A stretch of DNA of 64,000 nucleotides from Spirogloea muscicola (taxonomy: Eukaryota): NCBI GenBank assembly GCA_009602725.1, contig WELB01000008.1:427300-491299 (forward strand), written 5' to 3'. The notes under the pieces are model-generated. The model was not told the origin of the DNA, made no database searches, and saw nothing but the letters and a program-made list of their open reading frames with translations. The position numbers were made by a program, and so were the translations under genes. Positions 1-64,000 of the stretch are shown in pieces. The first letter of the stretch is position 1, and every line of letters starts with the position of its first letter.

Positions 1-451
1 CCCCCCCCGGGCCCCGCTGCGGCCGAGCGGCGAGGCTCGCAGCTGCCCTGCTCCAGCGACATTCGGATCTTGATCACAATATTTCCACCGGCCCTGCTCA
101 CTGCCGGTGGTAGTGTCATCTAGTGATCGTCAGTAGTTCACACGTGACAGTGAAACGTCAAATCTTGAACTCAGAGCCTTAAGCCCTTGGCCTGCGTCTC
201 CCAGGCCTCTCGCTTTGCCCAAGTGTTCTAATTGCCGCTGCTGTCGAATGCAAGCCCTGCTAGTAGTTGAACGCTTGGCGCTTGACACTTAGAATCCAGA
301 CGTGTCTAGCCTTAAGCTCCAGCTCGTCGTGCCCCTTGTCGCAAACTGGCGCTTGTCTAATTTGTCATCCTACAGCCTCCGCATTTTCACAATCTTCCCT
401 GGGCGATTGCCCTGGAGCTGACGATTTTACGCTAGCTCATACGTCCTGCAG

Positions 452-635
452 CTGCGGCACGAGCTTTGAGGTAGCGATTGTATCACCGGCGTTTGAGGGG
501 CAGACACTACTCAAGCGCCACCGGCTCATCAATGACGCGCTCAAAGTGGAGATGGCCGACATCCACGCACTCAGCATCCGGCGCGCGCTCACGCCGCAGC
601 AGTGGGCTGATGAGGCCTCCAAGGCTCAGCGCTGA
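452..635 (+). CDS. BolA-family protein (BolA2-like), last exon only
   Basis: After a cctgcag acceptor the frame reads CGTSFEVAIVSPAFEGQTLLKRHRLINDALKVEMADIHALSI, the typical BolA motif (F.G..LL.RHR.V...L......IHALS). The upstream exons were not located. Confidence 0.85.
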
Positions 636-1076
636 CTGTGGCACTGCACCTACTCCCCCATTCCTTTCTCATGCCATGGCCTGCAGGTATTCGTTTGCTA
701 CCACAGCATGATGCTCTGCCGTGCCAGACCAGGCACTTGTACCCACCTAACCATCTTATTGAAGTGACAGCCTGTGCTACTCTGCGTCAAAGACCATCGA
801 AGCATTGGCAACCAGAGCAGAACGTAAGGAGGGGCCTTGACAAAATGCTGCTCATGCAGTAGGCTTGCACCAGCAGTGCACAAGCTGGCCTCAGTGAGCA
901 AGCACCTCAGTACTCGACCTGTCTTACTTCTCTTACCTCCCTTCCAGCAGCCTCTGACGCATACAGATGGCAATTGCGCACAGCATTGCACAGAGATGCC
1001 GAGTTGAAGTATGACCACGCTTCTGCCAAGCGGGCACATATGAGTCACGTGGTTGAAGGAATGGATCCAAAATTAC

Positions 1077-3529
1077 TCAGCCTTTTGGCAGCGTGCTTTG
1101 TGTCTGCAATGGCTGGGTGGACGTGATCCTCGGCGGCAGTGGCGAAGCCCAGTCGACCTTGAGGACCTCCCGCAGTGCGTGGTAGTAGTTGAAGAGGAAG
1201 TGGTCGGACGCCAGTGACGCAGACAGCACGATACGTCCCAGGCGCTCCTTGGCCTCACCCTCAACCATCCATGCTTCCGCACCATCACCAGGTGTGTCAA
1301 CACCGCGGCAGGGGCGTCGGAGAATCTGATATAGCTTACCAGGCGCAAAGAGGTCCTGAGGCTTCTGCGCCCGTTTTGCAGCCGCCACGAGCTCCACGTC
1401 CTCGACAACTGCTGCAGGCGTGGGTGCTGCTGGCCCCTCTCCCTCTCCTGTCTCCTCCTTGCTCCTCTGCAACCCCTTTGGCCGACTCTGCATGTATCGA
1501 CGTGCTGCATCCTGCACATTGGCAATGGCTGCAATAGTTGATGTCGCCAGGTCCACAAGCTCCTTCTGCACCGCGCCCTCCTTGAGCATGGCAGTCCTGA
1601 AAAGCAGAACCAAGAGCAACTATGTAAGCGTGAAAGCCAAAACGCGATCCATGTGCAGAGGTTCCACGCAATCCTCAGCCTCAGCTTACTCAAACATATC
1701 AGAATCAAAATTCATACCATTGTCACAGTATTGAAATGCAGAGTCGCACCAGTCAGTGAGCAGAATTTCTGTTCGAAGCTGGTCAATTGCCGCCACGCTT
1801 GCCCTCGGGATAACATCGTCCTGGCAGGCGCGGCGAAGAGTGCCAAGCCTAAGTTTTAGTCCAGCGCCTAGTGCAGTCTTTGCCTCACCAATCCCTCACA
1901 TCAGAACCTCGTCTTGCAGCCCACCTGGAGCACAACCGTGGTGACAAAGCCGGAGCAGCCAATCGCAAGGTCGCGCGACAGGCAGGGCGGCGTGCCGAAG
2001 GTAGCGCACGAAATTCGGGATGCGGGCACCCCCAGGAGGCGCTCAGCATCAGCATGGAGCAGGAGCGCCAGGATGGCTGCTGTTGCGCCGCCTAGCGAGT
2101 GGCCCACCAGCCGGAGGCGAAAACCCTGCACATGAACACCGGGTTTTGGGTTCATTGAGTGCTCATTAGCAATGGTTAAGCTTTGATCCTGGGGTGGAGA
2201 AGGTGGACGACAGTGCCGCATGCACAGCGCTGGCACCAGAGCTGGCAGGGACGCACGCACGCGGTGCTCGGCGAGGCAGCGCCGCAGCGTGGCGAGCTCG
2301 TGCTCGACAAACCACTTGGCGGCCTCTGCAGAGCCATAGTGGCTGAAGCCGCCGCCCACGGCCTCCAGGCCCTCGACTTCGGAGCTGTGGCCCGCCAGGC
2401 TGGTCATGAGGTCGCGGCCGCTCGCCGTGCCACGCACGCCCAGCACCACCAGCTGCCGGCGATCATCGATCGCGACATAGTAGGACGGCCGCAGGATGTC
2501 CGGCTGCCAGAACACTGACAATGCTGTCAGTCATGTAGCAGCTCTAAGGAACGGGCACTGGGGCGGAGACCTAGAGCGCTGCTTGCCTTGTCCACAAGCT
2601 TGACGACGCGGCTGGCACGCAGCATGCTCAGCTTTGCAATGCTCGTGACATCTTTGGCCTGCGCAGCGCGCGCAAGCTCCACGCTGTACAGAAGGTCCTT
2701 AATCTGGGCGCACAGACGGCAGGAAGTGGCAACTCATGTCAGCAGCCAAATTGCAGTCCCAACAGCGGTAAGTACAGCAGAAGACAGACGACATGTAGGG
2801 TCTAGGTGAGCTAACACACTGTGCTTTATGATTAAGCTAAGGAGTTGGGGGGTAATCAGCAGCTGACCTCACCAGCGTGCGGTCGGTGACAAGCTGGTCG
2901 CCCACGACATCAGCAGCAGCGTTTGCGGCGTGCCGCGCTGACAGCACATAGAGGCCAAGCGTGAGGTCGGCCAGGCTCCACCGCTCCAGCCCGGCGGCGC
3001 TGCGCCGCATGCTCGCCGCAATATCGGCCAGCACAGCCGACGTCGGTGGGGCGATGGCTGCGCCTCCAGCCTCCTTCGCGCCGCCACCTGACGTTAGCCT
3101 GACAATTAGCGTCAGTACCCTGTTGGCTGTTGACCACACCAGTGCTTGAAGGCTTCAGATCTGGGTCATGAAGTTCAGAAGGATTAATCTCCCCTTCCAA
3201 CTTCATTGTATGTTGCAATTCAGGAGAAAGCACAGGTAACACTGATAAAACCCTCCATTGGGGTTCTGTATATTGTTATATATATTGAATATTGTTATGC
3301 TGATCGGATAAATTTCGCTTTGAAAACAGTACAGATGAATCCTCAGCAGGCGGCGGCGAGCGTAAGAGTGCAGACCAGGCGCAAAAGCGCGGCGGTAGAG
3401 CTTGAGCGCGGGCTCTGCCAGGCCAGCCAGCCGCTGGAGGGGCCCGCCCGCGGCGGCGCCGCCCTGGCCGCCGTCGTCGTCGTCGTCTCCGCGCTCCGGG
3501 CGCACGGGCGCCGCGGAGGGGCTCCGGAG
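1077..3529 (-). CDS. Lipase class 3 / alpha-beta hydrolase, multi-exon; 5' end probably in or beyond the N-gap
   Basis: Exons encode WSLADLTLGLY, PSYYVAIDD..QLVVLGVRGT, the nucleophile motif LVGHSLGG, CATFGTPPCLS, and LFAPGKLY..DH at the C-terminus. GT-AG boundaries are visible. Confidence 0.85.
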
Positions 3530-3979
3530 NNNNNNNNNNNNNNNNNNNNNNNNNNNNNNNNNNNNNNNNNNNNNNNNNNNNNNNNNNNNNNNNNNNNNNN
3601 NNNNNNNNNNNNNNNNNNNNNNNNNNNNNNNNNNNNNNNNNNNNNNNNNNNNNNNNNNNNNNNNNNNNNNNNNNNNNNNNNNNNNNNNNNNNNNNNNNNN
3701 NNNNNNNNNNNNNNNNNNNNNNNNNNNNNNNNNNNNNNNNNNNNNNNNNNNNNNNNNNNNNNNNNNNNNNNNNNNNNNNNNNNNNNNNNNNNNNNNNNNN
3801 NNNNNNNNNNNNNNNNNNNNNNNNNNNNNNNNNNNNNNNNNNNNNNNNNNNNNNNNNNNNNNNNNNNNNNNNNNNNNNNNNNNNNNNNNNNNNNNNNNNN
3901 NNNNNNNNNNNNNNNNNNNNNNNNNNNNNNNNNNNNNNNNNNNNNNNNNNNNNNNNNNNNNNNNNNNNNNNNNNNNNNN
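3530..3979. other. Assembly gap (N run)
   Basis: Run of n bases flanked by very GC-rich sequence. Confidence 1.
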
Positions 3980-4339
3980 GCCGCAGGCCGGCGGCGCCGG
4001 GGCGGCTCTCAGCCGGGGGCCGCAGCGGGCAAGGCCGTCACCGCCAGAGGCGGCGCCTGGCAGAGCTCGCCGGGTCCGGGGTCCTCCACGACTGTGGCGG
4101 AGGCTGGCCGGCCCGGCAGCCGCCGGCGGAAATTGCGCCGCGTTCCGCGGCGCGATTTGCGGGCGCCGCAAGTGGCGCTGACGCTGCCCTCTTCCGCTTG
4201 TGGTTGCCGTTGCGACAGAAGCGAGCGCATGTATTGGTCCGCCCGTTTTTGAATGGCACCGAACCCAAGACCATCCAAACGAGCTCGTGAGGAAAGCGGC
4301 TGCTGATATTAAAAGCTCGAAAGGGGAGCGAAGGCTGTT

Positions 4340-4865
4340 GTTGGAAGCCAGCCCAGATGGGATGGACATGGTCCGGACGGCGAATGGCGCTAAATCCACA
4401 CAGAAAGAAAAGTGCTCGCCCATTGAGGATAGGGGCTGGAAAAGCCAGCCCAAAAAAACTCCACACTGCCATGCAAGCAGATGGGGGGCTAAGTGACCCG
4501 AGACAGCCGCCGCGAAGGTTTGGCGAGTGCGTATTGAGAAGGAAAACCCTTCAGACCTTGTCCATTCCTTTGGGCTGGCCTTTTCCAGCCACCAGTCAAT
4601 CTGGCCGCGCTTCCTTCTTAGAAAACGCTTTAGGAGAGGGCAGTGACTGTGAGAGGCCACATGCATTGAGTAATGGAGGGCCTGAGTGGCCAAGCATAAA
4701 GGCAAGCAGGGGCGATGGCAGCCAGAAGGAGATCAAGGGGCTGTGAAAGAAGAAAGGCCAGCCCACAGCTGGAAAGAAAAAACTCAAGTTTAAAGGGGAC
4801 GATGGCTGTGGAAGAGTGGCTCTCCAAATGGGGCCAAGGGCTGTGGAAGGCCAGCTCACCAAGAA
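4340..4865. repeat. Cluster of GGGCTGG/CCAGCCC hairpin-motif repeats (retroelement 3' tips), both orientations
   Basis: gtgctcgcccattgaggataggggctggaaaagccagccc (~4412-4451) matches 25197-25235, 34538-34577 and the reverse of 57089-57130. ttcagaccttgtccattcctttgggctggccttttccagccaccagtcaatctggccgc (~4550-4608) is nearly identical to 34955-35012. Confidence 0.8.
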
Positions 4866-5149
4866 TGGAATCGGACAATAGTCGCCTCGCCTGTTGGCCT
4901 GAGGCGGCACAAGCACGCAAATGCAAAGCAGCATGTCGAGGAACGCTGCAGTGGAATGAAAGAAGCAGCTCTTCCAGCTTCTCTCAATCTTTTGTATGCT
5001 GAACAAGCCCCCGCCCCCTTCAGATCAATCAACGCTCACACACCTCTGGTCAGCAAATAGGGCGATAAGGTGTCGGCCTGTATCAGAACGTGAAGGTAGC
5101 AGCCAAGGCGCGGCCTGCCCGTAAGCGAGTCCTATAAAACGGCTGCAGG

Positions 5150-5400
5150 GAGATGGCAAGGCGCCTTCTGCAGCGTGCTCAGGCTAATGCTTTGCACCAG
5201 AAAGCTGGGCGAGCTCTAGTTGGTGGCCAAAGGGCTTCGTATCTGCCAGCTAGTATTCAGGCACCGATTAGCGACCATTATGTGTTGACCCGTGGTTACT
5301 GAGCGGGTCAATCTGCTGTAGGTTATGTAGGTCTTTAGATGTTCTTGCCATTGTGCTTGGCCATTTGGCCTTCGTTTATTTCAAGTACACGAAAAATCTT
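5150..5400 (+). mobile_element. 5'-truncated RLE non-LTR retrotransposon 3' end, family A
   Basis: Translates LQRAQANALHQKAGRALVGG...ISDHYVLTRGY*, followed by a 3' UTR shared with 24885-25030, 37295-37352 (-) and 62571-62795 (-). Confidence 0.75.
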
Positions 5401-5879
5401 CTGTACATATGAGCGAGCAGATTGACGTTGATTCGGCGTTGAAGCCGGGCTGCTCACTCCGCTGCCCTTGCGGTTCACAGCACGCCATGCAAGCAGCTGG
5501 AGTAGTTCGAGCCAGCGCGTCCTAAAAGGCCTGTAGAAGTCAATGGCAAGCGCAAGCGTCCTTTGCTCCTTCGGGCTGTATCGAATCTCATCTATTCAAT
5601 GAGCTGGCCATCACCGCCATTGCCTTACCTTGATAGAGCTGCTTCCTTTTGCACTCCATCTGCATTCAGCGTTTCCAGGCTCATGCAGTGCACTTGCAAT
5701 AAGGCCGCGCTTTTGCCCGCTGCTTCTTTTGTTGGGGTGAATCTTCAAGTTACTTCTTGCGGCTGCTGACTCTTGGTTACCAAGTTCCCATTCGCTGTAG
5801 CCACTTGCATAGTTCCTGTGTTCGTTTACGCTTTCGACCCTTTAGACCTTGTCAATTTCTTCTGTGCTGGATCACATGA

Positions 5880-5915
5880 GTCTTTCTCAAGAGACATGAG
5901 TCTCTTGAGAAAGAC
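5880..5915. repeat. Perfect 16-bp inverted repeat with a 4-nt loop
   Basis: gtctttctcaagagac-atga-gtctcttgagaaagac, embedded in short catgagtct repeats. Confidence 0.9.
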
Positions 5916-5959
5916 ATGAGTCTCTCTGAGTTTCTCTCTTGTTACAACCCTCGCCGCCC

Positions 5960-6405
5960 TTGGGAGGAAAACAGCTCTTCCATATTGACAGCAATGGCTG
6001 TGTGAGGCCAGCCCAAAGATATGGACAAGGTCTGAAAGGGCCGGATGGTGAAAAAGCAGGATGACAGTCTCCACGACATCAGCAAGTGGGCTCTCAATAA
6101 CCTCTAGTCTGTAAATGCAAGTCAGACTAATCAGAGAACATTGGGAGAGCCCCTTTCTTCGTTCTTGTTCACCATGTTCACTCTTTCTGGGCTGGCTTTA
6201 CTTCTCTTCTTCCTTTTGGAAGAGCTACTTCCAACGGGGTCGATGGCTGTAAGAGAAACAGCTCTTCCAGTGTAAGGCAACGCTGTGAGAGGCCAGCCCA
6301 AAGGACTGTACAAGATCGGAAAGGAGCCGGAAGGGGGCAGAAGAAAGCCAAAAGTGGTAAGCCATTCAAAAGGAACTCGGGGCTGTGACAAGCCAGCCCA
6401 CACGA
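5960..6405. repeat. Cluster of hairpin-motif repeats (retroelement 3' tips)
   Basis: ggctgtgtgaggccagcccaaa (~5996), gctgtgagaggccagcccaaa (~6282) and ggctgtgacaagccagccc (~6381). The first two are preceded by agctcttcca. Confidence 0.75.
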
Positions 6406-6652
6406 GAGGTGGGGAGCCGCGAGAAGGCGCAGCTGGACCGGGGCTGCTGCTTGGTTCACTCTCCTTCTCTGGCCTGGCGAATCACCAGCAGCGCATCTAC
6501 CCGGAAGTGCGTTTTCTTCCTTCCTCAATTTGTCGGCTTGAATTGGCCTCCATTTGTTTCTGATACACGGAATTTTTCCTCCATTTCATGCCCCGCGCCT
6601 CGCTTCCTCGGGACCACGCCGAGGGCCCCGGATTGCAGGGCGTGGGATCCCT

Positions 6653-6713
6653 CGCCACGTGGCGCACGCCGGAGCCCTCCGGGCGCCTTGGCACCACGTG
6701 TCTGCTGACGTGG
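6653..6713. promoter_or_regulatory. G-box/ABRE-like ACGT cluster upstream of the C2-domain gene
   Basis: cgccacgtggcg, ccacgtgtc and tgacgtgg lie within 60 bp, ~150-200 bp before the ATG at 6859. Confidence 0.4.
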
Positions 6714-6858
6714 TCGCAACGCCGAAATGTCCGAGCGCCAGCTCAGCGTTCTACGTCAAAGTAACACCACCGCCGCCCCCGCCGTTGCCGCCACACTGCG
6801 CGCCGGGTTTTGCGCCGCACTCTGCGCCGCGCTCTGCGCCGCCGCCGCCGCCGCCGCC

Positions 6859-9800
6859 ATGGCGCAGGCTCCCGGGAGGCCGTACGCGGCGGGCAGAGGC
6901 GGCGCGCCCGGGTTCGGCGGGGCCCCCGTAGTGCCCTTCCCCCCGTCCCCCATGGGAGCCCGACCGCGCCTTTGAGCCCCACGGCCGCCGCCGCCGCCGC
7001 CGCCACCAACGCCAACNCCGCCGCCGCTGCCGCCGCCGCCGTCGCTGCCGCCGCTGCCGCCAAGACAGGCTGCTGCCGCGCTGGTCTCACCTCGCCCTCG
7101 CCCCCGCCGCGAACCTCTCGGCAGGTGAAGCCGGCGCTGGGGAAGATCACCCGGTGGCCGCTCTTTGTGCACGTCGCGGCGGCGACGGTGCTCACCTGGA
7201 TCGCGGGCTACCTGCGCCTCGACCCCTTCTTCGTTTGCACCTGGGTGGTCCTCGTCATCTGGCTGGTCCGCCCAGACTGACCCCGCCCCTGCTCGATCCG
7301 TGCACCTGTGATTTGTGAATGTTAGTAGTAACTGACTTAGAGGATTTAGCTTTTAGCACTTCTACTTGTACCCGCAGTACAATGCTTAAAACCCACACGT
7401 GAAGCGCGTTGCGATCTCTTCCAGGGCTGCTGTGCGCCGGCGACGCCAGATGTTGTAGTGGTTGAGAAGTGAGGCCTGACTTGTTGTGGTCAAGCTGGTG
7501 GCGGCACGCAGGTGGAGAGTCGGCAGCGCCAGAACCACGACGTGCAGACGCGCTTCAACCTCCGCCGGGAGATGCAGATGCACCTAGTGAGTATGGCCAA
7601 GCTCGGCTGCTCTTTCAGTCACACCGTTTGTTACTGGTTTCGCCAGCTGCATCCGGCAAGGGCTTGCACGATCCCTCTTTCCTCCGAGCTTTGCGCCGTC
7701 TTCGGCGATTGCTAACCTTCCTTACACCCTGTCTATAGGCAACTGCTGTTAGACTGTGAACATATGTTGTCATTGTCTAGAAAGATTGGTAATTGGCTGC
7801 TGAGCGTGAGCTGAGCTTGAGATGACAAGCTTGGCATGTACCCTGGTGCAGCCAATTACAGACGAGGAGACTGTCAAGTGGCTCAACAGTGCGTTGGAGT
7901 CGGCATGGCCCGAGTTTGTCGAACGCCTCGCGTCGCTATACATTCTGCCCAAGATGGTGCCTTGGTTCCTCAACAGCTACAAGCCATCTGCAGTGGTGAG
8001 GATCTTGCCGCAGAGTCCTGACAGCCAAAATCGCTTGGATGGTTGACCTACAGAGTGATAGCGGAAGGAAGCCAATAGAAGCACAGATAGACTGCCAGGA
8101 ATTACTTGATGAAGAAGTGCTATGCTTGTGCGCTTTTGTATTATTGTGCAAGAAAGAACACGTGCATGCTTAGCTGGGAGGGAGTACAAGCTGTACATGT
8201 TTTTGAGTGGGTTCCTCTTGAGACTTGACTTCTGAGCCTTGAGCCTTGAGCTTTGAGCATTAATCAACCATTGCCCCTTCTTAATTATTCTGTTGCATTA
8301 GGGCATCCGTAGAGTAATGGGCTTCAGATAATATATGGTGCTGGAACAAGCTCAGTATCTCCATCTCGCTTTAATAGACATGTAGACGTGCTGAAAACAG
8401 TGGCACAAGGGCAAACCTGTACTTGTCATTCAACAAGACTGCTCTGCTGATGCCAATGACAATATGCAGAGTAAGCTGGCGCTCAAGTCGGTGAACCTGG
8501 GCAGCATACCGCCCCTAGTCACCGGCGTTCGTGTGTACCAGGAGGCCCGAGATGGAGATCATCTGGTACGCCTTCAGTGGCAAACTGCAGGCATGCACGA
8601 GCTTGTGTGCAAAGTGGGTGTTGTGTCCATATGAACGGCAGGTCGTCCAGTCTGCACTAGGGCATCCTCACTGCATAAGCCCACAGCAGGGCCGTGTTTG
8701 ATCTTCCTAACAGGCCATGGAGATGAACGTGGAGGTGGTGTGCGGTAAGGACATGTTCATGGAGGTGGTTGCAAATGTGGGGCACCCGTCATGGGCCGGC
8801 TTTGGCCTCATCCCCTGGACGGCGTACATCACCGACGTTCAGCTCATTGGCAAAGTGCGCAGCATTATGCCAAAACGAACGATTGCCGCAGCACTGGCAG
8901 TTGCTTGTTGCAGAAGCTGGTATCTGGTCAGCCATGGGTATCAGCAACAATGCATGAGCTCTGTGTAGTTAAGCACTTAGCAGTCTGCTAGTCCTTGCCT
9001 CTTGAAGCCATCCTGGCCACTGTGCGTCTATTTAAGAGCCAGTATACGGCTACTGTGGCAGTTGAGAATTGGCGTGCGCTTCCAGCACACCTTTCCATTC
9101 GTGGACCGCGTGTCTGTGAGCTTCATCACTGAGCCACAGGTCTCACTTGGCTGCCGGGTCCTCGGCCGCAAGGTAGGCGGCGGCTTCGACGCCGCCGGCC
9201 TCCCGCTTGTTGCGGGCTTTGTGGTAAGCAAACCCCTCTAGTCCAGCTTGTTGCTAGGGTGTCCAAGCAGGATTGTACTCGAAAATGCCACAGCCCCTGA
9301 ACTAGAAGGTGACAAGAATCGCGTCGGGAAAAATTGCTATCAAAAAAGTACTCACGACGATTGCTTATACACCTGAGCAGATTCTTGCTGTTCACGCTGT
9401 GCGGGAAGTGCTTGACTGGCTGCATAGTGTGATGCTTGTGCATGCAGGACGCCACTATCAAGAATGCCCTCAAAACTTCGCTCATGGCTGTAAGTCCCAA
9501 GTCCTCTTCACTCAGGCGTTCTTAATGCTCCTGCGTGGCTGCTCTTGCTTTTGCTTCGATCTGGAAAATGCTGCACTTCACAGCCTCTCACAATGCTGTA
9601 ATATCTCCGAGCTCCACGACTTTGAACAGCACAATGAGGAGTAAGGCTTGTGTAAGGCTCGTATAAGGCTTGTGTATGAAGCCAACACTGATGATAGAAC
9701 GAGGAGGTCACTTATTCCGCTTTTGTGCCAATTGTCTTTGCAGCCAAATATGTTGGTGATAGACGACATTGTGGCGCTTCTAGGTGACATCGTGCCGCCC

Positions 9801-11371
9801 CCCGGTGTTGGCCCCGTGCCTGGCTCTCCACCCCAGCAGGGCCCCGGCATGCCTGCAGCTCCTCTGCGTAAGTCCTTCAGGCTTGGGCACATGCATTTCT
9901 CATGCAACAATGTCAATATCTCTGATTGAAGCCATACTTACACTAGCAGGGCTAATGCAGATTGCAGAGTGCTTCTACTTTGTCAGGAGGACCGAGGGAA
10001 GAAGTTCAGTCAGGATACACCGGAGATTGTTATCTTTTATGTGTGTGACAACAAAGAATGACAGTCATATGTGGCTTGTTTCTCAGTGGAAGTAGTGACA
10101 ATCTTGTGTACGATTTGCTCTATATAATTCTCAAGCTTGACCTAGGGTTCTGTGCTTATGCCAGATTCAAAGGCCAAGGTGGGGCTCAAGGGCGTCCAAG
10201 GTGGTGATCCTGTTGCGTTCCTCCTGCTGGAGATTCTCCAGGCTGACAATCTGAGGGCTGCTGATCGAGGAGGTGAGCTCCTCAACTCTGTGCCGTGTTT
10301 GCGGAGTCGTAGTGGGGCTTGATGAGCAGTAAGTTCTCTGACCAACAAGAGGCTTATTTTCTAGCTTGTCTTTGCGTGTCTATGACTAGCCACTGTGGTA
10401 TTTGTCGGGATAAAATGGAAGTATATCAGCCATGTTAAGATCAAGTTGGGTTGCTTTGAGGTCTTTCGAGATGGCCAGTCATCGATCAAACCCTTCTGTC
10501 TACTGTCAGACCCAGTCACATGAGAGTGTATGGATGCTGTGCTCACTGCCAAAATGTGCTGGACTTGTAATGGCCTGGGCAGGCGCGTCGGATCCATATG
10601 TCAAGGGCTCAGTGGACGTCGTCAAGTTCCAGACGTCGATCAAGAAATCCACCCTGACGCCAAGTTGGATGGAGGACTTCCGGGTGCCCATATATCATTG
10701 GAACGAACCAACCGTTTTACGGCTGCGTGTGATGGATTACGACAAGTATTCGGCTGCCGACGAGCTTGGCATTTGCGAGGTGAACTTGAATCGCTTCCGA
10801 GATCAGCAGCGGCACGAGCTGGTGGCAAATCTGCAGGAGGCGCGAACGGGCCGCATCCACATTGCCTTCACCATTCTTGAGAATATGGATGCCCGCCCAG
10901 GTGCGCCATGCTGTTGCAGACATGCTCTGCTGCTTTTACTACTGAAGTGTTAACATATGCTATAGATGTTACTCATGAGACAGTATCTTAATTCTACAAT
11001 AAGTCCTTATCATGATGTCTTTGAAGTGATTTTGGTTGGACACTTAATCAGGGTCCTACCACCTCATAAGCTGAATGGCATGCCATGCATACGCTCGAGT
11101 ACATAGGGTATGTTGTTAATTCTGCTTGCTTGCTCTCCATGGTGCAGATGGCGTGCAGGCCGATGTGCCACTATCCGAGCAGCCCAATGCAATGGCAGGC
11201 GCGCCACCTGACCTGGGCTCTGTGGACCGCGCGATGGCGGGTGCCGAGAGCCGGGGTCTGAAGCGGCGGGTAGTGCGGCTGGGCAACACACCAAGCCCAG
11301 TGTGCCCGGGCATCTCCATTTACACCTGGGACGACGTCACGCTGGGGACAGAGCCCGAGGTTCACAAGTGA
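6859..11371 (+). CDS. N-terminal TM, SMP-like and C2 domain protein (synaptotagmin/NTMC2-like), multi-exon
   Basis: Hydrophobic N-terminal segment; SMP-like exons (DEETVKWLNSALESAWPEFVE, SVNLGSIPP, FPFVDRVSVSFITEP); C2 exons (LLLEILQADNLRAADRG, SDPYVKG..FQTSIKKSTLTPSWMEDF..LRVMDYDKYSAADELG). Confidence 0.8.
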
Positions 11372-12072
11372 CGGACTCGACGGAGTCCCACAAGTCCTCC
11401 ATGATCAGTGCATGTCTTGGGAGGAATCTCACAGCGACATCCTGAGAACAACATACGGCACATATCTAGCACTATGGCCAGCACTTGTTGTTAGTGGTCG
11501 TGCTGTACCACGTATCGTGTAGCCAGTATGTTTGCACCTGGCGCCCCTGATCTAACTCAGTGGAGCAGAGGCTGCCGAGACCGTTGTCAGTGGGCAGCTC
11601 GTTGATTGCGTAAGAGAGGAAAGACGCTTCCAGTAGAGGGCGCTGGCTGTGAGAGGCCAGCCCAGAACAAAGAATCTCAGATTTCGAAGGGACCAGAAGA
11701 ACCGCTAAAGCACACAGTGATTCGAATGACCACGAGGCACGAGTGCTTGAAGGCTCTCGAGGACGCTGGAGTCCCACACATTGTTCCTCTGGATGCGTCA
11801 TTTACTGCCAGGCTGCCGTCTTGCCTCTGCAGCGCGCACAGCACAGAGCGGGGCATCGTGCGCTACTTACTGGAGTGTGGGCTGGGCTGCGAGCAAGCCG
11901 AGACGGACCCACTTGGAAAGGCCGCAGTTTCGCCACAGTCACCATCGCCGAGGCGACTGCGGCACCCCGTGGGATTAGGTCTTTGGGCTGAGAGTGTGCG
12001 CCCTAACTAGGTCGACGTGCAGGACTCCAACTCCCCAGCGAGAGCAGGCCACTCAATCACTGCCCGCCGCCT

Positions 12073-12106
<34 letters not shown>

Positions 12107-12152
12107 TGCCGCCGCCGCCGCCTTTCTCCTTCGCCTTCTGAGCGAGAGGCCG

Positions 12153-15100
12153 ATGGCGTCGCCGCCGTCTCTGGCGGCGTACGCCGAGGAGCGGGGCGTC
12201 CGGTACTTCCTGGTGAGGCCCCGCCGCCGCCCGCGGCCGTGCCGGCGGCCGCCATGGCCCGCCGCTTGCCACCGCTCTCCGCTGCTCCGCCGCGGCGTTA
12301 CTCACGGCGCCTGGCGGCTCCGCAGGTCAGCTTCATGGACCTCTTCGGCGTGCAGCGGTCGAAGCTGGTGCCGGCGCCGGCCATCGGCGGCGTGCAGCGC
12401 GGCGGCGCCGGCTTTGCCGGCTTCGCCACGTACCTCGACATGACGCCGGCGCACCCCGACATGGTGAGCAGCAAGTGGCAGCATTGGCGACGGTGGTGAC
12501 GAGCTTTGCAGCCCAGCAGAGCTTGGGCTCGCCGAATGCAGCTTGGTATGAGTCACCAAAGCTCGGGCAGAAACCTCAGCAAAGTCACGTCACTTTGCAA
12601 TGGACTACGGTTCTTTTGCAGCTATGGTCAGTTCCATGGAGTATGCGAAGCAGCATAGCATGGGCTCGAAGTTTGGTGGAGGCAAGCAGGTGGCTCTTGG
12701 GGCCTGGAGCCTGCAGACCAGGCGATGCTGGTGATCCTCTGTGTTGTGGCAATCACCAAAGCAGTTGATACTGCTGTGCTGCAGTTCGCAATGCCCGACG
12801 CGGACGCCGTCTTCCAGCTGCCCTGGAAGAAGGAGGTCGCGTGGGTGGCTGCCGACCTTGTCATGGACAACAAGCTGGTGGACCAGGCGCCCAGGAACGT
12901 CCTCAAGGCACAGGTGTGCTGCAGAAACGTACAGAACACGATGTCCGCTAGCTGGCTACAGCATCACAGCAGGCTGCCAGACTATACTTGTGCAGCCAAC
13001 GAGGTTGTCCTGGAGCCTTAGCTAACTAACATGCTGTGTACACCAACTTGCCTTTTCTTGGTTGATCCTATTCGTAATCCGTTGATACGGCCCAGTGGTA
13101 TCACTGCAGTGTGTCTGCCCAGCTCTCGCAGCATGCTGATGTCGAAGTTGCAGTTGGAGCCTGATTAGTCACTTGGTTGGCTACTGCATGTTCTATGATC
13201 TCAGATACTGTGGTCTGTCAGATCATAGTCTGCTAAACTTAAACATTAATCCACTAGCAGGTGGCTGCTCTCAAGGACATGGGACTTGAAATGAAGACTG
13301 GCGTGGAATGTGAGTTTTTCTTGCTAAACGGAGCGAATGAAGTGGCGGACACAAAGGATGTCGCTGAGAAGCCTTGCTACGATCAGGTGCAGATATGGTC
13401 ACCAGAGGATGATAGTCAGGGCTGGAACTCATCCAACTCATGACAGCAGCAGCAGTACAAAACAGTACTGAAAATGAAAGCATCCGCCGAGGATCCATTG
13501 CATGTAGCGTACATGTGGCTGCAGAATTGAGATGATTCAGGATGGTTGCTTGCCAGCTGATGCAATTTGCGCGCAACTCGGGTGGTAGGCAGCGCTGATG
13601 AGGCAGTATGAAGTCGTAACAGAGGTCTGTGAGTACATGACCGAGCTTGGTTGGAAGCCTTATCAGATGGATCACGAGGTAACTACTCGATTCGGCTGTG
13701 ACTCCTGGTCGCTTTGACCATGTGCAACTTTATGTCAGCCAAATATTTAGCCTATGCTTACATCATGTATGCCTGACATACTTCTATAACTTGAAAGTGC
13801 AATGACTGCATAGAGCTCAAGAGTTAGTCCCCATGCTGTTTGACTACTGGCACTTAGCCCTCCGAGAACTCCAGAAAATTACTCCCTAGATGCGCAGGAT
13901 GGCAACGGTCAGTTTGAGTTCAATTGGGAGTACAACAACAGCCTGGTTACAGCCGACCGACACACGTTCTTCAAATTCATGATGAAGTCTGTAGCCGAGA
14001 AGCACGGTAATGTGCCTGCAACTTACTCGATCTGCTTGAGCTTGTCCTCCATAGCATGCATTACCTCGGAAGCTGGGCTATTTCGTCTGACTCCGTTTGT
14101 AGATAGTGTATTTGAACGCGAATTGGTATGTCAAGTAAGTGTCTGTAATAGCTGTTGATTGGTCGTGGCATATGCAGTTTCAATGGCACTAATCAGTCTG
14201 CGGGCATTTATCCATGCTTTCTTGCTAGGCTTGAAGGCCACATTCATGCCCAAACCCTTCGAGAACAGGACCGGGAATGGGGCCCATTGCCATATTTCTT
14301 TGTGGAATAATATGGGCACTAATGTTTTTGAAGATGAGCACGGAGAACTGGTAAGGTCCAGGCGACCATTTTGGTGCCGCATTTATTTGCAATTCAGGAG
14401 CTTGAAGCTGGCTTCATGACTCTGAGTGCATGTAAAATATCTCTTATCATGGCGTGCATCAGGGCTTATGTTGCATCGGTGCAATGACTACTCTCTACAC
14501 TGTTTGCAGGGTCTATCTTCTCTAGCCTACAATTTCATTGGGGGTGTTCTAGCAAATGCCAAGGTAAGGACGTTCTTGAGCTTCGACTCGGCTTGCCTGC
14601 TCATGACATCTTACTCAGGGAATGAGGGAGGCACTGGGCTTGTTGCACCTGGGGGATCCATGAACACCAGCAGTCTTAAGTATTACTGCCTGTCTCCTGA
14701 TTTTTGTGTCTCATAATCACACTAGATCGGCGAAATGTGTTGCTGGTGCAGGAGCCTCGCTTATGACTTGGCCAAGTCACAGCTGCTTATGCCGCCACGA
14801 GCTGTGCAGGCTCTGTGCGCTTTTACCAACCCGACTGTGAATAGCTACAAGCGCACAAGTGGAGCCACAACAGCTTCTGGAAGCTCCTGGGCACCTTGTA
14901 CCATCTCGTACACCGGCAACAACCGGACACACATGCTCCGGTACACCATCTTAATTCGATTGCCTCACTGTTTATATGCATACTGTACAGCGTCGCTGAA
15001 TGTTGCTCAGGGATTGAATGTGTATGACACTCACATAGGAGGACAGCTGTGATCAGCTTGGCAAGCGAAGGTTGAAAGGGTCTGGCCTGAACGTGCTTGT

Positions 15101-15980
15101 CAATGTATCAGAATTCCCGACACCGACCGCTTTGAGTTTAGACTGGCCGATGGTGCGGTCAACCCTTATTTGCTCCAAGCTTCTCTTTTAGGTCAGCAAT
15201 TGTCTACTTTGACAAAGCAATGCACGATGTGACCTTATGCCCGTCACTGCAGCCTCAGAGCTTCTGGTGTTGTAGCCTCAGACCAGTGCATTATTGGCAA
15301 ATTTTATATCCAATGAGAAGCTCATTTGCAGGTCAGCAGTTGCAGCATATTCACTTTCCACCTTACGTTGATGATGCTTGACAGCTGCAGGCTTGGAAGG
15401 GATTGAGCAGAAATCAGATCCAGGTCCCCGCGCTGACTGGAATGGTCATGTCCCCCACCCTGAGATGGTAGACCACCTTATGCCTTCATAGAACCTCCTC
15501 TGCGTCGTCAATGATGACAACGCTTTGGCAAGTCAAACACAAGCTTGTGCTCAGGATGGCTTTCTGCTGATGCAGAAGCTTCAAACACTCCCTGACAACC
15601 TCCTTGACGCCCTGCGCGAGCTGAGCTCCTCGGAAGTCCTCAAAAGGGTAAGCTCCTCTTTAACACGCTTCTTTGGTAGACCTGCTCATTTTGTCATGTG
15701 CATGCTGCACCACCCTGCAGTGTATAGACTCCTGATCTGCTTGTGTTGCAGCTCCATGCATTGCAGTGTGAAGTTGCTGAACTAAGAGGGGCTGCCTGCG
15801 ATAACGCTTTAGATTATTGCGCTGCAGGTTAACCAGCTCCTGACACCTTTGCTTTCCACATCCATCCAGAGGCTTGGCGAACAGTTTGTGGAGTCCTATG
15901 TGAAATTGCGCATGCAGCAGTGGCGGAGTTACTCGTCCCAACTCAGCAAGTGGGAGCTGGACAACACTCTGGACTGCTAA
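12153..15980 (+). CDS. glnT: Bacterial GlnT/GmaS-type glutamate-ammonia/amine ligase (type III GS, gamma-glutamylmethylamide synthetase-like), 13 exons
   Basis: Predicted exons: 12153-12212, 12326-12463, 12785-12913, 13261-13386, 13589-13678, 13898-14006, 14229-14350, 14510-14563, 14810-14940, 15112-15191, 15385-15467, 15576-15647, 15870-15980. They join in frame with GT-AG ends. The product contains [96 protein letters not shown] and ends WELDNTLDC*, the GlnT/GmaS signatures. Confidence 0.9.
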
Positions 15981-16199
15981 CATTACTGCAGAGTGCTGTC
16001 TTCGCAGTCAATGTACTTGTTGTCATTGTTACTTCGGCCGCCTCTGTTATTATAATAACCATACTTAATCTCTACTTCTACTCCCTTTGCACAGAGCAGG
16101 CCTGTATATTGTACACAGTGACCAACTTTGAAGTGTCTTCAAGCAGATGCCTGACATCCAGGCCTCGCTTTCATACCAAGCGCACCGCGCATCTCTCTC

Positions 16200-16430
16200 T
16201 TTGGCTCTTTGCCCATTCCTTTTGGGCTGGCCTCTCACAGCCTCGCCCCTTATGAGAGAGCTGCTTCCCTGACAGCCATCGCCTTGATTTGGAAGAGCTA
16301 CCTCCCTACATTCCTTTTGGTCCTTTTGGGGCTGGCTTTTCACAGCCTTCGCCCCCTTTGGCAGAGCCACTTCCTCTTCTGGGCTGGCCTCTCACAGCCA
16401 TTGCCTTAGGTAAGAGCTATGTTTTTCCTG
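16200..16430 (+). repeat. Head-to-tail array of ~50-bp retroelement 3'-tip units
   Basis: Three to four consecutive units of consensus GGGCTGGCyTyTCACAGCCnTyGCCnnnTGGnAGAGC at ~16221, 16328 and 16381, with a partial unit at ~16270. Confidence 0.8.
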
Positions 16431-16624
16431 ACAGGGGGTTCCCAAGAGCGCCCTGTTTGCCTCGCCTGTGGCTCCGTTAATATAGTCAGGAACACCCTTT
16501 GTAAGCACCCGGCTGGTCTTCACAGCCCCCAGTTTCCCCAAAGTTTCCTATAAGCGACCTCAATCTGCTTTCTGCGTCCGGCCGCCAGCCCCGAACGAGG
16601 CAGGAAAGCGTCTGTGTTGAGAGA

Positions 16625-17250
16625 TGGGGAGGCCATGTGTGGCCAAGTACAAGGGCAAGCACATTGACAAATGTGCGTCACCTGCTGCTAAGCTGACCCG
16701 CTCAGTAACCACGAGTCAGCACATAGGGGTCGCAACTGATGCTCGAATACCGGACGAAATTGACAATCTCTTGACTACCAGCTAAGGCTCGGCCAGCTTT
16801 CTGATGCAACGCATGAGCCTGAGCTTGCTGCAGACAAGCTGACACTCGACGATGCAAGAATGACAAGTAGGCTGCCAGCATGCCCATCTGAGCTGGAAGC
16901 ATATCCTCACAAACGAGCATATCCCAAACTCGCAACATTCTCCAGTAAGGTGTGGAAGCGAGGGCCGATGCAGCCGAAAGTGTCGATTGCCGCCGGTAGG
17001 AGGTGGTCGCTGCGGGGGTAGTCAGAGTAGTATCGGAGCTTTCTCTGCTCAGCACCTCCCACTGCGTGGCCAGCAATGTGTGTGGAAGCGGAACTCTTGT
17101 ATGCCTCGGTCACCACCACATCAAGCAAGGCTCGTGGGCCTCTGCCAGGTTGTACACCCACAATGTCCAGGGTGCGACGGTGATGGCGTCCCTGGGAATC
17201 CGTGGTGATGGGCATGACATCCCGAACGAGGGATGCGCCGAACGGCGATC
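16625..17250 (-). mobile_element. Degenerate RLE (PD-D/ExK endonuclease) non-LTR retrotransposon fragment, family A
   Basis: RRTLDIVG...ALLDVVVTEAY...AEQRKLRYY...LLPAAIDTFGCIG, then a frameshift to RRVSACLQQAQAHALHQKAGRAL...YVLTRGY*. This fits the R.D...DV.V...K..KY...P.A.(E/D)T.G..G...LQR pattern of CRE/R2-type RLE domains. Confidence 0.75.
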
Positions 17251-17471
17251 CCCGTCGGTGGGGCCATCATCAAGCGGTGGGGCCACTGACCCGAAGGCGG
17301 GGGCGGCAGCGGGCGCTCGCCCGTCAAGTTCATTGGGAGGTTGTCGTCGGAGCCACGTCTCGAAGATGGGCCGCTACCGGGCGCTCCGTCGTCACCTCCC
17401 AGTGGGGCAAGCCGACGGTGCCTGCCGTTGAGGGTTCTGAGACCCGAACGCCGGCTTGTCCGCCGCGCTTC

Positions 17472-17506
<35 letters not shown>

Positions 17507-17720
17507 CTCGGTGGGGCCGCCGGAGAGCGCGCCGCCCATGTCTGCGGCGTTGAGGAGCACGGAAAGTGAGCCGGAGGCGCCGCTCTTTTGATGCGACGGC
17601 CTGCGGGGCGGCCGCGCGGCCAGCAGCAGGAGCCGCCGGCGGCGGCGGCGGTGACATAGACCTCCGGCCTTGCTGCTGCCCCTTGTGCAGACCCTCGTGC
17701 AGCGGCAGCCTAGGCGGGGT

Positions 17721-19762
17721 ATGGGAGCCTTAAGCCCCACTTTGCCGCCGCTGCCAGCGGCGGCCTTGGAGTCGCTCGAGGAGGCGAGCGCCGCGGCCGC
17801 CGCAGCGAGCTCGCCGGGCGGGGCTCGGCTCCTTCCCCGCAGCCAGGACGCCAGGTGCGTGGGTTAGGTTTGAAGGTTTATGGATTAGGGTTTTACGGGT
17901 TTGGGGTTTAGAGTATAGAGCCCTCTGATGGCTGCTCTGTAAGGGTGCAGCGGCAGTATACCTCGACGCTTTGCTCCTCGACAGAGAGTAATGGAATTGG
18001 GGGCTCAGAAGTATTCTTCGGACAATCATGACAAGACAGAAGTGTCAATTATGCTTGTCGTCCACGTATAGTAGTTTGTGCAAAAACCGGAGAATTGCTC
18101 AATGAAGTCAGCTGTCGTCATTTACTCAGCGCTCACTTTGAGGTCCAGAACGTGGCTCAGAACGTGGCCTTGGCGTGCGCTGTGGCTGGGGTGTGTGCTC
18201 AGCGTCACCAAGCTGCTGGCGATGGACTGCGAGATGGTGGGCGTTGGCCGCGACGGCAAGCGCTCCATGCTCGCCCGCGTCGCCATCGTGAGCTGGCCCT
18301 CGTGCTCCTCCCCCCCCCGAGTCGGCGGCACAGGCCCCGGCGGTTGCTTGCAACATGCTCGACTCTCAGAACTTGATGTGCATCCCACAAAACTCCGTGA
18401 ACAGCAGACCTGACCCTAAGTGCTTTTGGTAACCTCGGCAGCCAGCATGAAGCAAGTGGTAATCAGTTGGGTTATTCAGGCTTTGCTGGTGAAGCGCCGG
18501 GATGCACTTAGTGGGGCGCTCGCGCCTGCCTTAGTGGGCGAGCCACTCGGCGTGGCCGCCACATCTTACGCCAGTGGCAGATGCTCACTGTGCCCCCGCC
18601 CTCTCTATTGGCGCGCAGGTGAACGGCCACGGCAATGTCGTGCTGGACAAGCACGTGCAGCCTTTGGAGCTGGTCACGGACCTCCGCACGGCCGTGAGCG
18701 GCGTTCAGTGGCGGCACCTCAATAAGCTCTCTGGTTGGCGGCCTGCCCCCCTCCACAGACACATGCGCTTTCTGGCAAGCATTCTCATGAGCAGATGAGG
18801 GGTATGCGGCGATCGATGCTGCCCGTCTTTCTGATCACCAAAGCCGGCGGCGGTGGTGGCAATTCTAGCGGCCGAGGACTTCTGGGAGGTTCAGAGTGAG
18901 GTCGCCGGGCTCCTCAAGGGCCGCGTCCTCGTCGGGCACGCGCTGCACAATGACCTAAAGGTGCGGGACTAGACCCCAGCGCCGGCTTTTTGCCCGTATG
19001 GCCACGGCAATGCAGTAAGTACTGGCGTCACCTTTGCTCCTGCTGCGGCACGCTGCAGGCGCTTTTCTTGAGCCACCCAAAGCGCGACACGCGTGACACG
19101 CAGCGATACAAGCCTCTCCGCGGGTGGTCATCCTTTCCATCCCCGCCCTCACCCCTCCCCAGTAAAGGCAGACAGTGTCGTCTCCTTTGCCGTTTTTCGT
19201 CGATGACCTTTGTGCGTGCGCCTGACAAGCCTCTGGATCTTATCCCGATCTTTATTTTAGATTCAGATCTGCCTTATGCATCGTACACTGATGCTCAAAC
19301 CCCTCACCATACTGCAGGAAGCGGGGCCAGGCGCGGGCACTCCGGCACCTTGCGGCGGAAGTCCTCGGAGCCACAATACAGCAAGGCCAGCATTCTCCCG
19401 TATGTGGCTCCCGCGGAACATGAGCCGTGATTATGATGCCTCTTCAGTTGCAGCCCCAATGCTTTTGGTGAAGATGGGGCGACTGGGCAGAGTCACTTGA
19501 GCTTCTTTCATTGAGGTCTATTGAGCTACTGAAAAGGGACTGACGTCACCAGGGTCTCCTGTGGTGGCGACAGGTCGAGGATGCAAGAGCAGCACTGTAC
19601 ATTTACCTCCACCACCGACCAGCCTGGGAACAGAGCCTCCGCGCGCCACCCAGCACCACCTCCGCAAGCAGTGGATTGCCCTTGGCACGAGGACAGGCAG
19701 GCCGACACTTGCAAGCTCCACAAGGAGCACTCTTCAGCAAAGACACTAGTAAATGTAAATGA
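17721..19762 (+). CDS. REX4: RNA exonuclease 4-like DEDDh exonuclease, multi-exon; start codon uncertain
   Basis: Exons encode [52 protein letters not shown] and [16 protein letters not shown], covering all DEDDh motifs. Confidence 0.85.
17861..17912. repeat. Degenerate TTTAGGG telomere-like (telo-box) tract in an intron
   Basis: gggttaggtttgaaggtttatggattagggttttacgggtttggggtttag directly after a gtgcgt donor. Confidence 0.55.
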
Positions 19763-20102
19763 ACATGTCCAATAGAGCTCCTCTTCATGTGAATAGCTGA
19801 GGAGAAGCGGTGAAGCGTGCAGAGTGTCTGTCTTAAGTGGTGCAGTGGACTGCGGGGAAATTTTGAATTGAATGCACCCTCTTGTGACTCTCTCCCCAAG
19901 ATCCTGTACAAAAGGTCAGATGTAGGTGTATTATGCATGTGTTACAATTAGCAATGGATTGAGAAGCTCATGGCAGTACTTGAAGAGCAAATGGGCACCA
20001 CTGAGACGTTCAGATGTGATTACATCAGTTTCACAAGTCTGGTGTTAGTGTGTCTTGCACCCTCGTGACATGGTCAGAATAAACGAATTGAAATAGCCCA
20101 TT

Positions 20103-20303
20103 CCTCTGCCTAGCAAAGAGACATAGAGTTACGTAACCGATGTGATCTTCATAATGTAAAGGGTTGCCTGCTCAACATTCCAAGAAGTACAGCAGACTGG
20201 AGCCTCATTTGCCTGGCAAAGAGACATTAACTTACATAACAGGATGTGATCTTTGCAAACTGTTCCCTGCTCAACATCCCAAGAAGTACGGCAGACTGGA
20301 GCT
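20103..20303. repeat. Imperfect ~100-bp tandem duplication
   Basis: gcaaagagacat...gatgtgatctt...cctgctcaacat.ccaagaagtac.gcagactggagc occurs twice in succession. Confidence 0.8.
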
Positions 20304-21110
20304 TGCTGATGGCTCGTTGCAATGTGGGGGTAAGCAAGCCAACAGCAAGTCAGTAGCAAGTCAACAGCAAGTCAGTGTTCCCTCTACGAGATGTATCATA
20401 GCAGTAGTGACCTGGCGACCGTGATACTCGAACTTGGCGTGCAACTGGCCCTTTGTACTGAGGCGTTCAGGCAAGTGCATCAGGGCCAGGATTCTGTTCC
20501 ACAAGCCGGCTTCCAGAACAGGCTTACTGGGCGCCCACAACTGCCCGACTTATGATCACCGCAAGGCAATGTCCTCCATAGGGATGACAAGCATCACTAG
20601 TATAGTAATTCGTCGCACTGCAAATGCCAATTGCTAAGGTGCCAATGATATTCACAGTACCTGTAAGCCTGGCCACGAGCTAGGGCACTGACATTAGTGC
20701 GGAGGATATTCCAAGGACTTCGTTGATCTGCTCTGAAGGAACCCCACAGCACGAGATAAGTGGAACAGACATGACAAGAAGAGAATGATACCTGGTCCAT
20801 GCGCTGGCAAGAGGTCAGTGGGACTAACATTTGACATTACAAAGGGGACACAGTGCCAGGTCTTGCAATAGCAGCACAATCCTTGGGATGAGCAGCTCTC
20901 ATCACTGGTCCAGCATCATGTACTGGATGGAGCTCACAAAGTATATCATCAAGGCTAGGCCGGCGCTCATCTTGTCAAAGACACAGAGGCGACCATCGCC
21001 CGACTGCCAAGCACCGAGCCCGCATAGCTCCGACCAGCTGTTCCGCGGCCAGGTGCCAGCAGCGTTCAGTGAGCACAACCAAAACATATTTGAGCGCAAT
21101 CTAAGAGACT

Positions 21111-24100
21111 TTATGCCTTGGCCGGCTGCTCTAACGTCAGGGAGCTAGCGCCGTTGCCGCCATCATCATTCCCAGCAGCCTCACTGACAATCTTGGCGGA
21201 AGCTGCAGGAGCAGGAGCAGGAGCGCTGCTCTTGACCTCCGCAGGCAGCTTGCCATCGAGCACAGGCTTGCCGTCGAGGATAGGCACATAACGACCCTCC
21301 ACGAAGCCCTGCTCGTTGAGCACACTCACAAAGCGATATTTGACCTGCCAAGAAGGTTGGTATGAGCACCCAGAAAATTGTCAGAAGCGGTGACAAGGAG
21401 CAGCCCAACTGTTGTGTACTTCTCAGCGTCCTATTATGACACACGCTATCACTTGCAAGTGACCCTCCTTGCAGAGAAAGATGGCAAGGGAGAATGTGTC
21501 GGCCTCCTCACCTCTTTGTGCGGCTTCCCGCCGGAGCCGAGGAACGCCTTTGATGAGGAAGCCAGCTTGCCCTCCTGGTACTTTCCCTTGAGGTCCTCTT
21601 GGACGAGAGGCGAGAACTGCTTATCGAGCGACCGGGCGGCACCAAGCCATGCGATGACAATGAACAGCAGGATGACACCAAGGTATGGCGTGGAGTTGGC
21701 CAGTGACCCAAAGCCAAAGATGAGGAACTGCTGGATGAGTGCACCGCCTGACTTGCCCAGCGGATTGCACACCACATCGATAGCAGCCTTGCCCTTGACC
21801 TGCTCGAAGTAGCAGCATCATTGAGCAACAGTGTAATACATGCGAGTATCAAACTACAGCCAACTTCACACCAAGTACTAGGTGGACTCTACCAAGGGTC
21901 AAGTCTCCAACATTTCAAAGGGTCTGCTTGGGCAATGCCAAATCCTCAAACGCCATGCTGATATTATGTCTTACAGAGATGCATGAGATTCAGGCTACCT
22001 TTGTATTCGCACCAGACTGTTGAGTTCAATGCCAGACTTGCTCAAGGACAGATGCCACGAATCTCAGGATGCCCCAAACAATTGCTGAGGCTGCCTTGCT
22101 GTACTCACCTTGGTCTCCTCGTCAAGAGGAATGTAGGCCATCTCCTTGCATGGGTCAAAGAGGCTGTACTTGGCGCTCTTGCTGAAGATGTTCTGGGCGG
22201 CGCCAACGTACACGGCTGCCAGCAGCGGCGTGAGCCCCAGGGACGCCAAGTACGGCGTAAGGGGCGCGGAGAAAAGCACGAGCGAGAAGAAGGCCACGCC
22301 TGTGACGAGTAGCACCGACGGCGTAATCTGTGCTGCCACGCCCCAGCCGAACTTGCGGAAGATGACACGCGAGAGTAGCATCATCGCAAATGTCACGATG
22401 CCCGTGTATGTTGAGAAGTCGCCCATGAATGAGGAGTAATCATTTGGATTTGGGAACTGCATGCAGAGAGCATGAAGCAGGATAGAGAGCGATCATTAGT
22501 ACTTTGCCTGTATTCAATCAAATTGTCTGCCACAGAGGCCTTGCTGGTGCGTAACAGAGTCGGGCAACTCGCTTCTGCTGTTAGGACTTGCTGACCTTTT
22601 AGCAGGCATGCATTACGATTGTGCTTGCATTGCATCGAGAAGGTACATTGAGCTAGCTCTTCAGCTACTTTCCAACCCAATTGCCAGCATTGTGTCAAAG
22701 GCTGATGCCTCTCATAAGTAGTGTCCACTGTCCAACACATCTCAAGGTGTACAAGAGCAAGCCAAGGGCTGAAGAGAGAGGCAGGCAAGCACCTGGGCCT
22801 TGATCTTGCCCTTCCACGTAACCTCCACAAGGTTGATGCTAATGCCATAGGCTACGACGATCGTGGCAAGGTCCCTAATGTACCGCGACCCGAGAAGGAA
22901 CTTGAAGCTCTCCCCCATACTCATCTTCGGCTTGTCCTTCTGCGGAGGGCCAAACAGCAAGGATGCTCAGCTAGAGCAGGTCTGATCCCCTGCATGGACG
23001 TGACGACACAGGCGCTACATCCTGCTGCTCAATTGTAGCTGCATAAGCTTTAGCAACATTGCCACTGCAGCAAGAAGATGCATTAGTGCTGCTTGAAAGT
23101 CATTCAGCCACTTTAAACAACTTGCTGATAGACAGCATTTAATGCTCACCTTCTTCTTCTTCTCGACCTTGGGCAGGTTGGGGTCGTTGACAACATTGGC
23201 AACAACCCACCAGTATATGGCGGCGATAGCAAAGCCGAGCACAACGACAAGGGACATCATGCCCTTGAGCGACATACCCCAGCCGTCGACGCCAGGCCCC
23301 AGCTTGCTGCGTAGCTGAGAGAAATACTTGACAGTTCTTCCCGAGAAGACGAGCGCCACATTGGCGCCAAGGCCGAAGAGCGGGTAGAACTGCTTCGCTT
23401 CGTCCACCGTAACAATCTGCAACAGCAGTACCCTAGGAATCAGACTTGAGCAGACTGAGAAGCAGGTAATACACCACCACTGCCACACTGCAGACTTTAT
23501 TCTGCAGTCATCTGCATTCCAGTGGGCTCGAGGGTTGGCCACTTCAAAAATGGCAAAATTGTGTTGCAGTGCAAATCTGACAATCACTTGGCTTATATGC
23601 CTATCCTCAAGCAGCTTGTACACAGCAGCATTGATAAGTACTGTGCTTGTGAGACTGGAGCTACCCGCTTGTACACAGGGAGAAGTTTAAAAGGTAAGCG
23701 GATGTATGAGCAATGACAAGCTAGCAGTTCCTATATGCATCAACAGACTTGATTGCAAAAAGGACTAATGCATGTCTCTCAGCACCTTGTCAGGGCTGTT
23801 ACGGACAAGAATTTACATTTGTGAAGCACAGCAATATGCAAGAGGCAGTGCGGCCAGGTCTCAAGCAGCACAGCTAGAAGGGCACACCCTCACTGGTGCT
23901 TGTAATTTGAGCAGGCGCAATGGGATCTCCTGAATGAGGAGGGCAAAGACCAGCACCTGGTTGGCAAAGCCCCAGAATAGCACAGAGACGACGACGGAGC
24001 CCCAGAGCTCGGCCATGACGTAGAAGAGGCAGAAGGTCCAGTTGCGGAGGATGGAGATGGGGCCCATGAAGCGCGGCCCGAGCTGCGTGAGCAGGCGCTC

Positions 24101-24584
24101 GGCGAGCGCGGTGGGGTGCAGGACGTGCTGCAGCGGGTACATGAGGAAAGCGAAGGCGCCGAAGAAGGCGATGAAGGGGAAGATGCAGGTGTAGAAGAGC
24201 GCCTCGCGCGACAGCACGTTGGCCAGCTTGGAGTAGACGACCATGAAGGCGACGGCCAGCGGCAGGTTGACCCAGGTCTTGAGGAACGGGATGATCTCGG
24301 CGCCGGAGCCGGGCGCCGTGACCACCAGCACGTCCTTGGTGTCGCGCAGGATGGTGTAGTTGAACAGGATGCAGAAGAACATGAGGCCCAGCGGCACCAC
24401 CTTCTTGACCGTCGTGTACGGGATGCCGAAGATGCTGCCCTGCTGCGGCGCCGCCGGCGTCGTCGCCGTCGCCGCGAATGGCGCCACCAGGCCCTCGCCC
24501 TCCGGCTGCTGCTGCTCCTCATCCCGATCCTGCGGAGCGGCGCCGGCGGCGGCAGCGGCGGCCGAGGCCCGGGGTGCGGCGGCG
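21111..24584 (-). CDS. NTT: Plastidic ATP/ADP transporter (TLC family); start probably in the N-gap
   Basis: PLGLMFFCILFNYTILRDTKD, YVMAELWGSVVVSVLFWGFANQ, EAKQFYPLFGLGANVAL, INLVEVTWK, NIFSKSAKYSLFDPCKEMAYIPLD, KAAIDVVCNPLGKSGG. Confidence 0.95.
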
Positions 24585-24707
24585 NNNNNNNNNNNNNNNN
24601 NNNNNNNNNNNNNNNNNNNNNNNNNNNNNNNNNNNNNNNNNNNNNNNNNNNNNNNNNNNNNNNNNNNNNNNNNNNNNNNNNNNNNNNNNNNNNNNNNNNN
24701 NNNNNNN
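24585..24707. other. Assembly gap (N run)
   Basis: Run of n bases within a GCC-rich 5' region. Confidence 1.
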
Positions 24708-24884
24708 CGGCGGCGGCAGCGGCGGCGGCGGCGGCGGGGGATCGGCTCGCAGCTGGCACGGCGCCGGGGGGGGTGGGGGCTAGCGGCGGCGCCGCTTGGC
24801 AACGGGGGAAAGGCGAGCCGTGCGCATGAAATCGAAAGGTGGCCCAATTTAAGTCAAGCCAACACACTGCTCCGTTCCTGGCAT

Positions 24885-25030
24885 TTAGTATTCATGCATC
24901 GAGTAGTGACCTTTATGTTTTGACCCGTGGTTACTGAGCGGGTCAATCTGCTGTAGGTTATGTAGATTTTTAGATGTGCTTGCCTTTGTACCTGGCCATT
25001 TGGCCTACACTTCTTTCTAATACACGATCT
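24885..25030 (+). mobile_element. RLE retroelement 3' tip, family A
   Basis: gacctttatgttttgacccgtggttactgagcgggtcaatctgctgtaggttatgtag is nearly identical to 5275-5330. Confidence 0.8.
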
Positions 25031-25189
25031 TTTTGCTCAGGCACAAGCCAGTGCAAAGAACTGCGCTCTTCCGGAGAAACAGCTTTTCCAATTCAAGGCA
25101 ATGACGGCTCTGTGAGAGGGCAGCCCTAAGGAGTGTGCAATGCAAGGAGTGGGGGGTCCATCGAAACTGAAGCCGTAGGCAGAATGAGA

Positions 25190-25425
25190 AAGAAAGGGCT
25201 CGCCCATTGAGGATAGGGGCTGGACAAGCCAGCCCAAAAAAGAATGAACAAAGAACGAGAAGGGGGCCAGAGGAAGCCAGAGGAAGCGCTAAGAAACCAA
25301 AGCACACAAAGAAAGAAAGCAGCTACAAATTACTCAGTAACCCCTGCTAAGCAGCCGCAAATCAGAGAGGCTAGGGTCCTGGAAGTGGGTCCCCTGGACA
25401 GAGCCAGAGGCAGCAGCGAGGGCTC
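25190..25425 (-). mobile_element. RLE retroelement 3' end, family B
   Basis: Translates RALAAASGSVQGTHFQDPSLSDLRLLSRGY*, nearly identical to the end of ORF 56393-56779. The 3' UTR ends in the gggctgg..ccagccc hairpin. Confidence 0.8.
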
Positions 25426-27197
25426 TCAAGAAAGGGCTCGCCCATCGAGGAGAGGGGCTGGAACAGCCAGCCCAGAAGGCAAAAAGGTGGCCAAGTTGAC
25501 GAGCGGAGCGGCGGCAAGCGGCGCCGCCGAGGGCCACGCGAGACGGCGGAGACGGTGGGGGACGCACCGATGGAAGCGCCGGGACCCCATCATTGGCGGC
25601 GCCCGGCGCACCGCTGCCGTCGCGCTTCAGCTAGACGGGGGGCAGATCGGCAGCCCTGCGCCGTCAGACCAACTCCCCCAAAATCGGTGGGGAAATGCGG
25701 AGGTCCCCCAACGCCCAGACGGTGCTGAATGTACAGTGCGGGCCAGGGCGATGCAGCTGACGTTCCACGTGGCGGCCAGTCGGTGGTCGGCCGCGCCGGC
25801 TCCCTGGGACGCACGGGGGCCGGAGGCTGGAATCTTCGGGATCAGGCGCCCACGTTGATTCTTCGGTCTTCAGGCGGCTGCGTGCCACGTGGACGGGGAC
25901 GACTTGGCGCGCACAGACGGCCGCCACGTGGTGGTAATGAGAGCCCCCGCCAGTACCGCACACCGTTAGCGTGCCCTGCTGCGGACTGCACCTCTCGTAC
26001 TCCTAGACCCCAGCTACACAGATACTCCAACTTGCGGCTGCTAAATGCTACATCGGAGTTCCTGAGAAAGCGTACACCTGAGCTCCTATTCCAGGGCTGG
26101 CCGGAGCGGTCGCCCTTTACGGGAAAAGCCTCACTCTCCCATTTGCTGTGGTGTCTTACATAGGTGTGTGGTTTTGGCGCTTTTCGGCCCTTTGACCATG
26201 TCCAAGGCTTTTTGGGCTGGCCTTTCCCAGCCACCGTAAGTTGGGCGAGCTTCTCCTTTGGACCTAATATTCTTTGGACCTTGTTCATTCCTCCAGGGCT
26301 GGCTTTTTTCACAGCCCCCCTTCGGAAGATGCTCACTGCTCCTAAACCCCAGGCCCCGACTCCAAGACCAGGCCGCTGGAGGCTCGACAACGAGCCGGGC
26401 GCGGCGGACGCTGAGGGGCAGCGCCCGTGGCATAGACAGAGGGCCGCCGCGACGCGCAGCGGGACCTCAGGGAACGCGCCTCGACTCGGCAGCCTGCCCT
26501 TGCGGCGCACGAGGGCCTCCATGGCGGAGGGCCGCAGGCTGCGCCGCGCGATGCCGCTCGCGGCCGCGCCGGCCTCGGATCCGGCGGCGCTCAGCCGTCT
26601 CGGAGCCTCTCTTGATCTGCGGCAGATCCATCTTCGGCAGCCCTCCGCCCCTGGTGGCGCCGTCGCGCCGCCGGGGGCCTCCGGGCCCCCGGCGGCGCTC
26701 CACCCATGATCTATAGCGGGACTCTCCCCGTGCTGCTTCTCGTCCAAGCCTGCATCATGCCCGGCATTCGCTCGCCGCCGGCGCTCGTGAGCCTCGTTGC
26801 CCTTTGACCAGCTACGGCGCTTGGGGCCGCGCGTTGTCTCCGAATGTGGTCGCGGAACACCCGCAGAGAATCGCCCGTCGCCTTCGCCCGGGCTTGCTGC
26901 ACTTGCTGCTGTGGCTGTGCTTTGAGGGGGCCTTCGTTGAGGCCTTAATGACCATCTATATTGCAGGCATAGATCAAAATCCTATTGGCTGCCTCTCAAT
27001 CTCAAGCAAAGGATATGGGCTAGATTTCTCTTGGTCCACATTGAAATACAGTATAGACAGCGGCTGCAGCAGCCCCTGCTGCGGCGCTCTGACCGACCGG
27101 CGGCGGCGGCGGTGAGACGAAGTCCCTAAGGCGGTGCTTGACTTTAAGGACTTTCCCGAAGGTGACCTTGTTCAATACTCCGTCTTTTGCTTCGCAG

Positions 27198-29120
27198 CTC
27201 CAGGCGCGCCGAGGAGGGCTCGACGCCAAGCTTCAGCTCCTGGCAGACTACGCCACGATGTCCCGCCAGGATCCACGACCGCCATTCCCGAGTGCAATGG
27301 ACGCAGCAGTGGCCGTCGAGGCGCTGGTGGCGGCAGCCGTCGGCAGCGCCGCAGCGGCAGCCTCAATGCAGGCGCGTGGTGCCGTCGAGCTCGCGGTCCG
27401 GCTGCTGGGCCCCTCGGAGGACGACAGCCGCCTGCTCGACGGGCTGGCGGCGCTCGTCGCCGCCTGCGCCGGCACCACGGCGGCCACGGCTGCCGCGCTC
27501 AAGGTGTTCGAGTTCGACGGAGTGGCAGTGACGGTGAGACGCCATGCTGAGCGCTCTACCTCAGGCAGAGGAGCTCAGCAGGGTTTTGTCATTCTTAGCT
27601 CTGAGCACCAGCCCAGACCGCTAGAGCACGGCCGCTGACGCGTCCGCATCTACAATTGTTGCCCGTTGCCGCTGCCGCAGGTCCTGGAGATGCCTTACCA
27701 TGATGCAGGCCTGGGATGGAAGGTCTGGGGTGCTGCGCTGCTGCTGGCGGCGCAGCTGCGGGCGGCGCCGGAAGCGGTGCGCGGGCTCCGCGTTCTGGAG
27801 CTCGGTGCTGGCTGCGGCCTCTGCGGGCTGCTGGCTGCTCAGCTGGGCGCTGTTGAGGTGGTACTCACCGACTGCGTCCCTGCCATCCTGGACAACCTGG
27901 CTGCTGCAGTGCACCTCCTCCCAGCCAGCACGCACTTTGATGCCAGAAGCAATGCCAAGGGGCCGACTGCTTCTGGCGCGGATGAATGGTCTTGGTCATG
28001 GGGCCCAGTCGAGGCACGGGCAGCGATCCATGTTGTTACTGAGAATAGGGGCGGTGGCGATGACGGCCACCTTGCTGCCAGCAGCAGCTGCGTCAAGGTG
28101 CGATTCCTGGAGTGGATTGAGGACAATGTGAGCACCAGCCTGGGGCCTGATGCCACTCCACTGCATGCAGCACTGGTGCGCTCATCTGATTAGCGCCCTG
28201 CTTCCATTACAGAGCTACAAAGCCCTTATCTTTCTCTCAAGCACAGCTACTAAGGAAATCCAATAAGAACTTGGAAGTAAATCTTGAAGGCTTGGATCAT
28301 GATTTTTCACGTACTATAGAGAAGACATTAAATGACCTTGTCAGTAGACAAAGCCTAAGCCAAAGTTTTATGGATTCCTGCGTAGCGATCTTCAGATGGA
28401 GACCTTCAGCCTGACAAAGATTGTGTATGGCAGGCGGGGATGGCTAAGTTCGGTAGTTGCCCGCGCCTGGCGCCAGAGGATGTCTATGATGTCATCATTG
28501 GCAGCGACCTCATCTACGAGGCCGAGCTTGTGGAGCCCCTCCTGGTGCGCTAGCTGCCGCCGGAGTAGCAGGATGTGAATTACCGTAAGGTTGCTATCAT
28601 CAGATTTCTTACCATGTCTTGCTGTTAGCTAAGCTATGGCAATCATCGCCTGCCTGCATGCCCACTGTGGTGCCTGCAGGGAGTTATCCGGCGGCGCCTC
28701 GCTTGGCCCAACGGCGTGTGTTACGTAGTGCAAGCCGTGCGCTCCCTTGAGCTCCTGGACCTGCTCACTGGCCTGGCACCCGCACACAAGCTCACAGTTA
28801 CAGTGGCACATGAGGTGGCGGAGGTGGCAGCTGCGCTGCTCACCGCCTCAGAGGCTCAGCGCTACGACTGCTTGGACGATCTTGAGCCCCACCCAACCTG
28901 CTCCTTGTGCGAGACTGCAGCAGGCTGCGAGGACTTGCACACCAGCCAGGCAGGCCAGTGTCAGGCGCTGTTGCTGCTGAGCGAGCCCACCGTGCGCCCG
29001 CCAGGCTATTACGTCGGCGGCTACGTCCGGCTCACCCTTGTGCATCTTCAGGTTCGGCTAGCACTCAAGCCATCGCCACATACTGAGCTTGTCCTACTTA
29101 CGCAGTCTAACATTCAGTAG
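27198..29120 (+). CDS. Class I SAM-dependent methyltransferase (METTL21/Methyltransf_16-like), multi-exon; 5' exons may extend to ~26520
   Basis: GLGWKVWGAALLLA...LRVLELGAGCGLCGL...VVLTD, VRFLEW, and DVIIGSDLIYE in a downstream exon. Confidence 0.75.
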
Positions 29121-30283
29121 GCCTGGGTTGTGTTATGCACGTTGTATGGCTCCACAATGATCATTACTGCGTAACTTTGAGTGTCTCTGTCAGGAAAGTT
29201 TGCCACTATGGCTGACGCTGTTAGGGTTCTGCTGTATCTCATCAGGTGTAACCCCAACATGGTATGCACTAGTAGCCCATGGCTGCGGCAAGTGGCCACC
29301 TTCGCTTGTCACCTTGGGCAATATTGGATCCTCATGCTGGCACTCAGAGCCTCTGGCAGAGAGAAGGGATGGAGGAACGTATGGCAAGAGTGGCTCAAGC
29401 AGAGAGGATCTGCAGAGGACAATTTTGATCGTGAGGATCATCACTGCTTAGCTATTAATGAACTTTGATCCAATTATTTTAATTATTCCATCATAGCATT
29501 GACACTGGCACGTTGATTATTTACGGGTAGAGCCATTCGCTTGCAGTAAGTAGTTGGCCTCTCCCCCCTCCCCAGCTCCCTTCAACCTCCCCATGTTGCG
29601 TGCTCATCCCTTTCAGTAAAGGGCACATTGCCTTGCTGTCCCTTCTAAGCCACAGCACACTCATCTACATTATTATTATTGTTATTATTAACTATACGTG
29701 AATATTTTTGAATAGACGTAGCAAAAATCTGCAACATGCAGTTGGCGTACGCCCTCGATGATGTCCACCAGGTTATCCAAGTTGCATCGAAGCAGAGGTT
29801 GACCACCTGTTTTGCCCAGTGATTATGTGACAATGCGCATCCAGGCACTGTGAAGGTTCCTGCTTTCATTCAGGAAAGTCAAGAAATGCAATGGGCAAGG
29901 TTGTGCTGACAGTCGGTGATTAATGTCCAGTGAAGGACGCATTGCTGTAGCGGCCTACAGCATCTGAAAATTCAAAATTTACGATGCATTACAGCAGGTT
30001 ACCCACAATTATTAGCAACTTCTTGACGGCAGAATCACACTCAGCCTGCCCCATGCGGCTTGCTTCATGCGTTGTAGCTGTGCTTGCCGTTTCAGTCGCC
30101 CACTTATGCACCCCAACACTGATACACGCTTTTGCCCCTCTGCTACTGTATTCCTTCGAATGCCAGAACTGTATGCAATGGCCGAACATGGCGCTGCGAA
30201 TGGACTGCAAGACCATTAGACAGCACACAAGCTTGCAGGAAGCTTTTAGCCAGGCACAAAACCATACATAAATCCCCCTACTC

Positions 30284-33200
30284 TTAGGACTGTGGAGTAC
30301 CCATGGGTTCTCCATGCAGCTCCTTCAGCTTCTTCAGTCGGCTGACGAGGGGCGGGATGTCGCCTGCCTTGCTCTGATTGTGGAGGACCACGACCAGCAG
30401 CTGCAGGACGTCAATGAGCTCGCGGCCTTCTGGCCCGTACGCTTTCTCCCTGGCTGCCAGGCCCCTCCAGAGAAGCTCCTCGGCTGCAGCCTCTTTCTTC
30501 TGATCGTGCAAAATGACCGCCAGGTTGTTGCAAGCCTCACCTGGCAGATGTAAGCCAACATGCATGCCAAGACAATTGACATTTAAGGCCAGGCTAAGAC
30601 ATGCAAGCCCTGTCCTGATCGTTTAGACTATGCTTCTAAATTGGCACATGAAGACATTAAGCTTGCCTCTCAATGCATCGAGATGCGGCAGAGCATTAGC
30701 TGCCATGTACACAGTGCACACTGTTATGTAAGGCCACTTGCAAGTGAGGAGAGAGGGAGCCAAGGCCTTCTGCAAGTTGCATGTACTGACCCACAAAGAG
30801 ATCCGTGCCCGAATGAGCGCGTTCCCTGAGGCCGAGGGCCTCCCTCGCATACGCCTCAGCTTCCCGTGTCCTCCCCAAGTTGTGGAGAGTGGTGGAGAGA
30901 TACTCCAAGGGCACCGAGAGCTGCACCGACTCGGTACCCAGGCTTTCCCTGATAATGTGCACAGCACGCCGGATGACGGGCTCCGCCTTGTCGAGCTTCT
31001 TGGCAGCCATGTAGCACGTGGCCAGGCTCTGCAGGTGCATGACCAGCTCAGGGTCGCTGGGCCCGACCTCGCTCTCCTTCATGAGCAGATTCTCCTGCCA
31101 TATCTCGATGGCCTCGTCCAAGCTGCCGGAGAAGACAGAACCATGAAGAGATTCTGGTGAGAGGAAAAGCAGGTGCAACTTGACTTGTTCATGTAGAGTA
31201 CCTCTTCTGCTCGACATTTGCTAATCAGGAAATCAAGTTGGGCACTGCCACTTGAAGTGCCACATGACTGGCTGCTGCCTGGGAGCTTCATCAGTAATGA
31301 CATGCAGATCACTAAAGAAGAGCATGGTTTGGCACACCTGCCCACCACCTGAAGGAGCTCTGCCAGATCACAACGGGCCGCAACCATGGCGGGATCCTCA
31401 GGATACATCTCCTCGCTCTTCTCGATAATGCCAAGGCCTTTCCTCATCATCTCAATGGCCTCCGTATAATTGCCTGATAGCATTATTATCAAATGACTAC
31501 AAATATGAGATAGGAGCGATCAGCAAAGGTCATGCCAGACAGTCCTTTTCACCTGCCCAAGACAACAATGAAGCTGCTACCTCTAAGCGTATTCACAAAT
31601 TGGCAAAAAAGTACGAATCCATTGTATCTCGGATGTATCTGATTGTGAGATCAACATACATCAACTTTCAGAGTCAGCTTTTTGCTTCTGCCTGTGTTGT
31701 TGTAGGTATGGCAGCAGTAGTGGCAGGTGTTTAAGAATGTGATAGACACAGGGAAACAAACAGAAAGACAGACCAAGAGCACCCTTGGCACGACCGACGC
31801 CGCACCACGCAATTCCGGCAGCAGTGTCGGCTTCTCCTCGTGCCTTCTCAATGATCCTCAATGCCCTTCTCGCAAACATGGTGAGTGGGTCATGGCCATC
31901 AGATGTTTGTTGCACATTCATGAACTTGCAAGCGTGCTAACAGAGAGCAGATGATCAGGCAAGGGACCATGCCACTAACCGAAGGAAGACCAGTTCGGCC
32001 TCCTGAGCTCGTTCTTCAGCAAGTAAAGCATGGCCCATGTGCGAGAGCAGCACTCCGAGTGCATCTGTGTCAGGCCCAAGCGCGTTCTCGGTGATCTCGA
32101 CTGCGCGCTTGTACAGTGCAAGCGCCTTCTTGTGGTCGTTCATCGCATTGTACGTGTTGGCGAGGCTCACCATTGTGTGTGAGAGCTCAGGGTCCTCTGA
32201 GGATCCTGCACACATTGAACCACAAATGGGAAATGGGCACACCGATGACACACCTACTTTGACATGCGGAGAACAAGAGGCTGCTACCACTGATCTGCTA
32301 GGTTTCTATGGAGGTCCACACTCATCCTTTAGGGGGCACGCGAACCATGACCGAAGGATCTGACTTCCGGCCTGTTTCGACCATATAGCCATAAATGTGA
32401 TGCAGGCTTCTGTGGCGTGAAGCTACCATGGAGCTCCTCCTGTACCGCCAGGCTGCGCTCGTAGAAGCGCACTGCCTCCCGCAGCCTGCCAGTCTCTGTG
32501 TACATGTCGCCCAAGTGGTCCAGCACGTCGTCCAGGAGCGGCTCCGCTTTCTCCACCTTCTCGACCAGCTCCCTGGTCTGGCATGGCGGCCAAGATAAGT
32601 CGCGCTGGCCATCAACTACATACCTACGAAGGGGCCTCTCCTCGGTTTCCACATTGTAACTACTTAGTTGACAATTAGCTTTGCCATATGGTGGACAAAC
32701 GACTGACCCGCTCTAGCAGGGGCTCCACTTCCTCGACGTCGCCCATGCCCATGCGGAGGCGCGTGAGGACCATGAGCATGGCCGCCTGCTCCACGCCCTC
32801 CACGCCCTCCGCCAGCTGCTCCTCCAGCGCCGCCAGGTTGGCCTCCACCAGCTGCCGCGCATCGTCCTCGTCGCCCGCGTCGTACACGTCCATCACCTCC
32901 TCGTACAGCTCCTCCAGCTCGGCACGCAGCTGCCGCGCCTCCTGCAGCGCCTCCATCATCTCATCCGGGTTCCACGCCTTGCTGCACCAAGCCGTGGCTA
33001 AGAATGAGTAATCTCGGACGCCTTTGCAGGCCCTTCCAGTCCCTTGAGACGCTTCCAGTAGCCCTTCTCGGGTGGTAATTGAGATATATACTGCTAAGAC
33101 AGGACATTCTTAGTGGTATTAAGAAATTCAACAATAGAAACTTCATCGGATACCATTAGTACGGCGGAAGGGTTTGCACAGTGCATGCAAGCACGGACCC

Positions 33201-33891
33201 ACTCGAACCCAGGTCGCCAGATGCCAAGCTCGGGGACTTACCGCAGCTCTTGGACCACTCGGATGGCGTCGGCGTCGCCGTCCGCCTGTGCGGTCTCCAT
33301 CATCTCGTCCAGCTTCCGCCCCACCGCCCGCGTCTGCTCCTCGAACTCCGCGATGCCGTCGACCTGACGGGCGCCGCCGCCATCGCCTGCCTCCTCCTCG
33401 AGGATGGAGTCGGCCTCCACAGTCTCCCTGGCGACGCCGCCATCCTCCACCTCCCTGTGGTTCACAACCTCGACGTCTGCCAATCTGCTGCCAAAAAGCT
33501 CCATTCGCATGCATGTAACGAAGCAACCAACCGCCTGTTACGTCTCTCATGATATGCTCTACGCTTAAGAAAGCAAGATCAACATGAGGTGTATAGTGCA
33601 TAGCCAAGAAGACACCGGTAGCTACTTGACTTGACTTCAAGCAACATGGCTAGCGTCAAGAGCTGTACGACGAAGCTGCGAACTTGGTACCGGGGCGCCA
33701 TAGCTCTTCAGAACCAGCAGTGCCAGAGGCCAGGCGAGCAGGGGGGCGAGAGCACACCTGCTCTCCTTGTCTGCGGAGCACGAGGAGCCTCTCTGCAGTC
33801 GCGTCGCAAGCCTCGTCGCGGGGCTGGGGCAGAAGGAGGCCCTGGCCTTGGCATCGGCGGCGTGCCTGGCCCCGAGCTCTGCTGTGGCCAT
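30284..33891 (-). CDS. TPR-repeat protein (kinesin-light-chain/nephrocystin-3-like TPRs), multi-exon
   Basis: Repeated TPR helices: [88 protein letters not shown] junctions keep the frame where checked. Confidence 0.8.
33497..33628 (-). pseudogene. cob: Mitochondrial cytochrome b fragment (NUMT) inside intron 1 of the TPR gene
   Basis: Translates [44 protein letters not shown], matching the plant-type cob N-terminal region. It is more AT-rich than the flanking exons. Confidence 0.9.
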
Positions 33892-34379
33892 GGCGGCCGA
33901 GCGCCGGGTCGCCGCGGCGGGGCTCGCGCGCGCAGCTGCCCTGCGGCCGACACAATCACTTACTCGCCTCAGCTGGGGCCGCCATCAGGTAGAGTGGCGC
34001 AAAGCTGCGCGGCAGCCCCTCTCGGGCGTCACAGCGCACCTCGGGAGCTGGTGGTCGCTGGGAGCGGCACGCGGCCGCCCCGTGAACGCCAGGCGGGGCG
34101 CCGGGCACGACGAGGCCGCCATGGCAAGCCCCCGAGCTCGCGTGCGCCACAGGAGCCGCCGCCGGAGGGCCAACCCCTCGTCTACCGACGCGCCGCCGCC
34201 GCCGCCGCCGCCGCTGCCACCGCCGCCGCCGGACTCGGGGGCCCTGGGGAGGTCGAGGCGGGGTTCGGGGTTTAAGCTTAGCCCAGCCGCCGCCTCCTGT
34301 GGGGCGACGAGTGTTTATGGAGTGTTTGTGGAAAAGCGAGAGAGATGGGCGCTCAGAATGGAATGGGGAGGCCACACCA

Positions 34380-34700
34380 AGTCAGACCAGGAGCTCGCCC
34401 ATAGAAAAGAGGAGCTGGCAGAAGCCAGCCAAAAAAGAATGGACACAAACCAAAGAGCCACAACAGGTGCCGGAAAGAAGGGAAATACACAGCTAGGCAT
34501 CTAGACAACTAGACACGACGGAACCACAGAAGAGAAAGTGCTCGCCCATGGAGAATACGGGCTGGAAAAGCCAGCCCAAAAAAGAATCAACAAAGGACGA
34601 GAATGGGGCCAGGGGAAGCGCTAAGAAAAACAAGCACACAGAAACAAAGCAGCTATGGATCAGGAAGCTCAATACCCGCGGGTGAGCAACATCACGTCAG
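34380..34700 (-). mobile_element. Two tandem RLE retroelement 3' tips (family B-like)
   Basis: 34390-34450 is the reverse complement of the 56805-56862 UTR. 34530-34690 matches 25190-25340 and carries LLTRGY* (ttgctcacccgcgggtattga). Confidence 0.7.
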
Positions 34701-35199
34701 AGTAGCTCGAAGCTGGAAAAGATGCAGGCAGACGAGACCCAAAAGCAGCAACAGTCAGTCAGCAATGGTACAGTCAGAGGACTTTCATCGGCAAGGGCCA
34801 GAGCGGCCAGGTGCAAGGGTAAGCACATCCACCAAGTGCTTTCACCGACGTCTTTCCGCCGGCTAGCTACCCAGACTTGCATCTCCTGACTAGAGGTTAC
34901 TGAGCGTTCCCTGGCTGATGTCTTAGTCCTAGTCCTTCGCACTCCGGCCGCTCCTTCAGACCTTGTCCATCCCTTCGGGCTGGCCTTTCCCAGCCACCAG
35001 TCAATCTGGCCGCTCATTCTTTTTTCACGTCACTCGATCAATACACACTCCATTCACCTTCTTTAGCAGCTCCACAAGCGGTACCGGTCGAGTCGACATG
35101 GCCCCCGTCAGCACGGCTCCCCCCGCTCTGTGGCACCTCCGGCCCTCCTAGTATAGGGCGTCTTTTCATGTAGCCACATTCTTTGCGCTGCATTCTTTG

Positions 35200-35525
35200 C
35201 ACTTTCTGCATTTTCTGCCTGAACAATGTAATGGCTTGAATTGGCCTCGCTTTAATTTCATGCGCACCGCGCGCCTTCTCTCTCTTCTTTTGCGCGCTCT
35301 AAGTCAGGCCTCCGGCTTTCGTGGCGGCGCTCCAGCTCCCCAAGTTAGCTTGTCAGATTTGTTTGTGCTCACCCGTGGGTACTAATGTCATCTTAGGTAC
35401 CTTAGATTAGGTCTCCGTATTATATAGCATTGTTTAGTCTGCACTCGACTCTGCCTGAACAATGTATTGGCTTGAATTGGCCTCCCTTTCAATTCATGCG
35501 CCCCGCGCGCCTTCTCTCTTTCTCA
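35200..35525 (+). mobile_element. RLE retroelement 3' end, family C, preceded by a second UTR-only copy
   Basis: GFRGGAPAPQVSLSDLFVLTRGY*, then a UTR ending ggcttgaattggcctccctttcaattcatgcgccccgcgcgccttctctct. The same tail occurs at 35232-35285. Confidence 0.75.
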
Positions 35526-35883
35526 TGAGTGCAAGCGGGGGGTCAGTCGCCGGTTTGGCCGAGCTGGCCCGAGACTCAGTCACTCGTGCCTACGTGGCAT
35601 CCACGGTGGCACCAACGTGGCGGCCCCACCTGCCATGTCCTCCTGGCCTCGCGCAGCCCGCCGCACTTCCCGCCGCACTTCCCGCCGCCCTTCCCGCCGC
35701 CGCCGCCGCGGCTGCCGCCGCCGCGGCTGCTGCCGCCGGGTTGCCTTGAAGACGCAGCCCCGATCGCATTTGGCTTCCCCGCTCCGCCGCCTGCGGCCGT
35801 CGCGGGTTGCGCCGGCCAGCGCCGAGCAGCCGACGGTGGCGCGCACCGCAACCCGAGGCCCCGCAGCCCTCAGCACAGCTCCT

Positions 35884-35927
35884 GAACCCTAACCCCCTAA
35901 ACCCTAATCCTAAACCCTAAACCCTAA
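35884..35927. repeat. Interstitial plant telomere-like (CCCTAAA)n tract
   Basis: aaccctaaccccctaaaccctaatcctaaaccctaaaccctaa. Confidence 0.85.
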
Positions 35928-35959
35928 GCCCCTGCGAGCGCCCACGTGNGCGGGCCGCC

Positions 35960-37067
35960 CGCGGCGGCCGGCCCGTGGCGCTGGGCCCGCTGCCCGCCCT
36001 CCACAACCTCGCGCTCTGCCTCGCCTCCGCTGCCATGTTCGCCGGCGCCGCCGCTGCCGCCGCTGCCGAGGCGTCCGAGACGGCGTGGATGTGGGGTGCC
36101 GGCGACGACACCTTCAAGCGCCACGCCTGGCTCTTCTGCCTGCCGCCGCGCACGCGTCCGGTGGGCCGCATGTTCTTCTGGTCGTATGCCTACTACCTGA
36201 GCAAGTATTACGAGCTCCTGGACACCGCCCTCCTCCTCCTCCGCGCCAAGCCCCTCACGCTCCTCCACGTCTACCACCACGCCCTCGTCCTCGTCATGTG
36301 CTACCTCTGGCTCCACGACCAGCAGTCGCTGCAGGTGCCATGTCCTACGTCCGCTCTGTCTACTGCACTGACACTGGCTGCGCAGCCCACCATCCTTACC
36401 ATCTGCCAATTGTCCACTGATGCAGCTCTTTGATCGTCTCTTACTAGCCCTTTCCAAGCAGGCTGCTGGCAATGCATGTGTCAAGGCTGCAGGTCAAGGG
36501 CTACACAGGCCAGGGGTCTAAGCATGAGAGGTAGTAGGGCGTACTTGTCTGGAGGCTGGCTCTGTAGTGGCAGCAGATGAACAGCACAGCAACACCAGTA
36601 TCTGGTGGTAGCATGGGACTTTAAAGGATGGCTTCAAGCGGGCAAGAGGTGCAGGCTGTGGTTTCCTAGCTGCCATGGCGAGCTCCAAATGGACGCATCA
36701 CCTAAGCCGTGCTCTCGTGCTCGCTCTGTGGCAGACGGTCGCGCTCCTGACCAACACGGGCATTCACGTCATCATGTACTTTTACTACTTTCTTCACTGC
36801 CTCGGTCGGCCCCCGCCCTGGCGCAAGCTCGTCACCAACCTCCAGATCGTGCAGTTTGTCTTCAGCTTTGCTATCTCCATCCCCTTCCTATACCTCCACG
36901 TGAATCGGCGCGAAGGCTGCTCCGGCTTCTACAGCTGGCTCTTCAATGTTGCCTTCAACTTCACGCTTCTACTCCTGTTCGTGCGCTTCCACCGGCAGCA
37001 GTACGCTGGTCGAAGGGCAAGGCTTGCAAATACAGCAGGTGCAGAGATGGCTTCCAAGTCCGACTAG
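35960..37067 (+). CDS. ELO/GNS1-SUR4 fatty acid elongase; 5' end obscured by the n at 35949
   Basis: HNLALCLASAAM, YYLSKYYELLDT, the histidine box LHVYHH, NTGIHVIMYFYY and VTNLQIVQF. One intron lies at ~36335-36734. Confidence 0.9.
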
Positions 37068-37294
37068 CTAGTACACCTACTTTGACAGGTCCAAGTAGGG
37101 TGGTCACAAGTGCTCAGCTCATGGCCACGAAACCTTGCTTACTTGGGAGCACTTAATTATTCATTTCGGTTGCTTAACTTTTGTGATTATTTACATTGCT
37201 TATCTACATTGCTTATTCATTACTGATTGATACTTTCATTTTTCCTTTGCCACCACTTAGGGGAGCCCATAGAGAAGTGGGCGGCCTGGCAAAG

Positions 37295-37352
37295 GAAGAT
37301 CGTGTATTAGAAAGAAATGTAGGCCAAATGGCCAGGTACAAAGGCAAGCACA
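37295..37352 (-). mobile_element. Family A retroelement 3' UTR remnant
   Basis: Reverse complement matches tgtgcttgcctttgtacctggccatttggcctaca..tctttctaatacacgatctt at 24975-25031. Confidence 0.75.
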
Positions 37353-37528
37353 AAAGCAAGCACTTAGGGGTATCGCTTGCCTGTTAGATGAGCAATCAGA
37401 TGTTGCTAGAGGATATGACTGCATAAGTTGATGACAGAGAGCACTAGCACCACAGTGAGCCCTTCAAAGCCGCTACTGAACAGAATGTGTCAAGGTTTGA
37501 GAGGACAAGTAAAATAGATTACAGAGAC

Positions 37529-37562
37529 AGGTGGTTGATTGACTCAAGCCAATCAACCACCT
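37529..37562. repeat. 13-bp perfect inverted repeat
   Basis: aggtggttgattg-actcaagc-caatcaaccacct, between the convergent ELO and GH9 3' ends. Confidence 0.85.
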
Positions 37563-37849
37563 ACCAGCTACCTAGGCAACTGTTCAAGGCAAAGTGTTAA
37601 GTAGTTAACTCTGACATTGGAGTCCGCTGGCAGCTATGTGGGCAAGCGCTTGGTGTCCAATGGTCAGGCAAGCCGGCCACATTGCAAGACACCGAGGTGG
37701 TGCAGGTAGCTATAAGAGCGGCTTTAGACGCAATGCTTGGGCGGCCCTACAACTGACTACAAGTGACACTGACTAAAATAGTGATGTTCTTCAATCACTG
37801 TCAAGCCTACCTGCCATGTGATTCTAGAGCCAGCTTTGCTAGATGCTTC

Positions 37850-39069
37850 TTAAAGCCCGACACTCGAGACCTGGAAAAGCGCGGGTGTGTTTTCCTGGAT
37901 GTAGCCAAAGCTGAACTTGGCCCCCGGCGCAAGTGGGAAGACGTAGCTTGGCAACATACACAGCGTGCCAGATTGTGTGATCCCCCACGACCCTGTGGGG
38001 CTGAAGCCAGTGCAGGTAATGCCGATCGACACAATCGGCTGCGCACCCAAGTTTGTGACTGTCACCTCGTAATTGGTGAAGGTGCCTCCATCGGAGGCGC
38101 CCCAGCTGCCAGAAGTAGTCGTCATAACGCTCACCTGGGCATTGCCTGTCTCACCGAGGCCCGCCGCTGCGCAGCACACAGCCAGAGGACGTCAGGCTCT
38201 GGCCTTCCAGCAGCACAGACGCCATGGCTCCATGGCCGCTTGGGTTAGCTTCGTCTTGGGGTTAGCTTAATGCGCTTACCAGGCGAGCCGGGGGCAGGCG
38301 GGGCGCCAGGGGGCACGGGGACGGGAGGCGGCGGCGACGGCGGCGGCGGCGCTGCACAGGGGAGCACCAGCAGCTTCTGCTGCTTCTTCGCCGTCTTGGG
38401 CTGCTCCTCCTCCTCCATGGCCGCCCTCGCCGCCACCACCTCCGCTGGGACGAGGACTCGGGGCTGCCTTGCCATCTCCTCTCGTGTCATCGGCCACCAT
38501 GGCACTTGCTCCTGTCCACCTGGCGACGCCGCTGCCGGCGGCTCTGCCAGGAGGCGCCGGTGGTGATGGCCGACGCCCGGCGGATGGTGGCCCACGCGGT
38601 GGCCCACGCCAGGCGGGTGGTGGCCGCCCTTCTTCGGCGGGCTGCGCAGCGACGGGCAGTGCGCCGGGTTCTTGCAGTTGTGCGGCTTCTTGCCGACTGC
38701 ACACGACGTTGCCACCACAAGCTTGTTGTTACGACGTTGGACGGCCTGTAACTGTTACTGTTACTGTTACTGTCACCGTAACAGATACTGCAAATTCTAA
38801 CGGCACCTGCAGGGAATCATTCAGCTGCTCAGCAGTTTGGTAGCACCAACTTGGGGATTGGCAAGGTGTGTAAGTCAGAGTTAGCAGCATTGCCATGGCA
38901 TGCTGAGCAGTTGGGCGAGTCATAGCGTCTCCATGGGACCATGATGGTCGCAAGGAGCGCACCAGGTGGAGTTCCGGAGGCTGATGATGGAGGTGGCAGC
39001 AGAGGAGGTGGAGAGGTCTGCAGTTCCCGTGGTGGCGGTGGTGGATGCGACTGAATTGGGGAAGGCGAA

Positions 39070-39100
<31 letters not shown>

Positions 39101-42100
39101 TGGACGGCGTCTGCGGAGGCGGTGATGGCGACGGCAAAGGCGGCGGAGGTGGTGGTGGGCGTGTGACAAGTGGAGCTGGTGGCGGGGGCGGTGGTGGCTG
39201 GAGCGTTGTCTTGATGGATGGCGAGCTCGGAGGCGGCGGCGGCTGTGACGTTCCAGCATTGGGCGGCGGCGGAGGTGGCGGAGGAGGCCGTGGCTGTGAA
39301 GGAGGCGGCGGCAGGAGCAGTGGAGCTGGTGACAGCTGTGTCAGCGGTGGCGGCGGCGGCGGGGAGGACGCAGAGAGGTCGGGTGGAGAAGGTGGGCCAC
39401 ACGGCGGGAATGGAGGTGGCGGGGAGAATGGCGGTGGTGACGGCGATGGAGGCGGAGGCGGAGGCGACGGTGGCGACGGCGGCGGAAGTGGACCAGATCC
39501 CGGCGGCGGCGAAGGCGGCGGCGACGGTGGCGGCGGCGGGGGGTTGGCAGGCTGTATCGTACTGGGCAGCGTGAAGTTGGCCGGCGACGACGGCACTGCG
39601 CCATCGTTGATCTTGGCCAGCGGGCCCACGATCACCGTGTTGAGGTACGTTGACGGCTCGCACTGCATGAAATTCTGGCGGCTCTGCACAAACCCGTCCT
39701 TAGCGTCTGGGCCCCCAATGATGGATCCGATAAGTACGTTCGGATTCGGGCCCTGCATGCAAAAAACGAGCACCATCAGAATCTGTCTTGATGGTCCCGA
39801 AACAGTGCACTTGACACCCACGCAGTGCAAATCTTTAGTATGTGTAGGTCACGATGGAGGTCTGCAAGCAGGTATAATTGTTTGCCTTGCTGTAGTAGAA
39901 ATTGTTGAAGCCGTTGTTGCAGGAGAACTCCTCAGGGTCCTGGAAGATGCTCACAGTTGAGGCACCGCGGTGGTGGACCATGGTGGGGTAGTTGGAACTG
40001 AATCCAACCATGTAGCTAAGCTTGAGCGGGTTGTTCCCAAGGACGTAATCCACCTGATGACAAACACACACACGCTTTATTCATCATGGATGGAGCAGTA
40101 GCCTTGAGCACCAGCATTCTGTCCGTCAAGGCACGTCTTGAATGATGCAGATGGAGAAGACGCACATAGAGAAGATGGTCACCTGCGTCTTCGCAAAAGC
40201 AAGAATTTGGCCCGGTGAAAAGCTTCGGGTACCACACGTCAGGCTTTGACCCGCAGCTGCCAGGTAGTCGGCATAGATTGTAATGAGCATTGTGGCTGAG
40301 CCGGCATACTGCAAGTTGCTCCACTCCCGAACATAGATCAGCCCCGCTGCAGCAGCCATTGTCAGAGACAAGTCAAGAGATGAAAATTTCCTCATGCATA
40401 TGAATGAGTCTAAGGCCGGCTCACAGCCGGCACACAATATGCCCTTGTCCATGGACAACTTCTCCTACTAGCAGGACTGAGCTGCACATAGTTACTACAA
40501 GCTACCCTTCTCTGCAGCGCAGCTCATGATGAACAGCTCAGTTGACTATAACAAAGTCTGTTCGAGGGTTACCAGGCGTGCGTTGAACTTGCTGCCCAGT
40601 TGTAGCAGCCTGCATGACTGCGCAGACAAAGTCCTCGGCACGCAACCTGTACGTAGCTAAAGTGCTTTGAAATGCTGGAGCAGCCTTGTTCTGCAGCAAT
40701 ATCTGCAGCCACCAGTCCAGGGCCGAATCTGGCCTTGTGAGATCATTAGATTGATTGACAGCCCCCTCCATAGTACCTAGCTGATCTGCGCCATATATTT
40801 GCTGCACAGTGATGAAGCTTTAGCTAACATCCTTGATGCTGCAGACGACCTTTGTGAGGAGGATCTGAGCACCGGCCATTTTGTCATCCCAAGAGAACTC
40901 CACTTTGCTCATTGTTGTACCACCAAAGCTGGCGGCATTGTCCATGCAGTACTGGAGGTACGTGTCCTTGCCGGTCGCCCACCACAGCCAAGCAGCGGCC
41001 CACAGTAGCTCATCCTGGTCAAAGGACAAGCTAACATTGAGCGTATGTATGCTGCAAGGCTGGCGCCCATGCTTGCACTTGACGTCAATCATGCCTTATC
41101 AATGAAAGTTTGTTTGACATCCTAGGAACAAGAGCGCAAGCATGCATACCTTATATCCTGAAAACGAATTGTAGAAGCCAGAGACGACACTGATGGACTG
41201 TGCATAGTCTCCGCGGAATGAATCACCGAAGGTGAAGAGCTGCTCCCAGCCAAAAGTCATTAGGACAATCAGTTTCGGCACCCCTGCAAGAGGTCCACGA
41301 ATCTCTGCTGCGTGATTGAAGATGGCCATTCTGCAGGATCAGTCTTATTCCGCCGCCGGCAAAAGCAAAAGGCAGAAGGCAAAAGGCAAAAGGCTAATTT
41401 CCAGCTAAGCAGTTTACCTGCTGAGCGTGGGCAGATAAGGTGCTTGCATACACTGGATCCGAAGACTGGAAAGCTATAGAGGCAGCGGCCATTGCTGCAG
41501 CTGTCTCCGCCGCAAGCTCTGTGCCAGCACTTGTTTGGTTGATCTGGTACGGAGTCCTGGGGGTCTTCATCTGCTCTGGTCGAGCCCAGCAGCTGTGATC
41601 GCTCTGTCCTTCACCAACCTGCACAAGTTGCAGCACTGGTGAGTAAGACTTACTTGACGCAGTTTACATGGCGTCAGGTATGGCGCGGCAGAGAGTCAGA
41701 TTCAAGATTTGGACTGTAGCGTGGTGAAAGGCGGGGGTGTACCTCCCCCCATAGTGTTGTGGGTGCTGAGTGGCACTTGAGGAAGTAGTCAGTGCCCCAC
41801 CTAATGGCATCGAGCGCATACTGTGCATGGAAGCTAGTAGTCAGGTATCACATTGTAGCTCTGTAGCGGCTGCAGTTATGGCCCTTGCATACAGAATTTG
41901 TCAGCTGAAAGGAGGTACCGTGCATTGATGAACAGACCTGGTCGACATCAATCAAATTCTAATGTGCAAACGACTATTTGCTGTTGCCATTGGGGGGCTG
42001 TCAAAATGCTCACGTCTAGTTGCCCTGCTTTTTGGAGCTGTTCTCTGTACTCGATGACATTGTAGGCAAGTGTCGTCATGGAGAAAGCCATGGGGAAGTT

Positions 42101-42843
42101 GAACTTGACATTGTCACCTGAGTCGTAGTAACCGCCGACGAGATCAAGCTTCACATTGGCGCACAGGTCCAACGAAAGCGTCAGCATTGGACTCCAAGTA
42201 GCCTCAAGAGGGCGGCGACAACAAGACAGACAAAAGCTCGCAAGCACAGGGCGGGCTTCGGGCTTTGGCAGCAGATCAAAGCTGGTCACTCAACACTCTT
42301 CCTGTGACGCTGTGATAAATCGATATACTAAGGAAGCTGCATATAACTGTTTGCATTGCTGGCAAAGCCTCAAGATGCAGACTTTGCTGGATCACCTCGA
42401 ACAACACCTAAACAAATTGTACAGGCCACTAGTCAGTGGCGCATACCATGCCCGGAGGAGCAAAGCCGTCGGTAAGCGCGCTGTCTCCTCGCCAGCCCAT
42501 GCGTTGTGGACGGGGCGAACTCGGGCCGGGAAGTGGGCCCGACCGTTGGGCCTCCAGGAAAAGTATGCTCTTCTGCAGGACGGTAACTCCGTAGTAATCT
42601 TAGCAACACCGGGTACTCGATTCCCTTGCCAGTCTAGCTCACATTACCAGTGACAGCGCAGAAAAGTCTAAAGCATTGCGTCAATGGTGCACCTTCACGG
42701 CACCAGCATCAAGGAGGTGGACTGTGGCTGGCCGGTCATACCTGCAGCGCGTCGGCATAGTCGAACTGAGCGCTAACTGAGTGCGCGGACGCGACCAGGA
42801 GCGCAAGCACGGCCCAACGCTGAGCTGACCCACTTGCCATCAT
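37850..42843 (-). CDS. Secreted GH9 endo-1,4-beta-glucanase with a long Pro/Ser-rich linker and C-terminal CBM49 (GH9C-like)
   Basis: Signal peptide, then [71 protein letters not shown] and GGPD..F..SR.NF...EPSTY. The final exon reads GSW...[10 protein letters not shown]...WGI...[16 protein letters not shown]. Confidence 0.9.
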
Positions 42844-43281
42844 TCCGCTCCTGCTATGGTGAATCTCAGTGGGCAAGTCAGCACGATGTAGTATCCCCAG
42901 CTGACGAGGAGGAACGCTTCCGCTTGTCGAGACGGCATGTGAGGTGTGATCTGACGAGAATGAAAAGTCGTTTAAGCAGAGGAGGGGATGCCGCACCCAC
43001 CTGCAGCAGCTCCACCGAGCTGCGCCTCCTAGGCACCACCGGTGGCGAAGGGACGTCTCGGCCAGCTCCACAGCGGCGCGCCCACGAGTGCCAGCAGCAG
43101 CTAGTGGGCAGCCGGCTGAGGCAGCCAGCCCTTGGCTAAGCCTGGCCGAGTCCGACACGGCCCTTCGCCGTTGTGCTGCCCCCTACGCTGCTGGGAGTTC
43201 GCCGCAAGACGCCAAAGAAGGAGAAAATGAAGTAGCTGCTGATATATTAGAGCAGGGAATCCTTGATTGGGCTGCAGGCTT

Positions 43282-43315
<34 letters not shown>

Positions 43316-43924
43316 CTCGCTGTGATCCTGCTCTGAGCTAGCTCCTGTCTTTGTCGCCCTGCTGTCCGATCCTCCACTAGACTGTCACCACTCCTGGGAG
43401 CTTGACATCTATCTACTGGCTGGGTGGCCGGGCCGGGCCGGGCCAGGGGGGGAGGAGGGGGGGAGCCCGGTCCGGGCGCCCCCACCTCCCTCCTCCCCCC
43501 CTCCTCGCCGCGCCGACCGTTGCGCGGGCGTGACCGTTCCGCCGGCGCGCGACGACCGGTGCCGGTCGCTAGCCCGCTTGGGCCGGTCCTTGAGGACCGT
43601 CGGCGGTCTGACCGGACCGGGGGGGGGGGGTTGGTGCGCTGTTGACCGGCGCCGTTGACCGCGGGTCGCGCTCCCGCCATCTATATTGAAACCGAAAAAT
43701 TGGAAATGATTGAAATCGTGGTACACAGTCGGTGCCGCCCCCGCCCCCATCCCGATTCTGCTCCAAGGTAACGATGGCCTGCCTCCGTTGCCGCGACGTT
43801 CCGTTAGCGCCCGCCGACGGTCGGACGCGCTAACGTGCTACTTAATGTGATGAGCTGTTGTGCTCGCTTATAGCCCAGCGGCAGCCTCCCCGGACCTTCA
43901 TCGTTTTGTGTATCCTGCGCTGTC

Positions 43925-44400
43925 CGGCGCTTTCAGACCTTGTACATTCCTTTGGGCTGGCCTCTCCCAGACATTGCCGTACGTTGGAAGAGCTGTCTCG
44001 GCTCATTCTTGGAGTCAGAATGCGCGAAGGCTCACAACCTGGTCTGGCCCTTCGGACTATGTTCATTCTTTCTTCTGGGCTGGCCACTCACAGCCATCGC
44101 CCTCGACTGGAAGCGTCTTCCTTTCTTGTAGGCTGGCTTTTCACAACAACTCGCACCCTTTTGGAGAGCCATTTCATTCAGACGAGCTGCTGCTTCTTCT
44201 TCTCTTTCTCCTGACCTTGACGTGCGGCTGCCCATGTGTGGATGCACAGCTCCGCAAAGACCAGAAGCGCGGCCAGATTGAATGGTGGCTGCGAAAGGCC
44301 AGCCCAAAGAAATGGACAAGGAGTGAAGCCGTTTGCAAGCCAGAGGGCTCGAGCAGGAGCAGCTACCGACGTTTCCATGCGGCTGTGAAAGCCAGCCGAG
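43925..44400. repeat. Cluster of hairpin-motif retroelement 3' tips, both orientations
   Basis: tttcagaccttgtacattcctttgggctggcctctccc (~43931), gggctggccactcacagccatcgccc (~44077) and ggctggcttttcac (~44131). Reverse copies lie at ~44287 and ~44381. Confidence 0.75.
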
Positions 44401-46042
44401 TGTATACAAAGAGAGTTCTGGAGTATCTCTGCGCACCCTTTGCGGAGCTGCAGACTGGATGCTCACTCAGCATCTCCTGTCAGCAGTCGTGAGTCAATTG
44501 ACCCGAAAGAAGGAAGTGCGATGCAGCTGCGCAGAGGCAGAGGTTGCTTCAAGTGCACAGAGGGCACGGCCTTGCAAAGCAAGCGTGTGGAATCTATGAT
44601 CCAACAAGGAGAGATGTGGTCTTTAGCATGACACCTGGAAGCATGGAGAGTATTTTTCAAGTGGGCTGTGAAGCACGTTGTACTTGATGCCACAGGCTGC
44701 TGATGGTGTGCCTGTTGTGTTACATTCTACTGCATCGTTGCAGCAATCTGATAGAGCACTAGTCAAGGATGAGGCTTGGCTCCAAGATTGTGAATGATAG
44801 GGTCGAGACAAGATAAGCTGCAAAGACTAGGTAAGTTGGTGCTTGAAACCAAGACACCTTACCCCCCTCCCGAAGGCTCCACAAGTCAGAAGTCTAAGGC
44901 GAACATGCAGCGAGTAAGTGCCATAAGGATGGGAGCAGAAATCTGTGGAGCAGCTTGCACGTGCATACGTGCAGAGCAAGGTAGTTTCTTGACCAGTCGA
45001 CTTTGACCAGAAGTTTTACAAAGAATTCCGGTACCTGCTCAAAGGTCAGCAGCTGGGAAAGCTGGATGCCCTGTCTCTCCAAAGGCCTCCTGAGTGCATT
45101 GTCAACGCAGAGCATTAAGGACTGCCTAGGGTGTTGGGAGAAATGCAGTAGTAGTCTGAGTGCCTAATGCTGCTATGCACCAACGCTTGCAGCATGGAGC
45201 CTAGGACCTGCTTCACCTGCTGCTACACAGACTAGTCACCAGAAGGTAAGCCAAGTATATCAGCCACGAAATTGCAAGAGAGCTGGTAGTCCTGCCAAGT
45301 CAGCTGCAGTTCTTCAGCTTTTCTGGTCCATCCAATTATAGTATTAAGGCTATACAAGTTCCTCAGCACAAAAAGCGAAGAGGTCTCAAGCAGACCTCAA
45401 TATTGGTGCTTGAGCTCTTGACATCAGACACAAATGAGAGGCTGCTGATATGATTAAGGTGCAAGACTATGTCTGGCAACTCGACAGTCTGGCTTGTAGG
45501 GCTTGATCAATCATATAATCGCCTCAAATGCTAGCTTCCCTCGAGTCATCTCTGATACATTGTCAAGGGTATGCCTTAAGACGTACAATCTGGGGTTGCA
45601 GATACCCGAGGCTACATAGTTTGCCGCATCGATCTATACTAGTGCCGTCCTTCCCCATGGCTCCTAACACCTTCCTGGCTGCGCCGCGTACAGTCATTGC
45701 CCCTTTCTGGAGGAGCGTTATTCAAACCCCCCGGTGAAGATTAACAATACATGCATGTCACATGCTGCTGGCTGTTGCTCATTACTCGATGCACACTCAG
45801 TAGCTTCAGCATGAGATGCAGCATGAAGAGCACCGCCGTACTGAAACAGAAAGGGCAATATGAATCGTTTGCATCCACCATGATAATGTGATGTCAGCGT
45901 CGTCTTGTATGTGTCACTTAATGCCATACTAATGAACATCCATCGCTGAGATCAATGAGATAGGATTGGACCGTAGCTAAAGAAGGCCTACAGAACACAG
46001 TGATTGTCCAGTGCTCTACCAAATGTTCATCTCGGTTTGAGA

Positions 46043-49000
46043 CTACAACTCTACAAGCTGACGGTACAGGTGAATGTAAGCCTGGGCAGACTTTGACCAA
46101 CTCCAGTCTTGCCTCATTGCCCTCGGGACCAACTCAGACTTCCACCAATCAGCTCCATCCTGGAAAGCCTGTATGGCCCTCTCAAGGGTCCTCACTAGAG
46201 CAGCACGGTCCTTGTCAACGAACGTGAACCCATTGAGCTCATGCTCAGGATGTGAGTGTTTATGGTGGGCAACGTCCTTGACGGTGTCTGCTAGCCCACC
46301 TGTCTCCCTCATAACAGGAATAGTCCCATACCTCAGGCTGATCATCTGCAGGCACTTCATTGTAATCAGAGATGCCCATCTCCTCCTGACCATAAGCACA
46401 TGCTAACATGGACGAGGCTTTGTTAAGACTTTAGGTCGCTCCGACGAGAGGGCAGACACAGATTTGGCTCCTGCATACTCTTGTGATGTGAGTCTGACCT
46501 GAGTGAGGCCACATGGTTAAAAAAAGGAAGGGATGACTATAATATCAGCTCCAGCGTACATCCTATGCGCCAGGGCCTCATCATAACGCAATATCAATTT
46601 CCCATCCGTGCCACCCGCATAGACTGCGGCCAAGGCTTCATATTCAGCCTGTAAAAAACATACAGAATCTATGACCTTACTCTCTGTGTACTCATTTCTC
46701 GCTCACAAAGTAATATCTAATGTATAGCATGGTCTTAAGACTAAATCTGGAGGATGCAAACTCCCCTACAAGAGCACAGCATCAGACGTACTTTAGTACT
46801 TTAAATTATCCCAAACCAGCTGGGCCAATTACGTTGTAGCAGGGTAATGTATCCAGGAAAGGAGTGCCACGAGTGCGGGCGTTGTGTGGGCGTTGACCTT
46901 GTGAAGGTGCTAATGGCTCGTAGCTGAAGCACTCTAAAGTGCTAAGTGCATGGATCAACACTTAACGTCCAAGCAATAATTGATGTCCACGTGACTTACT
47001 TGAGTTGCTGGATTGTCAACATGACTTACCTGAGTTGCTGGATCAGGAGCACTGCCTAGTAGCACAAAGATTGTTTTCGAAGACTTTGCCACGTCCATAG
47101 CAGCCAATATGAGGGGAAGCCCTTTCTGCTCCGTCAGCCTTGAGATTACACATAGAACAGGCCTTCGTGTGTATTCATCAACATCATGAGGAAGGCCCAA
47201 CTCTTGGAGCAACCTCCGCTTGCACTCCTCCTTCCCTGTCAGAGGTGTCAATGCATGACTCCGTCAAACGGTTGCCTTGTAAGGCACATGCACCACTTCA
47301 CTTCAACAGAAGTTGTTGCCACATAAGTGTCACCCAATCCATGAAGGAGATGTGCAAAGTGCATCGGCAGCAATAGCTAGGGCTGGCAGCACCTTCTAGC
47401 CAATCGGCTCCGTATCGGGCTGGTATGAGGTCGTCAGTCTCGGGGTTCCACGTCTCATAGTCAAGGCCATTCAAGATGCCACAAAAGTTGCCCCTGTGCT
47501 CCCAAATGACTCCTTCGAGGCCCAGGCCATACAGAGGCTGGAGGACCTCATTGGCATACGTCGGGGAGACAGTCGTGACCTTGTCTGCAAACACAATCCC
47601 ACCCTGCCAGTGGCTCACCAAGTGAAGGACATAAGGACTCGGATCAGCTGAAAACAAGAACAGTAATCAAGAGCTCGTACGGTAGGCATTGTGACATTGT
47701 GAAGGTGAAGAGGTCATTAAGCACGCAAGGCAGAAGGATTTGATGTGTATTTGTAGCATAGCTTCAAATGCAGGACATGAGACCCACATTAAGTATATCC
47801 AGGCCAAAGCATCAAGTAGACACAATTTGATTGTGATGGTAATCAGGCCCACCATCAGCAAGTTGATGTCGTGTTTGCCGGGGAAGAATCCTGGCCTGGA
47901 GTAGTCCACCATCTGAGTGAGTTGCGGGCTTCTCTCGGGACTGAGGCCAATGGTCTGCAGGCAGTCAGCGGACAGCACGCCTCGGTATGCGATGTTGTGG
48001 ATGGTGAACATCACCCGGGGCTTCCACAACCCCCTCTGTCTGTATTCCTCCTTGAGCAGCGGGGCGATGGCCGCTGTCTGCCAGCATTCAAGATAGCCAT
48101 AACCAATAATTCAGTGGTGTGGCCCAGACAGCAAGGCCAGAGAGAGCTACGATTAATTATATTACTTCCCTGAAGTAGTACCCTCTTTCTGTGAGATCTA
48201 TACTTGAAGCTTCCATATAGCAGCCACAGCAACAGAGGCAGCCATTGAGCAGACCTAGTTGACCTGCCAGTCATGGAGGTGGAGAACGTCCGGTTGCTTG
48301 CCGGACCAGAGCAGGAACTCAAGTGCAGCTCGACAGAAGAAGAGAAACCTGGCCCCGTCGTCCGCCTGGCCATAATAGTACCCTCGCCAGAAGAACGCAT
48401 TGCTGCTATGCGGCTCCACAAAGTAGACCGGAAGTCCGTCTACAAGGCCACTCCACACCAGCGTGGCAATGTCTGCTCCATCCACACCACATCAACCTGA
48501 CAGCCAACTCCCTCTTTCAGGCATCACGGCCGGTGTGGTTCTCGGAGGGACCTCAATGACTTGGCCTCCAATGCCACGCTTGAATAATCAACAATTTCAA
48601 TTTGTCATTGGGGAATATGATCTGAGAAAAACCTTACACAGCTGACGGAGCTCCTCTACGCACTTGTAGTCAATGCAGTCATACTTGGCACGTTGATAGA
48701 GATTATTATGCCCAAGTATCTGGGCATACGCACAGACAGTGACCTCTTAGATCCAAGCAGCTGCAACTTCCATTTGTCCAATCAAGCCAAAGCTAGCTAC
48801 ACCTTGGACAATGGGACTCGGAGCTGATGCCAGATGCCTGAGCAAATCGATTGACTTGCTTACTTGGTGAGCCTTGGAAAGTGAAGTGACGACATCAGCA
48901 AGGCCTCCAACTTTGGCAACTGGAGCCATCTCAGAGGTGACGTGCACAATATGCAGCCCAGGCCGTCGCAAGAAGCCTAGCCTGTGGGTGAAGACAGATG

Positions 49001-50593
49001 TGATCGAGACGTCGTCCCACCACCGCACCTGGTGCCTCATGATGCCCTTAAGGCATGAGCAGAAGTCAGTCCTTACCCTCCTAGATCACTAATGTCTGCC
49101 ACTGAATACACAAGTCTTCATGTGGCTAAAGGCAGCTGTGACCATGAATGAAGATCGTGGATCTCACCTGCTCAAAAACCCGCAGGATCGAGAAGTCGCC
49201 CTGCCAAGCCAGGGTGCGGAGGGCCTCTCCCTGATGTCTCGTCAGAAAGCCGTTGGCTGTGAGGGCCTCAACCCTCAGCAGCAGGGAGCTCGCAAGGTGC
49301 CGGGCCGGCGGCAGAGCCGTCACCAGGCCTTCCCCGGGAAAGAGCTCAACTGCAACTCCCCAGTTCCTGCCCTCATTGTTGTCCCACCGCTCCTCGCCGT
49401 CCTCCATCTGGCCCTTCAACACCAGCTGGACCTCGAGATGCGTGGCCGATGATAGCCTGGACGCTGGCAGCCTCGCGCAGCCGACCCACACCTACAAAAG
49501 CGAGCAAGTAAGACTTCAAAGCTGCTATAAGTAAGGCAGTCCACTCTGTGGGCAGTTGGCAATGGACTGCAGAGCTGGCTTCAGTGCAGAGCTGCAACTG
49601 TTGTGACCCCAGCTCAAGTCTTGCTACTAGGAAGGCTGCAGAAAGCAAGACCCCACAAGACTGAGCCAGCACAGACGTGGACACACCTCTGGATCTCCTG
49701 CAGCCTGCTGCAGCTCGATATCCCTAGTGTCCTGCCAGCCCGAGTGGCCCATGTGGAGCCACAGCCGCTTGGCTGGCTGCAGGATCCTCCCGTGGCTACT
49801 GTAGACACACGCCAGCTGCACCACAGGTGCTGATCTGCTGGTTGACACTTGAGACTGTCAATAAGTCTTCTGCTAGTCTCGCCTACAGAAATGTGGTCGT
49901 AATGTCTCTCTGCTTCAGCTCTTATTGAACATTGTGCAACAGTGCTTGAAGGTGGAACATCTCGACAATGTCGTGCCAGCTGTGCCAGCTGACAGTAGCT
50001 GCTATTGTGCAGTACACGTTAGAGCTATTTGTCAAATTAATTTATCAATGCCTCACCGAAATGTCTGGCTGCCTGAAAACGTATCAACAAAAGCCGTTTT
50101 TCTCACGCTTCTGACCTCATAGTGGGGCTGCTTGACACTGATGGACAGGGCTGGGTCTGTCTCCACCAGGACGTCGCCGTCCGCGCGCGACAGCAGCTGC
50201 CGGGCGCCCTGATCGCTGCCCTGGAAAGTGAAGGCAAGCTCCCGAAGGAGCAATCAGGGGCAGCTCCACTTCGCACCGACTTCGCCAGCTCCCTGTGCTT
50301 CCCAGCAGGCAATAGCATGGCGGAAATACTGCTGCCCTGACGAGCAGCCCCTTCTGATGCTGCAGAAGGCGAACCTCGTCGAAGGTGGTGCAATGGAGGG
50401 GCCTCTGAGCGGCGCGCAGAGCCGGCCTCGCTGCAGGCCCGCCTGCAGCCCACTTGCGCCGGCCGGGCTGCGGTGCCGCTCGGAGGACGCGGGCGCTGCT
50501 GCGAGAGCTGCTCGGTGAGGCCTCGGAGCGGGAGGGGCACCGGGAGGCCCAGCTGCCAGAGCTGCTGACCGTAGGCTGGCACGCCGCGGCCAT
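46043..50593 (-). pseudogene. Starch synthase (GT5, SS4-like) with N-terminal CBM-like module; apparently disabled
   Basis: Motifs EMAPVAKVGGLAD, PDVLHLHDWQ, FTIHN, VTTVSPTYA, ILNGLD, SRLTEQKG and RETGGLADTV are present. Lesions: inverted segment 48689-48711, a 1-nt frameshift near 48482, and TAA replacing the Glu of FEPCGL at 46517-46519. Confidence 0.8.
46984..47043. repeat. 30-bp tandem duplication spanning a splice donor
   Basis: tgtccacgtgacttacttgagttgctggat followed by tgtcaacatgacttacctgagttgctggat. Confidence 0.9.
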
Positions 50594-51215
50594 GGCTGCC
50601 GCCGCCGCGGCCGCCGTGGGGCCTCCGCCGCTGGCTTTGCCACTACAGCGGCACCGAGCGAACAATGGAGTATCCGTCGTCGCGAGAGCGGCAAGCGGGA
50701 ACGCAAGTCCACACGCGCACGACGCCCGCCGCCGCCGCCGCCGCCGCCGCCGCGGCCGGCCGCGGCCACGGCCAGGGACGGCGAGGAGCTCGAGTGGGAC
50801 GCAGGCCGGCCGGTCTGCCTGCCCGGCCTCAGCGGGCAGCCTGGTAGGAAGAACACCCGCTCCTCCGGCGCCGTCAATCGAAAGGCCCAAAGGGGGAGCG
50901 GAGACCGTAGAGGCCACCACTAAGCACCACCATTGGCGGCAGCCCGAGCGGACTCGTCTGCGCTCCGGGGCCCTGCCCGCCAGAGCCGGGCAGGCCCGGG
51001 GACTGGGGCCGGCTCGGCCGCCGGATGCACCCCGAGGCTCCCGCCTGGGCTCCATCGGACGGCTCCGAGCGGGGAGGGTGCTGGGGGCCTGGGGTAAACC
51101 CCTGCTCCAAGCACACACACAATCACCAAGCAGGGTTTAAGGCCACCACCCCTCCTCGCCCCCCTTGGCGCCGCGCCCTGCGGCGGCGGCGGCGGCGGCG
51201 TCGCGCGGCGCAGCC

Positions 51216-52848
<1,633 letters not shown>

Positions 52849-53442
52849 TTTCATGCTGTTCACACTTCAAAGAGTCACAAAGCATGAAGCATATCCAAAA
52901 TAGTACCTTTCCACTGTGTGGAACATTGCTGCGATGTCAATTATCATGACCACCATTATACAAGTGTCGTGTCAGATGCACATTCATGCATGCTGGATAC
53001 CTGATCACATAGCAGGCGGAGACACATGCCGATTGTGCTTAAATAAATCTAGGGACATTCAGCTGTTATATGTATCTGCATAACCAGGGAGACCATGCAG
53101 GCAAGTGTACAAACGGAGCACTTATCTACTGCATGCATGGAATTACACCAATGTCCCGATAGGAGCAAGTGATGTAAGATCTGGTTGTTATGAAAGTGCT
53201 CCAATGCACAAAAGTGAAGATTTACTCGGCCTGTCCCTACACTGAACGCTGTGTGCACCCCTACTGTATTTGCTGCTATGCCAGACTAAACAAGCATGCA
53301 ACCTTATCATAGTTACACATTATCCTATAACGCGAACCTATGTCATCACCTAATGTTTTGCTAGCACAATAGAAACCAAGCCTTGTCACTGCTAGTAGAT
53401 ATAGGGCTGGAACGTGTAATCGAGAAGAAAGATTACTATCTA

Positions 53443-54761
53443 TTATCTAGCCTGCTGTTTGTCGACTATTTGGGTCCGCAGAATGGCGCTTAGTGAGCCA
53501 AGACCTGGTTTCAGTTTGCGGCATGTTGCAAATCCCTTGCTCTCGCTGTCTCCCATTGTCTCCCACTGAGGGAAGAATGGAACTGTGACGAACAGCCATA
53601 ATACTGCAGCAGCAACAACCAAGCATGAGTTATCTCATAAAAAGTGCTGTTCTACAGTGGCAGTGCAAGGCCATAAGTGCCGTGCTCCACAGAAGGACAG
53701 GCTTGCAATGCATTGCCTCTTACCAATGTATGCAAGAGTTGGACCAGAGAACATTCTCCCCAGAATGGATGCGCCGTACAGAAAAGTCACAACCTGCACC
53801 AGAACAGTAGACTCAGACCACTAATACTGGGCACATAGATTAACTTCCTGACCCAATTCTACTGCAGTCCATCAACTCAAAGCACGCTCTAAAATCCAAA
53901 TGCAATACTAATTGTATTGCAGGCCTAAGAAGAGGAGGGAACATTGCACAAGGTGCTTGCCAGAACATCTAACCTTCGCAAAGAGCTTGTAATCAGATCC
54001 ACTCGCTGCCACTCTAAGGACACCCTCTGTTGCGCAGACGGTGTTTGCTAAGCATGCGACAAAGCATGTTGCTGCCTCGGCTGATAGTTGAACCTCAAAG
54101 GGACTCGTAGAGATTCTGCACAAACAAGGCCCCGCAAGTGTGATTGTAGAAGCTCTCTTGTCAAGAGCATGTATGCAAGCACATATACCATCTTCGCGGT
54201 AATGTCAGATGGTGTACATATAACATCCACAGAGACTGTTTCGAAGCACTCACGAGATCTTGAGATGCCGGCACAGTAATTTCAGGATGCCAAGAGCGCA
54301 CACAATGACCAGGAGCATGTCCGCAATCAATGACACAAATGTCCGGTTTGCAGCCATGCAGTGCCAGTAGATGAGGCTGCTGACAACAAGCACCAGTGCC
54401 GCAGCACCAGGCTGCCTCCAAAGATTTACAACGTCCACTGGGAATCAAAATTAAGAGAGAATCTGTCAGCACTGCAATCTCAGAGCCAGACTATGTGCAC
54501 ATCCGTCTCACTTCACCAAACAAAGTGCCTGAAGCACTGCCTGGCAAAAGGCGCAGATGAGTATAAGAAGCTACAGTCTCCATGTCCGGACCCCTCCCCG
54601 CAGCAGGTGCTTGTAGATGCGTCATTGTGCGCACCTGGGCGCAGATTTGATCTGCTGCAGATGTCAGATATCTCCGACAGGCTGGACTTTGTAAACGGAG
54701 CATTGCTGCAGATGAACTCTGAGCTCCGTCGCTCAGCAATCTGCCCCTTGAGGCCGGTCAT
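53443..54761 (-). CDS. Reticulon-like protein (RTNLB22/23-like), multi-exon; start codon tentative
   Basis: LVLVVSSLIYWHC..NRTFVSLIADMLLVIVCALGIL, EVQLSAEAA..FVACLANTVCATEGVLRVAASGSDYKLFAK and FLYGASILGRMFSGPTLAY resemble plant RTNLB22/23. Confidence 0.8.
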
Positions 54762-55699
54762 CGAGCGGGCACCAAAGGATGTGCACCGGGCCCACTGGCT
54801 GCCAAATTGGCAAATCAGACGCCTTGCCAACTCCACATCGCTGTGCCCGCCATCAAGCACAGCCGCCGGCAGGCAAGAGCGCCAGAGGCGGAAGCCTGGC
54901 CGCGAGCCTGCTGCAAGCGCGCCGGGCCTGATCGACGGGAAGGGCGAGGGAGCACTATGCGGACGAGGCCGAGCGCTGCACTGGAGGCGGCACGAGGCGG
55001 AGCCGGCTGTGCTGGGAGGCGGCTGGCGGCGACGAGAGCGCGTGGCGCGCGTCAATTGTGGCTCTGCGGCGGCGGTGGCGGCGGCGGCGACGCCGGCAGT
55101 CCGAGCTCAGTACCGCGCGGGGGAGGGGATGATGGGAGGAGGGGGTGGTCAAGCTGGCTTCCTGGCTTCTGGCGCAGGGAGGAAGATATAATAAGGAAGA
55201 CTATCCAGTGGTGGGCGATGGCTGTGAGGAAGAAATACTTATATTACTGTAAGGCAAAGCCCCAACATGCAGTGAGCTCCCTTAAAAGGGGGCAAGGGCT
55301 GTGTAAAGCCAGCACACAAAGAAAATGTACAAGGGCGGACGAGCCCCCAAACATAGGAGAAGCCGGCCGGGCCGCCGTGACGGCGGTGCGCTCTCCACGC
55401 GCAAAGCGGCGGGGGCGGCGGCGGGAGGCTAATTCCGTGCACACTAGTGTGCCTCGCCTCTCCTCTAATTTTTGCCCTAGCCTTTGGATCCGTCATGACA
55501 CCTGTATGCATCTGGCTGGCAATTCACAGCCGATTCTTTAATATCAGCAGCCGTCATCTATTTCTGCTCTGACGAATGCAAAGGCTCCACAATGCCTATC
55601 AGAAAAAGCTTGATGACGTGAAACAGGTGAGCCTGCATACTTGTGCTCTATTCCGGTGAGGGCGAAAGCAGCCTGGCCTCCCGGCCACATTTCTAAGGG

Positions 55700-55768
55700 A
55701 GAGAAGGCGCGCGGGGCGCATGAATTGAAAGGGAGGCCAATTCAAGCCAATACATTGTTCAGGCAGAG
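55700..55768 (-). mobile_element. Family C retroelement 3' UTR remnant
   Basis: Near-exact reverse complement of 35450-35517. Confidence 0.8.
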
Positions 55769-56289
55769 AAAGGGGCCGTCAGAGGGCGGGCCCCACGACG
55801 GTGTCGCCGGACCGCAAACTGCGATACGATCGTATCGCAGTTTCTCATGGGCGGCCCGACGGCGGGGCCGCCAAGCTGCGTGCCGCTGGCGGCCCCGCAA
55901 GAGCCCCCTCGGGCCGCTCCCCCGCGGCGGGCCCAGTCTGTGAACGGCGGGACAGGGCGAGCCGCCTGACGTGTGGCACTGAGCTACCGCAGGCTGGCTG
56001 CCCGGTGGGGTCACAGGCCAACTTCTGCCAAGCAACACTGGCGGCGTGGAGGCGCGCGTGCGTGCGGCTGCGGCCCCAGAAGGGGCCAGGTGAGCCCCAT
56101 GTCATCTGATCTGATCTCAGATTCATTGGCGGTCAGGTGTTTCCTGCCCCACAAAACCCAGGTGTTGAAAGGGCCGCGGCTGTTTGCTTAATCACTGTGC
56201 TGCTGCCGGCCTTCGTTGAGCACCCTCCTGCCCCCCGGCTTCTCGTCCTTTGGCCCTCCTAGACTGAAGCTCGCTTTTGTGCGACGGTC

Positions 56290-56870
56290 TCCACGCCCGG
56301 CGTGTAGACCTGGTGGCCACCCCACAGGCCGGCGGGCCACGTCTCCTGGACGTGGTGACCACTGATGCCTACGACCGCTCACACCCAGCTCAATGTGCCA
56401 CCAAGGCTGGGTATGCGGTCGCCTGCGCTACTGGGCCAAAGAGCTGAAGTACGCCGACCATCCGCGGGAAGACGAGTTCGTCCCGTTGGCCATTGATACC
56501 CATGGGGCGCTGGGCGCTCGGTGGCTCGAGCTGCTCATCCAGCTCGCCCGCCACACCATCGCCCGTCGCTTCCATGGGGAGCCGGTCGACTTCCCTGCAG
56601 TCGGGTCGCTGGCGCAAGTGTATCGAATGCGCCTGGCCGTCTCGCTGCAGAGGTCTATGGCCCGGGCGTTGCACCTTCGTGCCGGCAGAGCCCTCGCTGC
56701 TGCCTCTGGCTCTGGCCAGGGGACCCACTTCAACGAGCCTAGCCTCTCCGACCTGCGGCTGCTTAGCAGAGGTTACTGAGTGATTCTCCTGTAGCTCTTT
56801 GGATTTTGTCCATTCTTTTTTGGCTGGCTTCTGCCAGCCCCTCTCTTCTATGGGCGAGCTTTCCCCCTTT
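56290..56870 (+). mobile_element. Degenerate RLE non-LTR retrotransposon fragment, family B
   Basis: RRVDLVATPQAGGPRLLDVVTTDAY...AGYAVACA (frameshift) AKELKY...FVPLAIDTHGALG...RLAVSLQRSMARAL...LLSRGY*, followed by a UTR with a ggctgg..ccagcc hairpin. Confidence 0.8.
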
Positions 56871-58044
56871 GTGCCATCGTTTGCACTCCCTGTCCGTTGA
56901 ATGGACTAATGTTTGACTCGGCTTGGCCTCCCTCCCCAATGCACGCCAAGCGTCTCTATCCCTCTTCTAATTTTGATTAAACTGCTACATGACCTCGTCC
57001 ATTGATTGTGTGCTGGCTTTTCACAGCCCTCGCCCCCTTTGGAAGAGCCACGTTTACAATGACAGTCCTAGGGAGAGCTTCTCTTTTCGGGCTGGCTTTT
57101 CCAGCCCCTATTCTCAATGGGCGAGCACTTTCTCCTTTCTCTTTTCCACAAGCCATTCTGGGAGATCTTGTCATGCCACGGGGTTGCTGCCAATCATTGT
57201 CGTAGGCCAGATCAGCAGAAAAACACGAGTAACATGTCAAATATCACGTGGCAGGCAAGCAAATCACATTGAACTTCAAAATGACATTACCAAAGAGGAG
57301 GCTGAATGCCCTGCCCGGGGTCAGACCCAAGCACAATGTATGCAACACAGTGCGAAACTTGACACAGGTGACATGGTGCACAGTCAAGAACCTGTGATGT
57401 AAAGACATGCCGATAAACATTAGGCGACATGCTTTCAACAACAAAGAAAGCAACACCAGGCGGGTCAACTTCTTAAATTTTGTGGCTTTAGTGGCATTGG
57501 AAACTTTTGCCCTACGAGGCCCTGCTCAAAATATGGTCAGGCTGACAAATACATGCATGCACGAGGACCCAACCCTAGCGAGCTCGAGTAGTGCATGGAT
57601 TACAACCGGGGATTCAAGTCTCCACGATGCTCCCTTCTGACTAACGTCCATCTTATTGGACAGGCTTTTAAAGCTGACGCTATCTCAAGGATGCTTAATG
57701 TCACAATATGCTAACCAAGCCAAACAGAAGGTCAACGTTTGACAGGTAGCTGAAATTTGAACACTCTGCACCTGAACTTGATGATGTGGCTGAAACCTGG
57801 GGCAAGGCCCAACTGACCAAGTAATTTGTAAGGGCGACAGCGAGGCCCAAAATTCCATGTAACCAAGGGGCGAATTCTAAGCACATCACAGCCATTGTCT
57901 GAATCTGGGAGTGCAACTTCTACGTTCCCTTAATGGTCGCTACGCTGTCCAGGCTCCGTCAGACTTTGTTCGTCCTCTTGTGGGCTGGGTTCTCACAGCC
58001 CTGGCCTCCTTTGGAAGAGCTGCTACTTCTTTAGCCTGCCCTGC

Positions 58045-58270
58045 TGAGAGAAGGCGCGCGATGCACATGGATGAAAGGGTTGCACTTTAAGCCAATGCAC
58101 TGTTCAGACAAAGCTAGTGCAAAGGGGCTACAAAGACAAAGCACTATTATGAAGGTGGCTAAGGTAAGAGTGACATCAGTATTCACGAGTGAGCACATAC
58201 AACTCTGACAGGCTAACGTTGGGAGCCGAAGCGCCGCCACGAAAGCCGGTGGCCTGACTTCGAGCGCGCC
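58045..58270 (-). mobile_element. RLE retroelement 3' end, family C
   Basis: GFRGGASAPNVSLSELYVLTREY*, then a UTR ending gcgcgccttctctc, collinear with 35295-35525. Confidence 0.75.
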
Positions 58271-58452
58271 CACACGCTGATGAATAACCTGTTAGAATAT
58301 AGGCATTAGCTCCTTTCGTTATTCTCCATACTATTTCAAGTGTCCCACTTAGGGAAGCACCTGTCGCTTCCAGAGGTGGCTTGCCCGGATCATCAGGGTG
58401 ACACGTAGACAGATCACACATGTGAGTATGTGCCTCACACCTGTGGACACAT

Positions 58453-58541
58453 CAGCTTAACGGACACCTAGGGCCGGCTCTGCAGCAGGCCCCTGCCCGA
58501 CTAGCTTAACGGACACCTCGGGCCGGCTCTGCAGCCGGCCC
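58453..58541. repeat. 49-bp tandem duplication
   Basis: agcttaacggacacct.gggccggctctgcagc.ggccc occurs twice. Confidence 0.85.
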
Positions 58542-59176
58542 TCCTTGGGCCCCCGGTGTGCAGACCCGCCGGGACCCACTGTGCCCATGTGATTCTGCAT
58601 TCTTTCTATGTAGGCAAAAGGGGGTCGAGTGAGCTCAAGCTTGCTCACTCTAACAGGAGCCACCGTCCTCCTTCTGCCCACCGCTCCTCCTTGCTTGCCA
58701 GCGCCCACGCCACCTGCCTTGAGCTGCTGCCGGCCTGCTTCCTGCCGGACCCTGCCGCCATCACCGCCATGGGCAAGAAGGCTGTCTTTGCTGTGGGCAA
58801 GAAGGCGAGGAAGAAAGCGCGGCGCTCCATTCAAGAGCACCGCGTCCTCATCGCCTGAGCCTCAAGCTTCTTCACGGCCTGAGCCCCAACCGAGTGATGG
58901 TGAGACTCTGGGTCCTGGGCATTCAGTTAGCCCTAATACGGCACTAACGAATAGCCCAGCTCAACATAACCAGAGCTTGGGAGCGCTGCAGAGTAAGCCA
59001 GAGCCGCGTTCTGTGACAAGGAACAGCTCGTCGCTCGCGCGTTCCGTCCTACGAGTCGAAGGCTCGGCCCCATGGCCCCAGGGTGGCCGAGCTGCCAACT
59101 GGGAAGAGCTGACGAGGACGCCGTGGTTGCACCAGTCCCCCGGCCCGCGCGGCCGCGAGCTCGCCCTCGAGCCGCC

Positions 59177-61136
59177 ATGCTCGCCGGCTCCGCCCCCGCT
59201 GCCGCCGCCGCCGCCGCCGCTNCGCCGCGCGCAGCTGCCCCGCCGTCGCGCTGCTGCGCGGCCGGAGCTTCGGCCTGGCCGGTGCGCTGTGGACTGGAGC
59301 CGGAGGTGAGCCCCGCCAGCACGGATGCCGGAGACTGCTGACGGCCGCTTCTGCTTGCTCGTATCGATCTCGCAGGCCATGTTCAGCTTCCTCCACAGTC
59401 TTTTCCTTGGACTTGCTGCGGCCTGAGGTACTTTGAAGGCGTCGCCCGAAGGGAAGTCTGATGTACTTTCACATTCTTCTCTGCTGCGGTGCCAGGCAGC
59501 AAGCTGTCCAACTGGAGGCTCCCTTGCAGAGTATGCAGAAGCGGTTCTTGCTTGGATTCCTCCAAATGCATCAAATTGAATCCTGTTGAGCTACTTTACC
59601 AATATCACTTGAAACTTGCGCGCCCTTGTCGCACTGGAGATAGAATTTGCTTTGTCAGACTAGACATAGCGTATGTCTGGTCTGACATTTGCTTATTAGC
59701 CAATAAGCAGATTCAGCACGTGTTTCCTGCAGAATAAGGAAGCCCTACGGAGGTCAACACATTCCGCCATGGCGTCAGCAGGGGCACAAGGAGGAAGTGC
59801 AGAAGGTTATGAACAGCTGTTGCACCTCAGTCTTACATCGTCTCTGTTTGAAATCATCTCCAAACATATTGCCCTGCATGGACAACCGGTTCGGTAACTG
59901 TTTGAGTGAGAGCTATTAGTTAAATATTGCTACTCAAGTCAGATCCGCTTTCTTGTCAGACGTTCTCCAGAAGGGTGGACACGCAATGAGAGACGGGCTT
60001 CTGGTCCATCAGGTTATTTGTCAGCTCTCATTTGAGAACCAATCTAGTGTTCTCTGTGGCCTATCAGGAGCGACGAAACTTGCTGACAAGAAATGCATAC
60101 CATGTTCTACAAAGGATATGAAGCCACTGGGTCGCGGAGATGCCGAGGCGATGCATGCACAGGTGAGTCGAGGATAAGATGCACAGAAGGGTTGCAGTAA
60201 GACATTTTTGCTGCCAAAATTGCTGCGCTAAACTCAGACAAAGTGAGATTGAATGGAACGACCAAAACGAGCATGCCGTGACATGCAGCCATGCAAGTTT
60301 TGCTTGGGTGGCTACATATTAGCTAGCTGGCTCGTAAGTTTTTCTCACTTAAGTCAGAAGTACATAGGTCCGCGAGTGGGACCTTAGTGACGTGGATGGA
60401 CGACTCCAACTACAGAGGTCTTGGAAAGTTAAAAATTTTGTCAAAGGCATTGAGCTCTTTGAACGGATTGCTACCGTTGCTGAGGCTGAAGGTCAGTATC
60501 TCACTTCTTGAAATAGCCCATCCTATCGGGATTGAGCAATGCTGCAGAGTCACTCATAAACATCTCTTAGTAAGGGGTGCTCTTTGTGCCAGCGTTCCAC
60601 TTGCATAGCCTGCAGGATGCAGAGACAATGATTGCTAAGGGTGCTACGTAGTGCTGCGAAAACGACTCAGCTATCACGCAAAATTTGACCAAAATACAAG
60701 TATTGCACCATGCGGCTAGTACTGAAACTGGTCCGCCTTCACACCCCAGGTCATCATCCAGATCTACATCTTGAAGGGTGGAACAATGTCCGTGTTGAAA
60801 TTTCTACACATTCAATAGGTAAGAAGTCCTGTCGTACGAGTCTTTGTCAGCTGCAGCCGTCCGATTCATGCTCTCCTGCTCTACCCTCTGTACTGGTTTG
60901 ATTAGACCAGTGCTTGCACACAGCAACGGACTACGTTTAGCTCCAGCTCTTCCGCACGACTTGCGATGCTTATGAAGCTTAGACCTCAGCCAGTTGGAGT
61001 AATCAAACATATCTATACTATTTGTGCAGGTGGTTTGACAGAAAATGATTTCATTTTAGCTGCAAAGATCGGTGCCTTAGACACTGAGGATCTTTTGAGG
61101 AAGCCCAAGAATGTCCAGGCAGCTGGGGATGCTTGA
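59177..61136 (+). CDS. PCD: Pterin-4a-carbinolamine dehydratase with an N-terminal targeting peptide, multi-exon
   Basis: LADKKCIPCSTKDMK, LQRSWKVKNFVKGIELFERIATVAEAEG|HHPDLHLEGWNNVRVEISTHSIG|GLTENDFILAAKI. The catalytic HHPD motif is intact. Confidence 0.9.
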
Positions 61137-61263
61137 TACATATCATCGTACCTGTGAATTCACGAGCTCCTGCTCTGTTTCACATTCTTATTGCTTTCAA
61201 TGGAAGGCAACCAAGCGGTGGCTGTCCCAAGTTGTCCTGCTTCATTGCCTTCTTCGCCTTGCT

Positions 61264-61345
61264 AGCACCAGAGGTTCAGCTTCCTGCAGAGCCTCAAAGT
61301 TGAGCACCAGAGGTTCAGCTTCCTGCGGAGCCTCAAAGTTGAGCA
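61264..61345. repeat. 39-bp tandem duplication
   Basis: agcaccagaggttcagcttcctgc.gagcctcaaagttg occurs twice. Confidence 0.9.
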
Positions 61346-62570
61346 AGAAGTTTACCAGCCTTCACCACATGCTGCTGATGAGCATAACTTGGACCGTGTT
61401 TGTCCAGTGCATTCGACTTGTCGACGCTGTAAGTACCCAGCGTCTGCCAGGTGCCTGTAAGCGGTGCCACATTACCTTGCCTCGGTGAACAAGGATCACA
61501 CAATCACTGTGTCTCCTTCTGCATAACCAAGTATGTTGTCGCTACAAGTCCCAGGGCTTTAGTGTCAACTTATGCAGCAGCTGTGCACAGAGTTGCAGGA
61601 AGAGTCGCGGACTAATGTGGACTTTGCCGAAATGCGCGGCACCAGTGCTGCTTGGCCATCTACAGACCAACGAATTTGAGCACTCGTACAATGGCGACGG
61701 TGGCTGAGAGAGGTCAGCTCGAATGCCCGATGGACCGAAGAATCGGGCAGGCAGCACAAGCTGAGCAGGTGGGCTCGTCACCGAGAGCAAGAGAGCAAGG
61801 TGAAGACTAGAAGCAAGTATGTCATGCTCCACACTCTGCTTTTAGCAGTAGCGAGCCCAGCACATGCGTGACGGAGCAGCGTGGTAGAGGAGCTGCTTAA
61901 TCTGAAAAGAAACACCAAAGAACTCTTGCATGAAGTGGCCATGGCTGGAAATGGCCAGCCGGCGAGGTGATGTGCAGGGCGGGTTGGGGAGGGGCCCTGG
62001 CCCCAGTCATGTGCAATGCCGGAGCCATGAGAATCGATTAGAAGGTGCACAATGCCCAGCACGGGAGGCCTAAGCCGAGGCGGTTCAAGCAAATGGCAAA
62101 GGGACTGGAACAATGGGGCTGCACAAAGCAAAGGCCGAGTCGACTTCAGGAGGGGCCAAGAGGAGCAGGGCGACAGTCTGGCACTGCAGGGGCTCCAGTA
62201 CCCATGAACGAGCTCAAGAAACAGCAAATCCAAGGCCATGGCCGTAGAGAGGCCAGCCCAAAGAAATGTACAGGAAAGTAAGCTAATCCGAACGGGGCGA
62301 GGGCTGTGAAAAGCCAACTCTAAAAGACTGGACAAGGTCCGAAAGCTCTGAAGACGAGCAATTGAGCGAGTACCGCGATGATAAGGTCTGCAAAGTTGAT
62401 GGACGGCGAAAGAAGTTGCGCGGTGCGCCTGGATTGCAGGGGAAGTAAGTGAGCAGCCGCGAGCCGGGCAGGCCAACTACTTCACTGTCTGGGGAGCTGA
62501 GCCGGAGGAGTTCGGGGTTGACGGGAGGGAGTGCGAGGGAGGGGTTTGGAATAAATTTCGTGTATATGAA

Positions 62571-62795
62571 ACAAACGAAGGCCAAATGGGCAAGCACATC
62601 TGAAGACCTTTACATAACGTACAGCAGATTGACACGCTCAGAAACCACGGGTCAAAACGTAAAGGTCGCGCTAATCGATGCCTGAATACTAGATGTCAGG
62701 TATGAAGCCCCTGTTGCCACCAATTAGAGCTCGCCCTTGGTGCAAGGCACTAGCCTGAGCACGCTGCAAACAGGCGCGCCGACACTCTTCGTCGC
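62571..62795 (-). mobile_element. RLE retroelement 3' end, family A
   Basis: Reverse complement aligns with 5165-5395 (gcagcgtgctcaggct...gggcgagctcta...ttgacccgtggtt.ctgagcg.gtcaatctgctgta). Confidence 0.8.
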
Positions 62796-62995
62796 AAGAA
62801 CAAAGTTAAAGAGGGGTTTGGAACTCGAAAAGCCCCCCCCTTGAGACCGGGGGTTTTTGGCGGGCGGGGTTTTGGGCCGGGGGGGGGGGGGGGCGCAGAT
62901 TCGGCCGTTCCGCCATTGGTCCTCCACCCAGGCCCGGGATCTCCCCTCTCCTCGCTTTCTCAGCCGGCCGCCGCCGCCGCCGCCGCCACAGCCGC

Positions 62996-63117
<122 letters not shown>

Positions 63118-63118
63118 N

Positions 63119-63190
63119 AGCACCCACGGGTGAGTACATACAGATCCGACAGGCTCATTCGGGGGGAGCCGGAGCTCCGCCACGGAAGAC
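63119..63190 (-). mobile_element. RLE retroelement fragment, family C
   Basis: Reverse strand reads ttccgtggcggagctccggctccc...agcctgtcggatctgtatgtactcacccgtgggtg (FRGGAPAP..SLSDLYVLTRG). Confidence 0.7.
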
Positions 63191-63306
63191 GGTGGCCAAC
63201 AGAGACAAAGGTGGGCCAAGGGCTTTTGGGGCCGTTGGCTGCCGTTAACCCTTGCTTACCTTCAGGGACGCTTTTCAAGCCGTCGATGTCGAGATCTGAC
63301 GGCCAG

Positions 63307-63838
63307 ATGGCAGCGGCTTTGTCTCCAGTCGTCTCTCGCCCTGGGCTGTGTCCTAGGGCGGGAAGCCGGGCGGAACCCCCCGCGCCGCGCCTGGCGGCGG
63401 CCATGGCGGAGGGCGCGGCGGCGGAGGCGGCGGCGGAGGAGGCGGCCGCCGAGCAGGAGGCCGCCGAGCACGACGAAGACCTTGCGGCGGCGGAGGACGG
63501 AGGCGGCCGCGGCGACGGCGGCGGCGGCGGTGGCGGCGAGGCGGGCGCCGACGACGGCGGCAGCGCTTCTGGCCCCGCTGGCCTTGGCGGAGCTCTGGCA
63601 ATGGCGCTGCAGGGGTGGAACGAGCGCGTCGCCGCCGACCCGCAGTTCGTGTTCAAGGTGCTGACTGAGCAGATCATTGGTGTGTCGGCGTGCGTCGCTG
63701 GGGACATGGCGTCCCGGCCCAACTACGGCCTTGGCGAGCTGGACTTTGTCTTCTCCACGCTCGTTGTCGGCTCCATCCTCAACTTCTCCCTCATGTTCCT
63801 CCTCGCGCCCACCACATCATCCACCGCCATCGCCGAGC
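63307..63838 (+). CDS. RETICULATA-related (RER2/3-like, DUF3411) plastid envelope protein, first exon; gene continues past the window
   Basis: Gly-rich linker, then GWNERVAADPQFVFKVLTEQIIGVSACVAGDMASRPNYGLGELDFVFSTLVVGSILNFSLMFLLAPT, ending at a gtgagt donor. Confidence 0.9.
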
Positions 63839-64000
63839 GTGAGTGCCCAGCTAGCCCTCCTGCCTCTCTTCAAGGCTGCCAAGGTGTCGAGGCCCGCACT
63901 TGTTGCCACTGTGCTGGCCAGAATAATGTGAAATGTACTTATTGCATGATGAAGACGGCTGGCACCTCGCTGACTTGCACGAAGTACCGCTCAAGCTCCA

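Follow-up and report, generated by a model that had tools for sequence, protein, structure and literature searches.

A likely bacterially derived glutamate-amine ligase gene of the GlnT/GmaS type, with 12 introns, in the alga Spirogloea muscicola

Gene structure and transcripts

The 64,000-nucleotide stretch of Spirogloea muscicola DNA analysed here (the window) carries on its forward strand a gene for a ligase of the GlnT/GmaS family (Table 1). Its 12 introns all begin with GT and end with AG, are 108–347 nt long and leave a coding sequence of 1,305 nt, that is, 434 amino acids and a stop codon. Aligning a Sphagnum protein to the window with splicing allowed, and with no coordinates supplied, recovered the same 12 introns. 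In a profile scan by exon, which covered 12 pieces and left out exon 8 (18 amino acids) as too short, TIGR03105 was the best match for 11 of 12 pieces, in profile order, and exon 1 had no match. Splicing and the Sphagnum alignment thus confirm the 13 exons, GT–AG introns and intact protein that a first-pass annotation had described from the sequence, but its length of about 445 amino acids has to be corrected to 434. A public 441-amino-acid model of the same span (EukProt, P0001) has a different intron 8 acceptor and misses two amino acids of exon 11; it was set aside for the 434-amino-acid version, given that RNA joints and homology both disagree with it.

Table 1 Coordinates of the ligase gene and its exons in the window.
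Feature	Position	Strand	Evidence
GmaS/GlnT-type glutamate-amine ligase gene, 13 exons, 434 aa	12153..15980	+	splicing, exon profile matches, family score, Sphagnum alignment
Exon 1: start codon, no transit peptide; intron 1 12213-12325, phase 0	12153..12212	+	splicing, Sphagnum alignment; no RNA cover
Exon 2: Lys33 (= GmaS Lys30'), Ala51 (for GS Asp50'); intron 2 12464-12784, phase 0	12326..12463	+	profile, Sphagnum alignment, residue mapping; no RNA cover
Exon 3; intron 3 12914-13260, phase 0	12785..12913	+	profile, Sphagnum alignment, 347-nt RNA joint
Exon 4: metal ligands Glu125 and Glu127, pocket Tyr149; intron 4 13387-13588, phase 0	13261..13386	+	residue mapping; RNA loose end matching exon 5
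Exon 5: catalytic Asp179 (= GmaS Asp177), Glu181; intron 5 13679-13897, phase 0	13589..13678	+	RNA joint, residue mapping
Exon 6: catalytic Glu188 (= GmaS Glu186), Asn190, Trp191, Tyr193; intron 6 14007-14228, phase 1	13898..14006	+	RNA joint, residue mapping
Exon 7: Gly233, His237, His239, Ser241; intron 7 14351-14509, phase 0	14229..14350	+	residue mapping; RNA loose end
Exon 8; intron 8 14564-14809, phase 0; minor alternative acceptor	14510..14563	+	RNA joint, Sphagnum alignment
Exon 9: gate loop Arg291 and Trp303 (for GS Glu flap), catalytic Arg315; intron 9 14941-15111, phase 2	14810..14940	+	RNA joint, residue mapping
Exon 10: Glu328, Arg330; intron 10 15192-15384, phase 1	15112..15191	+	RNA joint, residue mapping
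Exon 11: plant-clade loop Trp365, Gly367, His368, Pro370, replacing the proteobacterial Ile-x-Met-Tyr loop; intron 11 15468-15575, phase 0	15385..15467	+	RNA joint, residue mapping, loop comparison
Exon 12; intron 12 15648-15869, phase 0	15576..15647	+	RNA joint, Sphagnum alignment
Exon 13, ending in the stop codon	15870..15980	+	splicing, profile, RNA joint

RNA evidence comes from one public run (X1), which is RNA by an automated guess only and mixes three near-identical copies of the gene. Contigs of this RNA-like run support 10 of the 12 junctions that the first pass had left for transcripts to confirm: joints span introns 3, 5, 6, 8, 9, 10, 11 and 12, and the loose contig ends at introns 4 and 7 agree with the exon that follows. 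Introns 1 and 2, which lack coverage, are uninformative either way. Depth is zero in the intron-only bins of 12140–14620, intron 10 measures 193 nt, and at intron 8 a 246-nt skip at depth 40 stands against a minor 188-nt skip at depth 7. Some contigs (records 2 and 7) equal the window with no differences at sites where the other copies diverge, and hence the window copy is probably expressed. The Spirogloea protein set contains, besides the model of the same span, two more full-length copies that are nearly identical and a partial one. We regard the gene and its place as confirmed.

No in-frame methionine lies upstream of position 12153 in that frame, and the first conserved strand begins at residue 17–35 in all 17 listed plant-clade models, which leaves no N-terminal extension. 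This agrees with the missing transit peptide of the first pass and points to a probably cytosolic enzyme. Around the gene, 5 of 26 scanned ORFs carry domains of four plant-type families (C2, TLC ATP/ADP transporter, lysine methyltransferase and GH9), consistent with a location in a plant nucleus.

Family and predicted active site

The public model P0001 scores 600.9 bits against TIGR03105 (GlnT/GmaS), above the cut-off of 469.6, and stays below the cut-offs for GSI GlnA (TIGR00653, 263 against 429 bits), GSII GlnII (NF041605, 20.6 against 500) and the gamma-glutamylputrescine synthetase PuuA (NF045547, 219 against 650). GSIII/GlnN, at about 730 amino acids, is not matched by a protein of 434, which gives 22–25 bits to the 729-residue chains 3o6x and 7u6o, which we take to be GSIII structures. 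NodGS has an N-terminal amidohydrolase domain; the GS fold of P0001 starts by residue 8, unlike in such a fusion, with RNA leaving an upstream exon possible. The nearest solved relatives by sequence are the GmaS structure 7cql (513 bits) and 9qur (289 bits), with GSI at about 190 bits, and the structure predicted for a homeologue (P0121, pLDDT 92.7, monomer only) superposes on 7cqn with a TM score of 0.96 and an rmsd of 1.4. In trees the Spirogloea protein groups with GmaS, apart from GSI, and all 12 other plant-clade proteins scanned pass TIGR03105. The original assignment to GlnT/GmaS, and not to plant GSII or the GSI/nodulin fusion, is upheld by these results (601 against 470 bits for TIGR03105 in round figures).

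We mapped 23 functional residues of Rhodovulum GmaS (RhGmaS), named in PMC7948447 (here and below, papers are cited for the parts accessible to us), through the 7cql alignment. The window protein conserves all 23, as does every one of the 19 plant-clade rows, of which three are Spirogloea copies and six, without a species name, are plant by tree position only. The catalytic Arg312, Asp177 and Glu186 of RhGmaS correspond to Arg315, Asp179 and Glu188 in Spirogloea, and the methylamine pocket (RhGmaS Tyr147, Gln175, Asp177, Glu179, Glu186, Asn188 and Lys30') is complete (7/7) in the same 19 rows. Ala51 and Trp303 stand at the sites of the ammonium-handling Asp50' and Glu flap of GS; in all seven GSI controls Asp aligns with Ala51, and the flap position of Trp303 is acidic. 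Thirteen columns are plant-specific, one of them being the start methionine (an alignment artefact), and the substitutions fall within or close to the gate loop (293–294, 301–302), next to His237 (236, 238) and in the 365–372 loop. Judged by sequence, the protein is a GlnT/GmaS enzyme with a complete predicted GmaS active site.

Distribution and origin

Named orthologues occur in Mesotaenium (presumably the source of model Mesen1), Calypogeia, Marchantia (two species), Sphagnum (six species named), Ceratodon, Physcomitrium, Selaginella and Diphasiastrum, and one orthologous locus was observed in each of Physcomitrium (LOC112278114, protein XP_024366990) and Marchantia (MARPO_0140s0025). The names among the best 120 of 8,000 scored include no ferns, seed plants, chlorophytes, red algae or glaucophytes; from these best 120 we infer that the gene was probably lost in seed plants. 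Every tree unites the plant rows in one clade, with support of 100 (FastTree), 99 (quick) and 100/100 (careful); for the 66-row tree only the quick version was used. Embryophytes (100/98–99) as well as mosses and lycophytes are recovered within it. Atlas matches were bacterial type III clusters only and are silent on plant members. The plant loop motif is in no row of a 50%-representative search, the rows of which are unnamed and give no species range.

A motif scan of metagenomes gave 59 loci, of which seven are true homologues and 52 have no tblastn match. One Sphagnum-like locus (L033) has 12 of 12 introns at identical positions and phases, and the partial loci match at 10/10 (L056), 3/3 (L013) and 2/2 introns (L019); the probability of the observed sharing by chance is <1e-22. 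Beyond the gene itself, no neighbour is common to the window and the moss loci L033 and L040. One plant clade and 12 introns shared with the Sphagnum-like locus suggest a single gain before the split between Zygnematophyceae and land plants. The gene was likely gained and intronised once, predating that split, and its pattern is one of vertical inheritance across Zygnematophyceae, liverworts, mosses and lycophytes. The old bacteria-to-alga transfer proposed in the first pass therefore keeps its bacterial affinity and its age but not its restriction to an alga, given the orthologues that reach to lycophytes and the shared introns.

The Spirogloea protein is 58–62% identical to bacterial proteins, and the plant clade lies inside TIGR03105, within bacterial GmaS. 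The first pass had set its transfer against membership of a vertically inherited, broad native eukaryotic GS clade; no such grouping was found, and this counter-case does not apply because the streptophyte clade nests inside bacterial GmaS. An MgsA-like neighbour is present at 70 of the 80 nearest GTDB loci and an MgsC-like one at 74, which makes the majority of the near relatives true N-methylglutamate-pathway enzymes. A second group is cyanobacterial, with a GmaS match in 26 of 401 cyanobacterial genomes; it has no mgsABC and sits beside a desaturase-like gene and a PRK07581 hydrolase. With long branches included, trees put the plant clade beyond the core bacterial group; in the tree without such branches it nests among proteobacteria.

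Three accounts of this bacterial affinity have to be weighed. Bacterial contamination or a pseudogene would explain the identity of about 60% to bacterial proteins, and is already refuted by the spliced contigs and by 12 spliceosomal introns common to moss; the intact frame, the plant-type neighbours and the three full copies in Spirogloea speak against it as well, so that the nuclear, non-contaminant status claimed in the first pass holds. A cyanobacterial source, either the plastid ancestor or a free-living cell, would ally the plant enzyme with the MgsABC-independent GmaS of cyanobacteria. A clade of plants and cyanobacteria is rejected by neither AU test (p 0.68, with the constrained tree scoring higher, and p 0.27), the plant 365–372 loop is closer to the cyanobacterial than to the proteobacterial loop, the plant clade shares four columns with cyanobacteria and two with other bacteria, and the cyanobacterial copies likewise lack mgsABC. 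However, plants join the proteobacterial rows with support of 87/98 in a tree with nine cyanobacterial rows and no long branches, matches are confined to 26 of 401 cyanobacterial genomes, the best 120 of 8,000 scored name no chlorophyte, red alga or glaucophyte, and there is no transit peptide. Proteobacterial monophyly is also not rejected (AU test, p 0.34). We consider a cyanobacterial source doubtful, and its plastid version would in addition require many losses. Given the patchy ranges, lateral gain from bacteria is more economical than a plastid origin and is the likely route.

Proposed function and known systems

Our main reading, to which we give a probability of about two in three by analogy with RhGmaS, is that the Spirogloea enzyme captures methylamine or ethylamine by ligation to glutamate. 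Following the steps described for RhGmaS (PMC7948447), ATP binding would close the gate loop, Arg315 would help glutamyl-phosphate to form, Asp179 would deprotonate the amine and Glu188 would resolve the intermediate to gamma-glutamylmethylamide (N5-methylglutamine) or theanine. The likeliest role would be to trap small alkylamines, which are then stored or detoxified, in plants of wet surfaces. RhGmaS has a Km of 27 uM for methylamine, 58 uM for ethylamine and 8.7 mM for ammonium, with an equal kcat for ammonium, and is promiscuous (PMC7948447). Queries of the mgsABC and mgd type have no match in the 64-kb window, as the first pass had noted, or in five moss loci, and the cyanobacterial partner genes (desaturase-like and PRK07581 hydrolase) are likewise absent from the window and these loci.

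Two other substrates compete with methylamine and ethylamine. An enzyme of the same origin may have shifted to another amine, such as ethanolamine, a polyamine fragment or a larger alkyl- or arylamine, and make a specialised gamma-glutamylamide. The plant-specific columns cluster in the gate loop and the 365–372 loop and leave room for an altered amine substrate, mgs and mgd partners are missing nearby, and GmaS promiscuity would help; but all seven methylamine-pocket residues are unchanged across the plant-clade rows, and we think such a shift unlikely. We rate lower still, as improbable, an extra low-affinity cytosolic glutamine synthetase working on ammonium. The kcat of RhGmaS is in its favour, as is the name 'glutamine synthetase' that the Marchantia orthologue bears in public records, although the GS Asp50' and Glu-flap residues are absent, the ammonium Km of RhGmaS lies about 300-fold over that for methylamine (PMC7948447) and the plants concerned already have GSII enzymes (PMC9310647).

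Methylamine and ethylamine capture, the preferred reading, might be part of something larger. As a speculative extension, zygnematophytes, bryophytes and lycophytes could run a methylamine-nitrogen pathway of their own, lost in seed plants, in which GmaS makes N5-methylglutamine and a putative plant demethylation step frees glutamine. That step is modelled on one proposed for the cyanobacterial oxygenase-hydrolase cassette. If so, mosses such as Sphagnum would be direct methylamine sinks and natural makers of theanine-type amides.

Work on bacterial methylamine use employs GmaS as a marker (PMC7948447), and for microalgae the metabolism of methylamines is described as unusual (PMC7574528). We found no report of a plant GmaS in a search that covered titles and the starts of abstracts, with bulk tables of horizontal gene transfer (HGT) outside its scope, and no gene identifiers of the clade in the accessible parts of the Feng 2024 supplements. 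Such HGT lists may well include the family without its having been remarked on: Dong 2025 reports 1,809 transferred families, and database labels for plant GmaS are 'glutamine synthetase' or 'uncharacterized'. Surprise at the transfer is limited because ancient bacterial gains are common in streptophytes, with 115 at the streptophyte and 90 at the embryophyte ancestor (PMC12513842). What is new is a streptophyte GmaS clade without known pathway partners nearby, the transfer itself being one of many ancient gains. That an apparently intact active site has been kept from algae through to lycophytes implies that early land plants possess an amine metabolism that has gone unrecognised. The interest lies in this putative plant amine metabolism, which is easily probed in moss and liverwort models; given the orthologous loci in the knockout-friendly Physcomitrium and Marchantia, the question is directly testable.

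NodGS, the amidohydrolase domain of which is absent from the Spirogloea protein, is likewise a GSI-fold gene of bacterial affinity in plant nuclei. So are Klebsormidium KnGLNA, an unrelated protein without the motifs of the GmaS plant clade (PMC9310647), and the GS that Yue et al. 2012 described from moss. The latter has its closest relatives in Runella, Dyadobacter and Meiothermus, genera that do not appear by name among the matches listed for the Spirogloea protein. With its relatives in Bacteroidetes and Meiothermus it is probably another gene (its GI number was not matched to our accessions), and PMC9667741 likewise lists a moss GS from a donor of this type. Plant GSII (GLN1/GS1/GS2 and GSIIb/GLN2) shares the chemistry of the GS superfamily but belongs to another subfamily (21 bits against a cut-off of 500) and comprises ammonium enzymes; GSIIb/GLN2 is bacterially derived and was likewise an early plant gain (PMC2978018, PMC9310647).

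The cyanobacterial GmaS-like cassette is of the same family, has no MgsABC and carries a similar 365–372 loop, but it forms a separate clade and both its partner genes are missing from the window and the moss loci. Compared with bacterial GmaS/GlnT (TIGR03105; 7cql and 7cqn from Rhodovulum, 9qur from Methylovorus, and the Dinoroseobacter shibae enzyme), the Spirogloea gene is nuclear, has 12 introns and stands outside any mgsABC/mgd operon context, and the plant enzymes, whose activity is predicted, have gate-loop and 365–372 loop sequences of their own. In common with these enzymes, the Spirogloea protein passes the family cut-off and retains every residue for catalysis, ATP, Mg, glutamate and the amine pocket, along with the Ala/Trp signature; the modelled fold agrees at TM 0.96, and identity to D. 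shibae GmaS is 58%.

Splicing and composition of the Spirogloea gene

Within the GmaS/GlnT-type ligase gene, GC content at third codon positions falls from 0.91–0.98 in exons 1–3 to 0.33–0.76 in later exons. In contigs from one RNA-like run, intron 8 also shows a minor alternative acceptor, with a 188-nt skip at a depth of 7 versus 40 for the main 246-nt skip; a transcript spliced there would be 58 nt longer and out of frame downstream. The moss orthologues contain GC-AG introns, namely introns 4 and 12 of the Sphagnum-like locus L033 and intron 10 of the partial locus L013, at positions where the window gene has GT-AG introns. A fourth Spirogloea copy (P0002) is partial, at 155 aa, and its model reads into intron 4 and then stops; it is either a truncated duplicate or a mis-model.

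Repeat-like sequence of high depth lies on both flanks of the gene, and a run of GCC triplets sits just 5' of the start codon.

Positions in the window of the ligase gene and surrounding features
Feature	Window position
Neighbour ORF, C2 domain	10414–10950
Repeat-like high-depth sequence, one flank	11500–11800
GCC triplet run	~12065–12122
Ligase gene	12153–15980
Intron 8	14564–14809
Repeat-like high-depth sequence, other flank	16100–16800
Neighbour ORF, TLC ATP/ADP transporter	23015–24850
Neighbour ORF, lysine methyltransferase	27639–28190
Neighbour ORF, GH9 fragment	38829–39845

GmaS-like proteins outside the plant clade

Three divergent GmaS-like proteins (P0367, P0368 and P0378) are placed outside the plant clade. 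P0367 carries an N-terminal extension of approximately 70 residues and may represent a separate eukaryotic gain of a GmaS-like gene. In another protein record, P0372, a PRK05665-like amidotransferase is fused to a GmaS-type ligase.

Gene neighbourhoods in cyanobacteria

No stand-alone MgsC-type match was found in any of the four cyanobacterial genomes searched. In place of the N-methylglutamate pathway partners mgsABC, the cyanobacterial GmaS-like genes (L091, L092, L103 and L140–L169) have two other neighbours: a PRK07581 hydrolase, found within 1.5 kb at 15 of 30 loci, and a desaturase-like gene, present at 14 of 30.
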